51,728 nt of DNA. It comes from Candidatus Brocadiia bacterium (GTDB lineage: Bacteria; Planctomycetota; Brocadiia; CAIUPP01). The stretch covers positions 1 to 51,728 of the forward strand of contig JBEKCB010000036.1 in NCBI GenBank assembly GCA_050015075.1. The letters are read 5' to 3'. Below the pieces are notes generated by a model. That model made no database searches. It saw nothing but the letters and a program-made list of their open reading frames with translations, and had not been told where the DNA came from. The position numbers and the translations under genes are program-made. Shown in pieces: positions 1 through 51,728 of the stretch. Position 1 is the stretch's first letter. The number at the start of each line of letters is the position of its first letter.

Positions 1-103
1 CTTCCGCTTCCTCAATGAAAGACGGGCCGGCAAACCTTGCTCGGAGTTCAAGGCCGCTCTCACGGCCGCTTGAGTGGAAAGAGGATATGCCCTTCACTCC
101 AAT

Positions 104-2386
104 TTACACACAAGAGTTGACACTACCCGGTTCGGCAGCGCGCCGCCAGATCCATAGCGTCGCGAGACTCAGCGGCGCGACGCCGGCGCCGATGAAGATC
201 AGGTCCGCCGGCATCCGCAGCCACTCGAAGATGAGAACGTGGCGCTGGTCCAGGAATGCCGGCGAGCGCGCGTGCCAGTATCCGTTCCGGATCGAGTCCA
301 GGAACTGGAGCACACCGCTGGGGAACAGGCTCAACGCGACCATCAGCGCCAGGCCGATGTTGAGGCCCCAGAACGAAACGCGGATGTACTTCTCGACTTT
401 CCGCCAGTCGGCCTCCGTCGCCGACTGCCGCAGGACGAAGACCAGCAGCGCCACGCCGAGCATTCCGAAGACGCCCATCAGCGCGCCGTGCGCGTGGTTC
501 GGGGTCAGGTTCGTGCCTACCTCGTAATAGCTCACGACCGGCAGGTTGATCAGGAAGCCGAACACACCCGCGCCGATGAAGTTCCACACGCCGACCGAGA
601 TCAGGAAATAGAACGTCCACTTGTGCGGGATGCCGATGCGCTGTCCGCAGATTTCGCATTCCGATCGCATGAGCCGCATGAAGTCCGAGGCGTCCAGCGT
701 CAGCAGGATCAGCGGCACCACTTCCATCGCCGAGAACGTGGAGGAGAGCGCCAGCGACGCGGCCGATTGGCCCGTCCAGTACCAGTGATGGCCTGTGCCG
801 ATGATGCCGCCGCCGAGGAACAGGATGGCGTCGAGATAGATCACGCGCGTGGCCGTCTTCCGCGTGACCATGTTCAGCTTGTAGAACATCACCGCCACCA
901 TCACCGTCACGAACAGCTCGAAGAACCCTTCAACCCAGAGATGGATGATCCAGAACCGCCACGTGTCCGCCACGGTGAAGTGGCTCGCGGTGTTGAAGAA
1001 AAATGCCGGCAGATAAAAGAACGGGATCGCGAAGGCCGAGAGCAGGAACAAGGTGGTGATTTCGCGCTCGGGGGGATCGCGGCGCGCCGGGCCGACGGCG
1101 CGAACGAGCAGGATCGTCCACACGATGAGCCCGACCACGAGCAGAATCTGCCACACGCGGCCGATCTCGAGGTATTCCCAGCCCTGGCTGCCGAACCAGA
1201 ACCACATTTTACCGAGGAGTTGCTTCAGCCCGAACGCCTCTCCCAGCAGGCTGCCCGCAATCACCACCGCCAGCGCGACAAACAGGAAATGGATGCCGGC
1301 GATCTGGCCGCGCGGCTCCTGCTTTCCCAGCGCCGCGGCGAGGAACAGCCCGCCGCCGACGTAACAGGTCGCGATCCAGAAGATGGCCAACTGAAGATGC
1401 CACGTTCGCAGCAGGCTGCTCGGCAGGAACGACGGCAGATTGAACCCGTAGAAACTCTGAGGCTCGACGCGGTAGTGCGCCAGCGCGCCACCCGCTAACA
1501 CCTGCGCGAGGAAAAGCAGCGAGGCGACGGCGAAATACTTCAGCGTCGCCCGCTGCGTCCGGCTCGCGCCGCCGGGCAGCAACTCCGGATGGATATGCGG
1601 CTTGCGGCCGGACCAACCCAGGTAATCAAACCGGCCGAACGCGAACAGCACCGCCGCGGTCCCGGCCAGCAGGGCGATCAGGCTCAGCGCGCTCCAGAGG
1701 ACGGCTTCGGACGACGGCCCGTTGCCGATCGCCGGCTCATAGGGAAAATTATTCGTGTAGGAATAGCTCTTCCCGGGAACGCGCGCCGTCTCGGCCCACG
1801 CGGCCCAGGAGAAGAACGAGGTGAGTTGGCGAAGCTCTTCGGGATCCGAGATCGTCCCGGCCGGCAGTCCGCGGCTGGCGCGCGAGCCGGCGAAGTAATC
1901 GCGCCATTGCCCGATCTGCTTGCGGAAGGAAGCCGCTTCCGCGTCGGTGAACGCCAGCGTCCGCGTGCGCGCGTCGTAGCGGTTCTGCGACAACAGCTCG
2001 CGGACTTGCCCGGTGAGCATGGCCCGCTCGGGCGGCGCGAGTTCAGCGACGGGACGTTGAAAGTTCCGCTGCGCCAGGATGTCGTCCGCGTCCAACGCCA
2101 GTTGATGCAGATAGGCCGCCGAAAAATCCGGCCCCATGTACGCTCCGTGCCCCCAGAGCGTGCCATTGTCCATCAGCCCATGTTTGAGGAAAACCTGCTG
2201 GCCGGCGGTGATATCCGCGCCGGTAAAGAGCGTGATTCCGCCGGCATCCACGACCTTTTCAGGGATCGGCGGGCCGATCTGGTACGTCCTCACGGCGATC
2301 CAGATCAGCACGGCGAACCCGGCGGCCATAACCGACAGCACGCCGTATCGCCAACCGCGCGAGAGTTCCCGATCGTCCTCATGCAT
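104..2386 (-). CDS. norB: Quinol-dependent nitric oxide reductase (qNor, long-chain NorB/NorZ)
   Basis: GTLWGHGAYMGPDF, YTNNFP, RTWHLQ, HLWVEGFFE, GTGHHWYW, MEVVP and NHAHGALMG motifs; many TM helices; start moved to ATG 2386 behind GGAGG. Confidence 0.95.
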   Translation of the reverse strand: MHEDDRELSRGWRYGVLSVMAAGFAVLIWIAVRTYQIGPPIPEKVVDAGGITLFTGADITAGQQVFLKHGLMDNGTLWGHGAYMGPDFSAAYLHQLALDADDILAQRNFQRPVAELAPPERAMLTGQVRELLSQNRYDARTRTLAFTDAEAASFRKQIGQWRDYFAGSRASRGLPAGTISDPEELRQLTSFFSWAAWAETARVPGKSYSYTNNFPYEPAIGNGPSSEAVLWSALSLIALLAGTAAVLFAFGRFDYLGWSGRKPHIHPELLPGGASRTQRATLKYFAVASLLFLAQVLAGGALAHYRVEPQSFYGFNLPSFLPSSLLRTWHLQLAIFWIATCYVGGGLFLAAALGKQEPRGQIAGIHFLFVALAVVIAGSLLGEAFGLKQLLGKMWFWFGSQGWEYLEIGRVWQILLVVGLIVWTILLVRAVGPARRDPPEREITTLFLLSAFAIPFFYLPAFFFNTASHFTVADTWRFWIIHLWVEGFFELFVTVMVAVMFYKLNMVTRKTATRVIYLDAILFLGGGIIGTGHHWYWTGQSAASLALSSTFSAMEVVPLILLTLDASDFMRLMRSECEICGQRIGIPHKWTFYFLISVGVWNFIGAGVFGFLINLPVVSYYEVGTNLTPNHAHGALMGVFGMLGVALLVFVLRQSATEADWRKVEKYIRVSFWGLNIGLALMVALSLFPSGVLQFLDSIRNGYWHARSPAFLDQRHVLIFEWLRMPADLIFIGAGVAPLSLATLWIWRRAAEPGSVNSCV

Positions 2387-2407
2387 CCAGGCGCCCTCCA
2401 AGCGTCG

Positions 2408-3238
2408 TCACGTCAGTTGGAGCGTCAGGCAGCGCGCCGCGCCGCCGGCCTTGCGGAACTCCGACAGGTCCAGCGGGAAAACAGTGAATCCGCGCCGCTT
2501 CAGCTCGCGCGCCAGGGATCGGCACGGCGCCGAAATCACCGCTTTTCGGCCGACCGAGACGGCATTGCACGCGAACTGGTACGCCTCCTCGTGCCGCACC
2601 GGCAAGAGGTCGGCGACGTTCTCCCGGATGACTCGCCGGCCGTAGCCGTCGAATGCGCCCGGGTAGTACAGCGCCAATTCCTTCGACAGCGGCATGAAGC
2701 AGGTGTCGAGATGATAGAAGTACGGGTTGACCAATTCGAGCGAGAGCACGCGCACGCCCAACGCCCTCCCGGCGGCGGCGTGAGTCTGGATGTCGCTGCG
2801 GAACCGGTAGCCCGCGAACAACCGATCACCCATCAGGAGCGCGTCGCCCGCGCCCTCGAACGAATGCCCGGCGGGCAGCGCGAGGACGCGATACCCATGC
2901 GCGCGGAACCAGCGCGTGAAATGCGGCTCCTCGCCCGCGCGCTCGCGGTATCGGAACCGGCTGGGGATGAAAATGCCTCGATGCGCGAGCCCGGCGTTGG
3001 CCGTAAACGTCATGTCCGGCAGCCCCGGCCGCGCCCGGCAGCAATGCACCGTCGCGCCGAGGTCTTCCTGAAGGGTCCTCCGCAGGCTCTGCCATTGCCT
3101 CAGCGCCAGCGGCCGGTTCGGCTGGCGGCGGCGGTCCATCCACGGATTAATGACGTATGCGATGCCGTAGAAGGTCGGACGGCACATGAAGAAATGATGG
3201 CGCGACGAGGAGGAGCGCTTGCTTTCATCGCGGCTCAC
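2408..3238 (-). CDS. Amidinotransferase-fold arginine dihydrolase (stand-alone ArgZ/AgrE N-terminal domain)
   Basis: YVINPWM, PDMTFTANAG, FEGAGD, FYHLDTCF and KAGGAARCLT motifs; GTG start at 3238 overlaps the upstream TGA (GTGA). Confidence 0.85.
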   Translation of the reverse strand: MSRDESKRSSSSRHHFFMCRPTFYGIAYVINPWMDRRRQPNRPLALRQWQSLRRTLQEDLGATVHCCRARPGLPDMTFTANAGLAHRGIFIPSRFRYRERAGEEPHFTRWFRAHGYRVLALPAGHSFEGAGDALLMGDRLFAGYRFRSDIQTHAAAGRALGVRVLSLELVNPYFYHLDTCFMPLSKELALYYPGAFDGYGRRVIRENVADLLPVRHEEAYQFACNAVSVGRKAVISAPCRSLARELKRRGFTVFPLDLSEFRKAGGAARCLTLQLT

Positions 3239-4458
3239 AGTTTCACCTTCAGCTCGAGCAACAGCTCGCGCAGGAACGGCTGCACGTCGGTGACGATGCC
3301 GATGGTCTGGAACGTGCCGCGGTCCATGAGCTTGGTCACGGCGCTCGGCTGGATGTCCGCGCAGACGACGCGCGTGTGCGCGGGGAGCATGTTGCCGGTC
3401 GCCACCGAGTGAAGGAGCGTGGCGACCATGATCGCCAGCCGGACATCGCGGGTGCGGCGGCGCATCTCGCGCTGCGCTTTTGTCACGTCGGAGATGACTT
3501 CCGGCAGCGGCCCGTCGTCGCGGATCGAGCCGGCGAGGACGACCTCGACTCCCTGCCTGACGCACGCGCGCATGATGCCGCTCTTCAGGATGCGCTTCTC
3601 CACCGCGCGCCGGATTCCGCCGGCAGCGCGGATGGTGTTGATCGCGCGGAGATGGTTCTCGTGCCCGGAGCGCGTGAGCGCGCCCTCGCGCAGCTCTACG
3701 CCGAGCGACGTCCCCATCAGCGCGGACTCGATGTCGTGCGCGGCGAGGGCGTTGCCGGCGAAGAGCCTCTGCATGTAGCCCGCCGTGATGAGCCGCTCGA
3801 GCAGCGGTCCCGCGCCCGAGTGCACGATGGCCGGCCCGCAGACCCAGAGAATCGGCCGGCCGGCCGCGCGCTCCTGTTTCATCAGCCTCGCGACGGACCG
3901 GATGAGCGCGCTTTTCGGCTTCTCGGTCGAGACCTCGCTGGTCATGAACTCGAAGTCCTCCGGCCGGCGGCGCATTTCGAGCGGGATCACGCGCACGCCC
4001 TGCTCGCCGACGACGATCCGGTCGCCGCGCCTCACGTCCGCCATCTTGATCGTCTCGGCCGCGCGTCCGGATGCGCCGATGCGGATGCCGCAGTCCATTT
4101 CCGGATTCTTGACGCCGACCCAGCGCCCGCGCAGGCGAACCTCGGTATCGAGATTGGTCGTTGCGTAGAAGCCCTTCGGGAAAATGCCTTTTTGTGCTGC
4201 GCGTTCCAGGCGGACCTCTCGGCGCTCCACCGGCTCAGCGCCGTAGCGCCCCACCGCGTGCAGGATGGTCTCCAGCATCTTCGGGTCGCGGTGCGCGATC
4301 AGGATGCGGGCGAAACTCGTGTCCTGCGCCCGCGCGCCGACCTTGATCTGCTGAATCTCGAAGCATGCCTTCCGCGACATGATCACGTCCAGCACGCGCG
4401 GCAGGACGAGCGAGTCAATCAGGTGCCCCCTGAGTTCGACGATTTCCTGCGCCACCAT
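3235..4458 (-). CDS. TIGR00300/LOR-SDH family protein, putative ornithine cyclodeaminase (ArgZ/AgrE C-terminal part)
   Basis: LRGHLIDS, FYATTN, EMDC, FEFMTSEVSTEKP, GNALAAHDIE, LAGSIRDDGPLP and KLMDRGT motifs; ATG 4458 with GGAGG. Confidence 0.9.
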   Translation of the reverse strand: MVAQEIVELRGHLIDSLVLPRVLDVIMSRKACFEIQQIKVGARAQDTSFARILIAHRDPKMLETILHAVGRYGAEPVERREVRLERAAQKGIFPKGFYATTNLDTEVRLRGRWVGVKNPEMDCGIRIGASGRAAETIKMADVRRGDRIVVGEQGVRVIPLEMRRRPEDFEFMTSEVSTEKPKSALIRSVARLMKQERAAGRPILWVCGPAIVHSGAGPLLERLITAGYMQRLFAGNALAAHDIESALMGTSLGVELREGALTRSGHENHLRAINTIRAAGGIRRAVEKRILKSGIMRACVRQGVEVVLAGSIRDDGPLPEVISDVTKAQREMRRRTRDVRLAIMVATLLHSVATGNMLPAHTRVVCADIQPSAVTKLMDRGTFQTIGIVTDVQPFLRELLLELKVKL

Positions 4459-4586
4459 TGCCCTCCGAGCGAAAAGTCCGCCGCGTTGCCCCATGCGAGG
4501 ACACCAGATCCCTTTGGTAGTGTATCAACAGGACCACGCGGTTGCCAGAGCCAGGAACGGACTTCCCGATCACCGGCATATGGCGC

Positions 4587-4615
4587 TTGAGGATCATGCG
4601 CGCACGGCCTATAAT
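4587..4615 (+). promoter_or_regulatory. Sigma70-type promoter for putA
   Basis: TTGAGG-N17-TATAAT about 50 bp upstream of ATG 4664. Confidence 0.65.
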
Positions 4616-4663
4616 CGGATTGAAGGGCGCTGGGGCGCTCGACCTCTGGGCGGGAGACGACAG

Positions 4664-7621
4664 ATGATTGAAGAGAGAAGCATCGAGGTTCTCACCGACC
4701 GCATCGGCCGCGAACTCCTGCAGCGAATCGAGGCTGCGAGGCCCAAGGATTATCGGGAGAAACTGGAAGCCGATCCGCTCATGGTCTGGAGCCGCGGCGG
4801 ACCGCGATTTCTCTCCGACGTCCTCCGCTTCGTGGATGTTTTTCCGGCCATTCGCAGCGACGCGGAGTTGATGGAATACCTGGCGGCCTACGTCGGCGAC
4901 CCGAAGCGGATTCTCATCGGCGCGGGCGCGCAGACCGACGACCTGCCGAAGGCGGTCCGTACACTCGTCGAGAATCTCAAGGCCCGGTTCGTCGCGGGCG
5001 AGACGATTGCTGAGGCCGTGGAGCAATGTCGCGGGCTGCGCCACGCGCGCTTCGGGTTCACGCTCGACCTCCTCGGCGAGGCGGTGACCAGCGAGCGCGA
5101 GGCGGAACAGTACCGGGACGCGTACCTGGAGCTCATCCGCGCCGCGGCACCGGCGGTGGCCGACTGGCCCGCCACACCGCCGGCGGGCAAGCCGGAGCGC
5201 GCATCGGCGGACCGATGCAGCCACGGCCGCATCCCGCGGCTGAATCTCTCGATCAAGCTCTCCTCGCTCTACAGCCGGTTCGACCCGATTGACCCGCTCG
5301 GCTCCGCCGAGGGCGCCGCGCCGCGGCTGCGCGCGCTCCTGGCCGCCGCACGTGCGCAGGGCGCGGCGATCAACGTGGACATGGAGCAATACGCGCTCAA
5401 GGATCTGACTCTTGAGGTTTTCAAGAAGGTGCTTCTGGAGCCGGAGTTCCGCGACTGGCCCGACGTGAGCATCACGATCCAGACCTACCTCCGCGAGAAC
5501 CGCGCCGACTTGGCTGCGCTGGCCGAGTGGGTGGAGAAGCGCGGCGCGCCGATCAACGTGCGCCTCGTCAAGGGCGCGTACTGGGACCACGAGGTGCAGC
5601 AGGCGCAGTACCGCAACTGGCCGTCGCCGGTGTACCTGACGAAGGAAGAGACCGACCGCGAGTTCGAGGCCGGAATCCGGTTCCTGCTGGAGCACCACGA
5701 GGCGCTCCGGCCGGCGATCGCCAGCCACAATGTGCGCAGCGCCGCGCGCGCGATGGCCGTCGCGGAACTGCTCGGATTGCCGCGCGACTGTGTGGAGTTC
5801 CAGACGCTGTACGGCCTTGGAGCGGAGTTGCGGCGCGCGCTGATTGAGATGGGTTTCCGGATGCGCGTGTACCGTCCGTTCGGCGCGCTAGTTCCGGGCA
5901 TGGCGTACCTTGTCCGGCGCGTCCTGGAAGTCACTTCCAAAGCGGGATTCCTGCAGCAGATGGCCGCCTCGCCGCTGCCGGCAGCCGGGCTGCTGGCGAC
6001 GCCGAGCCCGCCGGAGATGCCGCAGGGCCGGATTGAGCGCGTCGGGCTCGACGCGCCGTTCCGGAACGAGCCGGTCTCCGATTTCTCCCGGCGTGACGCG
6101 CGTGACGAACTGAGCGCCGCGATCGAGCGCGTCCGCGGCGAATTGTGCCGATTCTATCCACTCTGGATCGGCGACCATACGGAATCGGCGGGCGAGGAGT
6201 TGATCTCGGTCAATCCCTCAGCCAAGTCGGAAGTCGTCGGCCGCGTGGCGTGCGCCTCTCGCAAAGACGCTGCGAAGGCGGTCCGCGCCGCCGAGCGGGC
6301 GTTTCCGGCGTGGTCGAGGACGCCGCCGCGAGAGCGCGCCGCCCTGCTGCTTCGCTCCGCCGCTCTAATGCGGCGGAGGCGCTTCGAGCTGGCGGCGTGG
6401 GAAATCCTCGAGGAGGCCAAGTCCTGGCGCGAGGCGGATGCCGATGTCGCCGAGGCGATTGACCATCTCGAGTATTACGCGCGCGAAATGGCGCGGCTCG
6501 CGGCGCCGCGGCGGCGCGACGTGCCGGGCGAGGACAACGAGTGCCTTTACGAACCGCGCGGCGTGGCCGTTGCGATCACGCCGTGGAATTTTCCGCTCGC
6601 CATTCTGACCGGCGCGACTTCCGCCGCCGCCGTCGCCGGGAATGCCGTCATCATGAAGCCGGCCGAGCAGTCCTCCGTCGTCGCGGCGAAGCTGATGGAA
6701 ATCTGGAACGAGGCGGGCGCGCCGCCGGGTGTGATCCAGTACCTGCCGGGCCGCGGCGAAATCGCAGGCGAATTCCTGGTGCGCCATCCGCGCGTGCAGA
6801 TCATCGCGTTCACCGGCTCGCTGGCCGTCGGACTGCGGATTCAGCGCCTGGCCGCGCGCGTCGGGCCGAAGCAGCGCGACCTCAAGCGCGTGATCGCGGA
6901 AATGGGCGGGAAGAACGCCATCATCGTGGACCGCGACGCCGATCTCGACCAGGCGGTGCCCGGAGTCGTCGTCTCCGCCTTCGGTTATCAGGGGCAGAAA
7001 TGCTCGGCCTGCTCGCGAGTGATCGTGCACCGAGCGGTCTATTCCGTTTTTCTCGAGCGGCTGGTCGAGGCGACGCGGAGCCTGCCGATCGGCCCGGCGC
7101 AGGACCCGCATGCCGCGCTGGGGCCGCTCATCAGCGACGAGGCCGCGGGCAAAGTGCGGAAGTACATGGAACTCGCGCGCGATTCAGGGCGCATTGCGTA
7201 CCAGGCGACGACGCCGGAGACGGAAGGTTTTTACGTCGGGCCGATGATCCTGGCGGAGGTCGCTCCGGGTTCGCGCCTGGCCACTGAGGAGGTTTTCGGG
7301 CCTTTGCTGTGCGTGATGGAGGCGGAGGATTTCGATCAGGCCATCGGCATCGCTAACGAGCCGCGCTACGGACTGACCGGCGGACTTTACAGCAGAAATC
7401 CGGACCACCTCCGGCGGTTCAAGTCCGAGTGCCGCGCGGGCAACCTCTATGCGAACCGGCCGATCACCGGCGCGCTGGTGGACCGGCAGCCGTTCGGCGG
7501 CATCGGGCTTTCGGGCGCCGGCTCGAAGGCGGGCGGGCCGGACTACCTGCTCCAGTTCATGCAGCCGAAGAACTGCACGGAATACACTGTGCGCCGTGGC
7601 TTCGCGCCGCCGCGGGATTGA
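4664..7621 (+). CDS. putA: Bifunctional proline dehydrogenase / P5C dehydrogenase PutA
   Basis: PRODH motifs (DLLGE, DMEQY, RLVKGAYWD, ASHN, AYLVRR) fused to ALDH motifs (PWNFP, FTGS, EMGGKN, GQKCSACS, EEVFGP, QPFGG); start moved to ATG 4664. Confidence 0.95.
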   Translation: MIEERSIEVLTDRIGRELLQRIEAARPKDYREKLEADPLMVWSRGGPRFLSDVLRFVDVFPAIRSDAELMEYLAAYVGDPKRILIGAGAQTDDLPKAVRTLVENLKARFVAGETIAEAVEQCRGLRHARFGFTLDLLGEAVTSEREAEQYRDAYLELIRAAAPAVADWPATPPAGKPERASADRCSHGRIPRLNLSIKLSSLYSRFDPIDPLGSAEGAAPRLRALLAAARAQGAAINVDMEQYALKDLTLEVFKKVLLEPEFRDWPDVSITIQTYLRENRADLAALAEWVEKRGAPINVRLVKGAYWDHEVQQAQYRNWPSPVYLTKEETDREFEAGIRFLLEHHEALRPAIASHNVRSAARAMAVAELLGLPRDCVEFQTLYGLGAELRRALIEMGFRMRVYRPFGALVPGMAYLVRRVLEVTSKAGFLQQMAASPLPAAGLLATPSPPEMPQGRIERVGLDAPFRNEPVSDFSRRDARDELSAAIERVRGELCRFYPLWIGDHTESAGEELISVNPSAKSEVVGRVACASRKDAAKAVRAAERAFPAWSRTPPRERAALLLRSAALMRRRRFELAAWEILEEAKSWREADADVAEAIDHLEYYAREMARLAAPRRRDVPGEDNECLYEPRGVAVAITPWNFPLAILTGATSAAAVAGNAVIMKPAEQSSVVAAKLMEIWNEAGAPPGVIQYLPGRGEIAGEFLVRHPRVQIIAFTGSLAVGLRIQRLAARVGPKQRDLKRVIAEMGGKNAIIVDRDADLDQAVPGVVVSAFGYQGQKCSACSRVIVHRAVYSVFLERLVEATRSLPIGPAQDPHAALGPLISDEAAGKVRKYMELARDSGRIAYQATTPETEGFYVGPMILAEVAPGSRLATEEVFGPLLCVMEAEDFDQAIGIANEPRYGLTGGLYSRNPDHLRRFKSECRAGNLYANRPITGALVDRQPFGGIGLSGAGSKAGGPDYLLQFMQPKNCTEYTVRRGFAPPRD

Positions 7622-7648
7622 CACGGCGCCGGCCGGGAACGCAAGGCG

Positions 7649-10600
7649 TCACAGTCCCTGCAGCACCAGGGCGGCGTCGGCCGCTTCCGGGAAGTCCTTC
7701 GAAATGGCCAGCGCCTGCTCCAGCTCCGCGCGGGCTTCGTCGCGCCGGCCGACCTTCAGGAGCGCCTTGCCCAGGTGATATCGCACCGTGGGCTCATCCG
7801 GCAGGCCGGTCTTCGCTTTGGCGAGTTTGGGCAACGCCTCGTCATACTTTCCCTTCAGGTAGAGGATCCAGCCGCACGTATCCTGAATGGCCGGGTGCCG
7901 GGGATCCAGTTTCTCGGCCTGTTCGGCGAGCGGCATGGCCGACTCCAGGTCGTCGCGCCGGAGGGCGTACAGCAAAGCGAGGTTATTGAGGGCATAGGCC
8001 TTGACCGAGTCCTGAGTCATGGCCGCCTGATAGCTGGCGATGGCCGGTTCAAGGCGGTTTTGGTCCTCGTAGATTTTCCCCAGGAGCAACTGAATCATCG
8101 CGGCATCGTCCGCCTTGGCCACGGTCAAGGAATCCTCAAGGACTTGGACGGCTTTCTCGACTTCGTGATTGCGCTGGTAGCTCTCCGCCAGAAGAGACCT
8201 GGCCCTGAGGAACTTCGGGTGCCCGGCGATGATCTGGCGATACTGCTCGATCGCGGCCTCATGATTTCCGGCGGTGTCGAGCAATTGGGCCTGCCAGCAG
8301 GCCGCAAGCGGCTCATCCGGCAGCAGCTTCCGGACGAGGTCTGCCTGCTGCAGCGCTGCGTCCGGAAACGCGAGAGTGGTGAGGAACATCAGGAGATTCA
8401 GCCGCGCCGCCGCCTCGCGGCGCACGGCCTCCGGCGCGGCGACCACGGCCTGCAAGAGCGCCAGGCGGTCTTCCGGCGCCCCGAAGTCGCCCTTGGCCAG
8501 CAGGTCGCTCAAGGCGGTTGCGGTCTGAAGATCGGCCTCGCCGGCGCGCAGGACCGCGTAGTACCAGCGCGGCGAGTCGAGGAGGCTCGATGGACCCTGG
8601 GCGCTGGTGGAGATTTCTTTCAGGATGTCGCCGGCTTCCTGGACCTTGCCGTCGGCCTGAAGCGCGACGGCCAGAAACGTCTGCATCTCGTCCGTCCGCG
8701 ATTTTTCGACGACTTTTCGGAGAAGCGCCACCGCGTCGGACGTGCGGTTCTCCTGGAGGTCCAGATATGCGCGCCGCTGGGCAAGCGGGAAATCCGGCGC
8801 CAGGTTGAGCGCCGCGTCGAACGCAGATCGCGCCCCTTTCAGGTCGCCTCGCCTCCACAGGAGTTCGGCCAGGGCGACCTGGGCCACCGGATTCGACGGG
8901 CTGCGCTCAACGTACGACTTCGCCAGCGTGACGGCCTGGTCCAACTGGCCCTCGCGCAGATACGAGTCCAGGACCACGGCCCAGACCTGCTCCGACCCGG
9001 CCTGGACGGACGCGCGGTCCAGGACGGCGGAGGCGCCGCCGACGTCCTTCATGCGGATCAGGACCTCGACGAGGCCGGAGACGGCCTTCATGTCGTTAGG
9101 CTCGGAAGCCAGCACAGACTCATAGACCGCCTTGGCCTGCGCGTCCTGCTTGAGCTGCGTGTACAACCGCGCCAATTCGTACGCATAGAGCGCGGTGTTC
9201 GGATACGCTTTCCGGAGATCCTCGTAGATGGCGACAGCTTCCGAAGTCGAGCCGTTTTGCGCGAGGAGCCGGGCGATAAAGAGGCGGATGCGTGCGCCTT
9301 TCCCGGGCGCGACCTTGAACGCCACGTATTCGGTCTGCAGGAGTTTCAGCGCCCGGTCGCTCTGGCCGCGGGCGATCATCGCCTCCGCGTGCAGCAGTAT
9401 GAGATCCTCGATCTTCTCCAGCCCGAGCCCGGCCGCCTGGTACTGCTCCCGCGCGAGCTGGAACGCTTCCGGGCGATCCGGGAAAAGGCCGAACGCTTTC
9501 ACCGCATTGTCGAGCGCGGTCCGCTGGCCGACCTCTTTCTCGGCGCCGCCCAGGGCCAGGCAGGACTTATACCGGGCCTCTACAAGTTCGCTCTGCTGAC
9601 GGACGTTGGTGGCGAAAACGCCGTCGAGGTCCTCGATGGTCTTGCGGTAGTTCTCGACCGCCTGCTGGACGTTGCCCACCCTCATGAGCGCCTCCGCCAG
9701 GCACAGGCGCGCCTGCGGCCACTTCATCTTCGGATCGGTGAACACGTTCTGGAGCAGATTCACCGCCTCGTTGGGCTGGTCCTCATGCAACAGAATCCGG
9801 CCCATGTCCAGACCGGCCTTGCCGCCCTGCGGATCGAGTTCCAAGAGCTTGCGCCCCACGTCGGCGGCCTCGGACCAGCGCTCCGCATCAATGAGGATGT
9901 CCGCTTTCATCAGCAGGTCCGGAAGGCTGTCCACGCGCTGTTGGAGCAGCGCGTTGGCGTGCTCGATCGCGCGGTCATAGTCGCCAGCGTACCATTCGGC
10001 GATGGCCATAAACTGGAGCGCATCGGCCGGGACGGGATTGCGGTTCATAAGCGGTTGAAGGATGTCCCGGGCCTGCTGGGGCCTCGGCAGATACGCCTCC
10101 ACGGCGTAGCGCGCGATGCCCACTCTGGGGGCGCTGGAATTCGGATCCCTCCGAACCGCCTCGGAATAGGCTGCGACAGCTTCATTTTGGACTGAGCGCA
10201 CCTTCGGTAGCAGAGCGAGGATTTCCGCCTCTTTCGCCGTCGCCTCTTCGTTCCGCTGAAGCTCTCGCGTCCGGTCGTATTCCTTGACGAGGATTTCCCA
10301 TTCGCGCACGGAGATGCGGCTCTTCAGCCCGTAGATGTCTCCCAGTTGCGAATAAGCGTCGGAAGGGTCTTTGGCTTTATCCGCGCACCGCGTCGCCAGT
10401 TCGATCGCCGGGTCGACGTCGGCAGCGATGGCCTCTTCGCAGATTGCAACGGTGAGGATCTCGCCCGCCGCGGCCAGGCGCTGGTCGGCGCGGGCGACAT
10501 AGATCTTGGCCTTCAGGAGCCCCGCATCGCTCTCCGGCAATCCGTTCTTGACGGCCGAATCCACTTCCGAGACCGCCCGGGTGAATTCTTTGCGCATGAT

Positions 10601-10852
10601 CAGCGCCTGCACGATGCCGACCTGCGCCTCCAGGAACTTCGGATTAAGCGCCACCGCAGCGCGGAACTCGCGGAGCGCTTCAACCGAATCCCCGTTCTCG
10701 AGATACAGCTCGCCGTCCCTGTAGTACCGCATGTCCCGCGCGTGAAACTTCAGGAAGGCGAGAATTCCTCCGCAAACGCAGAGCAAGACCGGCAGTGCGA
10801 TCCAAACGATCCAGCGCCACTTTCGTTTCGGAGGGGCAACTTGATCGGCCAA
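7649..10852 (-). CDS. Large membrane-anchored TPR-repeat protein (PrsT-like C-terminus)
   Basis: N-terminal basic stretch and TM segment followed by many TPRs; C-terminal ALNNLA...DTCGW...YHLG; TTG start with GAGGAG. Confidence 0.85.
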   Translation of the reverse strand: MADQVAPPKRKWRWIVWIALPVLLCVCGGILAFLKFHARDMRYYRDGELYLENGDSVEALREFRAAVALNPKFLEAQVGIVQALIMRKEFTRAVSEVDSAVKNGLPESDAGLLKAKIYVARADQRLAAAGEILTVAICEEAIAADVDPAIELATRCADKAKDPSDAYSQLGDIYGLKSRISVREWEILVKEYDRTRELQRNEEATAKEAEILALLPKVRSVQNEAVAAYSEAVRRDPNSSAPRVGIARYAVEAYLPRPQQARDILQPLMNRNPVPADALQFMAIAEWYAGDYDRAIEHANALLQQRVDSLPDLLMKADILIDAERWSEAADVGRKLLELDPQGGKAGLDMGRILLHEDQPNEAVNLLQNVFTDPKMKWPQARLCLAEALMRVGNVQQAVENYRKTIEDLDGVFATNVRQQSELVEARYKSCLALGGAEKEVGQRTALDNAVKAFGLFPDRPEAFQLAREQYQAAGLGLEKIEDLILLHAEAMIARGQSDRALKLLQTEYVAFKVAPGKGARIRLFIARLLAQNGSTSEAVAIYEDLRKAYPNTALYAYELARLYTQLKQDAQAKAVYESVLASEPNDMKAVSGLVEVLIRMKDVGGASAVLDRASVQAGSEQVWAVVLDSYLREGQLDQAVTLAKSYVERSPSNPVAQVALAELLWRRGDLKGARSAFDAALNLAPDFPLAQRRAYLDLQENRTSDAVALLRKVVEKSRTDEMQTFLAVALQADGKVQEAGDILKEISTSAQGPSSLLDSPRWYYAVLRAGEADLQTATALSDLLAKGDFGAPEDRLALLQAVVAAPEAVRREAAARLNLLMFLTTLAFPDAALQQADLVRKLLPDEPLAACWQAQLLDTAGNHEAAIEQYRQIIAGHPKFLRARSLLAESYQRNHEVEKAVQVLEDSLTVAKADDAAMIQLLLGKIYEDQNRLEPAIASYQAAMTQDSVKAYALNNLALLYALRRDDLESAMPLAEQAEKLDPRHPAIQDTCGWILYLKGKYDEALPKLAKAKTGLPDEPTVRYHLGKALLKVGRRDEARAELEQALAISKDFPEAADAALVLQGL

Positions 10853-10890
10853 ATTCGTCTCCTCTATGAGCGAAATCCTGACATTTCATC

Positions 10891-10919
10891 ATGTTAGCAT
10901 GACGGCTGCACCAGAGCAA
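10891..10919 (-). promoter_or_regulatory. Putative sigma70 promoter for the TPR gene
   Basis: TTGCTC-N17-TAACAT with TG extension on the minus strand. Confidence 0.4.
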
Positions 10920-11176
10920 AATCTCCGGTCGAACGCCATCCGCCGGGCCAGCGCCCTTACTAGCGCAGGCGCGCGGTCACCTAATGAGGGCCACAGGAGC
11001 AATTGAGGCGATACGTCCATAGTCAAAACTCCCTGCTTCACGCCGGTGGAGGTAAGCCCGCGCTATGAACACCCCTGCCGCGCGCAGCGCCGCGGATTCG
11101 AATGCGATTGTGCCCCGGAAATGACGCGCCCCAGCCCTGACCGAGCCATGCGGGGCGCGGCGAAGCGCGTCACGCC

Positions 11177-11896
11177 CTAAACCGCCGCGTACGCCCGGGC
11201 CAGCAGATTCTTCGAGGCGATTCTCGGCGCGTTGCGCCCTTCCACCCAGTAGAACACTCGGTGAAGCAGCCGCAGGCAGACCTCCCGCGCCCGGCCCCGC
11301 CAGGTTGTGGCGTACCAGTGCGCGCGGATCTCCACGCGGGCGAACCCGGCGACCGACAGGAGGCTCGCCAGGCTGGCCTCGGTGTAGCCGGCCTCGTGCG
11401 TCAGGTCGCCATAGAGCACGGAATTGGCGCCCAGGTACGACATGTTCACGGTTTGAACCACCAGGCAACCGCCCTTCGCGAGCCGCGAGCGCAGCTCCGC
11501 CAGAAAACCCGCCGCGCGCTCTCGCGGAATATGCTCCAGCAGGTCCAGGCAGAAAATGACCGCCCAGCCCTCCTTCGGCCCCGCGAACCGGGCCGCATCC
11601 TCGGCATCGTGCGTCTGGACGAACTCCAGCCCGCGCTCGCGACAGAGCCGCACGCACTCGGGCGAGAGATCGAATCCGCTCAGGTTCGCGTACCCCTTCG
11701 CGCGCAGGAAGGCCAGCAGATTCCCCTCGCCGCATCCCGCATCGAGAATCGGCGCATTCCGGTCCGCCGGCAGCCAGTCCGCAAGACACCGCTCCAGCGA
11801 CCGCATGATATGGGGCGTCATCTCCGGCCTGCGCCCCAGGTGCGCGCTGTAGCGCTCGAGCGTCAACTCGCGCGTCGTTTTCATCGGAGTTCCCAT
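11177..11896 (-). CDS. Class I SAM-dependent methyltransferase
   Basis: ILDAGCGEG, GFDLS and DLLEHI motifs. Confidence 0.85.
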   Translation of the reverse strand: MGTPMKTTRELTLERYSAHLGRRPEMTPHIMRSLERCLADWLPADRNAPILDAGCGEGNLLAFLRAKGYANLSGFDLSPECVRLCRERGLEFVQTHDAEDAARFAGPKEGWAVIFCLDLLEHIPRERAAGFLAELRSRLAKGGCLVVQTVNMSYLGANSVLYGDLTHEAGYTEASLASLLSVAGFARVEIRAHWYATTWRGRAREVCLRLLHRVFYWVEGRNAPRIASKNLLARAYAAV

Positions 11897-11979
11897 GCCG
11901 CGTCCGCCCTGCCCTGACCTGAAATACTACTCGGAATTTCCATAATCTTCAAATCGCGGGCCGGCGGCGTGTCAAGAAA

Positions 11980-12008
11980 TTGACTGCCCTCCGACCTTCT
12001 GCTACGAT
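11980..12008 (+). promoter_or_regulatory. Putative sigma70 promoter for the kinase-GT4-M20-rlmI run
   Basis: TTGACT-N17-TACGAT with TG extension; the ORF-track TTG start at 11980 coincides with the -35 box. Confidence 0.55.
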
Positions 12009-12075
12009 TCCAAAGCGCGCCGTGAGGCGGCCGGCGCCGCTGTCGGCTCCAGGCATTGACGAATGGTGCGACCGG

Positions 12076-12948
12076 ATGACCGTGCATTCCATCCCCAGTG
12101 AACCGCGACGAGGCGCCGCGCCACCGCGCGAGCCCGAGGCATGCGCGCCGGACCGGATTCGGGCCGAGCGCACGCCGGAAGGGCGCGTTTTTATCCGCGG
12201 GGGCATGTCGGCCGCTCAGGCGTTGCAGGCGGTCCGCGCGCACCGGAGCGTCATGTCCGGTCGAGGCGGCCAGGTCGTCAAGCGCGACGTTAAGACGAAC
12301 GTGACCTTCATCGAGTGGGACGGCTCGCTCGGCGCGGACCGGCTGTGCGTGAAGGAATTCGTCCGCGCCGGATCGCACCGCCTGTTGCCGCGCTGGATCC
12401 GGCACCGCCCTGCGATCGTGTCCTGGCGCGGCGCCCGCCGGTTGGCCGCGACGGGTATCGGCGTGCCCGACACGCTCGGACTGATCATCGGGAAAGGCGC
12501 GAGCAGCTACCTGGTCATGCGTGTGCTGGAAGGCTTCAAGTCCCTCGCGGAGTATGTGCGCGGCGCGCTGGGCCCGGCGACGCCGACGGAACGCCGGCGC
12601 GCCTTCCTCCGCGTCGGCGCGGACTTTCTCGGCAAGTGTTACTCGCTGCATATCTTCCACACCGATCTCAAGGCCAGCAACCTCTTCGTCCGGGAGATGG
12701 AAAGCGGCGCATGGGAGTTCTCGCTGCTGGACTTGGCCGCGGTGCGTTTCCCGCGCCGCATCCGCCGCGAGCACAAACTGCTCAACCTGGCTCAACTCAA
12801 CTCCTCCGTTCCGCTTGAGGTCTCCTGGACCGACCGGGCGCGTTTTCTGCGTCATCTCGCCGAGCGGGAGCCTTCGCTCGCGGACCGTTCCGCGATGGCC
12901 GAGGTTGCGCGGCTCACCCGCTCGAGGAGGTGCGTATGGTCGCGGTGA
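12076..12948 (+). CDS. Lipopolysaccharide kinase (Kdo/WaaP/InaA family)
   Basis: CVKEF, HTDLKASNL, LLDL and NLAQLN motifs; start uncertain. Confidence 0.8.
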   Translation: MTVHSIPSEPRRGAAPPREPEACAPDRIRAERTPEGRVFIRGGMSAAQALQAVRAHRSVMSGRGGQVVKRDVKTNVTFIEWDGSLGADRLCVKEFVRAGSHRLLPRWIRHRPAIVSWRGARRLAATGIGVPDTLGLIIGKGASSYLVMRVLEGFKSLAEYVRGALGPATPTERRRAFLRVGADFLGKCYSLHIFHTDLKASNLFVREMESGAWEFSLLDLAAVRFPRRIRREHKLLNLAQLNSSVPLEVSWTDRARFLRHLAEREPSLADRSAMAEVARLTRSRRCVWSR

Positions 12949-14078
12949 TGTCGCCCAGGCCGCGCGTCCTCCATCTTTTCAGCGGCTGGAACTGGGTCGA
13001 GCCGGCCCCCTCCATCGTGGACCTCTGCCGGCAGCTCGGCCGGCAGGGGCACGTCGTGGACCTGGCGTGCGCGCGCGCGCCCGAAGGCCAGCCGAATTTG
13101 ATCGAACAGAACGCACGCGAGCGCCACGTGGACCCGATCCTGGACTTCCGCCTGGAAAAGACCTTCAATCCGTTCATCAATCTCCCGGACATCCATCGCC
13201 TGACCGAATTCCTCGAGCGGGAAGAAGTCCAGATCGTGCACGTCCACACGGCGTATGACCATTACATCGGCTCGCGCGCGGCCCGCAGGGCCAATAGCCT
13301 GCCCACCGTCGTGCGGACGAATCACCTGGGCGCCCCGCTGCCGCCCACGTGGCACAACCGGCGGGTCATTCGCGGCCACACGGACGGCTGGGTCGCGCTG
13401 GCGCCCTCCTGCCGCGACGAGGACGTGCGCACCTTCAAACTGGACCCGGCACGCGCCATCGCCGTCGAGGCGCCGGTGGACCTGGAGCGCTTCAACCCGG
13501 CCGCGAGCCGCCCGGATATCCGGCCTGCGCTGGGGCTGTCGCCCGAGCACGTCGTCGCCGGGTTCGTGTCGGACTTGGAAAACGGGCAGCGTTTCGAGTG
13601 GGTCGTGCAGTCGTTCGCGAAGGCGATGCAGGCGGAGCCGTTGCTCCGTCTGCTGGTCATCGGCCGCGGGACGCAGCGCGCCGCGCCCGAACTGGGCATC
13701 GGCGACCGCGCCGTCTTCGCGGGGTATCGCGCCGCTGACTATGCCGAGCATATCGCGGCGATGGACTTCGAGATTTTCCCCGGCTCCGGCTCGGACGGCT
13801 CCTGCCCCGCCGCGCGCGAGGCGATGACGATGGGCAAGCCGGTGATCGCCGGCCGGTCAGGCCTTCTGCCCGAACTGGTTGAGGACGGCCGTTGCGGGCT
13901 GGTGGTGGACGAGTCGGTGGAGAAACTCGCCGAAGCGATCACGCGTCTGGCGCGAAACCGGGCCCTCCGCGAGAAGCTCGGCCGCGCCGCCGCCTTGAAA
14001 GCCAAAGAGAAGTTCGACATTGAGCGCCAGGCCGAGGCGATCGCCGACCTTTACCGCCGCATGACCGATGGAGCGTGA
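12948..14078 (+). CDS. Glycosyltransferase family 4 protein
   Basis: GT-B pattern (RVLHL, VDLERF, EAMTMGKPVIA, PELVEDGRCG); TGATG overlap with the kinase gene. Confidence 0.85.
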   Translation: MSPRPRVLHLFSGWNWVEPAPSIVDLCRQLGRQGHVVDLACARAPEGQPNLIEQNARERHVDPILDFRLEKTFNPFINLPDIHRLTEFLEREEVQIVHVHTAYDHYIGSRAARRANSLPTVVRTNHLGAPLPPTWHNRRVIRGHTDGWVALAPSCRDEDVRTFKLDPARAIAVEAPVDLERFNPAASRPDIRPALGLSPEHVVAGFVSDLENGQRFEWVVQSFAKAMQAEPLLRLLVIGRGTQRAAPELGIGDRAVFAGYRAADYAEHIAAMDFEIFPGSGSDGSCPAAREAMTMGKPVIAGRSGLLPELVEDGRCGLVVDESVEKLAEAITRLARNRALREKLGRAAALKAKEKFDIERQAEAIADLYRRMTDGA

Positions 14079-14081
14079 ACC

Positions 14082-15260
14082 ATGGACGCCCGGAAGCTGA
14101 TCGTCGAGTGGATGGAGCCGCGCCGGCAGGAGCTGGTGGACTTGCTCTCCCGGCTGATCGCCGCGCGCACCGAGAACCCGCCCGGCAATGAGTCGGCCGC
14201 CGCGGCGGAACTCGAGGCGTTCTTCAACCGGCACGGCATCCCATTCGAGTCGTTCGCGGCGAAGCCGGGCCGCGTCAACCTCATTGGCCGCGTCGGCTCC
14301 GGCGGCAAAACACTGCTGCTGCCCGGACACCTCGACACGGTCCCGGCCGGCGACGGCTGGACCGTCCCGCCGTTCGCCGCCACCATCCGCGGCGGCCGGA
14401 TGTGCGGCCGCGGCGCTTCCGACGACAAAGGCCCCACCGCCGCGCTCGCGCTCGCCGGCGCCTGCCTGAAGGCATGCTTTCAACTGAGCGGCACGGTCCT
14501 CCTGGCCGGCGTCGCGGATGAGGAGGTGGGCTCCGCGCTCGGACTCGAATACCTGCTCCGCGAGGGCAAGCTCGCCGCCGACTTCGCCATCGTGCCGGAC
14601 GTCGCCGGCAACATGAAGACGATTGACCTGGCCGAAAAGGGGCTGCTCTTCGTCGAGATCGTTTCGCACGGCCGCCAGGCGCACGGCTCCACGCCCGAGA
14701 AGGGCGTCAACGCGCTCTGGAACCTCATCGGCCTGCTGAATCGAATCCGGGACCGCGGCGTTCCTGCGGCGCAACATGCGCTGCTCAGCCCGCCCACCTG
14801 CAACCTGGGCATGATGAACGGCGGCGCCGCGCCGAATATCGTGCCCGGCCGCGCCTCCGCCGTGCTGGATATCCGCTTCCTGCCCGGACAGAGCGCCGAG
14901 CAGATGAAGGGCTGGCTGGCCTCGCTGATGCGCGAGGCGGAACGCGAGATCAAGGACGCGCGCTTCGAGCTTCACGAGAAATCGTCTCTGCCGCCGACCG
15001 AAATGCCCGGCGACAATCCGCTGGTGCGCATCATCCAGGACGCAGCGCGCGAGATGACCGGGCAATCGCCGAGGCCCTCCGGAATGAGCGGGGCGACCGT
15101 CGCGAAGCAGCTTATCGCGCACGGCATTATGGCGGTCGGCTTCGCCCCGGGCGATTCGGACCAGGCCCACCAGGCGGATGAAAGCGTGGACATCGAGGAA
15201 CTGGTGACGTTCGCCAAGGTCATCGCCCTCGTCGCCGTGCGGTTGCTCGGAACGCGATGA
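14082..15260 (+). CDS. M20 family metallo-deacylase (ArgE/DapE-like)
   Basis: GHLDTVP, GRGASDDKG, DEE, AHGSTP and AHQADE motifs. Confidence 0.9.
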   Translation: MDARKLIVEWMEPRRQELVDLLSRLIAARTENPPGNESAAAAELEAFFNRHGIPFESFAAKPGRVNLIGRVGSGGKTLLLPGHLDTVPAGDGWTVPPFAATIRGGRMCGRGASDDKGPTAALALAGACLKACFQLSGTVLLAGVADEEVGSALGLEYLLREGKLAADFAIVPDVAGNMKTIDLAEKGLLFVEIVSHGRQAHGSTPEKGVNALWNLIGLLNRIRDRGVPAAQHALLSPPTCNLGMMNGGAAPNIVPGRASAVLDIRFLPGQSAEQMKGWLASLMREAEREIKDARFELHEKSSLPPTEMPGDNPLVRIIQDAAREMTGQSPRPSGMSGATVAKQLIAHGIMAVGFAPGDSDQAHQADESVDIEELVTFAKVIALVAVRLLGTR

Positions 15261-15288
15261 ACGTGAACCTGCTTTAACGGAAGCCGCC

Positions 15289-16500
15289 ATGACTCCATTA
15301 TCCGGACCGGTCGTGTACCTGAACCCGCGCCGCGCGAAGCCGTTTTTTCTGCGGCATCCCTGGGTCTTCTCCGGCGCCGCCGCGCGCGTCGAGGGCTCGC
15401 CTGAAAAAGGGGCCGTCGTCACGGTCGCCGACGCAAACGGGACATTCATCGGGCGCGGAATCTACAACGCCGACTCGCAGATCCTCGTCCGGCTTCTCAC
15501 GTGGAACGCGGACGAGGCGGTGGATGACGTCTTCTGGCGCCGCCGGCTCGAGGCTGCGCTGCGGCTCCGGCGCGACGTGCTCCGGCTGCCGGAAATCGCC
15601 GATGCGTACCGGCTCGTCTTCTCCGAATCGGACGGGCTGCCCGGCCTGATCGTGGACCGATATGCGGATTTCCTCGTCGTGCAGTTCCTGGCGGCCGGCA
15701 TGGCCGCGCACCAGGAGAAACTGCTCGACCTGCTCATGGAGATCGCCTCGCCGAAAGGAATCTACGATCGAAGCGACGACGAATCGGCGGAGAAGGAAGG
15801 CATTCCCGCCGGCCGCGGCGTCCGGCGCGGGCCCGCGCCGCAGGGACCGGTTGAGATCTCCATCCGCCGCACGAAGTTCCTGGTGGACATCGCCGGCGGG
15901 CAGAAGACCGGGTTCTTCCTCGACCAGAGCGAGAACCGCGCCGCCGCGGCTGCGCACCTCAAGGGCAGGAGTGTGCTCGACGCTTTCAGCTACACCGGCG
16001 CGTTCGGGATCACCGCCGCGGTCCTGGGCGGCTGCGGGCCGGTGCTGGCGCTGGACCGGTCGGCGCCGGCGCTGGAACTGGCGCGCCGCAATTTTGAGCT
16101 CAACGGCGTGACGCAGTTCGAGGCCCGGCCCGCGCAGATCGCCGACGAACTCCGCGAGCTGAAGAAGTCCGGCCGAAAATTCGGCGCGGTGATCCTCGAC
16201 CCGCCGAAATTCGCCCGCAGCCGCCCCGGAGTCGAGCGCGCGCTCCGCGCCTACCGCGACCTCAACCTCCTCGCGATGCAGCTCCTGGAAGAGGACGGCA
16301 TCCTCGTCACCTGCTCCTGCTCCGGCCACGTCAGCCCCGGCGACTTCCTTCAGATGGTCAACGAGTCGGCCGTCGAAGCCGGCGTCACGGTCCAGGTCCT
16401 CGAGCGCCGCGGCCAGGCCTCCGACCACCCGGTCATCTCCTCCTGCGCGGAGACCGCGTACCTGAAGTGCTTCATCTGCCGCATCCAGCGCGGCGGTTGA
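15289..16500 (+). CDS. rlmI: 23S rRNA m5C1962 methyltransferase RlmI-like
   Basis: HPWVFSG PUA domain, ESDGLPGL, GQKTGFFLDQ, FSYTG, DPPKF, CSCS and YLK motifs. Confidence 0.88.
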   Translation: MTPLSGPVVYLNPRRAKPFFLRHPWVFSGAAARVEGSPEKGAVVTVADANGTFIGRGIYNADSQILVRLLTWNADEAVDDVFWRRRLEAALRLRRDVLRLPEIADAYRLVFSESDGLPGLIVDRYADFLVVQFLAAGMAAHQEKLLDLLMEIASPKGIYDRSDDESAEKEGIPAGRGVRRGPAPQGPVEISIRRTKFLVDIAGGQKTGFFLDQSENRAAAAAHLKGRSVLDAFSYTGAFGITAAVLGGCGPVLALDRSAPALELARRNFELNGVTQFEARPAQIADELRELKKSGRKFGAVILDPPKFARSRPGVERALRAYRDLNLLAMQLLEEDGILVTCSCSGHVSPGDFLQMVNESAVEAGVTVQVLERRGQASDHPVISSCAETAYLKCFICRIQRGG

Positions 16501-16564
16501 CTCGCCGCCGAGGCGGGCATCAACTGACTCTCGCCATGCTCGTCGTGGTGAGTGCAAGCGCGGG

Positions 16565-17815
16565 CTATTTCCGGAGACGCACCGGTTTCCCGCGCAGGCG
16601 CGCGTGGTCGGGAAGTCCGGCGCCGACGAGCGGCAGAGCGTAACGGCGGAAGGCGGCCGTGGGCAGCATGGTGCGGCGGTCGAAGAATCCTGCGGGGAGT
16701 TTTTTCTCCGAGTTGGCGATTTTTGCGAGCGGCGCGCAGCCGAATTCCACGCCGTATTTTCCGCCCCGGCTCCGGCGCATGACGACCATGCCGTCGGATG
16801 CGCCGCGGAGCGCGAACTGGACCGCCCACGCGCCGCACGCGCGGGCTTCGCTCAAGTCCACCTCCGAGAAATGCGCGCTCGACATCCGCTGGATGCTGCC
16901 GGGCAGGTCATAGCGGGCGCGGACGCCGAGCTTCTCCTTCAACAGCTCACACAGATACTCCGCCGCGCCGGCGAGCCGCGGATGGCCGAATGCGTCCGTC
17001 GTCGGCTTGCGCCTGCGCAGGGCCACCGGGCGGCCCTTCGCGTCGCAGACCGTTTCGGCCACGACCGCAAGGCAATAGCCGACCTCCCGAAGCGACCGTT
17101 GAACGAGGCGCAGGAATTTCTCCTCGGAGAAAGGAATTTCCGGCGGCCAGACGAGTTGCGGCGCGTCGCGCTTGGAACGCTTCGCCAGGACGGATGCGGC
17201 CGCGAGCCAGCCGGCGTTGCGCCCTTTGACCTCGATGATCTTGACCGGCTCGTTCGTCCGCATCGCTTCGGTTTCCATCCCGACATCGGCTGCGACGGAG
17301 GCGATGAACCGGGCCGCGCTGCCGTAGCCGGGCGAGTGGTCCGTCAGAGGAAGGTCGTTATCAATGGTCTTCGGAACGCAGAGGACGCTCAGCCGGTAGT
17401 CCGCCCGCCGGGCCGCGAGGGCCAGCCGGTGCGCCGTGTCGGCTGAATCGTTGCCGCCGATGTAGATGAAGAAGCGGACGTTGTTTTTTCGGAAAGTCTC
17501 GACGGCCGCTGCGGCCTCGGAATCGTTGATCTTGCGACGGCAGGACCCCAGCGCGGCGGCGGGCGCGCGGCCGACGCGGCGCAAAGAGCCTTCGGATTCG
17601 CCGGAGAGGTTGACGATGTCGCCGGAGAGCACGCCCTCGATGCCGTGCCGCGCGCCCCAGACGGCGGTCACGCGCGCCGAGCGCCGCGCCTCGGAAACGA
17701 CCCCGCGGAGGCTGGCGTTCATGACATGCGTGCACCCGCCGGACTGTCCGACGATGAGCCGGCCTTCGAGCCTCTTCCGTTGATCGCGCGTTTTCACCGG
17801 ATTCCCATTCGGCAA
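16565..17815 (-). CDS. Pyrophosphate-dependent phosphofructokinase (PfkA family)
   Basis: GQSGG, GGNDS (Asp indicates PPi type), PKTIDND and DAFGH motifs; start uncertain. Confidence 0.85.
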   Translation of the reverse strand: MPNGNPVKTRDQRKRLEGRLIVGQSGGCTHVMNASLRGVVSEARRSARVTAVWGARHGIEGVLSGDIVNLSGESEGSLRRVGRAPAAALGSCRRKINDSEAAAAVETFRKNNVRFFIYIGGNDSADTAHRLALAARRADYRLSVLCVPKTIDNDLPLTDHSPGYGSAARFIASVAADVGMETEAMRTNEPVKIIEVKGRNAGWLAAASVLAKRSKRDAPQLVWPPEIPFSEEKFLRLVQRSLREVGYCLAVVAETVCDAKGRPVALRRRKPTTDAFGHPRLAGAAEYLCELLKEKLGVRARYDLPGSIQRMSSAHFSEVDLSEARACGAWAVQFALRGASDGMVVMRRSRGGKYGVEFGCAPLAKIANSEKKLPAGFFDRRTMLPTAAFRRYALPLVGAGLPDHARLRGKPVRLRK

Positions 17816-17818
17816 CTT

Positions 17819-17846
17819 GTCCGCCGTAGCTTTAGCGAAGGCGGAC
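17819..17846. repeat. REP-like palindrome GTCCGCCGTAGCTTTAGCGAAGGCGGAC
   Basis: 7-bp outer stem plus inner GCT/AGC stem, GTAG motif, between trpS and pfk. Confidence 0.6.
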
Positions 17847-17862
17847 GGGCAATCGGCATTTT

Positions 17863-18822
17863 TTACAGCCCTACCGCTTCTCGCGCAGCCTGGAGCGTGG
17901 GGCGGCCGCTGGCGCGCGCTTTTTCCGCGCCGAGGTCGAGCACCTTCCGCACCGTCGTCAGGTCCTCTTCGAGCTCCTGGCGCCGCTCGCGCGCCTCGCG
18001 GAAATACTCGAGCATCAGGGCGAGCAGGCGTTTCTTCACCTCGCCGTACCCGATCCCGCCGGCGCGGTAACGCCGCTCGATCTCCGCTTTCTCATCCGCC
18101 GACGCCAGCAGGCTGACCAGCGCGAACAGCTTGCACTTGTCCGGATCCTTCGGCGCCTCGACCGGTGTGGAATCGGTCTGGATGGACATGATCTTCGACT
18201 TCAGCGACTTCTCCGGCTCGAAGAGGCCGAGCGTATTCCCGTAGCTCTTGGACATCTTGCGCCCGTCGGTGCCCGGCACGATCGCGGACTCGCTGAGGAT
18301 GTACGGCTGCGGCAGGCGGAACACCTCGCCGTAAATCCCGTTGAAGCGTTCCGCGATGTCGCGGCAGACCTCCACGTGCTGCTTCTGGTCCTGGCCGACC
18401 GGCACGAGGTGCGACTGGTGGATCAGGATGTCCGCCGCCATCAGCACCGGGTACGCGAACAGCCCGTGATCGGACGGCAGGCCCTGCTCGATCTTTTCCT
18501 TGTACGCGTGGCACCGCTGAAGGAGGCCCATCGGCGTGACGGTGTCGAGCAGCCAGGTCAGTTCCGTGACCTCGGGCAAGTCCGACTGGAGGAAGATCGT
18601 CGCGCGGTCCGGATCGAGGCCGAGCGCAAGATAATCCGCCGCGCAGGAGAGGCTCAGCTTCCGCAGCCGGGCCGGTTCGCGCAGGCTGGTGAGCGCGTGG
18701 TAATTCGCGACGAAGAAAAAGCAATCGTGCTCTTTCTGCATGCGCACGTACTGCCGGATCGCGCCGAAATAGTTGCCCAGGTGCAGCTCGCCCGACGGCT
18801 GAATTCCCGACAAGACCCTCAT
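17863..18822 (-). CDS. trpS: Tryptophan--tRNA ligase
   Basis: SGIQPSG-HLGN, YPVLMAADIL, VPVGQDQKQH and KMSKS motifs; ATG 18822 with AAGGAG. Confidence 0.97.
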   Translation of the reverse strand: MRVLSGIQPSGELHLGNYFGAIRQYVRMQKEHDCFFFVANYHALTSLREPARLRKLSLSCAADYLALGLDPDRATIFLQSDLPEVTELTWLLDTVTPMGLLQRCHAYKEKIEQGLPSDHGLFAYPVLMAADILIHQSHLVPVGQDQKQHVEVCRDIAERFNGIYGEVFRLPQPYILSESAIVPGTDGRKMSKSYGNTLGLFEPEKSLKSKIMSIQTDSTPVEAPKDPDKCKLFALVSLLASADEKAEIERRYRAGGIGYGEVKKRLLALMLEYFREARERRQELEEDLTTVRKVLDLGAEKARASGRPTLQAAREAVGL

Positions 18823-18867
18823 GAACGCAGACTCCTTCGTTTTTCGGATTGCCCGGCCGACGCGGCG

Positions 18868-18896
18868 ATTATAGGCGCATGCCAAGATAGTGTCAA
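18868..18896 (-). promoter_or_regulatory. Consensus sigma70 promoter of trpS
   Basis: Exact TTGACA-N17-TATAAT on the minus strand. Confidence 0.85.
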
Positions 18897-18983
18897 CGAA
18901 CGGCGCGGGCGAGTTGATTCCGCACCGCGCACGCGGTGATAATATTCTGCGGAGGCGAGGCGCTCGCCGCCGAGAGGAGAGCA

Positions 18984-19583
18984 ATGAAAGACTTCTGGCA
19001 GTCGTTTCTGCCGATGTTCGTCTCGATGGACCCGATCGGGTTGATCCCGTTCTTCGTGGCCTTCACGTCGGGGACCGCCGAGCCGAAACGACAGCGCATC
19101 ATCATCCATTCCGTCGCGACCGCGCTGATCGTCGCGCTCGCATTCCTTTTCGCCGGGCGAGCGGTCCTGCAATGGCTGGGCGTTGGGATTCCGGACTTCC
19201 TCGTTGCGGGCGGCGCGCTGCTTTTCGTATTGGCGCTGGCCGACCTGCTCGCCGCGGACAAGCCGAGTCGGACGCTTTCCTCGACCGACGAAACGCTCGG
19301 CGTCGTGCCGCTCGCGGTCCCGATGATCGTCGGACCGGCGGTGCTGGCGACCTCTCAGGTGCTGCTGAACCGATACGGCTACGCCGTCACCATAGCCGCC
19401 ATCGCCAGCAACGTCGTGTTGACCGGCGTCATCCTGCAGTGCTCGGGCATTGTCGTGCGGCTGATCGGCGCCGCCGGCGCCCGCGTCATCAGCAAGCTCG
19501 CCATGCTGATCCTGGCGGCGCTGGCGGTCATGTTCATCCGCAGCGGCCTGGCGCTCATGTCCGCCGCTTGGGGCAAGACGTGA
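18984..19583 (+). CDS. MarC family membrane protein
   Basis: MDPIG and VVPLAVPMIVGP motifs, six TM segments; GAGGAG before ATG 18984. Confidence 0.92.
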   Translation: MKDFWQSFLPMFVSMDPIGLIPFFVAFTSGTAEPKRQRIIIHSVATALIVALAFLFAGRAVLQWLGVGIPDFLVAGGALLFVLALADLLAADKPSRTLSSTDETLGVVPLAVPMIVGPAVLATSQVLLNRYGYAVTIAAIASNVVLTGVILQCSGIVVRLIGAAGARVISKLAMLILAALAVMFIRSGLALMSAAWGKT

Positions 19584-19628
19584 ACTGAGTCGCGCGTCTC
19601 AGGAATGTCCAATCCCAAATGATACAAT

Positions 19629-21062
19629 CTACTTCCAAGTCACCTCCGCCGGCGGGGTTTTCTCTCCATTCGGTCCCGGTGGAATGTTGTTGCGGTATTT
19701 CCGCCACATTTCATTTACGAATGGATCCCAGGTCTCTTTCTGCCTTGCCCAGTCCGAAGAAAAATCAAGGTTTGTCTGCTGCTTGATGATTTTCAGAGCT
19801 TCTGTATCATCTTCCGTCATCCAGCGATCCACATAACTGAAAAACGCGTCATGGTCCCAGTGTTTTTCGGCATGCATCAGCCTTGCGGCCAACGCTTCGC
19901 CCACCCATCCATGGCTGGTGGAGGCGCGACGATAAGATTCGTTCATGCTGCTCACCCAGTCCTTGGGTTGCAGGTGTTCATACTGGCCCCATCCAGGCTG
20001 CTTAGTGTTGATATCGTGGCCGTTCTTGTCAACACCTTGATGCCCTGCATAAACCACCCCGGCGCCCGTCCAGGAACGCTTGAACAAGGTCTGCATATCC
20101 TCGCCGAACTGGATTGCAGTATAAGTTTTGTTGGGTGAGGCCATCTCCTCATCGCCCAGCATGATCCCCGCAAACACAATCGGCCATTTCCTTCCTGTCC
20201 CGTGCCCTCCAAAACCCTGCCAGCCATGAAAACCGGCCCGCACGATGCCCCACAAATCAATTCCGTTCTGCACAAAACCGATCAAGAGCTTCTCTTTTTT
20301 CTCCAGCGGCAGATCGGTCATTAAGATCAAGCTCGCCAGGCCTGCGGCCCTGCCTAACTCGTGTCCGTACTGCGGCTGATAATCCTTCGGCGCGTCAAAT
20401 GAAAAGAAAACCAGATCAAGCCAGACGCGGATGTAGTGATCTTCGAAATTCTTCAGCGTCAGCACACCCTGATCGGTCTCAAAAGTATCCTTGCCGTAAG
20501 GCAAACTGGGCAACAGGTTCCTTTTCAGATTCCGCGCCAGGTAGATTTTCTGCGTTCTGTCGCAATAGGACGGACGAAATGCGTCCGCCGGCACGGCCGC
20601 CGCAAGGCAAGTGAGCACAGAGGCGCTCTTGACCGGGGAACCGTAGTGCTCGTTCCTTCGGAGCCAGGCCGAAAGTTTCGCGAGTTCCTCATCGGTGGTG
20701 CTGATCGTGGAAATCAGCGCATCGCCCGGTTTCATATGAATCGGCAAGGGAGTGCACATCTTGGGATCATAACGGTCCTCCTCTTCGCGGTTGTCATATC
20801 CGCTGGCACTGTCGTTAAGCGGCGGGTTCAACTCGCACCCATTCCGCCCGTTTCCCGGCGGAGGAGTGATTGAAACCACTTCGCAGTCGCCCACGACATA
20901 ATAGTCCCCGGTGACAAACCGTCCAACCTCTGCCGGTTCACTCAGTTTCCATGTAATCCCGTATTGGGTGATGGTATCGGTTTTCTCGGATCGAGCGTTC
21001 TGAGTCAACGTACAAAAGAGAACGGCTGCGACGACAAGACAAACGTTCTTAGATAAAGACAT
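19629..21062 (-). CDS. Secreted hypothetical protein with lower GC than its neighbours
   Basis: 477-aa ORF, GGAGG RBS, Sec-type signal peptide, Trp/Tyr/His/Asp-rich, visibly more AT-rich codons. Confidence 0.8.
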   Translation of the reverse strand: MSLSKNVCLVVAAVLFCTLTQNARSEKTDTITQYGITWKLSEPAEVGRFVTGDYYVVGDCEVVSITPPPGNGRNGCELNPPLNDSASGYDNREEEDRYDPKMCTPLPIHMKPGDALISTISTTDEELAKLSAWLRRNEHYGSPVKSASVLTCLAAAVPADAFRPSYCDRTQKIYLARNLKRNLLPSLPYGKDTFETDQGVLTLKNFEDHYIRVWLDLVFFSFDAPKDYQPQYGHELGRAAGLASLILMTDLPLEKKEKLLIGFVQNGIDLWGIVRAGFHGWQGFGGHGTGRKWPIVFAGIMLGDEEMASPNKTYTAIQFGEDMQTLFKRSWTGAGVVYAGHQGVDKNGHDINTKQPGWGQYEHLQPKDWVSSMNESYRRASTSHGWVGEALAARLMHAEKHWDHDAFFSYVDRWMTEDDTEALKIIKQQTNLDFSSDWARQKETWDPFVNEMWRKYRNNIPPGPNGEKTPPAEVTWK

Positions 21063-21076
21063 TGTTTCCTCCAGTT

Positions 21077-22552
21077 CTATCCTTTAATGATCTTAGTGAC
21101 CGCCGCCTTCTTCTCCTCCATGAGCGCCGGAGTCTTGGCTTCGAGGTTCAGGCGCAGGACCGGCTCGGTGTTGCTGGGGCGGACGTTGAACCACCAGTCG
21201 TCGTAGTCCACGCTGAGGCCGTCGAGGGTGTCCGGGCGGCCGTCCTTGAACGCGGCGGCGAGTTCCGCGATTTTGCCGGCTTTGTCCTCGACTTCGAAGT
21301 TGGTCTCCTCGATTTTGGAATAGCGCTTCAGCGGCTTGAGCAGTTCGCTGATGGGGCGCCGTTCGCGAGAGAGGATGTTCAGCAGGTTGATCATCGTGAT
21401 GACGCCGCTGTCGGCGTAGAAGTTCTCGCGCCAGTAGAAATGGCCGCTGAGTTCGCCGCCGAGGACGGCGTTGCGCTGGCGCATGGTGCCCTTCATGAAG
21501 GAGTGGCCGACGCGCTCGCGCACGGGCGTGCCGCCGTGTTTGCGGATTTCCTCCTGCACGACGCGGCTGGACCGAAGGTCGTAAACCACGGAGGATTTCT
21601 GGTGCATCTGGAGCAGATGCCCGGCCAGGAGCGCAGTGACCAGGTCGCCAGACACGGGCTGGCCCTCTTCGTCCACGAACACGACGCGGTCCGCATCGCC
21701 GTCGAACGCCACGCCGAGGTCGGCGCCCTTCTCGAGGACGGTCTTCTGCAGATCGCGCAGGTTCTCGGCCTTCAGCGGGTTCGGCTCGTGGTTCGGGAAA
21801 GTTCCGTCCAGCTTGAAATAGAGGTCGGTGACCCGGATGGGCAGTTCGGCGAGGATCGTCGGGAGCATCTTCCCGGCCATGCCGTTGCCGGCGTCAATGA
21901 CGACGCTCAGCGGCTCCATGCGGCGGGAGAACGCCAGGACGTGGCGCTTCCAGTCCTCCATGATATCGCGCCCTTCGACCGCGCCGCGGTGCTCGGCCGG
22001 GCGCAGCGCCGGGCCGAGGGCGATGCGCTCGATGTTCGCCAGCCCGCCGTCGTGGCTCAGCGCGATCGCCTGCTCGCGGCTGATCTTGAAGCCGTTGTAT
22101 TGCGGCGGGTTGTGCGAGGCGGTCACCTGGATACCGCCGCCTTCGCGATAGTGAGCGATGGCGAAGTAATTCGCGTCGGTGGAGAGCATGCCGACGTCCA
22201 GGACGTTCGAGCCGGAAGTGAGGATGCCGCGGATCAGGCTGCGCGCGAGCGCCTCGGAGGACGTCCGCATGTCGCGGCTGACCACCAGCCGCTGCGCGTT
22301 CAGGAACCGCCCGGCGGCCATGCCGATCAGCTCCGCCAGCTTTTCGTCCAGTTCATCCGGCACAATGCCGCGGATGTCGTACGCCTTGAAAATCTTGTGG
22401 CGCGGGTCGTCCTCGATGCGCTGGACCTTGCCCTGGAGCGCCTTGTCGCGCGCCTCGCATTCCGGGCATTTATGATAATTGCGCAACTGGCGCACTCGGC
22501 AGATGGCGTCGGAAATCGGCCCCTTGTCTCCCGGACAAACGCGGTCGGGCAT
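21077..22552 (-). CDS. Phosphomannomutase/phosphoglucomutase with N-terminal Cys-rich extension
   Basis: FKAYDIRG, TASHNP, FDGDADR, GELSGH and RPSNTEP motifs; GGAGG RBS. Confidence 0.95.
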   Translation of the reverse strand: MPDRVCPGDKGPISDAICRVRQLRNYHKCPECEARDKALQGKVQRIEDDPRHKIFKAYDIRGIVPDELDEKLAELIGMAAGRFLNAQRLVVSRDMRTSSEALARSLIRGILTSGSNVLDVGMLSTDANYFAIAHYREGGGIQVTASHNPPQYNGFKISREQAIALSHDGGLANIERIALGPALRPAEHRGAVEGRDIMEDWKRHVLAFSRRMEPLSVVIDAGNGMAGKMLPTILAELPIRVTDLYFKLDGTFPNHEPNPLKAENLRDLQKTVLEKGADLGVAFDGDADRVVFVDEEGQPVSGDLVTALLAGHLLQMHQKSSVVYDLRSSRVVQEEIRKHGGTPVRERVGHSFMKGTMRQRNAVLGGELSGHFYWRENFYADSGVITMINLLNILSRERRPISELLKPLKRYSKIEETNFEVEDKAGKIAELAAAFKDGRPDTLDGLSVDYDDWWFNVRPSNTEPVLRLNLEAKTPALMEEKKAAVTKIIKG

Positions 22553-22598
22553 GTTTCATCCTCCCAGGAACGGCATCGCTCGAGATTTACGCGCCCCG

Positions 22599-22627
22599 AA
22601 AATATCACCGGAGCGGGAGGTTGTCAA
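22599..22627 (-). promoter_or_regulatory. Sigma70 promoter of PMM
   Basis: TTGACA-N17-TATTTT with TG extension. Confidence 0.6.
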
Positions 22628-22640
22628 TAACGGCGGGATA

Positions 22641-22720
22641 GGAGTGCGGAGTGTAGAGTGTGGAATGCGGAGTGCGGAGTATGCAGTGATGTTCGTCGTG
22701 TTCGTAGTGTCGTCGTGGTG
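22641..22720. repeat. Tandem heptamer (GGAGTGC-like x7) followed by ~9-mer TGTTCGTCG-like repeats
   Basis: ggagtgc ggagtgt agagtgt ggaatgc ggagtgc ggagtat gcagtga, then tgttcgtcg tgttcgtag tgtcgtcg. Confidence 0.8.
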
Positions 22721-22750
22721 AGAACCGACGTAAGTTCGCGCGGTGGTGAT

Positions 22751-22778
22751 TTGACAGCGGGCGGCAAATCTATATAAT
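22751..22778 (+). promoter_or_regulatory. Sigma70 promoter of the rpsB operon
   Basis: TTGACA-N16-TATAAT, followed by a ~125-nt leader where S2 autoregulatory leaders usually lie. Confidence 0.75.
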
Positions 22779-22909
22779 GGAGGGATTCGCATTGGCATTT
22801 GGCCCTGTTTCACGGCATTCGGCCGGCCGGGATACCTCCGCGTCCCAGGTGTGGGACGTCCAGAAAAGCTCAACATCCCGGGCGGTGGATTCCTTTTAGG
22901 AGAAGAGCT

Positions 22910-23725
22910 TTGGCCACTGTATCCGTCCTCGAAATGCTGGACGCCGGTATGCACTACGGCCATCACGCCAGCCGCTGGAACCCGAAGATGAAGCCGTATA
23001 TCTTCGGGCGTCGTAACCTGATTCACATCATCAACTTGCGGGAGACGTTGCGCGGCCTGATCATCGCCTCGAAGTTCGTCACCTACACGGTGGCCTCCGG
23101 GAAATCGGTGGTCTTCGTGGGGACGAAGCGCCAGGCCCGCCGCGTGGTGCAGGAACAGGCGGGCCGCTGCGGCATGCCTTTCGTGATCGAGCGCTGGCTC
23201 GGCGGCACGCTGACGAACTTCAGGACGATTCGCCTGCGCCTCGACCGGCTTCTCGAGCTGGAAGCCATCTTCCAGAGCGGGACCATGGACCAGTATTCGA
23301 AGAAGGAAGGTTCCCGGATGAAGCGGGAACTGGCGAAGATCCAGCGCAACCTCGACGGCATCCGCACGATGAGCCAGCTCCCCGGCGCGGTGATTGTGAT
23401 TGATCCGCACCGCGAGAAGAACGCCGTCGCCGAGGCGCAGCGGCTCAACATCCCGACGGTCTGCCTGGCGGATACGGATTGCGACCCGGACGTCGCGGAC
23501 ATCCTCATCCCCGGCAATGACGACGCGATGCGTTCGATCGAGGTCTTTGCGCGCACCCTGGCCGACGCGGTTCTGGCCGGCAAGGAGCGGCGAATCCAGC
23601 GCACCGAAACCGAAGTGGCCCCTGTCGCGGCCGCTGCGGCTGCTGCGGAGAGAAAAAAGGCGCCCGAAGCGCCCAGGCCCGTCCGGCCTGCGACTCAACC
23701 GGCCGAGCAGACCCCGCCGAAGTGA
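22910..23725 (+). CDS. rpsB: 30S ribosomal protein S2
   Basis: AGMHYGH..WNPKM, VGTKRQA, RWLGGTLTN and PGNDDA motifs; TTG 22910 after AGGAGA. Confidence 0.97.
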   Translation: MATVSVLEMLDAGMHYGHHASRWNPKMKPYIFGRRNLIHIINLRETLRGLIIASKFVTYTVASGKSVVFVGTKRQARRVVQEQAGRCGMPFVIERWLGGTLTNFRTIRLRLDRLLELEAIFQSGTMDQYSKKEGSRMKRELAKIQRNLDGIRTMSQLPGAVIVIDPHREKNAVAEAQRLNIPTVCLADTDCDPDVADILIPGNDDAMRSIEVFARTLADAVLAGKERRIQRTETEVAPVAAAAAAAERKKAPEAPRPVRPATQPAEQTPPK

Positions 23726-23784
23726 CGGCGAGAATTTCCGGTTGAGGGATCATCGAAACCTCGTTTCAAGGAACTGATAAGAAT

Positions 23785-24381
23785 ATGGCTGCGATATCGG
23801 CGGAACTGGTCAAGAAGCTTCGCGAACTCACCGGCCTGGGCTGGATGGACTGCAAGCGCGCGCTGACGGAAGCCGGCGGCGACATCGCCAAGGCGGTGGA
23901 ACTCCTGCGCAAGGAAGGCCTCAAGTCGGCCGAACTGCGCGTCGGCCGCGCCACGCGCGAGGGCCGCATCGGCCACTACGTCCACTCCAACGGCAGAATC
24001 GGCGTGCTCGTCGAGTTGAACTGCGAGACCGACTTCGCCGCGAAGAGCGCGGATTTCGAGCAGCTCCTCAAGGACCTCTGTATGCAAATCGCCGCGCAGC
24101 GGCCGATCTACGTCGCGGTGGAAAATGTCCCGGCCGACCTGGTGCGCAAGGAGAAAGAAATCCTGACCGCCCAGATCAAAGACAAGCCGGCGGCGATGAT
24201 CGAGAAAATCGCCGAGGGCAAGATCAAGGACTTCTTCAAAAATGTCTGCCTGATGGAACAGCCGTTCATCAAGGAGCCGGCGCACAGCGTGCGCGACCGC
24301 GTGGCGGCGGCGAACGCGAAGCTCGGCGAGAACATCGTCGTCCGGCGCTTCGTGCGGTTCGAAGTGGGCGAGGAGATCTGA
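23785..24381 (+). CDS. tsf: Elongation factor Ts (short form)
   Basis: VKKLRELTG..DCK and ELNCETDFAA motifs; follows rpsB. Confidence 0.97.
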   Translation: MAAISAELVKKLRELTGLGWMDCKRALTEAGGDIAKAVELLRKEGLKSAELRVGRATREGRIGHYVHSNGRIGVLVELNCETDFAAKSADFEQLLKDLCMQIAAQRPIYVAVENVPADLVRKEKEILTAQIKDKPAAMIEKIAEGKIKDFFKNVCLMEQPFIKEPAHSVRDRVAAANAKLGENIVVRRFVRFEVGEEI

Positions 24382-24386
24382 TTCTC

Positions 24387-25109
24387 ATGGCCGCTCGGCC
24401 CAAATACCGCCGTGTCCTGTTGAAGCTCAGCGGCGAGGCGTTCGGCCGGGAAGCCGCCCACTGCCTGCAACTGGAGTCCCTCCGCCTCATCGCGCAGCAG
24501 ATCGCGGCTATCCACCGCGCGAAAGTCCAGCTCGCCGTCGTGATCGGCGGCGGCAACATCGTCCGCGGCAAGCTGCTGCGCGGCACCGGGATCACGCCGG
24601 TGGCGGCCGACATGATGGGCATGATCGCCACGGTCATCAACGGCGTGGCGCTGCAGGCCGTCCTCGAGAACCTCGGCGTGGATACGCGCCTGCAGACCGC
24701 GTTCCCGATGCAGGCGGTCGCGGAGCCCTACATCCGGCGGCGCTGCATCCGGCATCTGGAGAAGGGACGCGTGGTCATTCTCGCCGCGGGCACCGGCAGC
24801 CCGCATTTCACCACCGACACGGCGGCCGCGCTGCGCGCCCGCGAGATCGGCGCCGACGTTCTGTTCAAAGCCACGAACGTGGACGGCGTCTACAGCGCCG
24901 ACCCGAAGAAGCACCCGGACGCGAAGCGCCTATTCCACCTCACGTACGACCAGGTGATCCAGGACAAGCTTCAGATCATGGACGCGACGGCGATCACGCT
25001 CTGCCGCGAGGGCAACGTGCCGATCATCGTGTTCAACATGAGCGTCCCCAATAACATCCGGCTCGCGATCGCCGGCCGGAACGTGGGCACTTACATCGGG
25101 GAGAAGTGA
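24387..25109 (+). CDS. pyrH: UMP kinase
   Basis: LLKLSGE, GGGN..RG, FTTDT and DGVYSADP motifs. Confidence 0.97.
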   Translation: MAARPKYRRVLLKLSGEAFGREAAHCLQLESLRLIAQQIAAIHRAKVQLAVVIGGGNIVRGKLLRGTGITPVAADMMGMIATVINGVALQAVLENLGVDTRLQTAFPMQAVAEPYIRRRCIRHLEKGRVVILAAGTGSPHFTTDTAAALRAREIGADVLFKATNVDGVYSADPKKHPDAKRLFHLTYDQVIQDKLQIMDATAITLCREGNVPIIVFNMSVPNNIRLAIAGRNVGTYIGEK

Positions 25110-25110
25110 A

Positions 25111-25671
25111 ATGTCTGCGGACGACGTCTTTCTGGAAGCGGCGGACAAGATGGAGAAGGCGGTGGGCGCGCTGGAGCACCAGCTCCGGACCATCCGCACC
25201 GGCCGCGCCAGCGCCGCGCTGGTGGACCACATCCGCGTGGAGTACTACGGCTCGCAGACGCCGCTGGGCCAGATGGCGAACATCGCCACGCCCGACCCGG
25301 CGCTGATCGTCATCCGCCCCTTCGATCCGACGGCGCTCAAGGCGATCGAGAAAGCCATCATGCAGTCGGACATGGGCGTGAACCCGAACTCCGACGGCAA
25401 GCTGATCCGCATCGCGATCCCGCCGCTGAGCGAAGAGCGGCGCCGGCAGCTCGCTTCCCAGGTCAAGCAGATGGGCGAACAGGCCAAGGTGGCCATCCGG
25501 AACATCCGCCGCGACGCCAAGCGCGATATCGAGAAGCTCGAAGAAGACAGCAAGATTTCGGAAGATCAGTCGTTCAAGGCCATCGAGGACCTCCAGGAAC
25601 TCACCAAGGAGTCCGAGGGCAAGACGGACGCGGTCGTCGAACGGAAGTCAGAGGAAATCATGAAGTTCTGA
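25111..25671 (+). CDS. frr: Ribosome recycling factor
   Basis: IRTGRAS, PPLSEERR and IRNIRRD motifs. Confidence 0.97.
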   Translation: MSADDVFLEAADKMEKAVGALEHQLRTIRTGRASAALVDHIRVEYYGSQTPLGQMANIATPDPALIVIRPFDPTALKAIEKAIMQSDMGVNPNSDGKLIRIAIPPLSEERRRQLASQVKQMGEQAKVAIRNIRRDAKRDIEKLEEDSKISEDQSFKAIEDLQELTKESEGKTDAVVERKSEEIMKF

Positions 25672-25685
25672 CGGAGGATGCTGTC

Positions 25686-26531
25686 GTGAGCGCACTGAAG
25701 ACCGGTATTTTGTTGTTCGCAATTTGCCTGCTCTTTCTGCTTGTGGGCGGGCTGCTCGACGGACAGGAAGGAATGATCATCGCGTTCGCGATCGCGCTGG
25801 CGTTCAACGGCATTACGTACTGGTTCAGCGACAAGATCGTCCTCGCGATGTACCACGCGCAGCCGGTCACGGCCGAACAGACCCCCCGCCTGCACGAGAT
25901 CGTGCGGACCCTGGCCGAGCGCGCAAACCTGCCGATGCCGAAGGTCTACGTGATTGACAGCCCGAACCCGAATGCCTTCGCCACCGGGCGCAATCCAAAA
26001 CACGCCGCCGTGGCCGTCACGACCGGCATCCTGAAACTGCTCTCGGAGGACCAGCTTTCCGGGGTCATCGGCCACGAACTGGCGCACGTGGAGCACCGCG
26101 ACATCCTCATCTCCACCGTCGCCGCCACGATCGCCGTGGCGATTTCCTTCCTCGCGACCATGGCCCGCTGGAGCCTCATTTTTGGCGGAGGCGGCCGAGG
26201 CCGCAACCGCGGGAACCCCATCGCCCTGATCGTCATCTCGATCATCGCGCCGCTGGTTGCCCTGTTCATCCAGCTCTGGATCTCGCGCACGCGCGAGTAC
26301 GCTGCCGACGCGCGCGGCGCCCAACTCGCCCGGAACCCGCTCTGGCTCGCGCGCGCCTTGCAGCGGCTCGAGTACGGTGTGGAACTCCATCCGGCGGAGG
26401 TCAGCCCGGCCACGGCGCACATGTTCATCGTCTCGCCGTTCAACGCCAGGACCGCCGGTTCATGGTTCAGCACGCACCCGCCGATCGAGGACCGCGTCGC
26501 GCTCCTGGAGAAGATGGCCGAAGCGCAGTGA
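25686..26531 (+). CDS. htpX: Zinc metalloprotease HtpX (M48)
   Basis: PNAFATG, HELAH, SRTREYAAD and STHPP motifs. Confidence 0.95.
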   Translation: MSALKTGILLFAICLLFLLVGGLLDGQEGMIIAFAIALAFNGITYWFSDKIVLAMYHAQPVTAEQTPRLHEIVRTLAERANLPMPKVYVIDSPNPNAFATGRNPKHAAVAVTTGILKLLSEDQLSGVIGHELAHVEHRDILISTVAATIAVAISFLATMARWSLIFGGGGRGRNRGNPIALIVISIIAPLVALFIQLWISRTREYAADARGAQLARNPLWLARALQRLEYGVELHPAEVSPATAHMFIVSPFNARTAGSWFSTHPPIEDRVALLEKMAEAQ

Positions 26532-26558
26532 AAAGCGCGCTCTAAAGGAATCCGCCGA

Positions 26559-27698
26559 ATGCCGCTCACGCGAAGCGCCCGCCGCCCGGACTTGCTCCGC
26601 ATTCTTCCTCTGCTGTTGACGCTCTGCCTGCCGCTGGCCGCGTTCGCCGAGGCCGGCTACGTCAGCGTCCTCGATCTCGCCCGGGAGTTCGGCCTGCAGT
26701 ACAAGGACATGACCGACGGCGCCGTCCACGCCGGCAGGCTCACGGGCAAGGACATCAAGGTCGTCCTCTTCGCCGACGTGCAGAGCATCACGATCAACGG
26801 CGTCTCCGTCGCGCTGGCGCATCCCGTGCGCTGGAACGGCGCCACCCTCGAGGTGCCGGAGGAAGCCGCCGACCTGATCACCGGCAAAACGGAACCGCCC
26901 GCCCGGACAGACTCACTCGCGACGCCGCCGCAACCGGTGCTGACGGCGCCGTTGCGCCGGACCAGGACGCTGTCGGGCGCCCGAAAGGTTGTAATAGATC
27001 CCGGCCACGGCGGCGACGACACCGGCACACCGGCCCGCTTGGGAAACCTCAACGAAAAGCAAATCGCGCTGGAAGTCGCCCTCGCCGTCGGCGCGCATCT
27101 TCGGAGCCAGGGCGTCACCGTCATCTTCACCCGCACGACCGACGTTCGCCCGTCACTTGAAGAACGCGCCGACCTCGCCAACCGGGAGAACCCGGACCTG
27201 TTCGTCAGCATTCACGTCAACGCGGACGCGCGCAAGGAACTGCGCGGCGCCACGGCGTACTATCCCGCCGCCCGCGCCCTGGACAGCCATCCGGCCATCC
27301 TGGACCGCGCCAGGGCCGCCGTCGAGGACCATGAGATCAGGCCGGCGCTCTTCGGCGCCGACGGGCCCGTCGGCAATACCGCGCTCCTCGCCGTGACCGA
27401 AGCGGCCTTCGAGAGCAACCGCTCCCGAAGCATCGAGGCGGGCCGGTGCGTCCTGAGGGAACTCGCCCCGGTCACCGGCCTCATCGAGCACGACAACGGC
27501 CTGGTCGAGGATTATCGCAGCATCCACGTCCTGCGCGAAACGCACTGCCCGGCGGTCCTCATCGAGATGGACTTCCTCTCCAACCGCATGTCGGAGCGCA
27601 AACTCAACACGCAGGCCTACCGCACCGCCATCGCGCAGGCGATCAGCGAGGGGCTGATGACGTTCCTCTCCGAACCCGAGGAAGGGACCGCACCGTGA
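26559..27698 (+). CDS. N-acetylmuramoyl-L-alanine amidase (Amidase_3)
   Basis: Signal peptide, N-terminal beta domain, IDPGHGG, EK, SIHVNA and LIEMDFLSN motifs. Confidence 0.9.
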   Translation: MPLTRSARRPDLLRILPLLLTLCLPLAAFAEAGYVSVLDLAREFGLQYKDMTDGAVHAGRLTGKDIKVVLFADVQSITINGVSVALAHPVRWNGATLEVPEEAADLITGKTEPPARTDSLATPPQPVLTAPLRRTRTLSGARKVVIDPGHGGDDTGTPARLGNLNEKQIALEVALAVGAHLRSQGVTVIFTRTTDVRPSLEERADLANRENPDLFVSIHVNADARKELRGATAYYPAARALDSHPAILDRARAAVEDHEIRPALFGADGPVGNTALLAVTEAAFESNRSRSIEAGRCVLRELAPVTGLIEHDNGLVEDYRSIHVLRETHCPAVLIEMDFLSNRMSERKLNTQAYRTAIAQAISEGLMTFLSEPEEGTAP

Positions 27699-28360
27699 TG
27701 CGGACGCTCCGGTTGGCCATCGGCGCCATCGTCCTCGCGACCGGCCTCGCGGGCTGCGCCACTTACGGGCCGCCGCTGCACGTGCAGTTCCACGACATCT
27801 TTGCCGGCCACGACCAATTCTACACCGGCCAGGGCCTTCTCAGCCCCAGCCCGCTCATACGGCGCTGGAGCATCGTCTCCCTCGCCCGCTATGGCGATCC
27901 GAAAGCCGCCGACGCGTTCATACTCATGCTGAACCCGTCACAGGAACCGATCGCAGTCGTGCGGGCCACCGCGGCCGTCGGGCTCCGGGTGCTCGGCGAC
28001 AAGCGCGCAATCCCGGCGCTCGAAACCGCCTGCAGCGACCCGGAACCGATCGTCCGCGCCGACGCCGTGCGGACGCTGGGCGATCTCGGCGGGCCGCCCG
28101 AGCTGGCGACGCTCGTCCCGATCGCCCGGCGCGACCCGGACGCGAACGTCCGCCTCGAAGCCATCTACGCCATCCGTAAAATCGGCGGCGAGGACACCCT
28201 TCCGATCTTCATCGCCGCGCTCAGCGACCCCGACGAGAGCATCGCCTTCGCCGCCCACGCCGCCCTCCTGAGCATGACCGGCCAGCAATTCTCCCCCGAC
28301 AAAACCCAGTGGCAGAAATGGTGGCAGGACCAGCACCCCGCGCCGCCGGCGAAGCCTTGA
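27698..28360 (+). CDS. HEAT-repeat lipoprotein
   Basis: LAGC lipobox, repeated VRxxAxxxLG motifs, WxxWW tail; TGATG overlap with the amidase. Confidence 0.85.
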   Translation: MRTLRLAIGAIVLATGLAGCATYGPPLHVQFHDIFAGHDQFYTGQGLLSPSPLIRRWSIVSLARYGDPKAADAFILMLNPSQEPIAVVRATAAVGLRVLGDKRAIPALETACSDPEPIVRADAVRTLGDLGGPPELATLVPIARRDPDANVRLEAIYAIRKIGGEDTLPIFIAALSDPDESIAFAAHAALLSMTGQQFSPDKTQWQKWWQDQHPAPPAKP

Positions 28361-28630
28361 ACGGAACGAGATTGGGGCCAAAACTCTGACTGAGGCTGGC
28401 CGGAATTAAATCGCATGGCACGTCACAAGCGACGCTGCTGACTAAATGTTTGGTATGTCCTGCTATCGTGCCGCTTCTCATCCCCGCCCGAGTTTGCCGA
28501 AAGCCGATTTGACAGGTTCACCCGCCGCAGCCGGGCTTGCTCCGAGACGTCCCGGGAATAGTCCGTCGCAATGCTTCGGAGCACGAAAATTCGGCAAATT
28601 GCGTTACGGAAGTATTTCATGCAAATGTAA

Positions 28631-28660
28631 TTGACAGCAAGATGGAGGCATAGTTACAAT
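28631..28660 (+). promoter_or_regulatory. Sigma70 promoter of the repeat protein gene
   Basis: TTGACA-N18-TACAAT in an AT-rich intergenic region. Confidence 0.6.
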
Positions 28661-28755
28661 CCGAACGGTCGTAAGCGCGCGCTGCATTCGAATTCCGGAC
28701 TATGTTGACGTTGAAAAGACGGGCATGGATACCTCAACATAAAGGCCGGGAACCA

Positions 28756-30309
28756 ATGAAGATAAAAGCTGAGCAGTCGCGGGGCTTCGCTACGAGGAAG
28801 TGGGACGCGGGAGCCGTCCTTGGCGCTCTCTGGTTGGCCGCCCTGTCATGTCTGCCCGTCGCCGGCCAGAACACACCCGAGCCGGTGTCGGGTGCTCAGG
28901 CTCACCAGACGGTGGCATCTGTCACAACGAGCGACGGCAAGGTATTCGCGGACGTGAAAGCCCTGAGGGTCGAAGGCGACAAGGTGCTTCTGAGTTATTC
29001 CGGGGGCGCGGAGTGGGTTGCCCTTAACTCGCTCTCCGATGAAGCGCGAAAGAGCCTGGGCTTGCGCACGCGCGAAGAGCAGGCTTTATTTGAGATGGCC
29101 CTGGGCGCCATGGTCCCCGACTGGCGTGAGGTCAACGCCAACCGCCTGTTCCTGGCTTGGCTTGCGGAGAAGAATGCCGAGGATCCGGTCAGCCGGGCTG
29201 CTCTTATGAGGAAAGCCCTGCAAGAGAGCGATTTCAGGCGGGTGGCCGAAATCATGAACGCTTGGAAGGCGGCTCAAGGGGCGGCGGAGCAGGAGCGTTT
29301 GGCCCGGAAGGAGCGCGAAGATCGCTGGCGCGATGCGGCTATGAGGGACCTCGATAGACCGAGTCACAGGGTCAGTTTCGTAGGGCCGGACGGGACGACC
29401 GTAACGAAGGAATCGTCGGCTCTGACGCCCGAAGAAAGTGCGCTCTACGTAAGGCACTACATCGAGGTGCATGAGGCCATCTGGAGGGAGACCGCTAAGG
29501 AGCCGGCGCGCGGCGAAGAGCACGCGCAGGCTGAGGCTGCGAAGAACTCCACGCAGGATGAGGCCAGCCAGAGATTGGCCGGACCGAATCACGAGGTCAG
29601 CTTCACAGGACCGGACGGGACGACCATAAAAAAAGATTCGTCGGCTCTGACGCCCGAGGAGAGGGCGCTCTACATAAAGCAGTACGCGGCGGCAAAGGAG
29701 GCGTCCGAAGAACACTGGCGGGAAATGGCTGTGAGGAACCTCGATGGACCGAATCACAGGGTCAGCTTCGCAGGGCCCGATGGGACGAACGTAACGAAAG
29801 ATTCGTCGCTGCTGACGCCCGAAGAGCGGACGCTCTATATTAATCATTACGTAGAGTTGAGAGTGGCGGCCGAAGAGCGCCGACGCTGGATGGAAGAGGC
29901 TAGAAAGACCCTCGATGGGCCGAACCATGAGGTCAGCTTCACAGGCCCGGATGGAAAGCGCATAACGAAAGATTCGTCGCTGCTGACGCCCGCGGAGAAG
30001 GCGGCCTACATCAGGCAATACCTGGAGGAGAATGCGCCTTACGCTCAGGAGGCGGTCGCGCGGAGGAATGCGCGCCTAAATTACTTGCGGGATGAGGCTG
30101 CCAATCGCCTCGCAGGGCAGAATCACGCGGTCAGCTTCATAGGTCCGGACGGGAAGCGCATAACGAAAGATTCGTCGCTGCTGACGCCCGCGGAGAGGAC
30201 GCGCTACATAAGCCAGTACGCGGAAGAGCACGCGGCTGCCGGCAATACGCCGGCCACTGCCGCGCCGGCCACGCCCGCGCCAGCCACGCCCGCGCAGCAC
30301 AGCAAGTGA
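28756..30309 (+). CDS. Secreted protein with five ~45-aa internal repeats
   Basis: Signal peptide, small beta-rich N-terminal domain, five NHxVSFxGPDGxxITKDSSxLTPxE repeats and a PATPA tail; start 28702 or 28756. Confidence 0.85.
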   Translation: MKIKAEQSRGFATRKWDAGAVLGALWLAALSCLPVAGQNTPEPVSGAQAHQTVASVTTSDGKVFADVKALRVEGDKVLLSYSGGAEWVALNSLSDEARKSLGLRTREEQALFEMALGAMVPDWREVNANRLFLAWLAEKNAEDPVSRAALMRKALQESDFRRVAEIMNAWKAAQGAAEQERLARKEREDRWRDAAMRDLDRPSHRVSFVGPDGTTVTKESSALTPEESALYVRHYIEVHEAIWRETAKEPARGEEHAQAEAAKNSTQDEASQRLAGPNHEVSFTGPDGTTIKKDSSALTPEERALYIKQYAAAKEASEEHWREMAVRNLDGPNHRVSFAGPDGTNVTKDSSLLTPEERTLYINHYVELRVAAEERRRWMEEARKTLDGPNHEVSFTGPDGKRITKDSSLLTPAEKAAYIRQYLEENAPYAQEAVARRNARLNYLRDEAANRLAGQNHAVSFIGPDGKRITKDSSLLTPAERTRYISQYAEEHAAAGNTPATAAPATPAPATPAQHSK

Positions 30310-30616
30310 AGCACCGACCAAGGCCGACTGAACGGAATTCGGAGACAGATATCCTTTCTTCATAGTCGCAGCCCCTCGAACACCGCCCACTTCATCCGCG
30401 CCTATCGGCGTTGTCAGGAGCGTTAGGAACGTGACCTCTTTCCCGGCCCGGCGCTCCGCGGCTTGCTGGCGCGGCAACGCCGCTCCGTGTAAACTGGGCT
30501 GAAAAGACGGGTAAATGCAAAATCTTTTCGCGGGCCTTGCAGCTCGTAACTGACTTGCCCGGCGCGAGCTGCGACTTCCGCGTGTATGCCTCGTCGTGAA
30601 AAGTGCGACTTGTCAC

Positions 30617-30645
30617 TTGAAATATCAGAAATATTATGGTAGACT
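30617..30645 (+). promoter_or_regulatory. Sigma70 promoter upstream of ettA
   Basis: TTGAAA-N17-TAGACT with TG extension. Confidence 0.55.
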
Positions 30646-30843
30646 ACATTGTTTGATGGTTTGCCGCGCATGAGCAGTCGCAAGATATTTGAGGGGAAGA
30701 AGATAGCGGCTGAAAAGCCATTTGAAAAAACGAATCCAATTTCTCGCAACAGCTTACGCCTTCGTGCTTTATGATAAATTCTTTTCGATTGTCGCAACAC
30801 CTTACGCACTAATGTCTTATGGCAACAACGGAGTCCTTTTCGC

Positions 30844-32529
30844 ATGGGTCAGCAATTCATCTTCACGATGCTTGGCCTGAACAAGTACTACGGCCAGCGG
30901 CAGGTACTCAAGGACATCAACCTCTGCTTCTACCCGGGCGCCAAGATCGGGATTGTGGGCGAGAACGGCTCCGGCAAGTCCACGGTGCTGCGCATCATGT
31001 CCGCCCTGGACCGCGATTTCCAGGGCCAGGCGGAGATCACGCGCGGCTACAAGGCGGGGATCGTTCTGCAGGACCCGCTGCTCGACCCGGCGCTGACCGT
31101 CCGCAAGACGCTCGAGGGCGCGTTCGGCGGGATCATGAAGCTGATTGACGATTACAATGCCGTGGCCGACCGCATGGCAAAACCGCTTTCCGAGGAGCAG
31201 ATGCAGGCGGCCATGGACCGCATGGCCGAGCTGCAGGACAAAATTGACGCGGTGGATGGCTGGAGCCTGGACCGGACGCTCAAGCAGGCCGCCGACGCGC
31301 TGTTCCTGCCCGACGACGAGCGCGTGGTCGGCACGCTCAGCGGCGGCGAGAAGCGCCGCGTGGCGCTCTGCAAGGCGATCCTCGAAAAGCCCGACCTGCT
31401 CCTCCTCGACGAGCCGACCAACCACCTCGACCCCGAGACGGTGGACTGGCTCGAGGAGCAGCTCAAGGAGTATCCCGGCACGGTGATCATCGTCACGCAC
31501 GACCGCTACTTCCTGAACAACGTGACGAAGTGGATCCTGGAACTCGACGCCGGGCGCGGCATTCCTTACGAGGGCAACTACACCGGCTGGCTGGAGCAGA
31601 AGCTCGGCCGGATCGTGTCGGAGGAGCGCCAGAAAGGCGCGAAGGAGCCGCCGCGCGTGCGCGCCTTGCAGCACGAGCTGGCTTGGATCCGCATGAACAG
31701 CAAGCAGCGCAGCGACCTGACGCGCGCTCGGCTGGTGGAGTACGCGCAGATCGTCGCGCGCGAAGCCGGCGCCGTGCGCGACGACGCCTCGTCCATCCAG
31801 ATCGCCCCGGGCCCGGAACTCGGCGACCAGGTGATCGAGCTCAAGGGTGTCTCCAAGCGGTTCGGCGACAAGTCGCTGTTCAACGACCTGGCCCTGCAAG
31901 TGCCCAAAGGCGCCATCATCGGGATCGTCGGGCCCAATGGCACGGGCAAGACGACGTTGCTCAAGCTGATCCTGGGACAGGAGAAGCCGGACGCCGGCGA
32001 GATCAAGGTCGGCCCGACGGTGAAGTTCGCGTACGTCGAGCAGGACGGGGTACTGGAGGGCGAGCACGACGTGCTGATGGAGATCAGCGGCGGCGCGTCG
32101 GAGATCGTCCTGGGCAAGCAGCGGGTCCCCGCGCGCGTGTACGCCTCGCGCTTCGGCTTCAAGGGACAGGACCAGGGCAAGCTGGTCCGCCAGCTTTCCG
32201 GCGGCGAGCGCAACCGCTGCCGGCTGGCCAAGGTTCTGAAGGTCGGCGGCAACGTGCTGCTCCTGGACGAGCCGACGAACGACCTCGACGTCAACACGCT
32301 GCGGATGCTGGAGGAGGCGATCCAGAACTACGCCGGCTCCGCGCTGGTCATCAGCCACGACCGGTTCTTCCTCGACCGCATCAGTACGCACACGCTGGCC
32401 TTCGAGGGCGACGGCGTCGTGCGGTTCTTCCCCGGCCCCTACCAGCAATACGAATCCTGGCGCCGGAAGGAATTCGGCAAGGGGCTGTTCGAGAACCGGA
32501 GAAACCGGTACCGGAAAATCGTCAAGTAG
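30844..32529 (+). CDS. ettA: ABC-F translation factor EttA
   Basis: FIFTM..FYPGAKIG N-terminus, two ABC domains (GENGSGKS, GPNGTGKT, LSGGE, LLDEPTN), no TM segments. Confidence 0.93.
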   Translation: MGQQFIFTMLGLNKYYGQRQVLKDINLCFYPGAKIGIVGENGSGKSTVLRIMSALDRDFQGQAEITRGYKAGIVLQDPLLDPALTVRKTLEGAFGGIMKLIDDYNAVADRMAKPLSEEQMQAAMDRMAELQDKIDAVDGWSLDRTLKQAADALFLPDDERVVGTLSGGEKRRVALCKAILEKPDLLLLDEPTNHLDPETVDWLEEQLKEYPGTVIIVTHDRYFLNNVTKWILELDAGRGIPYEGNYTGWLEQKLGRIVSEERQKGAKEPPRVRALQHELAWIRMNSKQRSDLTRARLVEYAQIVAREAGAVRDDASSIQIAPGPELGDQVIELKGVSKRFGDKSLFNDLALQVPKGAIIGIVGPNGTGKTTLLKLILGQEKPDAGEIKVGPTVKFAYVEQDGVLEGEHDVLMEISGGASEIVLGKQRVPARVYASRFGFKGQDQGKLVRQLSGGERNRCRLAKVLKVGGNVLLLDEPTNDLDVNTLRMLEEAIQNYAGSALVISHDRFFLDRISTHTLAFEGDGVVRFFPGPYQQYESWRRKEFGKGLFENRRNRYRKIVK

Positions 32530-32719
32530 CCGCGCCGCAGAGAGACGCCATGGGCTACGACTGGTCCGATGCGTCACGGACGACCGGCCCAAGCTGCGGT
32601 TTACCGTGAACGGACTTTACGATTCCAGCGCCATCCGGGCACTCTGCATCTGGAAACCCCAGGCTCTAATGGCGCGCCGCGCCTCCGCGCTCTCAGCCTA
32701 CACGTTCAGCTCGATCCGC

Positions 32720-33478
32720 TCAAGTCCCTGGTGTCGCGCGAACTCCTTCGCTTTTCTCGATCACCGCCACGTACCGCCCATTCCTGCCATCGAAGCAGCG
32801 CGCCAGGCGCCAGCCGGTGCCTTTGAGAATTCCGGTCAGTTCCTTCTTCGAGACGAGCAGGTAGTCGAACCACGGCGTCGCATAATCCTTGTACCGAACG
32901 CGAAGGCGAATCTGGCCGCCCATGCGCCCGCAGGCGCGGTTGCGCCGATGATAGGCCAGATGCTTCGGATCCGAAGTCTGATACGGATCGAGCGTGGCGC
33001 CGAGGATACGGGCATTCGGTGTTGTCATGACATGCAACCGTCGCAGGAGAAGCCGCGCCCGTGCGAAGCTGCCGAAGAGGCCGAAGTTGTTGCCGTACAT
33101 GACGACGGTGTCGAACAGTCCGAGCTTCAAGCTGATCCGGTTAAAAGGCAGTACCTTCACCTTCTTGACGCCGCGTGCCTTGCAGACTTTCGCCGCCAGT
33201 GGTGAATTGTCTATTCCCACAACGTCCAGTCCGTGTGACTGGAGATGCAACGCCACGCGGCCTGCTCCGGCGCCTACGTCCAGCACCCGACCGCACGCCA
33301 GATCGAGGGCGTTCTTTTCGTATGCCGCACAGGCCGCGGATTCCGCGAAACAGCCCGTCAAGCCCAGCCCCTCGATGTATCCGTCATCGCGCTCGACGAT
33401 TATCTGCGAGGGTCGGCCTCGAAAATGATCGTAGATTCCCCATCCGAACGCATCTTGCTGCCTGGTCAGCCCTGCCAT
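32720..33478 (-). CDS. Class I SAM-dependent methyltransferase
   Basis: DAFG, ERDDGY, VLDVGAGAG and GNNFG motifs; ATG 33478 after AAGGAGG. Confidence 0.88.
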   Translation of the reverse strand: MAGLTRQQDAFGWGIYDHFRGRPSQIIVERDDGYIEGLGLTGCFAESAACAAYEKNALDLACGRVLDVGAGAGRVALHLQSHGLDVVGIDNSPLAAKVCKARGVKKVKVLPFNRISLKLGLFDTVVMYGNNFGLFGSFARARLLLRRLHVMTTPNARILGATLDPYQTSDPKHLAYHRRNRACGRMGGQIRLRVRYKDYATPWFDYLLVSKKELTGILKGTGWRLARCFDGRNGRYVAVIEKSEGVRATPGT

Positions 33479-33513
33479 GATGATACCCTCCTTCAAAAAG
33501 TGTCCTCCGTCGG

Positions 33514-34266
33514 TCACGGCCTGCGCGCCACAGCCATCAGCCGCCTCGAATGGCGCGTGAAGTGCGGACTCGGCGAATCGTCCAGCCGATTGTGGCCGTA
33601 GAGGCGGATGTCGGCGAAGCCCGCCTGTTCGAGTGTCCGGCGCATCTCTGTTCCGTTGTATATCCGGATACAGTTCGCGCGACTCACCCTCTTACCACGA
33701 TAGCACAGGGTCCAAGTGCCGCGGATACGCCGCTGTTCGGCAATGTAACGAAGCTTCTGCGCGGTCCGAATTCCGCCGATAGTTTGCTCCCCTCGAGGCC
33801 TGAAGTGGCTCAAGATCCACGAGCGGTTCATCGTCTCAATCAGCAACCGGCCGCCGGGCCTGAGCGCTCCATACAGCTTTTTCAGGCAGAGCAAGTTCTC
33901 CTCGTCGGAATAGTACCCAAAGCTGGTGAACCAGTTGAACGCCGCGTCAAACTCCTCGTGGAACTCGATCCGCCGCATGTCCTGCACGAGGAAGCGAACG
34001 TCCAGGCTCTCCGCCTCTGAGCTGCGCCGGGCCTTGTGGATATAGGATTCGGTCAGGTCCACGCCGGTCATCGAAAGCCCGCGCCGTGCCAGCGGAAGCG
34101 TGAGCCGTCCGAAGCCGCAGGGCATATCCAGAACGCGCATTCCCTTTCGAAGGCGCAGCGTGCGCGCTATGACTCGGGCCTGTTCCTCTGACTGCTCCTG
34201 CGTGAACTGCGCGGCCAGCACCCGCCCGTAAAGGTCCGTGAAAAAGCGCTTCGGCCATTCGCTCAT
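33514..34266 (-). CDS. Class I SAM-dependent methyltransferase
   Basis: VLDMPCGFGR, DMR, FTSFGY and LRPGG motifs; ATG 34266 after GGGAGG. Confidence 0.9.
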   Translation of the reverse strand: MSEWPKRFFTDLYGRVLAAQFTQEQSEEQARVIARTLRLRKGMRVLDMPCGFGRLTLPLARRGLSMTGVDLTESYIHKARRSSEAESLDVRFLVQDMRRIEFHEEFDAAFNWFTSFGYYSDEENLLCLKKLYGALRPGGRLLIETMNRSWILSHFRPRGEQTIGGIRTAQKLRYIAEQRRIRGTWTLCYRGKRVSRANCIRIYNGTEMRRTLEQAGFADIRLYGHNRLDDSPSPHFTRHSRRLMAVARRP

Positions 34267-34293
34267 GGGCTGCCTCCCTTGCAGGTTCCCCTT

Positions 34294-34329
34294 AAACAAC
34301 GAAACCCGCGCCTTGTCAGGCAGCGGGTT
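34294..34329 (-). terminator. Conditional intrinsic terminator (attenuator) in the methyltransferase leader
   Basis: Minus strand AACCCGC(T)GCCT-GACA-AGGCGCGGGTT followed by TCGTTGTTT. Confidence 0.6.
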
Positions 34330-34358
34330 CACACTCGAATCGGGCTGTAGTCCGTGGA

Positions 34359-34466
34359 CTACCCGCTGCCCCGGCCATTATAGAGCGGCATAATGGCCGC
34401 GCACGTCACGGAAACCGTGACGGCCATGTCGCTCACACGATGGCGAAGGAAGCGGGAGTTATTCAC
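34359..34466 (-). CDS. Putative 35-aa leader peptide MNNSRFLRHRVSDMAVTVSVTCAAIMPLYNGRGSG
   Basis: GGAGAG RBS, GTG start, TAG stop overlapping the antiterminator arm; too short for the ORF track. Confidence 0.55.
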   Translation of the reverse strand: MNNSRFLRHRVSDMAVTVSVTCAAIMPLYNGRGSG

Positions 34467-34581
34467 GAAATCTCTCCAACGAACCGGACGTACTTGTACA
34501 TCGCAAGACCCGCCATGTCAAGAGCGTACCGCACGTTCTTGCTGAGACGCTTGTCGGAACGGACCCGCCTCACAGGCTCGG

Positions 34582-34611
34582 TTGACCGATTCCCCTGCCG
34601 GCTGGTAACAT
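34582..34611 (+). promoter_or_regulatory. Putative sigma70 promoter of dnaJ
   Basis: TTGACC-N18-TAACAT with TG extension. Confidence 0.45.
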
Positions 34612-34672
34612 AGATAGCGTAATGCCGAACGCCGGTTTCCGAACTTTCACTTCCCGACCTTGACCCAGGCTG

Positions 34673-35794
34673 ATGGCTGAACAGGACTATTACGAGATTC
34701 TGGGCGTGCCGCGCGACGCATCGGCGGATGACCTGAAGAAGGCGTTCCGCAAGGCGGCGCTGAAGCACCACCCTGACCGCAATCCGGGCGATAAGGAGGC
34801 CGAGGGCAAGTTCAAGCTGGCGGCCGAGGCGTACGAGATCCTCAGCGACCCGGAGCAGCGCGCGCGATACGACCGGTTCGGCCGCCAGGGCGTGACGGCG
34901 CACCCCGGCCAGCAGTACACCGGCGTGGACGATATCCTCAGCCACTTTGCGGACCTGTTCGGCGGCGCTTTTTTCGAGGAGATGTTCGGCGGCCGGCGCG
35001 GGCCGCGCCCGGGCACGCACCGGCGCATCCAGATGGAGCTGACGTTCGAGGAGGCCGCGCGCGGCGTCGAGCAGACGATCGAGATCACCCGCAACGAACT
35101 CTGCGGCGAGTGCGGCGGCACCGGGGCCAAGCGCGGAAGCGGGCCGGTGGTCTGCCCGTATTGCCATGGCCACGGCGAGGTGCAGCACCGGCGCGGGTTT
35201 TTCATGATGACGGCCCCGTGCGCGAATTGCCGCGGCACGGGACAGGTGGTGCGCGATCCATGCCCCGCCTGCCGCGGAAACGGCCGGCAGCCGACGCGGG
35301 TGAAGATCCCGCTGCAGATTCCGCCCGGCGTCGCCGACGGCGAGCGGATCGCCTATCGCGGCGGCGGCGATCCGGGCGACGACAGCAGTCATCGCGGCGA
35401 CCTGTACTGCGATATCCGCGTGAAGCCGCACGAGATTTTTTCGCGCGACGGCGACGACGTGATCTGCGAGGTGCCGATCAGTTTCACGCAAGCGGCGCTG
35501 GGCGCGACGATCGAGGTGCCGTCGCTCGACGGCCCGCAGACGCTCCACATCCCGCACGGCACGCAAAGCGGGCGGAGCTTCCGCCTGCACGGACTGGGCT
35601 TCCCGAGCCACAGCGGCCGGACGCGCGGCGGCGAGGAGGTGCGCGTGGTGATCGAGGTCCCGCGTTCGCTCAGCCGCGAGCAGGAGGAGTTGCTCAAGCG
35701 TTTCGCCGAGACGGAGAATTCCAACATCACGCCGAAGCGGAAGTCGTTCTTCGACAAGGCGAGGAAATATCTCGAAGGGCTGACCGGGAAGTGA
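34673..35794 (+). CDS. dnaJ: Chaperone DnaJ
   Basis: [11 protein letters not shown] and four CxxCxGxG motifs. Confidence 0.97.
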
Positions 35795-35806
35795 TGGTCG
35801 CAACCC

Positions 35807-35887
35807 ATCGTGCTCGTCCTCCTCGTCGCCCTCGAATCGCCGTTCTGAGCGGCCGAGGACGACGACGAGGACGAGGACGAGGACGAT
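35807..35887. repeat. Inverted repeat built of GACGAG/CTCGTC hexamers
   Basis: Left arm 35807-35834 is near-complementary to right arm 35854-35887. Confidence 0.75.
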
Positions 35888-35907
35888 TGACATGGAGCGC
35901 ATGAAAC

Positions 35908-36459
35908 ATGACTGATGAGTCGAAAGATCCGCAACCCCAACCGGATGCGCCGAAGTCGGCCACGGACGGAGAACCCGCGGCGCCGACGGCGGAAGAACTG
36001 GCCGAATTGCGACGGAAGGCGGCCGACCACGACCAGTTGATGGACCGGCTCAAGCGCGTTACGGCCGAGTACCTCAACTCGCAGAAACGCCTGGAGCGCC
36101 GCGCTGATGAGCGGGTGGCGTACGCCATCGAGTCCTTCGCGCGCGAGTTGCTGCTGGTGGCCGACGACCTGTGGCGCGCGATCAAGGCCGCGCGCGAGCA
36201 TCAGCCGGACGGGACCGTGTCGGCCGGACTGGAGCTCGTTGAGAAGCACCTGGACATGGTCCTCGCGCGCCATGGCATTCTGCCGATCGAGACGAAGATC
36301 GGCGAGCCGTTCGACAGCAACGGGCACGAGGCGATCTCCGTCGTTCAGACGGACGAGATGGAGCCCGGCCGCGTGGTCGAGGAATTGCAGCGCGGGTTCC
36401 GCCTGCACGGCCGAGTGCTGCGGCCGGCGCGCGTCAGCGTCAGCGCGGCCAAAGGATAA
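35908..36459 (+). CDS. grpE: Nucleotide exchange factor GrpE
   Basis: AEYLNSQKR, FDSNGHEA and RGFRLHGRVLRPARV motifs. Confidence 0.95.
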   Translation: MTDESKDPQPQPDAPKSATDGEPAAPTAEELAELRRKAADHDQLMDRLKRVTAEYLNSQKRLERRADERVAYAIESFARELLLVADDLWRAIKAAREHQPDGTVSAGLELVEKHLDMVLARHGILPIETKIGEPFDSNGHEAISVVQTDEMEPGRVVEELQRGFRLHGRVLRPARVSVSAAKG

Positions 36460-36496
36460 CGCGTTTTTCCGCTTTCCTGCAACGGAGGAGGATTCC

Positions 36497-36793
36497 ATGC
36501 CGACGTATGAGTACGAATGCGATGCGTGCGGTCACCGGTTCGAGGATTTCCAGCAGATGAACGACGCGCCGCTGAAGAGCTGCCCGAAATGCCGCAAGCG
36601 CAAGCTCCGCCGCCTGATCGGCTCCGGCGGGGCGCTGATTTTCAAGGGCACCGGTTTCTACCAGACCGACTATCGCTCGAAACAGTACAGCGCCGACAAG
36701 TCCAAGGCCGAAGCGAGCGCGGCGCCCGCGGCGTGCGACACGAAGAAATGCGACTCGTGCCCGAAGAACACGGGCGCGAAGAACAAAAAATGA
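36497..36793 (+). CDS. FmdB family zinc-ribbon protein
   Basis: MPTYEYECDACGH..CPKC..FKGTGFYQTDY; GGAGG RBS. Confidence 0.92.
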   Translation: MPTYEYECDACGHRFEDFQQMNDAPLKSCPKCRKRKLRRLIGSGGALIFKGTGFYQTDYRSKQYSADKSKAEASAAPAACDTKKCDSCPKNTGAKNKK

Positions 36794-36819
36794 CGGACGA
36801 TACCATTCGGCGATAGAAA

Positions 36820-36996
36820 ATGCCCGTAATCGCCTGCCGCCAATGCCGCAAGGTTCTTCAGTACTGCAAGATCTCCGATCTGCCGTACTTTCCCTTCTGC
36901 AGCGAGCGCTGCAAACTGCTGGACCTCGGCGGCTGGCTCGACGAAAAACACCGGATCCCCGGCGAGCCGAGCCCCGACAAGAAGGAGAACGAGTAG
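36820..36996 (+). CDS. yacG: DNA gyrase inhibitor YacG
   Basis: Manual translation [11 protein letters not shown]...[17 protein letters not shown] (58 aa); absent from the ORF track. Confidence 0.9.
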
Positions 36997-37085
36997 GCAG
37001 GATCACGGGAGCGACAGGGTTGCGGCCTCGCAATTCCGCGTCCTCCCGGCCTTGCAATCCTGCCCGGGCAGCGCCGGCAACTCGC

Positions 37086-37115
37086 TTGACATCTCACTCC
37101 CTGCGCCACTATACT
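37086..37115 (+). promoter_or_regulatory. Sigma70 promoter
   Basis: TTGACA-N18-TATACT. Confidence 0.65.
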
Positions 37116-37170
37116 CCGGCGGATGGATGAGGACTCCTTTCGGGCTGGTCCTTTCCGGAGGCAATCGGCC

Positions 37171-38316
37171 ATGAGAAAACACAGACAGAACTGGCTCGAC
37201 ATCTTCAGCGGCTTCCGCGTTGCGCTCGACGCGCGCAAGATCATCCTGGGGACCCTCGGCGCGTACGCCACCATCTTCGTCGTGCTCGGCTTCCTCTCGG
37301 TGGCCGGCAACTGGTGGCCCGGCGCGCCAGGGCTCATGGTCGGCCTGCTGGCGGATCCCTTTACCACCGTCTGCAGTATATTGCGCACTCTGCCGGGGCA
37401 GTGCTGCGCGAATGTCCACGCCCTGCGCGATCCGGCCACGTGCTGCATGGCCTTCCAGAAACTGGCCTTCCTCGCGGCCGGCGGCATCGTGCTGCTCTTC
37501 ATCTGGTCGTTCTTCGGCGGCGCCATCGCGCGCATCGCCGCGCTCGATTTCGCTCACGACGAGCGCCCGCAGATCGGCCAGGCCATTGCCTTCAGCTCCG
37601 GCAAATTCGGCTCGTTCTTCTGGTCGCCCATCGTGCCGCTGATCTTCGTCGCCGTCCTCCTGCTGTGCAACGTGCTCCTCGGAGTCGTCGGCCGCATCCC
37701 CGGCGCCGGGCCGATCATCATGGGCCTCTTCTATGCGCTGGCCGCCGTCAGCGCGTTCCTCGTCGTCCTGCTGCTGATCGGTACGGTCTTCGGCTCGCTC
37801 TTCATGTGGCCGACCATCGCCATGGAAGGCACCGACGCGTTCGACGCGATCAGCCGCGCGTTCAATTATCTCTACGCGCGCCCGTGGAAGACGCTCTGGT
37901 GCGTCCTCGTCGCGGCCGTGTACGGCCTGGCCGTGCTGCTCTTCGTCACCGCGTTCGCCGGCCTGCTGCTCTACATCGCGGAACAGGCCGTCGCGGCGGG
38001 CATGGGATACCGGTTCGCGCGGATCGGCTTTTTCCTCCGATGGGGCGCTCCGGCGGACGGAACCACGGTCCCTCAACTCTGGGCGGCGATGTGGATAAAG
38101 GTCGTGCGCGTCACGGTCGTCGGCCTCGTGCTCGGCTACTGGGCCAGCTACAAGATCAGCGCGATGACGATCATCTACAGCGTCCTCCGCCGCGACGTGG
38201 ACGGCACGGACATGAACGAGGTCTTCCTGCCCGAGCCGGAAGAAGAGACGCCGGCGGAACCGCCGGCGGAGCCGAAGCCCGAGACCGCCGCCGGAGAGCA
38301 ACCGAAGTCTGAATGA
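37171..38316 (+). CDS. Multi-pass membrane protein of unknown function
   Basis: About 6 hydrophobic segments, EGTDAFDAISRAF and LRRDVDG motifs; ATG 37171 after GGAGG. Confidence 0.8.
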   Translation: MRKHRQNWLDIFSGFRVALDARKIILGTLGAYATIFVVLGFLSVAGNWWPGAPGLMVGLLADPFTTVCSILRTLPGQCCANVHALRDPATCCMAFQKLAFLAAGGIVLLFIWSFFGGAIARIAALDFAHDERPQIGQAIAFSSGKFGSFFWSPIVPLIFVAVLLLCNVLLGVVGRIPGAGPIIMGLFYALAAVSAFLVVLLLIGTVFGSLFMWPTIAMEGTDAFDAISRAFNYLYARPWKTLWCVLVAAVYGLAVLLFVTAFAGLLLYIAEQAVAAGMGYRFARIGFFLRWGAPADGTTVPQLWAAMWIKVVRVTVVGLVLGYWASYKISAMTIIYSVLRRDVDGTDMNEVFLPEPEEETPAEPPAEPKPETAAGEQPKSE

Positions 38317-38322
38317 TGAATA

Positions 38323-38350
38323 ATGATTGATGAAGCACTTCATCAATCAT
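38323..38350. repeat. AT-rich perfect hairpin ATGATTGATGAAG-CA-CTTCATCAATCAT
   Basis: 13-bp perfect inverted repeat just after the stop at 38316. Confidence 0.7.
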
Positions 38351-38383
38351 CGCCCGCATTTCTGACTTATTCCCGAGGAAACA

Positions 38384-39772
38384 TTGCCGCGTCGCGACAT
38401 CGCTCTTCCCGCCAGCCTGGGCCCCATCGCCCGCGGCGACGGCTCGATTCCGTCGGTCGTCATCGTCGGGCGGCCGAACGTCGGCAAGTCGTCGCTCCTG
38501 AACTGCCTGGCCCGGCAGCGCATCGCCATCGTGGACCCGACCGCCGGCGTCACGCGCGATCGGATCAGCGCGGTTATCGAGCACAATGAGCGTCTCTTCG
38601 AGCTCTGGGACACCGGCGGCATCGGCACTCCCGACGACCTGGCCGCCGAGGTCGAATCGCAGATTGACAGCGCGCTCGAGCGCGCCGACGTGGTGCTCTT
38701 CCTGGTGGACGCTCAGCAGGGGCTGATGCCGCTCGACGAGGAGATCGGCGCGCGCCTGCGCAGGCTGCGGCGGCCGGTGATGCTCGTGGCGAACAAGGTC
38801 GAGCACCCGAAGCACGAGGCGGCCGCGGCGGAGTTCTACACGCTGGGCTTCGGCGCGCCGATCTTCATCAGCGCGCTCAACGGGACCGGCCGGACCGACC
38901 TGCTCACCGAACTCACGAACCGGCTGCCGGAGACCCACACGCGCCCGTCGGAGCCCGTGTTGAAACTCGCCGTCGTGGGCCGGCAGAACGTCGGCAAATC
39001 CACGCTCGTCAATACGCTCGTCGGCGAGCAGCGCGTGATCGTCAGCGACATCCCCGGCACGACGCGCGACGCGGTGGACGTGCGCTTCGAGCACAACGGC
39101 CAAACCTTCGTCGCCGTGGACACCGCCGGGCTGAAGCGCCACAGCAAGGGCGGCAACTCGATCGAGTTCTACGGCCTCGTCCGCGCGTACCGCGCCATCC
39201 GCCGCTGCAACGTGGCCTTGCTGATGATTGACGCGAGCTCAGAAATCTCACGCGTGGACAAGCGCCTCGCCACGGCGATCGAGGACAGCTCGAAGCCGTG
39301 CGTCATCACGGTCAACAAGTGGGACCGCGTCGCGGGCAAGTTCACCACCGAGGAGTACGTCCGGTATCTCGGCGCGCATCTGACCGGGCTGTCGTTTGCG
39401 CCGATAAGTTTCATCTCGGCGAAGGAGAACACGAACATCGAGCGCACGCTCGACCTGGCGCAGGCGCTCTTCAAACAGGCCGGGCGGCAGATCGGAACGC
39501 CCGAGCTGAACGACGTCCTGCATCGAGCCGCGGAAGCGAAGGCGCCCGAAGGCAGCCACGGGAAGCACCCGCGGCTTTTCTACGGCACGCAGATCGCCGT
39601 CGCCCCGCCGACGTTCCTGATCTTCGCCAGCCACCCGCAGCTCATCAGCGCACAGTACACCCGATACCTGGCCAACGACTTCCGCCGGCACCTGCCGTTC
39701 CCCGAAGTCCCGATCCGAATCGTCTACCGCGCGCGCACGCGCAAAGCGGAGCCGGCTGACGAAGCTCGGTGA
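38384..39772 (+). CDS. der: Ribosome biogenesis GTPase Der (EngA)
   Basis: Two G domains (GRPNVGKS/DTGG/NKVE and GRQNVGKS/DTAG/NKWD) plus KH-like tail; start uncertain. Confidence 0.95.
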   Translation: MPRRDIALPASLGPIARGDGSIPSVVIVGRPNVGKSSLLNCLARQRIAIVDPTAGVTRDRISAVIEHNERLFELWDTGGIGTPDDLAAEVESQIDSALERADVVLFLVDAQQGLMPLDEEIGARLRRLRRPVMLVANKVEHPKHEAAAAEFYTLGFGAPIFISALNGTGRTDLLTELTNRLPETHTRPSEPVLKLAVVGRQNVGKSTLVNTLVGEQRVIVSDIPGTTRDAVDVRFEHNGQTFVAVDTAGLKRHSKGGNSIEFYGLVRAYRAIRRCNVALLMIDASSEISRVDKRLATAIEDSSKPCVITVNKWDRVAGKFTTEEYVRYLGAHLTGLSFAPISFISAKENTNIERTLDLAQALFKQAGRQIGTPELNDVLHRAAEAKAPEGSHGKHPRLFYGTQIAVAPPTFLIFASHPQLISAQYTRYLANDFRRHLPFPEVPIRIVYRARTRKAEPADEAR

Positions 39773-39788
39773 GCCTCGGCCGCGCGCC

Positions 39789-39817
39789 TTGACTCGCCTG
39801 CCGCCCCGGCTTATATT
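39789..39817 (+). promoter_or_regulatory. Sigma70 promoter of the kinase gene
   Basis: TTGACT-N17-TATATT. Confidence 0.6.
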
Positions 39818-39872
39818 CGATTGGACACGGCCGCCCGCTCCCACGCGTTCCCCGGCCGCTATTGGAACGGCG

Positions 39873-41102
39873 ATGGAGAAGATCGGCAAATACGTCATCG
39901 AGTCCAAGCTCGGTCAAGGCGGGATGGGCATCGTCTACAAGTGCCTCGACCCCGAGACCGGCCGCCACACCGCCGTGAAGGTGCTCCCGCAGCAGTTGAC
40001 CGCCTCGCCGAACTTCCTGCAGCGGTTCAAGCGCGAGGTGCTCACGCTCCAACGGCTCGATCACCCGAACATCGTTCGCATCTACGACCACGGCGAGTGG
40101 GAAGGCGCTTATTACTACGCGATGGAGTACGTCGAGGGCGTGGGGCTGGATTCCATCCTCGAAAACAAGGAGAGGATGCCTCCGCTCGAGGCGCTGCACA
40201 TCGTCCGCGCCTGCGCCGAGGCGCTCCAGCACAGCCACGCGCGCGCCGTCATCCACCGCGACATCAAGCCGGCCAACATCATGATCACCTCCGACGGCGG
40301 CGTGAAGCTGATGGATTTCGGCATCGCCAAGGTCCTCGACGCTACGCGCATGACCGAGACGCTCAGCGTGCTCGGCACGGTCGAGTACATGTCGCCCGAA
40401 CAGTCGCAGGGCCGCCACGTGGACGCGCACAGCGACCTCTACTCGCTCGGCGTGGTGCTCTACCAGTGCCTCACGGCGCGCGTGCCGATCAGCGGGACGA
40501 CGCCGACCGAAGTCATCATGAAGCTCCGCACGCACCAGATCGAGCCGCCGAGCGCGTGGACACCGGAGCTGCCGAAGAGCCTCGATGCGCTGGTGATGCA
40601 CCTGCTCGAGCGCGACACGTCGAAGCGGCTCGCCTCGGCGGCGGAACTGATCCGCGAGATCGAGCGCGTCGAGCACCACATCAAGGCCGGCGCCGTCGGC
40701 CATGGGCCGATCGCTTCGGCCGACCGCATGCCGATCACCGGGCAGACCGCGACGCCGCTCTGGCGGAACCCGTGGGCGATCGGGTTCCTGCTGCTCGCGC
40801 TGGGCATCGTGCTCTGGATTACGTTGCGCCCGGCGCCGCCTCCACCGGCCGCCGTGGCGGCGCCAGAGCAGGAGCATCGCCCGCCGGCGGTGATCATGGC
40901 CTGGGCCAGGAAGGCCCTGGTGGACAAGAGGTACGATTATGCCGAGGACCTCTGCCAACTCCTGATGAAGTATTGGCGCGGAACGAAGGAGGCGCAGCGG
41001 GCGCAGGAGTTGCTCAAGACAATCCAGGAGGACCGCACCCTGGAAGCCGCGCCGCCGAAGGCGCCGAACCCGGCTCCGCTGAAAGAGTCTCGCGCGCCAT
41101 GA
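39873..41102 (+). CDS. Membrane-anchored Hanks-type Ser/Thr protein kinase
   Basis: GQGGMG, AVK, HRDIKPAN, DFG and YMSPE motifs, then a TM segment and short external domain. Confidence 0.95.
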   Translation: MEKIGKYVIESKLGQGGMGIVYKCLDPETGRHTAVKVLPQQLTASPNFLQRFKREVLTLQRLDHPNIVRIYDHGEWEGAYYYAMEYVEGVGLDSILENKERMPPLEALHIVRACAEALQHSHARAVIHRDIKPANIMITSDGGVKLMDFGIAKVLDATRMTETLSVLGTVEYMSPEQSQGRHVDAHSDLYSLGVVLYQCLTARVPISGTTPTEVIMKLRTHQIEPPSAWTPELPKSLDALVMHLLERDTSKRLASAAELIREIERVEHHIKAGAVGHGPIASADRMPITGQTATPLWRNPWAIGFLLLALGIVLWITLRPAPPPPAAVAAPEQEHRPPAVIMAWARKALVDKRYDYAEDLCQLLMKYWRGTKEAQRAQELLKTIQEDRTLEAAPPKAPNPAPLKESRAP

Positions 41103-41125
41103 CGCCACGCCGGGCGGGACTCGTA

Positions 41126-41154
41126 TTGACAGAGAGAAAGCCGCGAAGTAAACT
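41126..41154 (+). promoter_or_regulatory. Sigma70 promoter of the GH4 gene
   Basis: TTGACA-N17-TAAACT. Confidence 0.7.
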
Positions 41155-41216
41155 CCCTGCGGTCGGGCGTACTCCAGTTTTCTTTCACGCTGAACCAGGA
41201 CAAGAAGGAGAAACCG

Positions 41217-42536
41217 TTGGCGAAGATCGCATTCATCGGCGCGGGAAGCTACGGGTTTACCCGCGGGCTCGTGAAGGACGTCCTGACGTTTCCTGCGCTG
41301 CGCGGCTCGACGCTGGCGCTGATGGACATCAACGACCAGCGGCTCGATTTCGCGCGCCGCTCCGTCGCGCGCATCATCCGCGAGGGCAACTATCCGGCGA
41401 CCATCCTCGCGACCAAGGACCGCAAGGAGGCGCTCAAGGGCGCCGACGCCGTCCTCTGCACCATCCTGTCCGCGCCGGTCAATATCTGGCGGCATGACAT
41501 CGAAATCCCCAAGCAGTTCGGCGTCGATATCAATGTCGGCGACACGCGCGGGCCCGCCGGCATCTTCCGCGCGCTGCGCACCATCCCGGTGATGCTCGAC
41601 ATCTGCCGCGACATGGAACGCCTCTGCCCGAACGCGATTCTGCTCAACTACACGAACCCCATGGCGATGCTCTGCCGCGCCATGCAGCGCACCAGTCCGC
41701 TGCGCATCACCGGCCTCTGCCACAGCGTGCAGGGCACGGCCATGATGCTCGCGCACTGGATCGGCGCGCCGATGGACGAGATTACGTACACCTGCGCCGG
41801 GATCAATCACCAGGCGTGGTACATCCGCTACGACTGGAAGCGCAAAGACGCGATCCCGCTCATCCGCAAGGCCATTGAAGGCAGCCGCAAAATCTACAAC
41901 GAGGAGCAGGTCCGCAACGAGATGTTCCTGAACCTGGGCTATTACGTCACCGAATCGAGCGGGCACAACTCCGAATACAGTTGGTGGTTCCGCAAGCGGC
42001 CGGACCTGATCCGCAAATACTGCACCACCGGGACGGGCTGGAATCCCGGCGTTTACGGTTACATCATGAAGGACTACCTGCACCGCGAGAAGACCTGGCA
42101 CCGCGAGGCCGAGAGCTGGATCGCGGACCCGGCGCCGCTGAATCTGAAGCGCGGCCACGAGTACGCCGCCTCCATCATCAACGCCTACCTCGGCGGCGGG
42201 CCGTTCCTGTTCAACGGCAATGTGCCGAACGCCGGCCTCGTCACGAACCTGCCGCAGGACGCGTGCGTCGAGGTGCCCGTCTACGCGGACCGGAACGGGT
42301 TCAATCCCGTCCATGTCGGCGCCCTGCCGCCGCAACTGGCTGCGCTCAACAACGTCAGCATCGCCTCCGAGGAGATGACGGTCGAGGCGGCGCTCACCGG
42401 CAACCGCGAGATGGTTTTCCATGCCATCGCCTACGATCCGCTCACCGCCGCCGTCCTGTCCCTGGCGGAGATACGGAAGATGGTGGACGCCATGTTCAAG
42501 AAGAACAAAGCATACCTGCCGCAGTTCAAACGTTGA
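41217..42536 (+). CDS. GH4 alpha-galactosidase/alpha-glucosidase (MelA-like)
   Basis: [30 protein letters not shown] and ESSGHNSEY motifs. Confidence 0.92.
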
Positions 42537-42547
42537 AGACGCGCCCG

Positions 42548-43624
42548 GTGTCAGACCAAGACCATGACGCTGCTGCCGGCATTCTGATCATCCGGCTCGG
42601 TTCGCTCGGCGACGTGGCCAACACGCTGCCGGCGGTGCAGGCGCTCAAGGAGAGCCTGCCGGGCGAGCGCTTCGCATGGCTGGTGGAGGAGCCGGCGGCG
42701 GAACTCGTCCGGCTTGCCGGGGTGGCGGAGCGGATCATCCTCTTTCCGCGCCGGCGGCTCGGCGAACTGCTGCGCAGGCCGTGGCGCTGGCCGGCGCTGT
42801 GGGCGGAGCTGATGGGCCTCCGGCGGGAAATCCGCGCGCAGGGTTATTTCTGCTCGATGGACTTCCAGGGGAACCTCAAGAGCGGATTCCTCGTCCTGCT
42901 CTCCGGCGCGCGGGACCGGATCGGTTTCGCGCGCGGCCACTGCCGCGAGATGAACTGGCTCTTCAACAATATCTGGGCGTTGCCGTCCTCGACCAGGCTG
43001 CTGCGCGCGGAGAAGGCGGCGGCGCTGGCGCAAGCGGTCGCGCCCGGGCTGAAGCTGCGGCCGGTAAGCCTGGCCGAAGACGAGCGGAACGTCGAGCGCG
43101 TCGCGCAGTTCGTGCAGACATTCCCGGGCGATGGGCCCCTGGCGGTATTGCACCCGGGCACGAGCGTGTTCGGCCGGTTCAAGCGCTGGCCCGCCGCGCG
43201 GTTCGGCGAGACGGCCGCGCGCCTCCAGCGCGACATCGGCGCCCGTTGCGTGGTGACGTACGGCCCCGGCGAGGAGGAACTTGCCGCGGAAGTCGTCGCC
43301 GCCTCGTCCGGCGCGGCGCGTCTGCCGCCGAAGTTCACCCTGGGCGAGCTCATCGAACTCCTGCGGCGCGCGTCGGTCGTGATCGGCGCGGACACCGGCC
43401 CGCTCCACCTGGCCGCGCTGCTCAAGCGCCCGGTCGTCGCGATGCTCGGCCCGAAAGATCCCGCCATCTACGCGCCCTACGGCACGCGCTCCGAAATCGT
43501 CCGCGCGGACCTGCCGTGCAGCCCGTGCACGAAACGCCGATGCGACCACGTGCGGTGCATGGAGTGCATTTCAGCGGCGGATGTCGCGGCGGCGGCGGAA
43601 CGGCTGATGAACCACGCGGATTGA
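42548..43624 (+). CDS. Glycosyltransferase family 9 (heptosyltransferase-like)
   Basis: RLGSLGDV, DFQGNLKS, HPGTS..KRWP, DTGPLHLAA and CSPC motifs; start moved to GTG 42548. Confidence 0.9.
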   Translation: MSDQDHDAAAGILIIRLGSLGDVANTLPAVQALKESLPGERFAWLVEEPAAELVRLAGVAERIILFPRRRLGELLRRPWRWPALWAELMGLRREIRAQGYFCSMDFQGNLKSGFLVLLSGARDRIGFARGHCREMNWLFNNIWALPSSTRLLRAEKAAALAQAVAPGLKLRPVSLAEDERNVERVAQFVQTFPGDGPLAVLHPGTSVFGRFKRWPAARFGETAARLQRDIGARCVVTYGPGEEELAAEVVAASSGAARLPPKFTLGELIELLRRASVVIGADTGPLHLAALLKRPVVAMLGPKDPAIYAPYGTRSEIVRADLPCSPCTKRRCDHVRCMECISAADVAAAAERLMNHAD

Positions 43625-43642
43625 TCCGGGCGCGGCGCCGGC

Positions 43643-44125
43643 TCAGGACTGCTTTGCGGGCCCCTCGTCAATGTCCAGCGTCAGCGCGACTTCCGTGCAG
43701 TTGGGGAAGTGCGGACAGTTCGCGCAGTCCACCCAGATCTTGTGCGGGAACTTGTCCTTGCCGATGCGGCGAAAGCCGAGCCGCTGGAAGAAATCGGGCT
43801 GGTAGGTGAGGACGAAAATCGTCTTCACGCCGAGCACCTTTGCCTCGGCGATGCAGGCGCTGACGAGCGTGGTGCCGATGCCCAGCCGCCATGAGCCTTC
43901 CGCGACGGCGACGGAGCGGATCTCGGCCAGGTCGCTCCAGAGGTGCAGCGCGCCGCAGCCGACGATCTGGCCGTCCCTCTCGCAGATCACGAAATCGCGC
44001 AGATTCTCGGCGACCTGGCTGACGGTGCGCGGGAGAAGGAACTTCCGCTCGGCATAGTGCTGGATCAGCTTCTGGATGCCGGGCGCGTCCTGGAGCGTCG
44101 GTTTTCGGATGAGGTTCTCAGCCAT
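43643..44125 (-). CDS. GNAT N-acetyltransferase, short ArgA-type N-acetylglutamate synthase
   Basis: LLPR, GCGALH, AEIRSVAV, FVLTY and KIWVDCANC motifs. Confidence 0.82.
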   Translation of the reverse strand: MAENLIRKPTLQDAPGIQKLIQHYAERKFLLPRTVSQVAENLRDFVICERDGQIVGCGALHLWSDLAEIRSVAVAEGSWRLGIGTTLVSACIAEAKVLGVKTIFVLTYQPDFFQRLGFRRIGKDKFPHKIWVDCANCPHFPNCTEVALTLDIDEGPAKQS

Positions 44126-44140
44126 CGGGTCCTGCGCCGG

Positions 44141-45385
44141 TCATGGCGGCGTGACCGTCATGATCTGCCGCGCCTCGTCGGGGTAGTTCGCGACGAAGAG
44201 CAGTTCGTGCTGCGTCAGCGGCTTCTGGGTGTGGACGTTCGCATAGCGCACCAGTTCGAGGATGCGCGTCGCCTCGGCCTCGTTCTTGAACTCGATCTTC
44301 AGCTTGCCGTACACGTTGCGGAATCCCTTGATGCCGCTATATTCGCCGACGGTAATCAGCCGGCCGGTCTCGACGGTCTCCGGCTCGCCGCGGCCGAGTT
44401 CCTCGTAATCGTAGAGTTCGTAGTTGCGGCTGTCCTTCAGCGCGCCGTCGGCGTGGATGCCCGACTCGTGGGCGAACGCGTTCGCGCCGACGCCCGGCTG
44501 GTTGATCGGGATCGGCACGCCGAAGGCGTACGCGCCGTACTTCGCGATCGCCCACGCCTTGGAGAGCTTGACGCGCGGGTCGAGCAGCTTGCGCTCGGCG
44601 AACCCGCTCGCGTAGCGCAGCGCCAGAATGGTGCTGATGAGGTCGGCGTTTCCGGCGCGCTCGCCCATGCCGTTGACCGTGGTGTTGATGTACGCGTCCA
44701 CGCCGCCGTCCACGGCGCCGACCGCGCCGGCGGTGGAGACGGCGACGGCCATGCCCAGGTCGTCGTGGCAATGCAGCTCGATCGGCAGCCCGACGGTCTC
44801 AGCCAGCTTGCGGCAGCGCTCGTAGACCGTGAACGGGTCGTGGTAGCCGAGCGTATCGCAGTACCGGATGCTCTTGCCGCCGATCTCCTTCGCGCGCGCG
44901 GCGTACTCGATCAGTTCGTTCATCTCCGTGCGCGAGGCGTCCTCGGCGTTCACGCCGACCCACTCCGCGCCGTGATCGTAGCACGCCTTGACCGCCTCCT
45001 CCATCATCCGGATGACGCCCTTGCGGTCCACTTTGCCCTCGAACTTGCCGTGGATCATCTGGTGCGAGGTGGAGATGGAGATGCAGATGTGCTTGAGGCC
45101 GGGGACGAACTCGAAGGACTGCTCGACGTCCTTGAGCCGCGCCGTGCACCAGCCCGAGAGGGCGATCGGGTCGAGCAGGCCCTTGGCCTTGAGCTGCAGG
45201 TTCGCGTTGAGGTAATGCTGCTCGTGCGCGGTGAACGGGAAGCCGAACTCGCTGCGGTAGACGCCCATCTCGTTGAGGAGGACGTTGATGATCGTCTTCT
45301 CGAGCTTGGCGAGTCCCAGCCGCGAGGTCTGAACCCCGTCCCGGTTGGTCACATCCACGATGCGGATCAGGTGCGGTTCGGCCAC
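44141..45385 (-). CDS. DRE-TIM Claisen-condensing enzyme (homocitrate synthase-like; possible Re-citrate synthase)
   Basis: DVTNRDGVQ, NAEDASRT, CDTLG, HCHDDLG, GERAGNA and HESGIHADG motifs; no LeuA regulatory domain. Confidence 0.8.
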   Translation of the reverse strand: MAEPHLIRIVDVTNRDGVQTSRLGLAKLEKTIINVLLNEMGVYRSEFGFPFTAHEQHYLNANLQLKAKGLLDPIALSGWCTARLKDVEQSFEFVPGLKHICISISTSHQMIHGKFEGKVDRKGVIRMMEEAVKACYDHGAEWVGVNAEDASRTEMNELIEYAARAKEIGGKSIRYCDTLGYHDPFTVYERCRKLAETVGLPIELHCHDDLGMAVAVSTAGAVGAVDGGVDAYINTTVNGMGERAGNADLISTILALRYASGFAERKLLDPRVKLSKAWAIAKYGAYAFGVPIPINQPGVGANAFAHESGIHADGALKDSRNYELYDYEELGRGEPETVETGRLITVGEYSGIKGFRNVYGKLKIEFKNEAEATRILELVRYANVHTQKPLTQHELLFVANYPDEARQIMTVTPP

Positions 45386-45400
45386 GGCTGCGCTCCCTTT

Positions 45401-46141
45401 CTATTGGGCCATCGAGGCCAGCAGGCTTTCGGGCAGCTCCATATTCGAATAGACGCTCTGCACGTCGTCGTGATCGTCAATCTGGCCGAGGAGGTCCATG
45501 AGTTTCCTGCCGAGGTCCGCGTCCACGGGCACGGAACTCTTCGGCATCTGCGTCACTTCGGCCGATTCGACCTTGATGCCCTTGTCGGCGAGCGCCTTCT
45601 TGACGCGGTAGAGCTCCAGCGGCGCGGTGGTGACCTGGAAGACGTTGCCGGTGCGCTGCATGTCTTCGCCGCCGGCGTCGAGGACGACCTCGAGCAACTG
45701 GTCCTCGGAGACGCCTTCGGCGGGGACGGTGATCAGCCCTTTCTGCTCGAAGGCCCAGGCGACGCTGCCGAGGTGCGCGTTGCGCATCTCGAGGAGCTTG
45801 CGGATTTCCGCGGAGGTGCGGTTGCGGTTGTCGGTGAGGACCTCGATGAGGATGAAGACGCCGCCGGGACCGATCGCCTCGTACTGCGCGCTCTCGAGCA
45901 CGGCGCCGCCGAGTTCGCCCGTGCCTTTTTTCATGGCGCGCTCGATGTTGTCCTTGGGCATGGAATACTCGCGCGCCTTGTCCATGGCGTACTTCAGCCC
46001 GATGTTGGTCTCCGGGTCGCCGCCGCCCATCCGCGCGGCGATGGTGATCTGGCGCGCCAGCTTGCTGAAGAGCTGCCCGCGCTTGCTGTCGGTCGCCCCC
46101 TTCTTGCGTCGGATCGTCGCCCAGTGCGAATGTCCGGACAT
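45401..46141 (-). CDS. yebC: YebC/PmpR family protein
   Basis: MSGHSHWATI, TDNRNRT and DDVQSVYSN motifs. Confidence 0.95.
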   Translation of the reverse strand: MSGHSHWATIRRKKGATDSKRGQLFSKLARQITIAARMGGGDPETNIGLKYAMDKAREYSMPKDNIERAMKKGTGELGGAVLESAQYEAIGPGGVFILIEVLTDNRNRTSAEIRKLLEMRNAHLGSVAWAFEQKGLITVPAEGVSEDQLLEVVLDAGGEDMQRTGNVFQVTTAPLELYRVKKALADKGIKVESAEVTQMPKSSVPVDADLGRKLMDLLGQIDDHDDVQSVYSNMELPESLLASMAQ

Positions 46142-46231
46142 GTCCGCTCCTCCTTTTCAGTCCCGCTGATTCATCGCGGCCCCGGCGCGGCGACAGCCCG
46201 CCGGCGCCCATCGCGTCCGCGCGAAGCGAGG

Positions 46232-47101
46232 CTACGGGATGACTTTGTTCAACGGATACTCGACGATGGCTTCCGCGCCGGCGCGGCGCAGGTCCGGGAT
46301 GATCTTCCGGACGACGCTCTCGTCCACGATCGTCTCGAGCGCGAAGCCGGCGCCGCTCGCCAGGCCGGACATCGTCGGCTTCTTCATCGCCGGGAGCGCC
46401 TTCAGCACGGCGTCGAGGTTCTCCGCCGAGACGTTCATCTTCAGCCCGACCTTGAACCGCGCCGCCAGCGCGCCCTGGAGGAGAATCGCGATGGACTCCA
46501 TTTTCTCGCGCTTCCACGGGTCGGCCCAAGCGGCGTCGGAGGCGATGAGCTGCGGGCGCGAGACCAGCACGGTCTCGATGATCCGCATCTTGTTCGCGCG
46601 CAGGCTCGCGCCGGTCTCCGTGCCGTCCATGATCGCGTCCACCAGGTCCGGCGCCTTGGATTCCGTCGCGCCGTGCGAGAACTCGACTTCGGCCTTGACG
46701 CCGGCCTTGCTGAGGAACTCCGAGGCCACGTTGACCAGCTCGGTCGAGATGCGCTTGCCCTGCAGGTCTTTCACGGCGCGGATGGGCGAATTCTCCGGCA
46801 CGGCGATCACCCACCGGAACGGCGTCAGCGACTGCTTGCTGTAGGTCAGCTCCGTCACGACGTGCACGCGCGAGCGCATCTCCGCCACCCAGTCGTTCCC
46901 GGTCAGGCCGCAGTCCACGACGCCCTTCTCGACGAAGCGCGACATGTCCTGCGGACGGAGCAGACGCGCTTCGATCTCCGGGTCGTCAATCTCCGGGTAG
47001 TACGAGCGCGACCGGACGGTGACGTTATACCCGGCGCGGCGCATCATCTCCAGCGTCGCTTCCTGGAGGTTGCCGATGGGGATTCCGAACTTCAGTTGCA
47101 T
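46232..47101 (-). CDS. hisG: ATP phosphoribosyltransferase (long form)
   Basis: RPQDM, DCGLTGNDW, SHGATE, ETGASL and IVEYPLNKVIP motifs; ATG 47101 overlaps the upstream TAA. Confidence 0.95.
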   Translation of the reverse strand: MQLKFGIPIGNLQEATLEMMRRAGYNVTVRSRSYYPEIDDPEIEARLLRPQDMSRFVEKGVVDCGLTGNDWVAEMRSRVHVVTELTYSKQSLTPFRWVIAVPENSPIRAVKDLQGKRISTELVNVASEFLSKAGVKAEVEFSHGATESKAPDLVDAIMDGTETGASLRANKMRIIETVLVSRPQLIASDAAWADPWKREKMESIAILLQGALAARFKVGLKMNVSAENLDAVLKALPAMKKPTMSGLASGAGFALETIVDESVVRKIIPDLRRAGAEAIVEYPLNKVIP

Positions 47102-47814
47102 TACCGGGAAACCTTCTTTCTTTTTCGGGCGGGCTTGGCGGCAGCCGCGGCGCGGCGGCCGGTCCGACAGTCGGTCCGGAACCCGCAGGCGCCGCAGGCG
47201 GGCTCCTCGGCCAGGCAGGTGTTCTTCGCATGTTCGCTGAGCAGCCAATGGAATTCGAACATACCCTGCTTCGGGACCATGCCCTGGATCAAATGCGTCA
47301 GCGCCGCCGGCTCGTGGCCGTCCGGCAGCAGCGCCAGCCGCCGGCAGACTTTCACCACGCGCGGCGTCGGGGGAAAAGCGTCGTGTCCCAGCACCAGCAG
47401 TGTCGCGCGCGCGAGGGCGGCTTCCGGGAAACCCGGCATGCCCTCGATCAACCGGGCCGCCTCGGCGGGGCTCTTATCCTTGAGGAAGTCGAGCGTCATC
47501 TCGTTCGAAAGGTCGTAGATCCGCTGCAGCACAAAGCGGACCAGCGCCGCCTTGTCCACGGCGTCGGCCAGTTCGGACATGGCCGAGGCGATCTCGCACG
47601 CCGCGCTGACGCGCACCTCGTTCCAGTCCACGAAGTAGCGCGAGATCGCCGAAAGCGCGGAGGCGCCCTTGCGCTCGGAGGCGCCTTCGGCCAGGATGCC
47701 GACGAGCATCTCCTCCATCGCCGGGCGGGTGACATGCGCGCTGGGACGGCCGTAGTCCTTCCGCAGGACCGTCACGACCTTGTGCGCCAGACGTCGGCTG
47801 TGTTCAGTCCTCAT
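47101..47814 (-). CDS. Degenerate HhH-GPD/endonuclease III-like protein with FeS motif
   Basis: FVDWNEVRVS and C-x6-C-x2-C-x5-C; HhH Lys and VD Asp missing. Confidence 0.8.
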   Translation of the reverse strand: MRTEHSRRLAHKVVTVLRKDYGRPSAHVTRPAMEEMLVGILAEGASERKGASALSAISRYFVDWNEVRVSAACEIASAMSELADAVDKAALVRFVLQRIYDLSNEMTLDFLKDKSPAEAARLIEGMPGFPEAALARATLLVLGHDAFPPTPRVVKVCRRLALLPDGHEPAALTHLIQGMVPKQGMFEFHWLLSEHAKNTCLAEEPACGACGFRTDCRTGRRAAAAAKPARKRKKVSR

Positions 47815-48259
47815 CGCTTTCAGGCTCCTCCGAATCGTCCAGCGCGGCCGCTTCATCCTGTCCCGCAGCATGCAGCGGAGCGCCGGGCTCCGGGTCCTGG
47901 CCCGCCGCGAGCTTCGCGCGCTCGCGTTCGAGGTCCGTCAGGATGCTGCTGATGCGGATGCTCTGCTTGACGCCATGGTCGGCGAAGAACGCGAGTTCGG
48001 GCATGCGCCGCAGGTTCAGCACGTCGCCCAGTTCGCCGCGGATGCGCCGCTTGGCGCTGTTGAGCCCTTGCAGCGTGGTGCGTTCCTTCACCGGCGAGTC
48101 CAGCACCGAGACGTGGACCTTCGCCAGCGTCAGGTCGGGCGAGACCTCCACGTTCGTGATCGTCACGAACCCGATGCGCGGATCACCCAGGCCGCCGGAC
48201 AGAATCCGGCCCAGCTCGCGTCGAATCAGTTCAGCCAGTCGCTCGGGTCTTCTTCGCAT
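47804..48259 (-). CDS. rbfA: Ribosome-binding factor A
   Basis: DPRIGFVTIT.VEVSPDL and RRMPELAFFAD motifs. Confidence 0.95.
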   Translation of the reverse strand: MRRRPERLAELIRRELGRILSGGLGDPRIGFVTITNVEVSPDLTLAKVHVSVLDSPVKERTTLQGLNSAKRRIRGELGDVLNLRRMPELAFFADHGVKQSIRISSILTDLERERAKLAAGQDPEPGAPLHAAGQDEAAALDDSEEPESDED

Positions 48260-48264
48260 AGGCG

Positions 48265-48546
48265 CTAAACGAACTCCTTCTCAACGCTGACGAGCGTCAC
48301 GTCGCGCTGGCGGCGGACCATCTGGATCGCCTGGTCCAGCAAGCCCTCGACGTACGCGCGGTCCGTCCCGACGGCGCTCAGTCCCAGCACGGCGGTCTGC
48401 CACACGTCCTGCTCGCCCACCTCGGCGATCGAGACGTTGAACTGCGCGCGCAGCCGGTCCTTGACGCCCCGCAGGCACCGGCGCTTGTCCTTCAGAGAGT
48501 GCGAGCCGGGGATGACGAACCGCAAGGAAACGATGCCGACCACCAT
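48265..48546 (-). CDS. DUF503 (YlxP) family protein
   Basis: HSLKDKR and FNVSIAEV motifs; lies between infB and rbfA. Confidence 0.92.
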   Translation of the reverse strand: MVVGIVSLRFVIPGSHSLKDKRRCLRGVKDRLRAQFNVSIAEVGEQDVWQTAVLGLSAVGTDRAYVEGLLDQAIQMVRRQRDVTLVSVEKEFV

Positions 48547-48561
48547 GGACTTTCAATACCG

Positions 48562-50898
48562 CTAAGCCGGACTCGCGGGCGCGGCGGGGCCGCCCTGCGA
48601 CGAGCCGAGGGTCCGCGCGATCTTCTCGATCTGGAAAGTCTCGATCACGTCACCGATCTTGACGTCGTCGTAGCCCTCGATGCGGATGCCGCACTCGAAG
48701 CCTTCGCGGGCTTCCCGGATGTCGTCCTTCTCGCGGCGGAGCGAGGCGATGCGGCCGGTGAAGACGATCGTCCCGTCCCGCACCAGGCGGAGGCGATGAG
48801 CGCGCAGCACCGTTCCGTCGCGCACGTAGCACCCGGCGATGTTTCCGACGCGGCTGATCCGGAAGACCTTCCGCACTTCCGCGTGGCCGCCGATGGTCTC
48901 GCGTTCCTCCGGCTTGAGCATGCCGGACAGGGCGCGCTCGATTTCCTCCTTGACGCGGTAGATCACGTTATACGTGTGGATCGCGACGCCCTTCTGCTCG
49001 GCCAGGGCCCGCGCGACGGTGTCGGGGACGACATTCAGCCCCACCACCAGCGCGTCCGAGGCGTCCGCCAGCAGCACGTCGCTCGTCGAAATGGCGCCGA
49101 CCGACGCGCGCAGGATGTGCAGCCGGACCTCGGGCGAGACGATGCTGCCGAGCACTTTCTGCAGGGCGTCAATGGTCCCGCGGACGTCCCCCTTCAGGAT
49201 CAATTGCAGTTCGCGGACGCGACCCGCCTCGATGGAGGTGAACAGGTTTTCGAGGCTGACGTGCTCGCGATGAGTCATGACCGCATCGCGGGCCTTGAGC
49301 CGGCGTTCCTCGGCGATCTCGCGCGCCTTCTGGAGGTCGTCGAGCACGATCAGCCGGTCGCCGGCCTGCGGAAGCTCCGTCAGCCCGATGACCGCCACCG
49401 GCCACGACGGGCCGGCTTCCTTCAGCGGGCGGTCGCGGTCGTCGTACAGCGCCTTGACGCGGCCGAACGCGGCGCCGCAGACGATCACGTCGCCGACCTT
49501 GAGCGCGCCATCCTGCACGAGCACCGTGGCGACCGGGCCCCGGCTGCCGGACATCGCCGCGTCGAGCACCGTCGCGCGGGCCGGCTTCTTCGGGTTCGCC
49601 TTCAGTTCCTTGAGTTCCGCGACGAGCGCGAGCATTTCGACCAGTTCGTCCACGCCTTTGCCGGTGACCGCCGAGACATCCACCATGACCGTGTCGCCGC
49701 CCCACTCTTCCGGCTGCAGGCCCAGCTTGGTCAGTTCCTGGCGGACGCGCGTGGGATTGGCCTCGGGCTTGTCGCACTTGTTGATCGCGACGACGATCGG
49801 CACGTTGGCCGCGCGCGCGTGGTCAATCGCCTCTTCGGTCTGCGGCATCACTCCGTCGTCGGCGGCGACGACGAGCACCGCGATGTCCGTCACGTTCGCG
49901 CCGCGCGCGCGCATGTCGGTGAAGGCCTCGTGGCCGGGCGTATCGAGGAAGACCACCGTCTTTCCGCCCACCGTCACCCGGTTCGCGCCGATATGCTGCG
50001 TGATGCCGCCGTATTCGTGCGCGGCCACGTCGGTCTTCCGGATGCGGTCGAGCAGCGATGTTTTGCCGTGGTCCACGTGTCCGAGGAACGTCACCACCGG
50101 CACGCGCGGCTGCAAGTCCTCGGCCCGGTCCACTCCATGCTCGATGTCGGTCACCGCCGTCTCGGCCGTCACCGCGTCGAGCACGTTGATGTCCAGCCCG
50201 AGTTCCCTGAGCACCAGCCGTATCTGCTCCGCGCTGAGCAGCACATTCACGGTGAACATCGCGCCGTGCGCCATGAGTTTCAGCAGAATCTGGTTTGCCT
50301 TGACGCCGAGCGCGGAGGAGAGATCCTTCACGGACAACGGCGCGCGGAGTTCCTGGATCGCCGCCTTCTCGGCCAGCGGCTTCGCGGAGGCGCGCCGCGG
50401 CGCGCGCGCATGCTGGCGGCGCATGCCTCGGCGCGGGTAACGCGGTATGGACGATGGCGGAATGTAGCGGCCCAGGACTTTGACGGTGTCGGGCAGCAGC
50501 AGGTCATCCTCTTCCGCCGAGCCGCCCCGGCCTTTGCGGCGCTTGCGGGCGGCGGAGCGCATCTCCTCGGAGCCTTCGGAGCCTCTCGACTTGGCCGGAG
50601 GCGCCGGCGGCGCCAGCGGCGGAGTCGCGGCCTTGGCGGCGGCGGGCGCCGGTTGAGGTTGAGGTTTCTGAGGCGCGGGCGGCGTCTTCTGGATGACGGG
50701 CTTCGCGGTCTTGGGCGCTTTGGGCGCAGCCGACGGGGTTTGCTTCGCGCCGGAGGGCAACTTCTGGCGAAGTGTGGCGGCTTCTTCGGCGCTCAGGCCG
50801 GAGAGACGATTCGCGGCCTTCATGCCGAGTTGCCTGCACAGCTTGAGCAACTCCTGGCTGGTTGTGTCTAACTCCTTCGCCAACTCATGCACTCGCAT
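48562..50898 (-). CDS. infB: Translation initiation factor IF-2
   Basis: [29 protein letters not shown] and GFECG motifs. Confidence 0.98.
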
Positions 50899-50913
50899 CG
50901 CGTGCCATATCTC

Positions 50914-51728
50914 CTAATCGGCGGCCGGCGGTTCGGCCGGCGCGTTCGGCGCTGCGTTCGACGGTTCACTCGGAGCCTCCGGAGCGGGCGCCGGCGGCGA
51001 TTCAACAGCCTCCGGCGGCGCAGCGGTCTCCGCCTTCGGCTCTTCAGCGGCCTCGGCCGCCGCGACGATCTCCGCCTTCGGCTCTTCGGCGGTCTCGGAC
51101 GGCGCAACGGGTTCCATCTTCGGCTCTTCAACGGCCTCCGGCGACGCAGCGGTCTCCGTCTTCGGCTGCTCAGCGGCCTCGGGCGCTTCCGCCTTCGGCG
51201 CCGCAGAAGGCTTGATATCAATGTCCCAGCCGGTCAGCTTCGCCGCGAGACGGACGTTCTGCCCTCGTTTGCCGATGGCCAGCGACAACTGGTCCTCCGG
51301 CACGATCACCAGCGCGTGCCGGCGGTCGGCGTTGAGGTTGATGGATTCGATCTCGGCCGGCTTGAGCGTGTTCGCGATCAGCCCATCCATCTGGTCGCTC
51401 CAGCGAACGATGTCAATCTTCTCGCCGTTGAGTTCGTCCACGATGCTCTTGATCCGCGAGCCCTGAACGCCGACGCATGCGCCGACGCAATCCACGCGGG
51501 GATCCAACGAGTTCACGGCGATCTTCGTGCGGTATCCGGCCTCGCGCGCGATGCCCTTGATCTCGACGAGTCCCTCGCCGACTTCGGGCACTTCGAGCTC
51601 AAAGAGCCGCCGGACGAATTCCGGGTGGCTGCGGCTGAGGACGACGCGCACGCGCGTGCCGACCGCCCGGACTTCGAGCACCAGCGCGCGCAGCCGCTCG
51701 CCGACGTGGTAGGTCTCGCTGAAAATCT
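50914..51728 (-). CDS. nusA: Transcription factor NusA (5' part lies beyond the window)
   Basis: AREAGYRTKIAV, GACVG..GSRI, EKIDIV and SLAIGKRGQNVRLA motifs. Confidence 0.96.
   Translation of the reverse strand, partial: IFSETYHVGERLRALVLEVRAVGTRVRVVLSRSHPEFVRRLFELEVPEVGEGLVEIKGIAREAGYRTKIAVNSLDPRVDCVGACVGVQGSRIKSIVDELNGEKIDIVRWSDQMDGLIANTLKPAEIESINLNADRRHALVIVPEDQLSLAIGKRGQNVRLAAKLTGWDIDIKPSAAPKAEAPEAAEQPKTETAASPEAVEEPKMEPVAPSETAEEPKAEIVAAAEAAEEPKAETAAPPEAVESPPAPAPEAPSEPSNAAPNAPAEPPAAD
51001..51198 (-). repeat. 42-bp in-frame tandem repeat in the nusA C-terminus
   Basis: TTCGGCT(C/G) recurs at 51035, 51077, 51119 and 51161. Confidence 0.85.

What the first reader, a model, noticed from the sequence alone, without database searches (positions are those of the whole stretch)
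2408..7621. Split, order-reversed ArgZ/AgrE plus divergent PutA: a complete Arg-Orn-Pro-Glu route in a non-cyanobacterial-looking genome
Seen: a TIGR00300 gene translationally coupled (GTGA) to an amidinotransferase with INPWM, FTANAG, EGAGD, YHLDTC and GGAARC motifs, head-to-head with putA. Known: cyanobacterial ArgZ/AgrE fuses an N-terminal arginine dihydrolase (FTAN, where ADI has FTRD) to a C-terminal ornithine cyclodeaminase and works with PutA. Inference: here the two halves are separate genes in reverse order and clustered with putA as a catabolic divergon releasing ammonia. This is a possible pre-fusion state.
Basis: partly seen in the sequence, partly recalled or inferred. Interest (0 to 1): 0.75.

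Follow-up and report, generated by a model that had tools for sequence, protein, structure and literature searches.

The report
Two-gene arginine-to-proline operon beside putA
The two enzyme activities that cyanobacteria carry in one fused arginine-degrading protein are encoded here as two neighbouring genes next to a proline-oxidising gene, a layout that recurs in several other bacterial groups and probably breaks arginine down to glutamate while releasing ammonia.

Summary
A TIGR00300 ornithine cyclodeaminase gene (OCD, 3235-4458, minus) overlaps by GTGA with an ArgZ-type hydrolase gene (ADH, 2408-3238). A full-length putA (4664-7621, plus) lies head-to-head. The hydrolase matches the ArgZ/AgrE N-domain (TM 0.91-0.92) and keeps the Asn and Cys that ArgZ depositors mutated (N71, C264). 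At two sites where DDAH has Asp and Lys, it has Asn and Asp. Arg to Orn to Pro to Glu is the likely route, but nothing was assayed. The layout is not rare: 26 of 80 GTDB loci have the same OCD-then-ADH pair, under 7 phylum labels, mostly Planctomycetota and Verrucomicrobiota; putA is adjacent in 3 of 80. 'Pre-fusion state' is weak: 120 of 120 fused proteins examined have the opposite order, and the trees of both halves keep operon and fusion apart, although AU tests do not reject a shared origin (p=0.11, 0.30). Verdict: new variant of a known pathway, moderate interest.

The parts
2408..3238 (-). ArgZ-N-domain-type guanidino hydrolase, putative stand-alone arginine dihydrolase, 276 aa. N81/E128/H176/D178/C270 correspond to AgrE/ArgZ N71/E118/H168/D170/C264.
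3235..4458 (-). TIGR00300 ornithine cyclodeaminase (NCBIfam name: nickel-pincer nucleotide-dependent), 407 aa; PF04455 + PF21571 + PF21570
3235..3238 (-). GTGA stop/start overlap (probable translational coupling)
4459..4663 (.). 205-nt divergent intergenic region
4587..4615 (+). sigma70-like site TTGAGG-17-TATAAT upstream of putA; 1 found against 0.8 expected in shuffles, so weak evidence alone
4664..7621 (+). bifunctional PutA (proline dehydrogenase + glutamate semialdehyde dehydrogenase), 985 aa
104..2386 (-). quinol-type nitric oxide reductase (PF22085 + PF00115), starting 21 nt after the hydrolase stop, co-oriented; possible third gene of the transcript, membership not shown
   Evidence: no match in 80 related loci

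Best explanation
A two-gene version of the arginine dihydrolase pathway, plus PutA. Step 1 (inferred): the 276-aa hydrolase attacks the guanidino carbon of arginine with Cys270, helped by the His176-Glu128 pair. Because it has Asn81 where citrulline-forming relatives have Asp, it hydrolyses twice and gives ornithine + CO2 + 2 NH3. Step 2 (inferred from family membership above the cut-off): the coupled TIGR00300 protein cyclises ornithine to proline + NH3, probably with a nickel-pincer dinucleotide made by lar genes elsewhere in the genome. Step 3 (inferred): the divergent PutA oxidises proline to glutamate. Net per arginine: 3 NH4+, CO2, glutamate and reducing equivalents. Shown: genes, overlap, residues, fold and recurrence. 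Inferred: all activities, co-transcription, cofactor and direction of flux. The operon is most likely a separate, widespread pairing of the same two partners, a cousin of the cyanobacterial fusion rather than its direct precursor.
For: The hydrolase model (pLDDT 96.6) matches the ArgZ N-domain at TM 0.91-0.92, rmsd 1.2 A, against TM 0.80-0.83 for DDAHs. The PDB titles name N71S and C264S/A mutants, and these sites align with N81 and C270. N81, R100, E128, H176 and C270 are present in 120 of 120 near stand-alone hits and 120 of 120 fused hits, and N81 in 25 of 25 operon loci. DDAH 3RHY has Asp and Lys at the N81 and D178 positions; PMC11659421 (passages) ties that Lys to dimethyl-substrate binding. 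The OCD passes TIGR00300, keeps all 74 columns that are at least 97% conserved among 318 homologues, and its best PDB sequence hit is 3C2Q from M. maripaludis. An M. maripaludis enzyme of this family is a confirmed OCD (PMC13759103 Table 2 and supplement). The pair recurs in 26 of 80 loci, always OCD first; L001 has all three genes in the same layout. Two representatives fuse this hydrolase to a class-III aminotransferase (P0385, P0419), which fits ornithine as the product. The AgrE-PutA stoichiometry is from PMC8262935 (whole text).
Against: There is no assay. The hydrolase is below the NCBIfam arginine dihydrolase cut-off (270.5 < 450) and scores nearly as well on the mycobacterial 'dimethylargininase' model (262.3 < 300). 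In the careful tree it lies on the same side of a starred branch as the actinobacterial 'ddaH' proteins, away from the fused ArgZ domains. putA is adjacent in only 3 of 80 loci. The window PutA has Val where three relatives and 4NM9 have Asn in YLxRRxLEN, and it is below all NCBIfam PutA cut-offs shown. No LarB/C/E family was found in the window or among 84 representative recurring neighbours. The AU tests do not reject operon + fusion as one clade.
Confidence: 0.68

Rival explanations
1. The pair supplies proline (biosynthesis or osmolyte) from arginine, and putA is an independently regulated neighbour, so this is not a catabolic divergon.
For: [quoted passage not shown]
Against: putA sits directly upstream of OCD in three other genomes, in two orientations (L001 and L007 divergent, L022 co-oriented). 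In the cyanobacterial route PutA is the next enzyme.
Confidence: 0.14
2. One reading: this operon preserves the state from which the ArgZ/AgrE fusion directly arose.
For: Stand-alone halves are far more diverse than the fusion. AU tests do not reject a joint clade (p=0.11 for OCD, p=0.30 for ADH). The loci were chosen for likeness to the window, so stand-alone forms nearest the fusion may be unsampled.
Against: The order is wrong for a simple read-through: 26 of 26 pairs are OCD-ADH and 120 of 120 fusions are ADH-OCD. In the ML trees the OCD operon clade (97/96) is apart from the fused clade (99/95), and the window OCD is closer to methanogen OCDs (46-49%) than to fused ones (mean 40%, max 43%). 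In the ADH tree a 96/98 branch separates the two.
Confidence: 0.15
3. The hydrolase is a DDAH or deiminase that makes citrulline, as the JGI and NCBI labels say.
For: Source labels read 'N-dimethylarginine dimethylaminohydrolase'. NF045659 scores 262 bits. A review calls the related Rv2323c a DDAH (PMC11008464 passages).
Against: It has Asn81 and Asp178, not Asp and Lys. The review cites only Hampel 2015, which calls the DDAH label an annotation and shows that the knockout loses most arginine-to-proline carbon flow, 49.8% to 6.4% (PMC4569260 sections 9 and 10). Citrulline is not the OCD substrate.
Confidence: 0.07
4. The two genes came from fission of an ArgZ-like fusion.
For: Both halves have clear homology to the fusion.
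Against: Neither half nests inside the fused clade, and fission alone would not reverse the order.
Confidence: 0.04

Closest known systems
Cyanobacterial ArgZ (Sll1336; PDB 6JUY, 6JUZ, 6JV0, 6JV1) and AgrE (Alr4995; PDB 6LRF-6LRH), with PutA
   Same: Same two modules, same catalytic residues in the hydrolase, same fold, and PutA as the next enzyme.
   Different: Two polypeptides, opposite order, different tree branches, putA adjacent; both halves are far below the NF052231 cut-off of 1025.
Stand-alone methanogen ornithine cyclodeaminase (M. maripaludis Q6LXX7; PDB 3C2Q from the same species), TIGR00300
   Same: Stand-alone, above the family cut-off, 46-49% identical to four methanogen OCDs.
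   Different: In the methanogen it serves proline synthesis; 0 of 4 methanogen loci have the hydrolase next to it.
Stand-alone ArgZ-N-like hydrolases: mycobacterial Rv2323c / NF045659 clade and Coxiella CBU_0279
   Same: Stand-alone hydrolase tied to arginine-to-proline flow (PMC4569260; bioRxiv 10.64898/2026.05.14.724635 passage). Four plasmid-borne actinobacterial members share every key site checked.
   Different: Rv2323c sits in a roc cluster with an ornithine aminotransferase gene. The Coxiella OCD has a distant locus tag (CBU_1727), and its family is not given in the passage read.
DDAH and arginine deiminase (guanidino-modifying superfamily)
   Same: Alpha/beta propeller fold and Cys-His-Glu chemistry.
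   Different: 15-20% identity; DDAH has Asp and Lys where this protein has Asn81 and Asp178. The ADI motif FTRD is recalled and appears in no call.

Membership tests
Bifunctional ArgZ/AgrE (NF052231) | Single polypeptide, hydrolase N-terminal to cyclodeaminase, score above 1025 | tested here: not met
   Two ORFs with a stop between them; 368.7 and 272.8 bits
Arginine dihydrolase domain (NF052232) | HMM score above the curated cut-off of 450 | tested here: not met
   270.5 bits, though it is the best single-domain family
Arginine dihydrolase domain (NF052232) | Propeller fold with Cys264-His168-Glu118 equivalents | tested here: met
   C270, H176, E128; TM 0.91-0.92. The role of His and Glu as the triad follows the superfamily description.
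Arginine dihydrolase domain (NF052232) | Asn at the ArgZ N71 position, not Asp | tested here: met
   N81. That this residue decides ornithine versus citrulline is recalled from Zhuang 2020, which was not held; only the PDB title of the N71S intermediate complex was seen.
Arginine dihydrolase domain (NF052232) | Arg converted to Orn + CO2 + 2 NH3 | not testable with these tools
   Needs an assay
Dimethylargininase (DDAH) | Lys two residues after the catalytic His and Asp at the N81 position; HMM cut-offs | tested here: not met
   Asp178 and Asn81; below all three DDAH cut-offs
TIGR00300 ornithine cyclodeaminase | Score above 410.8, full length, three domains | tested here: met
   480.3 bits, residues 5-404
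TIGR00300 ornithine cyclodeaminase | Conserved family columns intact | tested here: met
   74 of 74 columns at least 97% conserved in 318 homologues
TIGR00300 ornithine cyclodeaminase | Nickel-pincer cofactor supply (larB/C/E) in the genome | tested here: inconclusive
   None among 113 window ORFs scanned; the rest of the genome is unseen; the paper that defines the ligands was not held
Bifunctional PutA | PRODH and GSALDH domains with catalytic motifs in one chain | tested here: met
   PF01619 + PF00171, end-to-end match to 4NM9, 14 motifs present with one Asn-to-Val change
Bifunctional PutA | NCBIfam PutA cut-off | tested here: not met
   625.5 < 747 on NF008869; only the best 5 of 44 families were shown

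The most novel reading that the evidence does not exclude
The arginine dihydrolase route, regarded as a cyanobacterial trait, is a common nickel-pincer-dependent way of using arginine in Planctomycetota, Verrucomicrobiota and candidate phyla. It is encoded by an OCD-ADH operon that arose independently of the ArgZ fusion, so the same two partners were joined twice in opposite order. The small PF04455 domain, also found fused directly to the hydrolase in six 50%-clusters, may couple or regulate the two. In this lineage the operon may also be co-transcribed with a nitric oxide reductase.
Probability: 0.35. Interest if true: 0.62.

Novelty: new variant of a known kind. Interest (0 to 1): 0.4.

Why it matters
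If the activities hold, thousands of genes now labelled dimethylargininase, amidinotransferase or LOR/SDH-like need new names, and ammonia release from arginine should be credited to many more soil, sediment and sludge bacteria. A natural stand-alone dihydrolase and cyclodeaminase pair lets one test directly how much ornithine escapes between the two steps, a balance that PMC8262935 says has not been investigated for AgrE. A cultured carrier exists (Paludisphaera soli, L027). The surprise is limited, because the chemistry, the pathway and each stand-alone half are already known.

Tried and rejected
Alternative start at ATG 3187: less likely (no SD; relatives start earlier). Reverse-order full fusions (OCD-ADH): none among the best 120 of 1,110 long hits or 16 long representatives. 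P0451 joins a piece of OCD to a piece of the hydrolase and looks like an assembly or deletion chimera. L013 matched one motif by chance and L060 is only a partial aldehyde dehydrogenase; both were left out of the counts. Lar genes as recurring neighbours: none in 84 representatives of about 140 neighbour clusters, many of which were antisense frames. Conserved qNor link: 0 of 80 loci, but none of these loci is a close relative (best 56% identity, scan stopped at 600 rows). Independence of operon and fusion: preferred by ML, not shown by AU (the groups were chosen after seeing the trees; LG+G4, no mixture model; 45 of 120 and 61 of 212 rows used; the OCD root rests on one long branch). The cluster-member look-up could not be made, so the taxa of the closest relatives rest on the few source names. 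The ArgZ and AgrE structure papers, Desguin 2025 and Burnat 2019 were not held; they may already mention split forms. No complex prediction was run, because halves of a split gene tend to pass by likeness to the solved fusion.
Full report
Observation. The cyclodeaminase-family gene (OCD) runs 4458-3235 on the minus strand (407 aa) and passes TIGR00300 with 480.3 bits against 410.8. The hydrolase gene (ADH) runs 3238-2408 (276 aa); its GTG start overlaps the OCD stop as GTGA. The start is backed by an SD-like GAAGGTG and by relatives that begin M-S-R. The five motifs are present, once each in the window's six frames. putA (4664-7621, 985 aa) faces away across 205 nt that hold one sigma70-like site; 0.8 such sites are expected by chance in the 8 kb scanned. 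GC3 of the three genes (0.85-0.90) is like that of der and infB (0.88-0.91), so there is no compositional sign of recent transfer. The host is probably a planctomycete or a neighbour, inferred only from source names of OCD and ADH relatives.

The hydrolase. Its best solved relatives are AgrE and ArgZ (E about 1e-64 to 1e-68); DDAHs follow at 1e-4 to 1e-5. The AlphaFold model (pLDDT 96.6) matches the ArgZ N-domain at TM 0.91-0.92 and rmsd 1.2 A. Counting along the alignment, N81, E128, H176, D178 and C270 fall on AgrE N71, E118, H168, D170 and C264; the PDB titles name N71S and C264S/A mutants. N81, R100, E128, H176 and C270 are invariant in 120 of 120 near stand-alone hits and 120 of 120 fused hits. 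Among 137 distant representatives N81 is kept in 127, and three distant plasmid homologues have Asp there. DDAH 3RHY has Asp at the N81 position and Lys at the D178 position, and PMC11659421 (passages) links that Lys to the dimethylamino group. That Asn71 decides ornithine versus citrulline is my recall of Zhuang 2020, which I could not read. Against this reading: the protein is below the NCBIfam dihydrolase cut-off (270.5 < 450) and close behind on the mycobacterial dimethylargininase model (262.3 < 300). That mycobacterial label is described as an annotation in PMC4569260 (abstract, sections 9 and 10), whose knockout data show loss of arginine-to-proline flow. Two representatives fuse this hydrolase to a class-III aminotransferase, and a Streptomyces plasmid copy lies beside a SidA/IucD/PvdA monooxygenase. 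Both fit ornithine as the product.

The cyclodeaminase. It has the three AgrE C-terminal domains, keeps 74 of 74 highly conserved columns, and its closest solved sequence is M. maripaludis 3C2Q. An M. maripaludis enzyme of this family is listed as an experimentally supported OCD in PMC13759103 (Table 2 passage and supplement passages). NCBIfam now names the family nickel-pincer nucleotide-dependent. PMC13524815 (passages) cites Desguin 2025 for a nickel-pincer adenine dinucleotide in an ornithine cyclodeaminase; the Desguin paper was not held, and that it concerns this family I take from the NCBIfam name. No LarB/C/E family was found among 113 window ORFs, so cofactor supply is unverified. PutA aligns end to end with 4NM9 and keeps 14 motifs, with one Asn-to-Val change of unknown effect.

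How common is the layout? One scan of GTDB returned 80 loci, the best of 600 rows, all with 46-56% identity. In 26 of 80 the hydrolase follows the OCD directly, on the same strand, as a separate ORF; 5 of the other 54 have under 350 nt of downstream sequence. By phylum label: Planctomycetota 17 of 30, Verrucomicrobiota 4 of 5, Omnitrophota 1 of 2, Armatimonadota 1 of 2, Methylomirabilota 1 of 1, Bacteroidota 1 of 1, Actinomycetota 1 of 16, and none in the other eight phyla (labels of assembled genomes may be wrong). Six have an in-frame start overlapping the OCD stop by 4 nt. putA is adjacent in 3 of 80: divergent in L001 (all three genes, same layout as the window) and L007 (contig ends after OCD), and co-oriented in L022. 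In the window's own clade, 23 of the 66 best OCD hits share a longest-contig length with one of the 60 best hydrolase hits, indirect evidence that the pair is conserved there too.

Pre-fusion? All 120 fused proteins examined are ADH-OCD, and all 26 operons are OCD-ADH. In the careful OCD tree (45 rows) the 11 operon OCDs used and the window fall in a 97/96 clade with other stand-alone OCDs, and the fusions in a 99/95 clade, with methanogen and other stand-alone OCDs between them on weak branches. In the careful ADH tree (61 rows) a 96/98 branch puts the window, the operon loci and the actinobacterial proteins on one side and the fusions on the other. The larger FastTree runs also keep window and fusions apart, although they place the actinobacterial hydrolases outside both. 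Forcing operon and fusion together costs 26.9 and 15.0 log-likelihood units but is not rejected (p-AU 0.11 and 0.30). So fission is unlikely, a direct precursor is disfavoured, and two independent pairings are preferred but not shown. Six representative clusters carry one or two copies of the OCD's N-terminal PF04455 domain fused in front of the hydrolase, in operon order.

Surroundings. A complete qNor gene starts 21 nt after the hydrolase stop, with no terminator-like site between them. It may share the transcript, but 0 of 80 more distant loci carry it.

What is in print. Nine searches found the fused pathway (PMC8262935, whole text; PMC10504260 and PMC7542463, passages), the stand-alone methanogen OCD, and stand-alone hydrolases in Mycobacterium and Coxiella (bioRxiv 10.64898/2026.05.14.724635, one passage; its supplements were not seen). 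They found no description of the OCD-ADH operon or of the putA divergon. The four primary papers most likely to mention it were not held, so absence from print is not established.

Verdict. This is a real, intact-looking and fairly widespread split form of a known pathway. It works like ArgZ/AgrE + PutA (confidence about 0.7) but is not a member of the bifunctional family. New variant of a known kind; interest 0.4.

Noticed in passing
window 104-2386 (-): Quinol-type nitric oxide reductase gene 21 nt downstream of the hydrolase, co-oriented, with no terminator-like site between; not seen in 80 more distant loci.
   Followed up: partly
proteins P0364, P0367, P0381, P0384, P0386, P0387: One or two copies of the OCD N-terminal PF04455 domain fused directly in front of the hydrolase, at several places in the tree; may be regulatory or the remains of an operon deletion.
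   Followed up: partly
proteins P0385, P0419: Hydrolase fused to a class-III aminotransferase, a possible arginine dihydrolase-ornithine aminotransferase fusion.
   Followed up: partly
L085:4010-6213 and L083:3959-7079: Actinobacterial 'dimethylargininase' genes with the Asn-type active site lie beside a SidA/IucD/PvdA monooxygenase or inside an NRPS cluster; they may supply ornithine and be misnamed.
   Followed up: no
window 4664-7621 (+), residue about 423: PutA has Val where relatives have Asn in the YLxRRxLEN motif.
   Followed up: no
P0250: A full ADH-OCD fusion labelled Ca. Limnocylindrales; if the label is right, the fusion also occurs outside cyanobacteria.
   Followed up: no
window 19629-21062 (-), 28702-30309 (+), 37123-38316 (+): Long ORFs with no Pfam or NCBIfam match; not examined further.
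   Followed up: no
window 14082-15260 (+): ArgE/DapE-family deacylase about 6.5 kb from putA; a link to ornithine metabolism was not tested.
   Followed up: no
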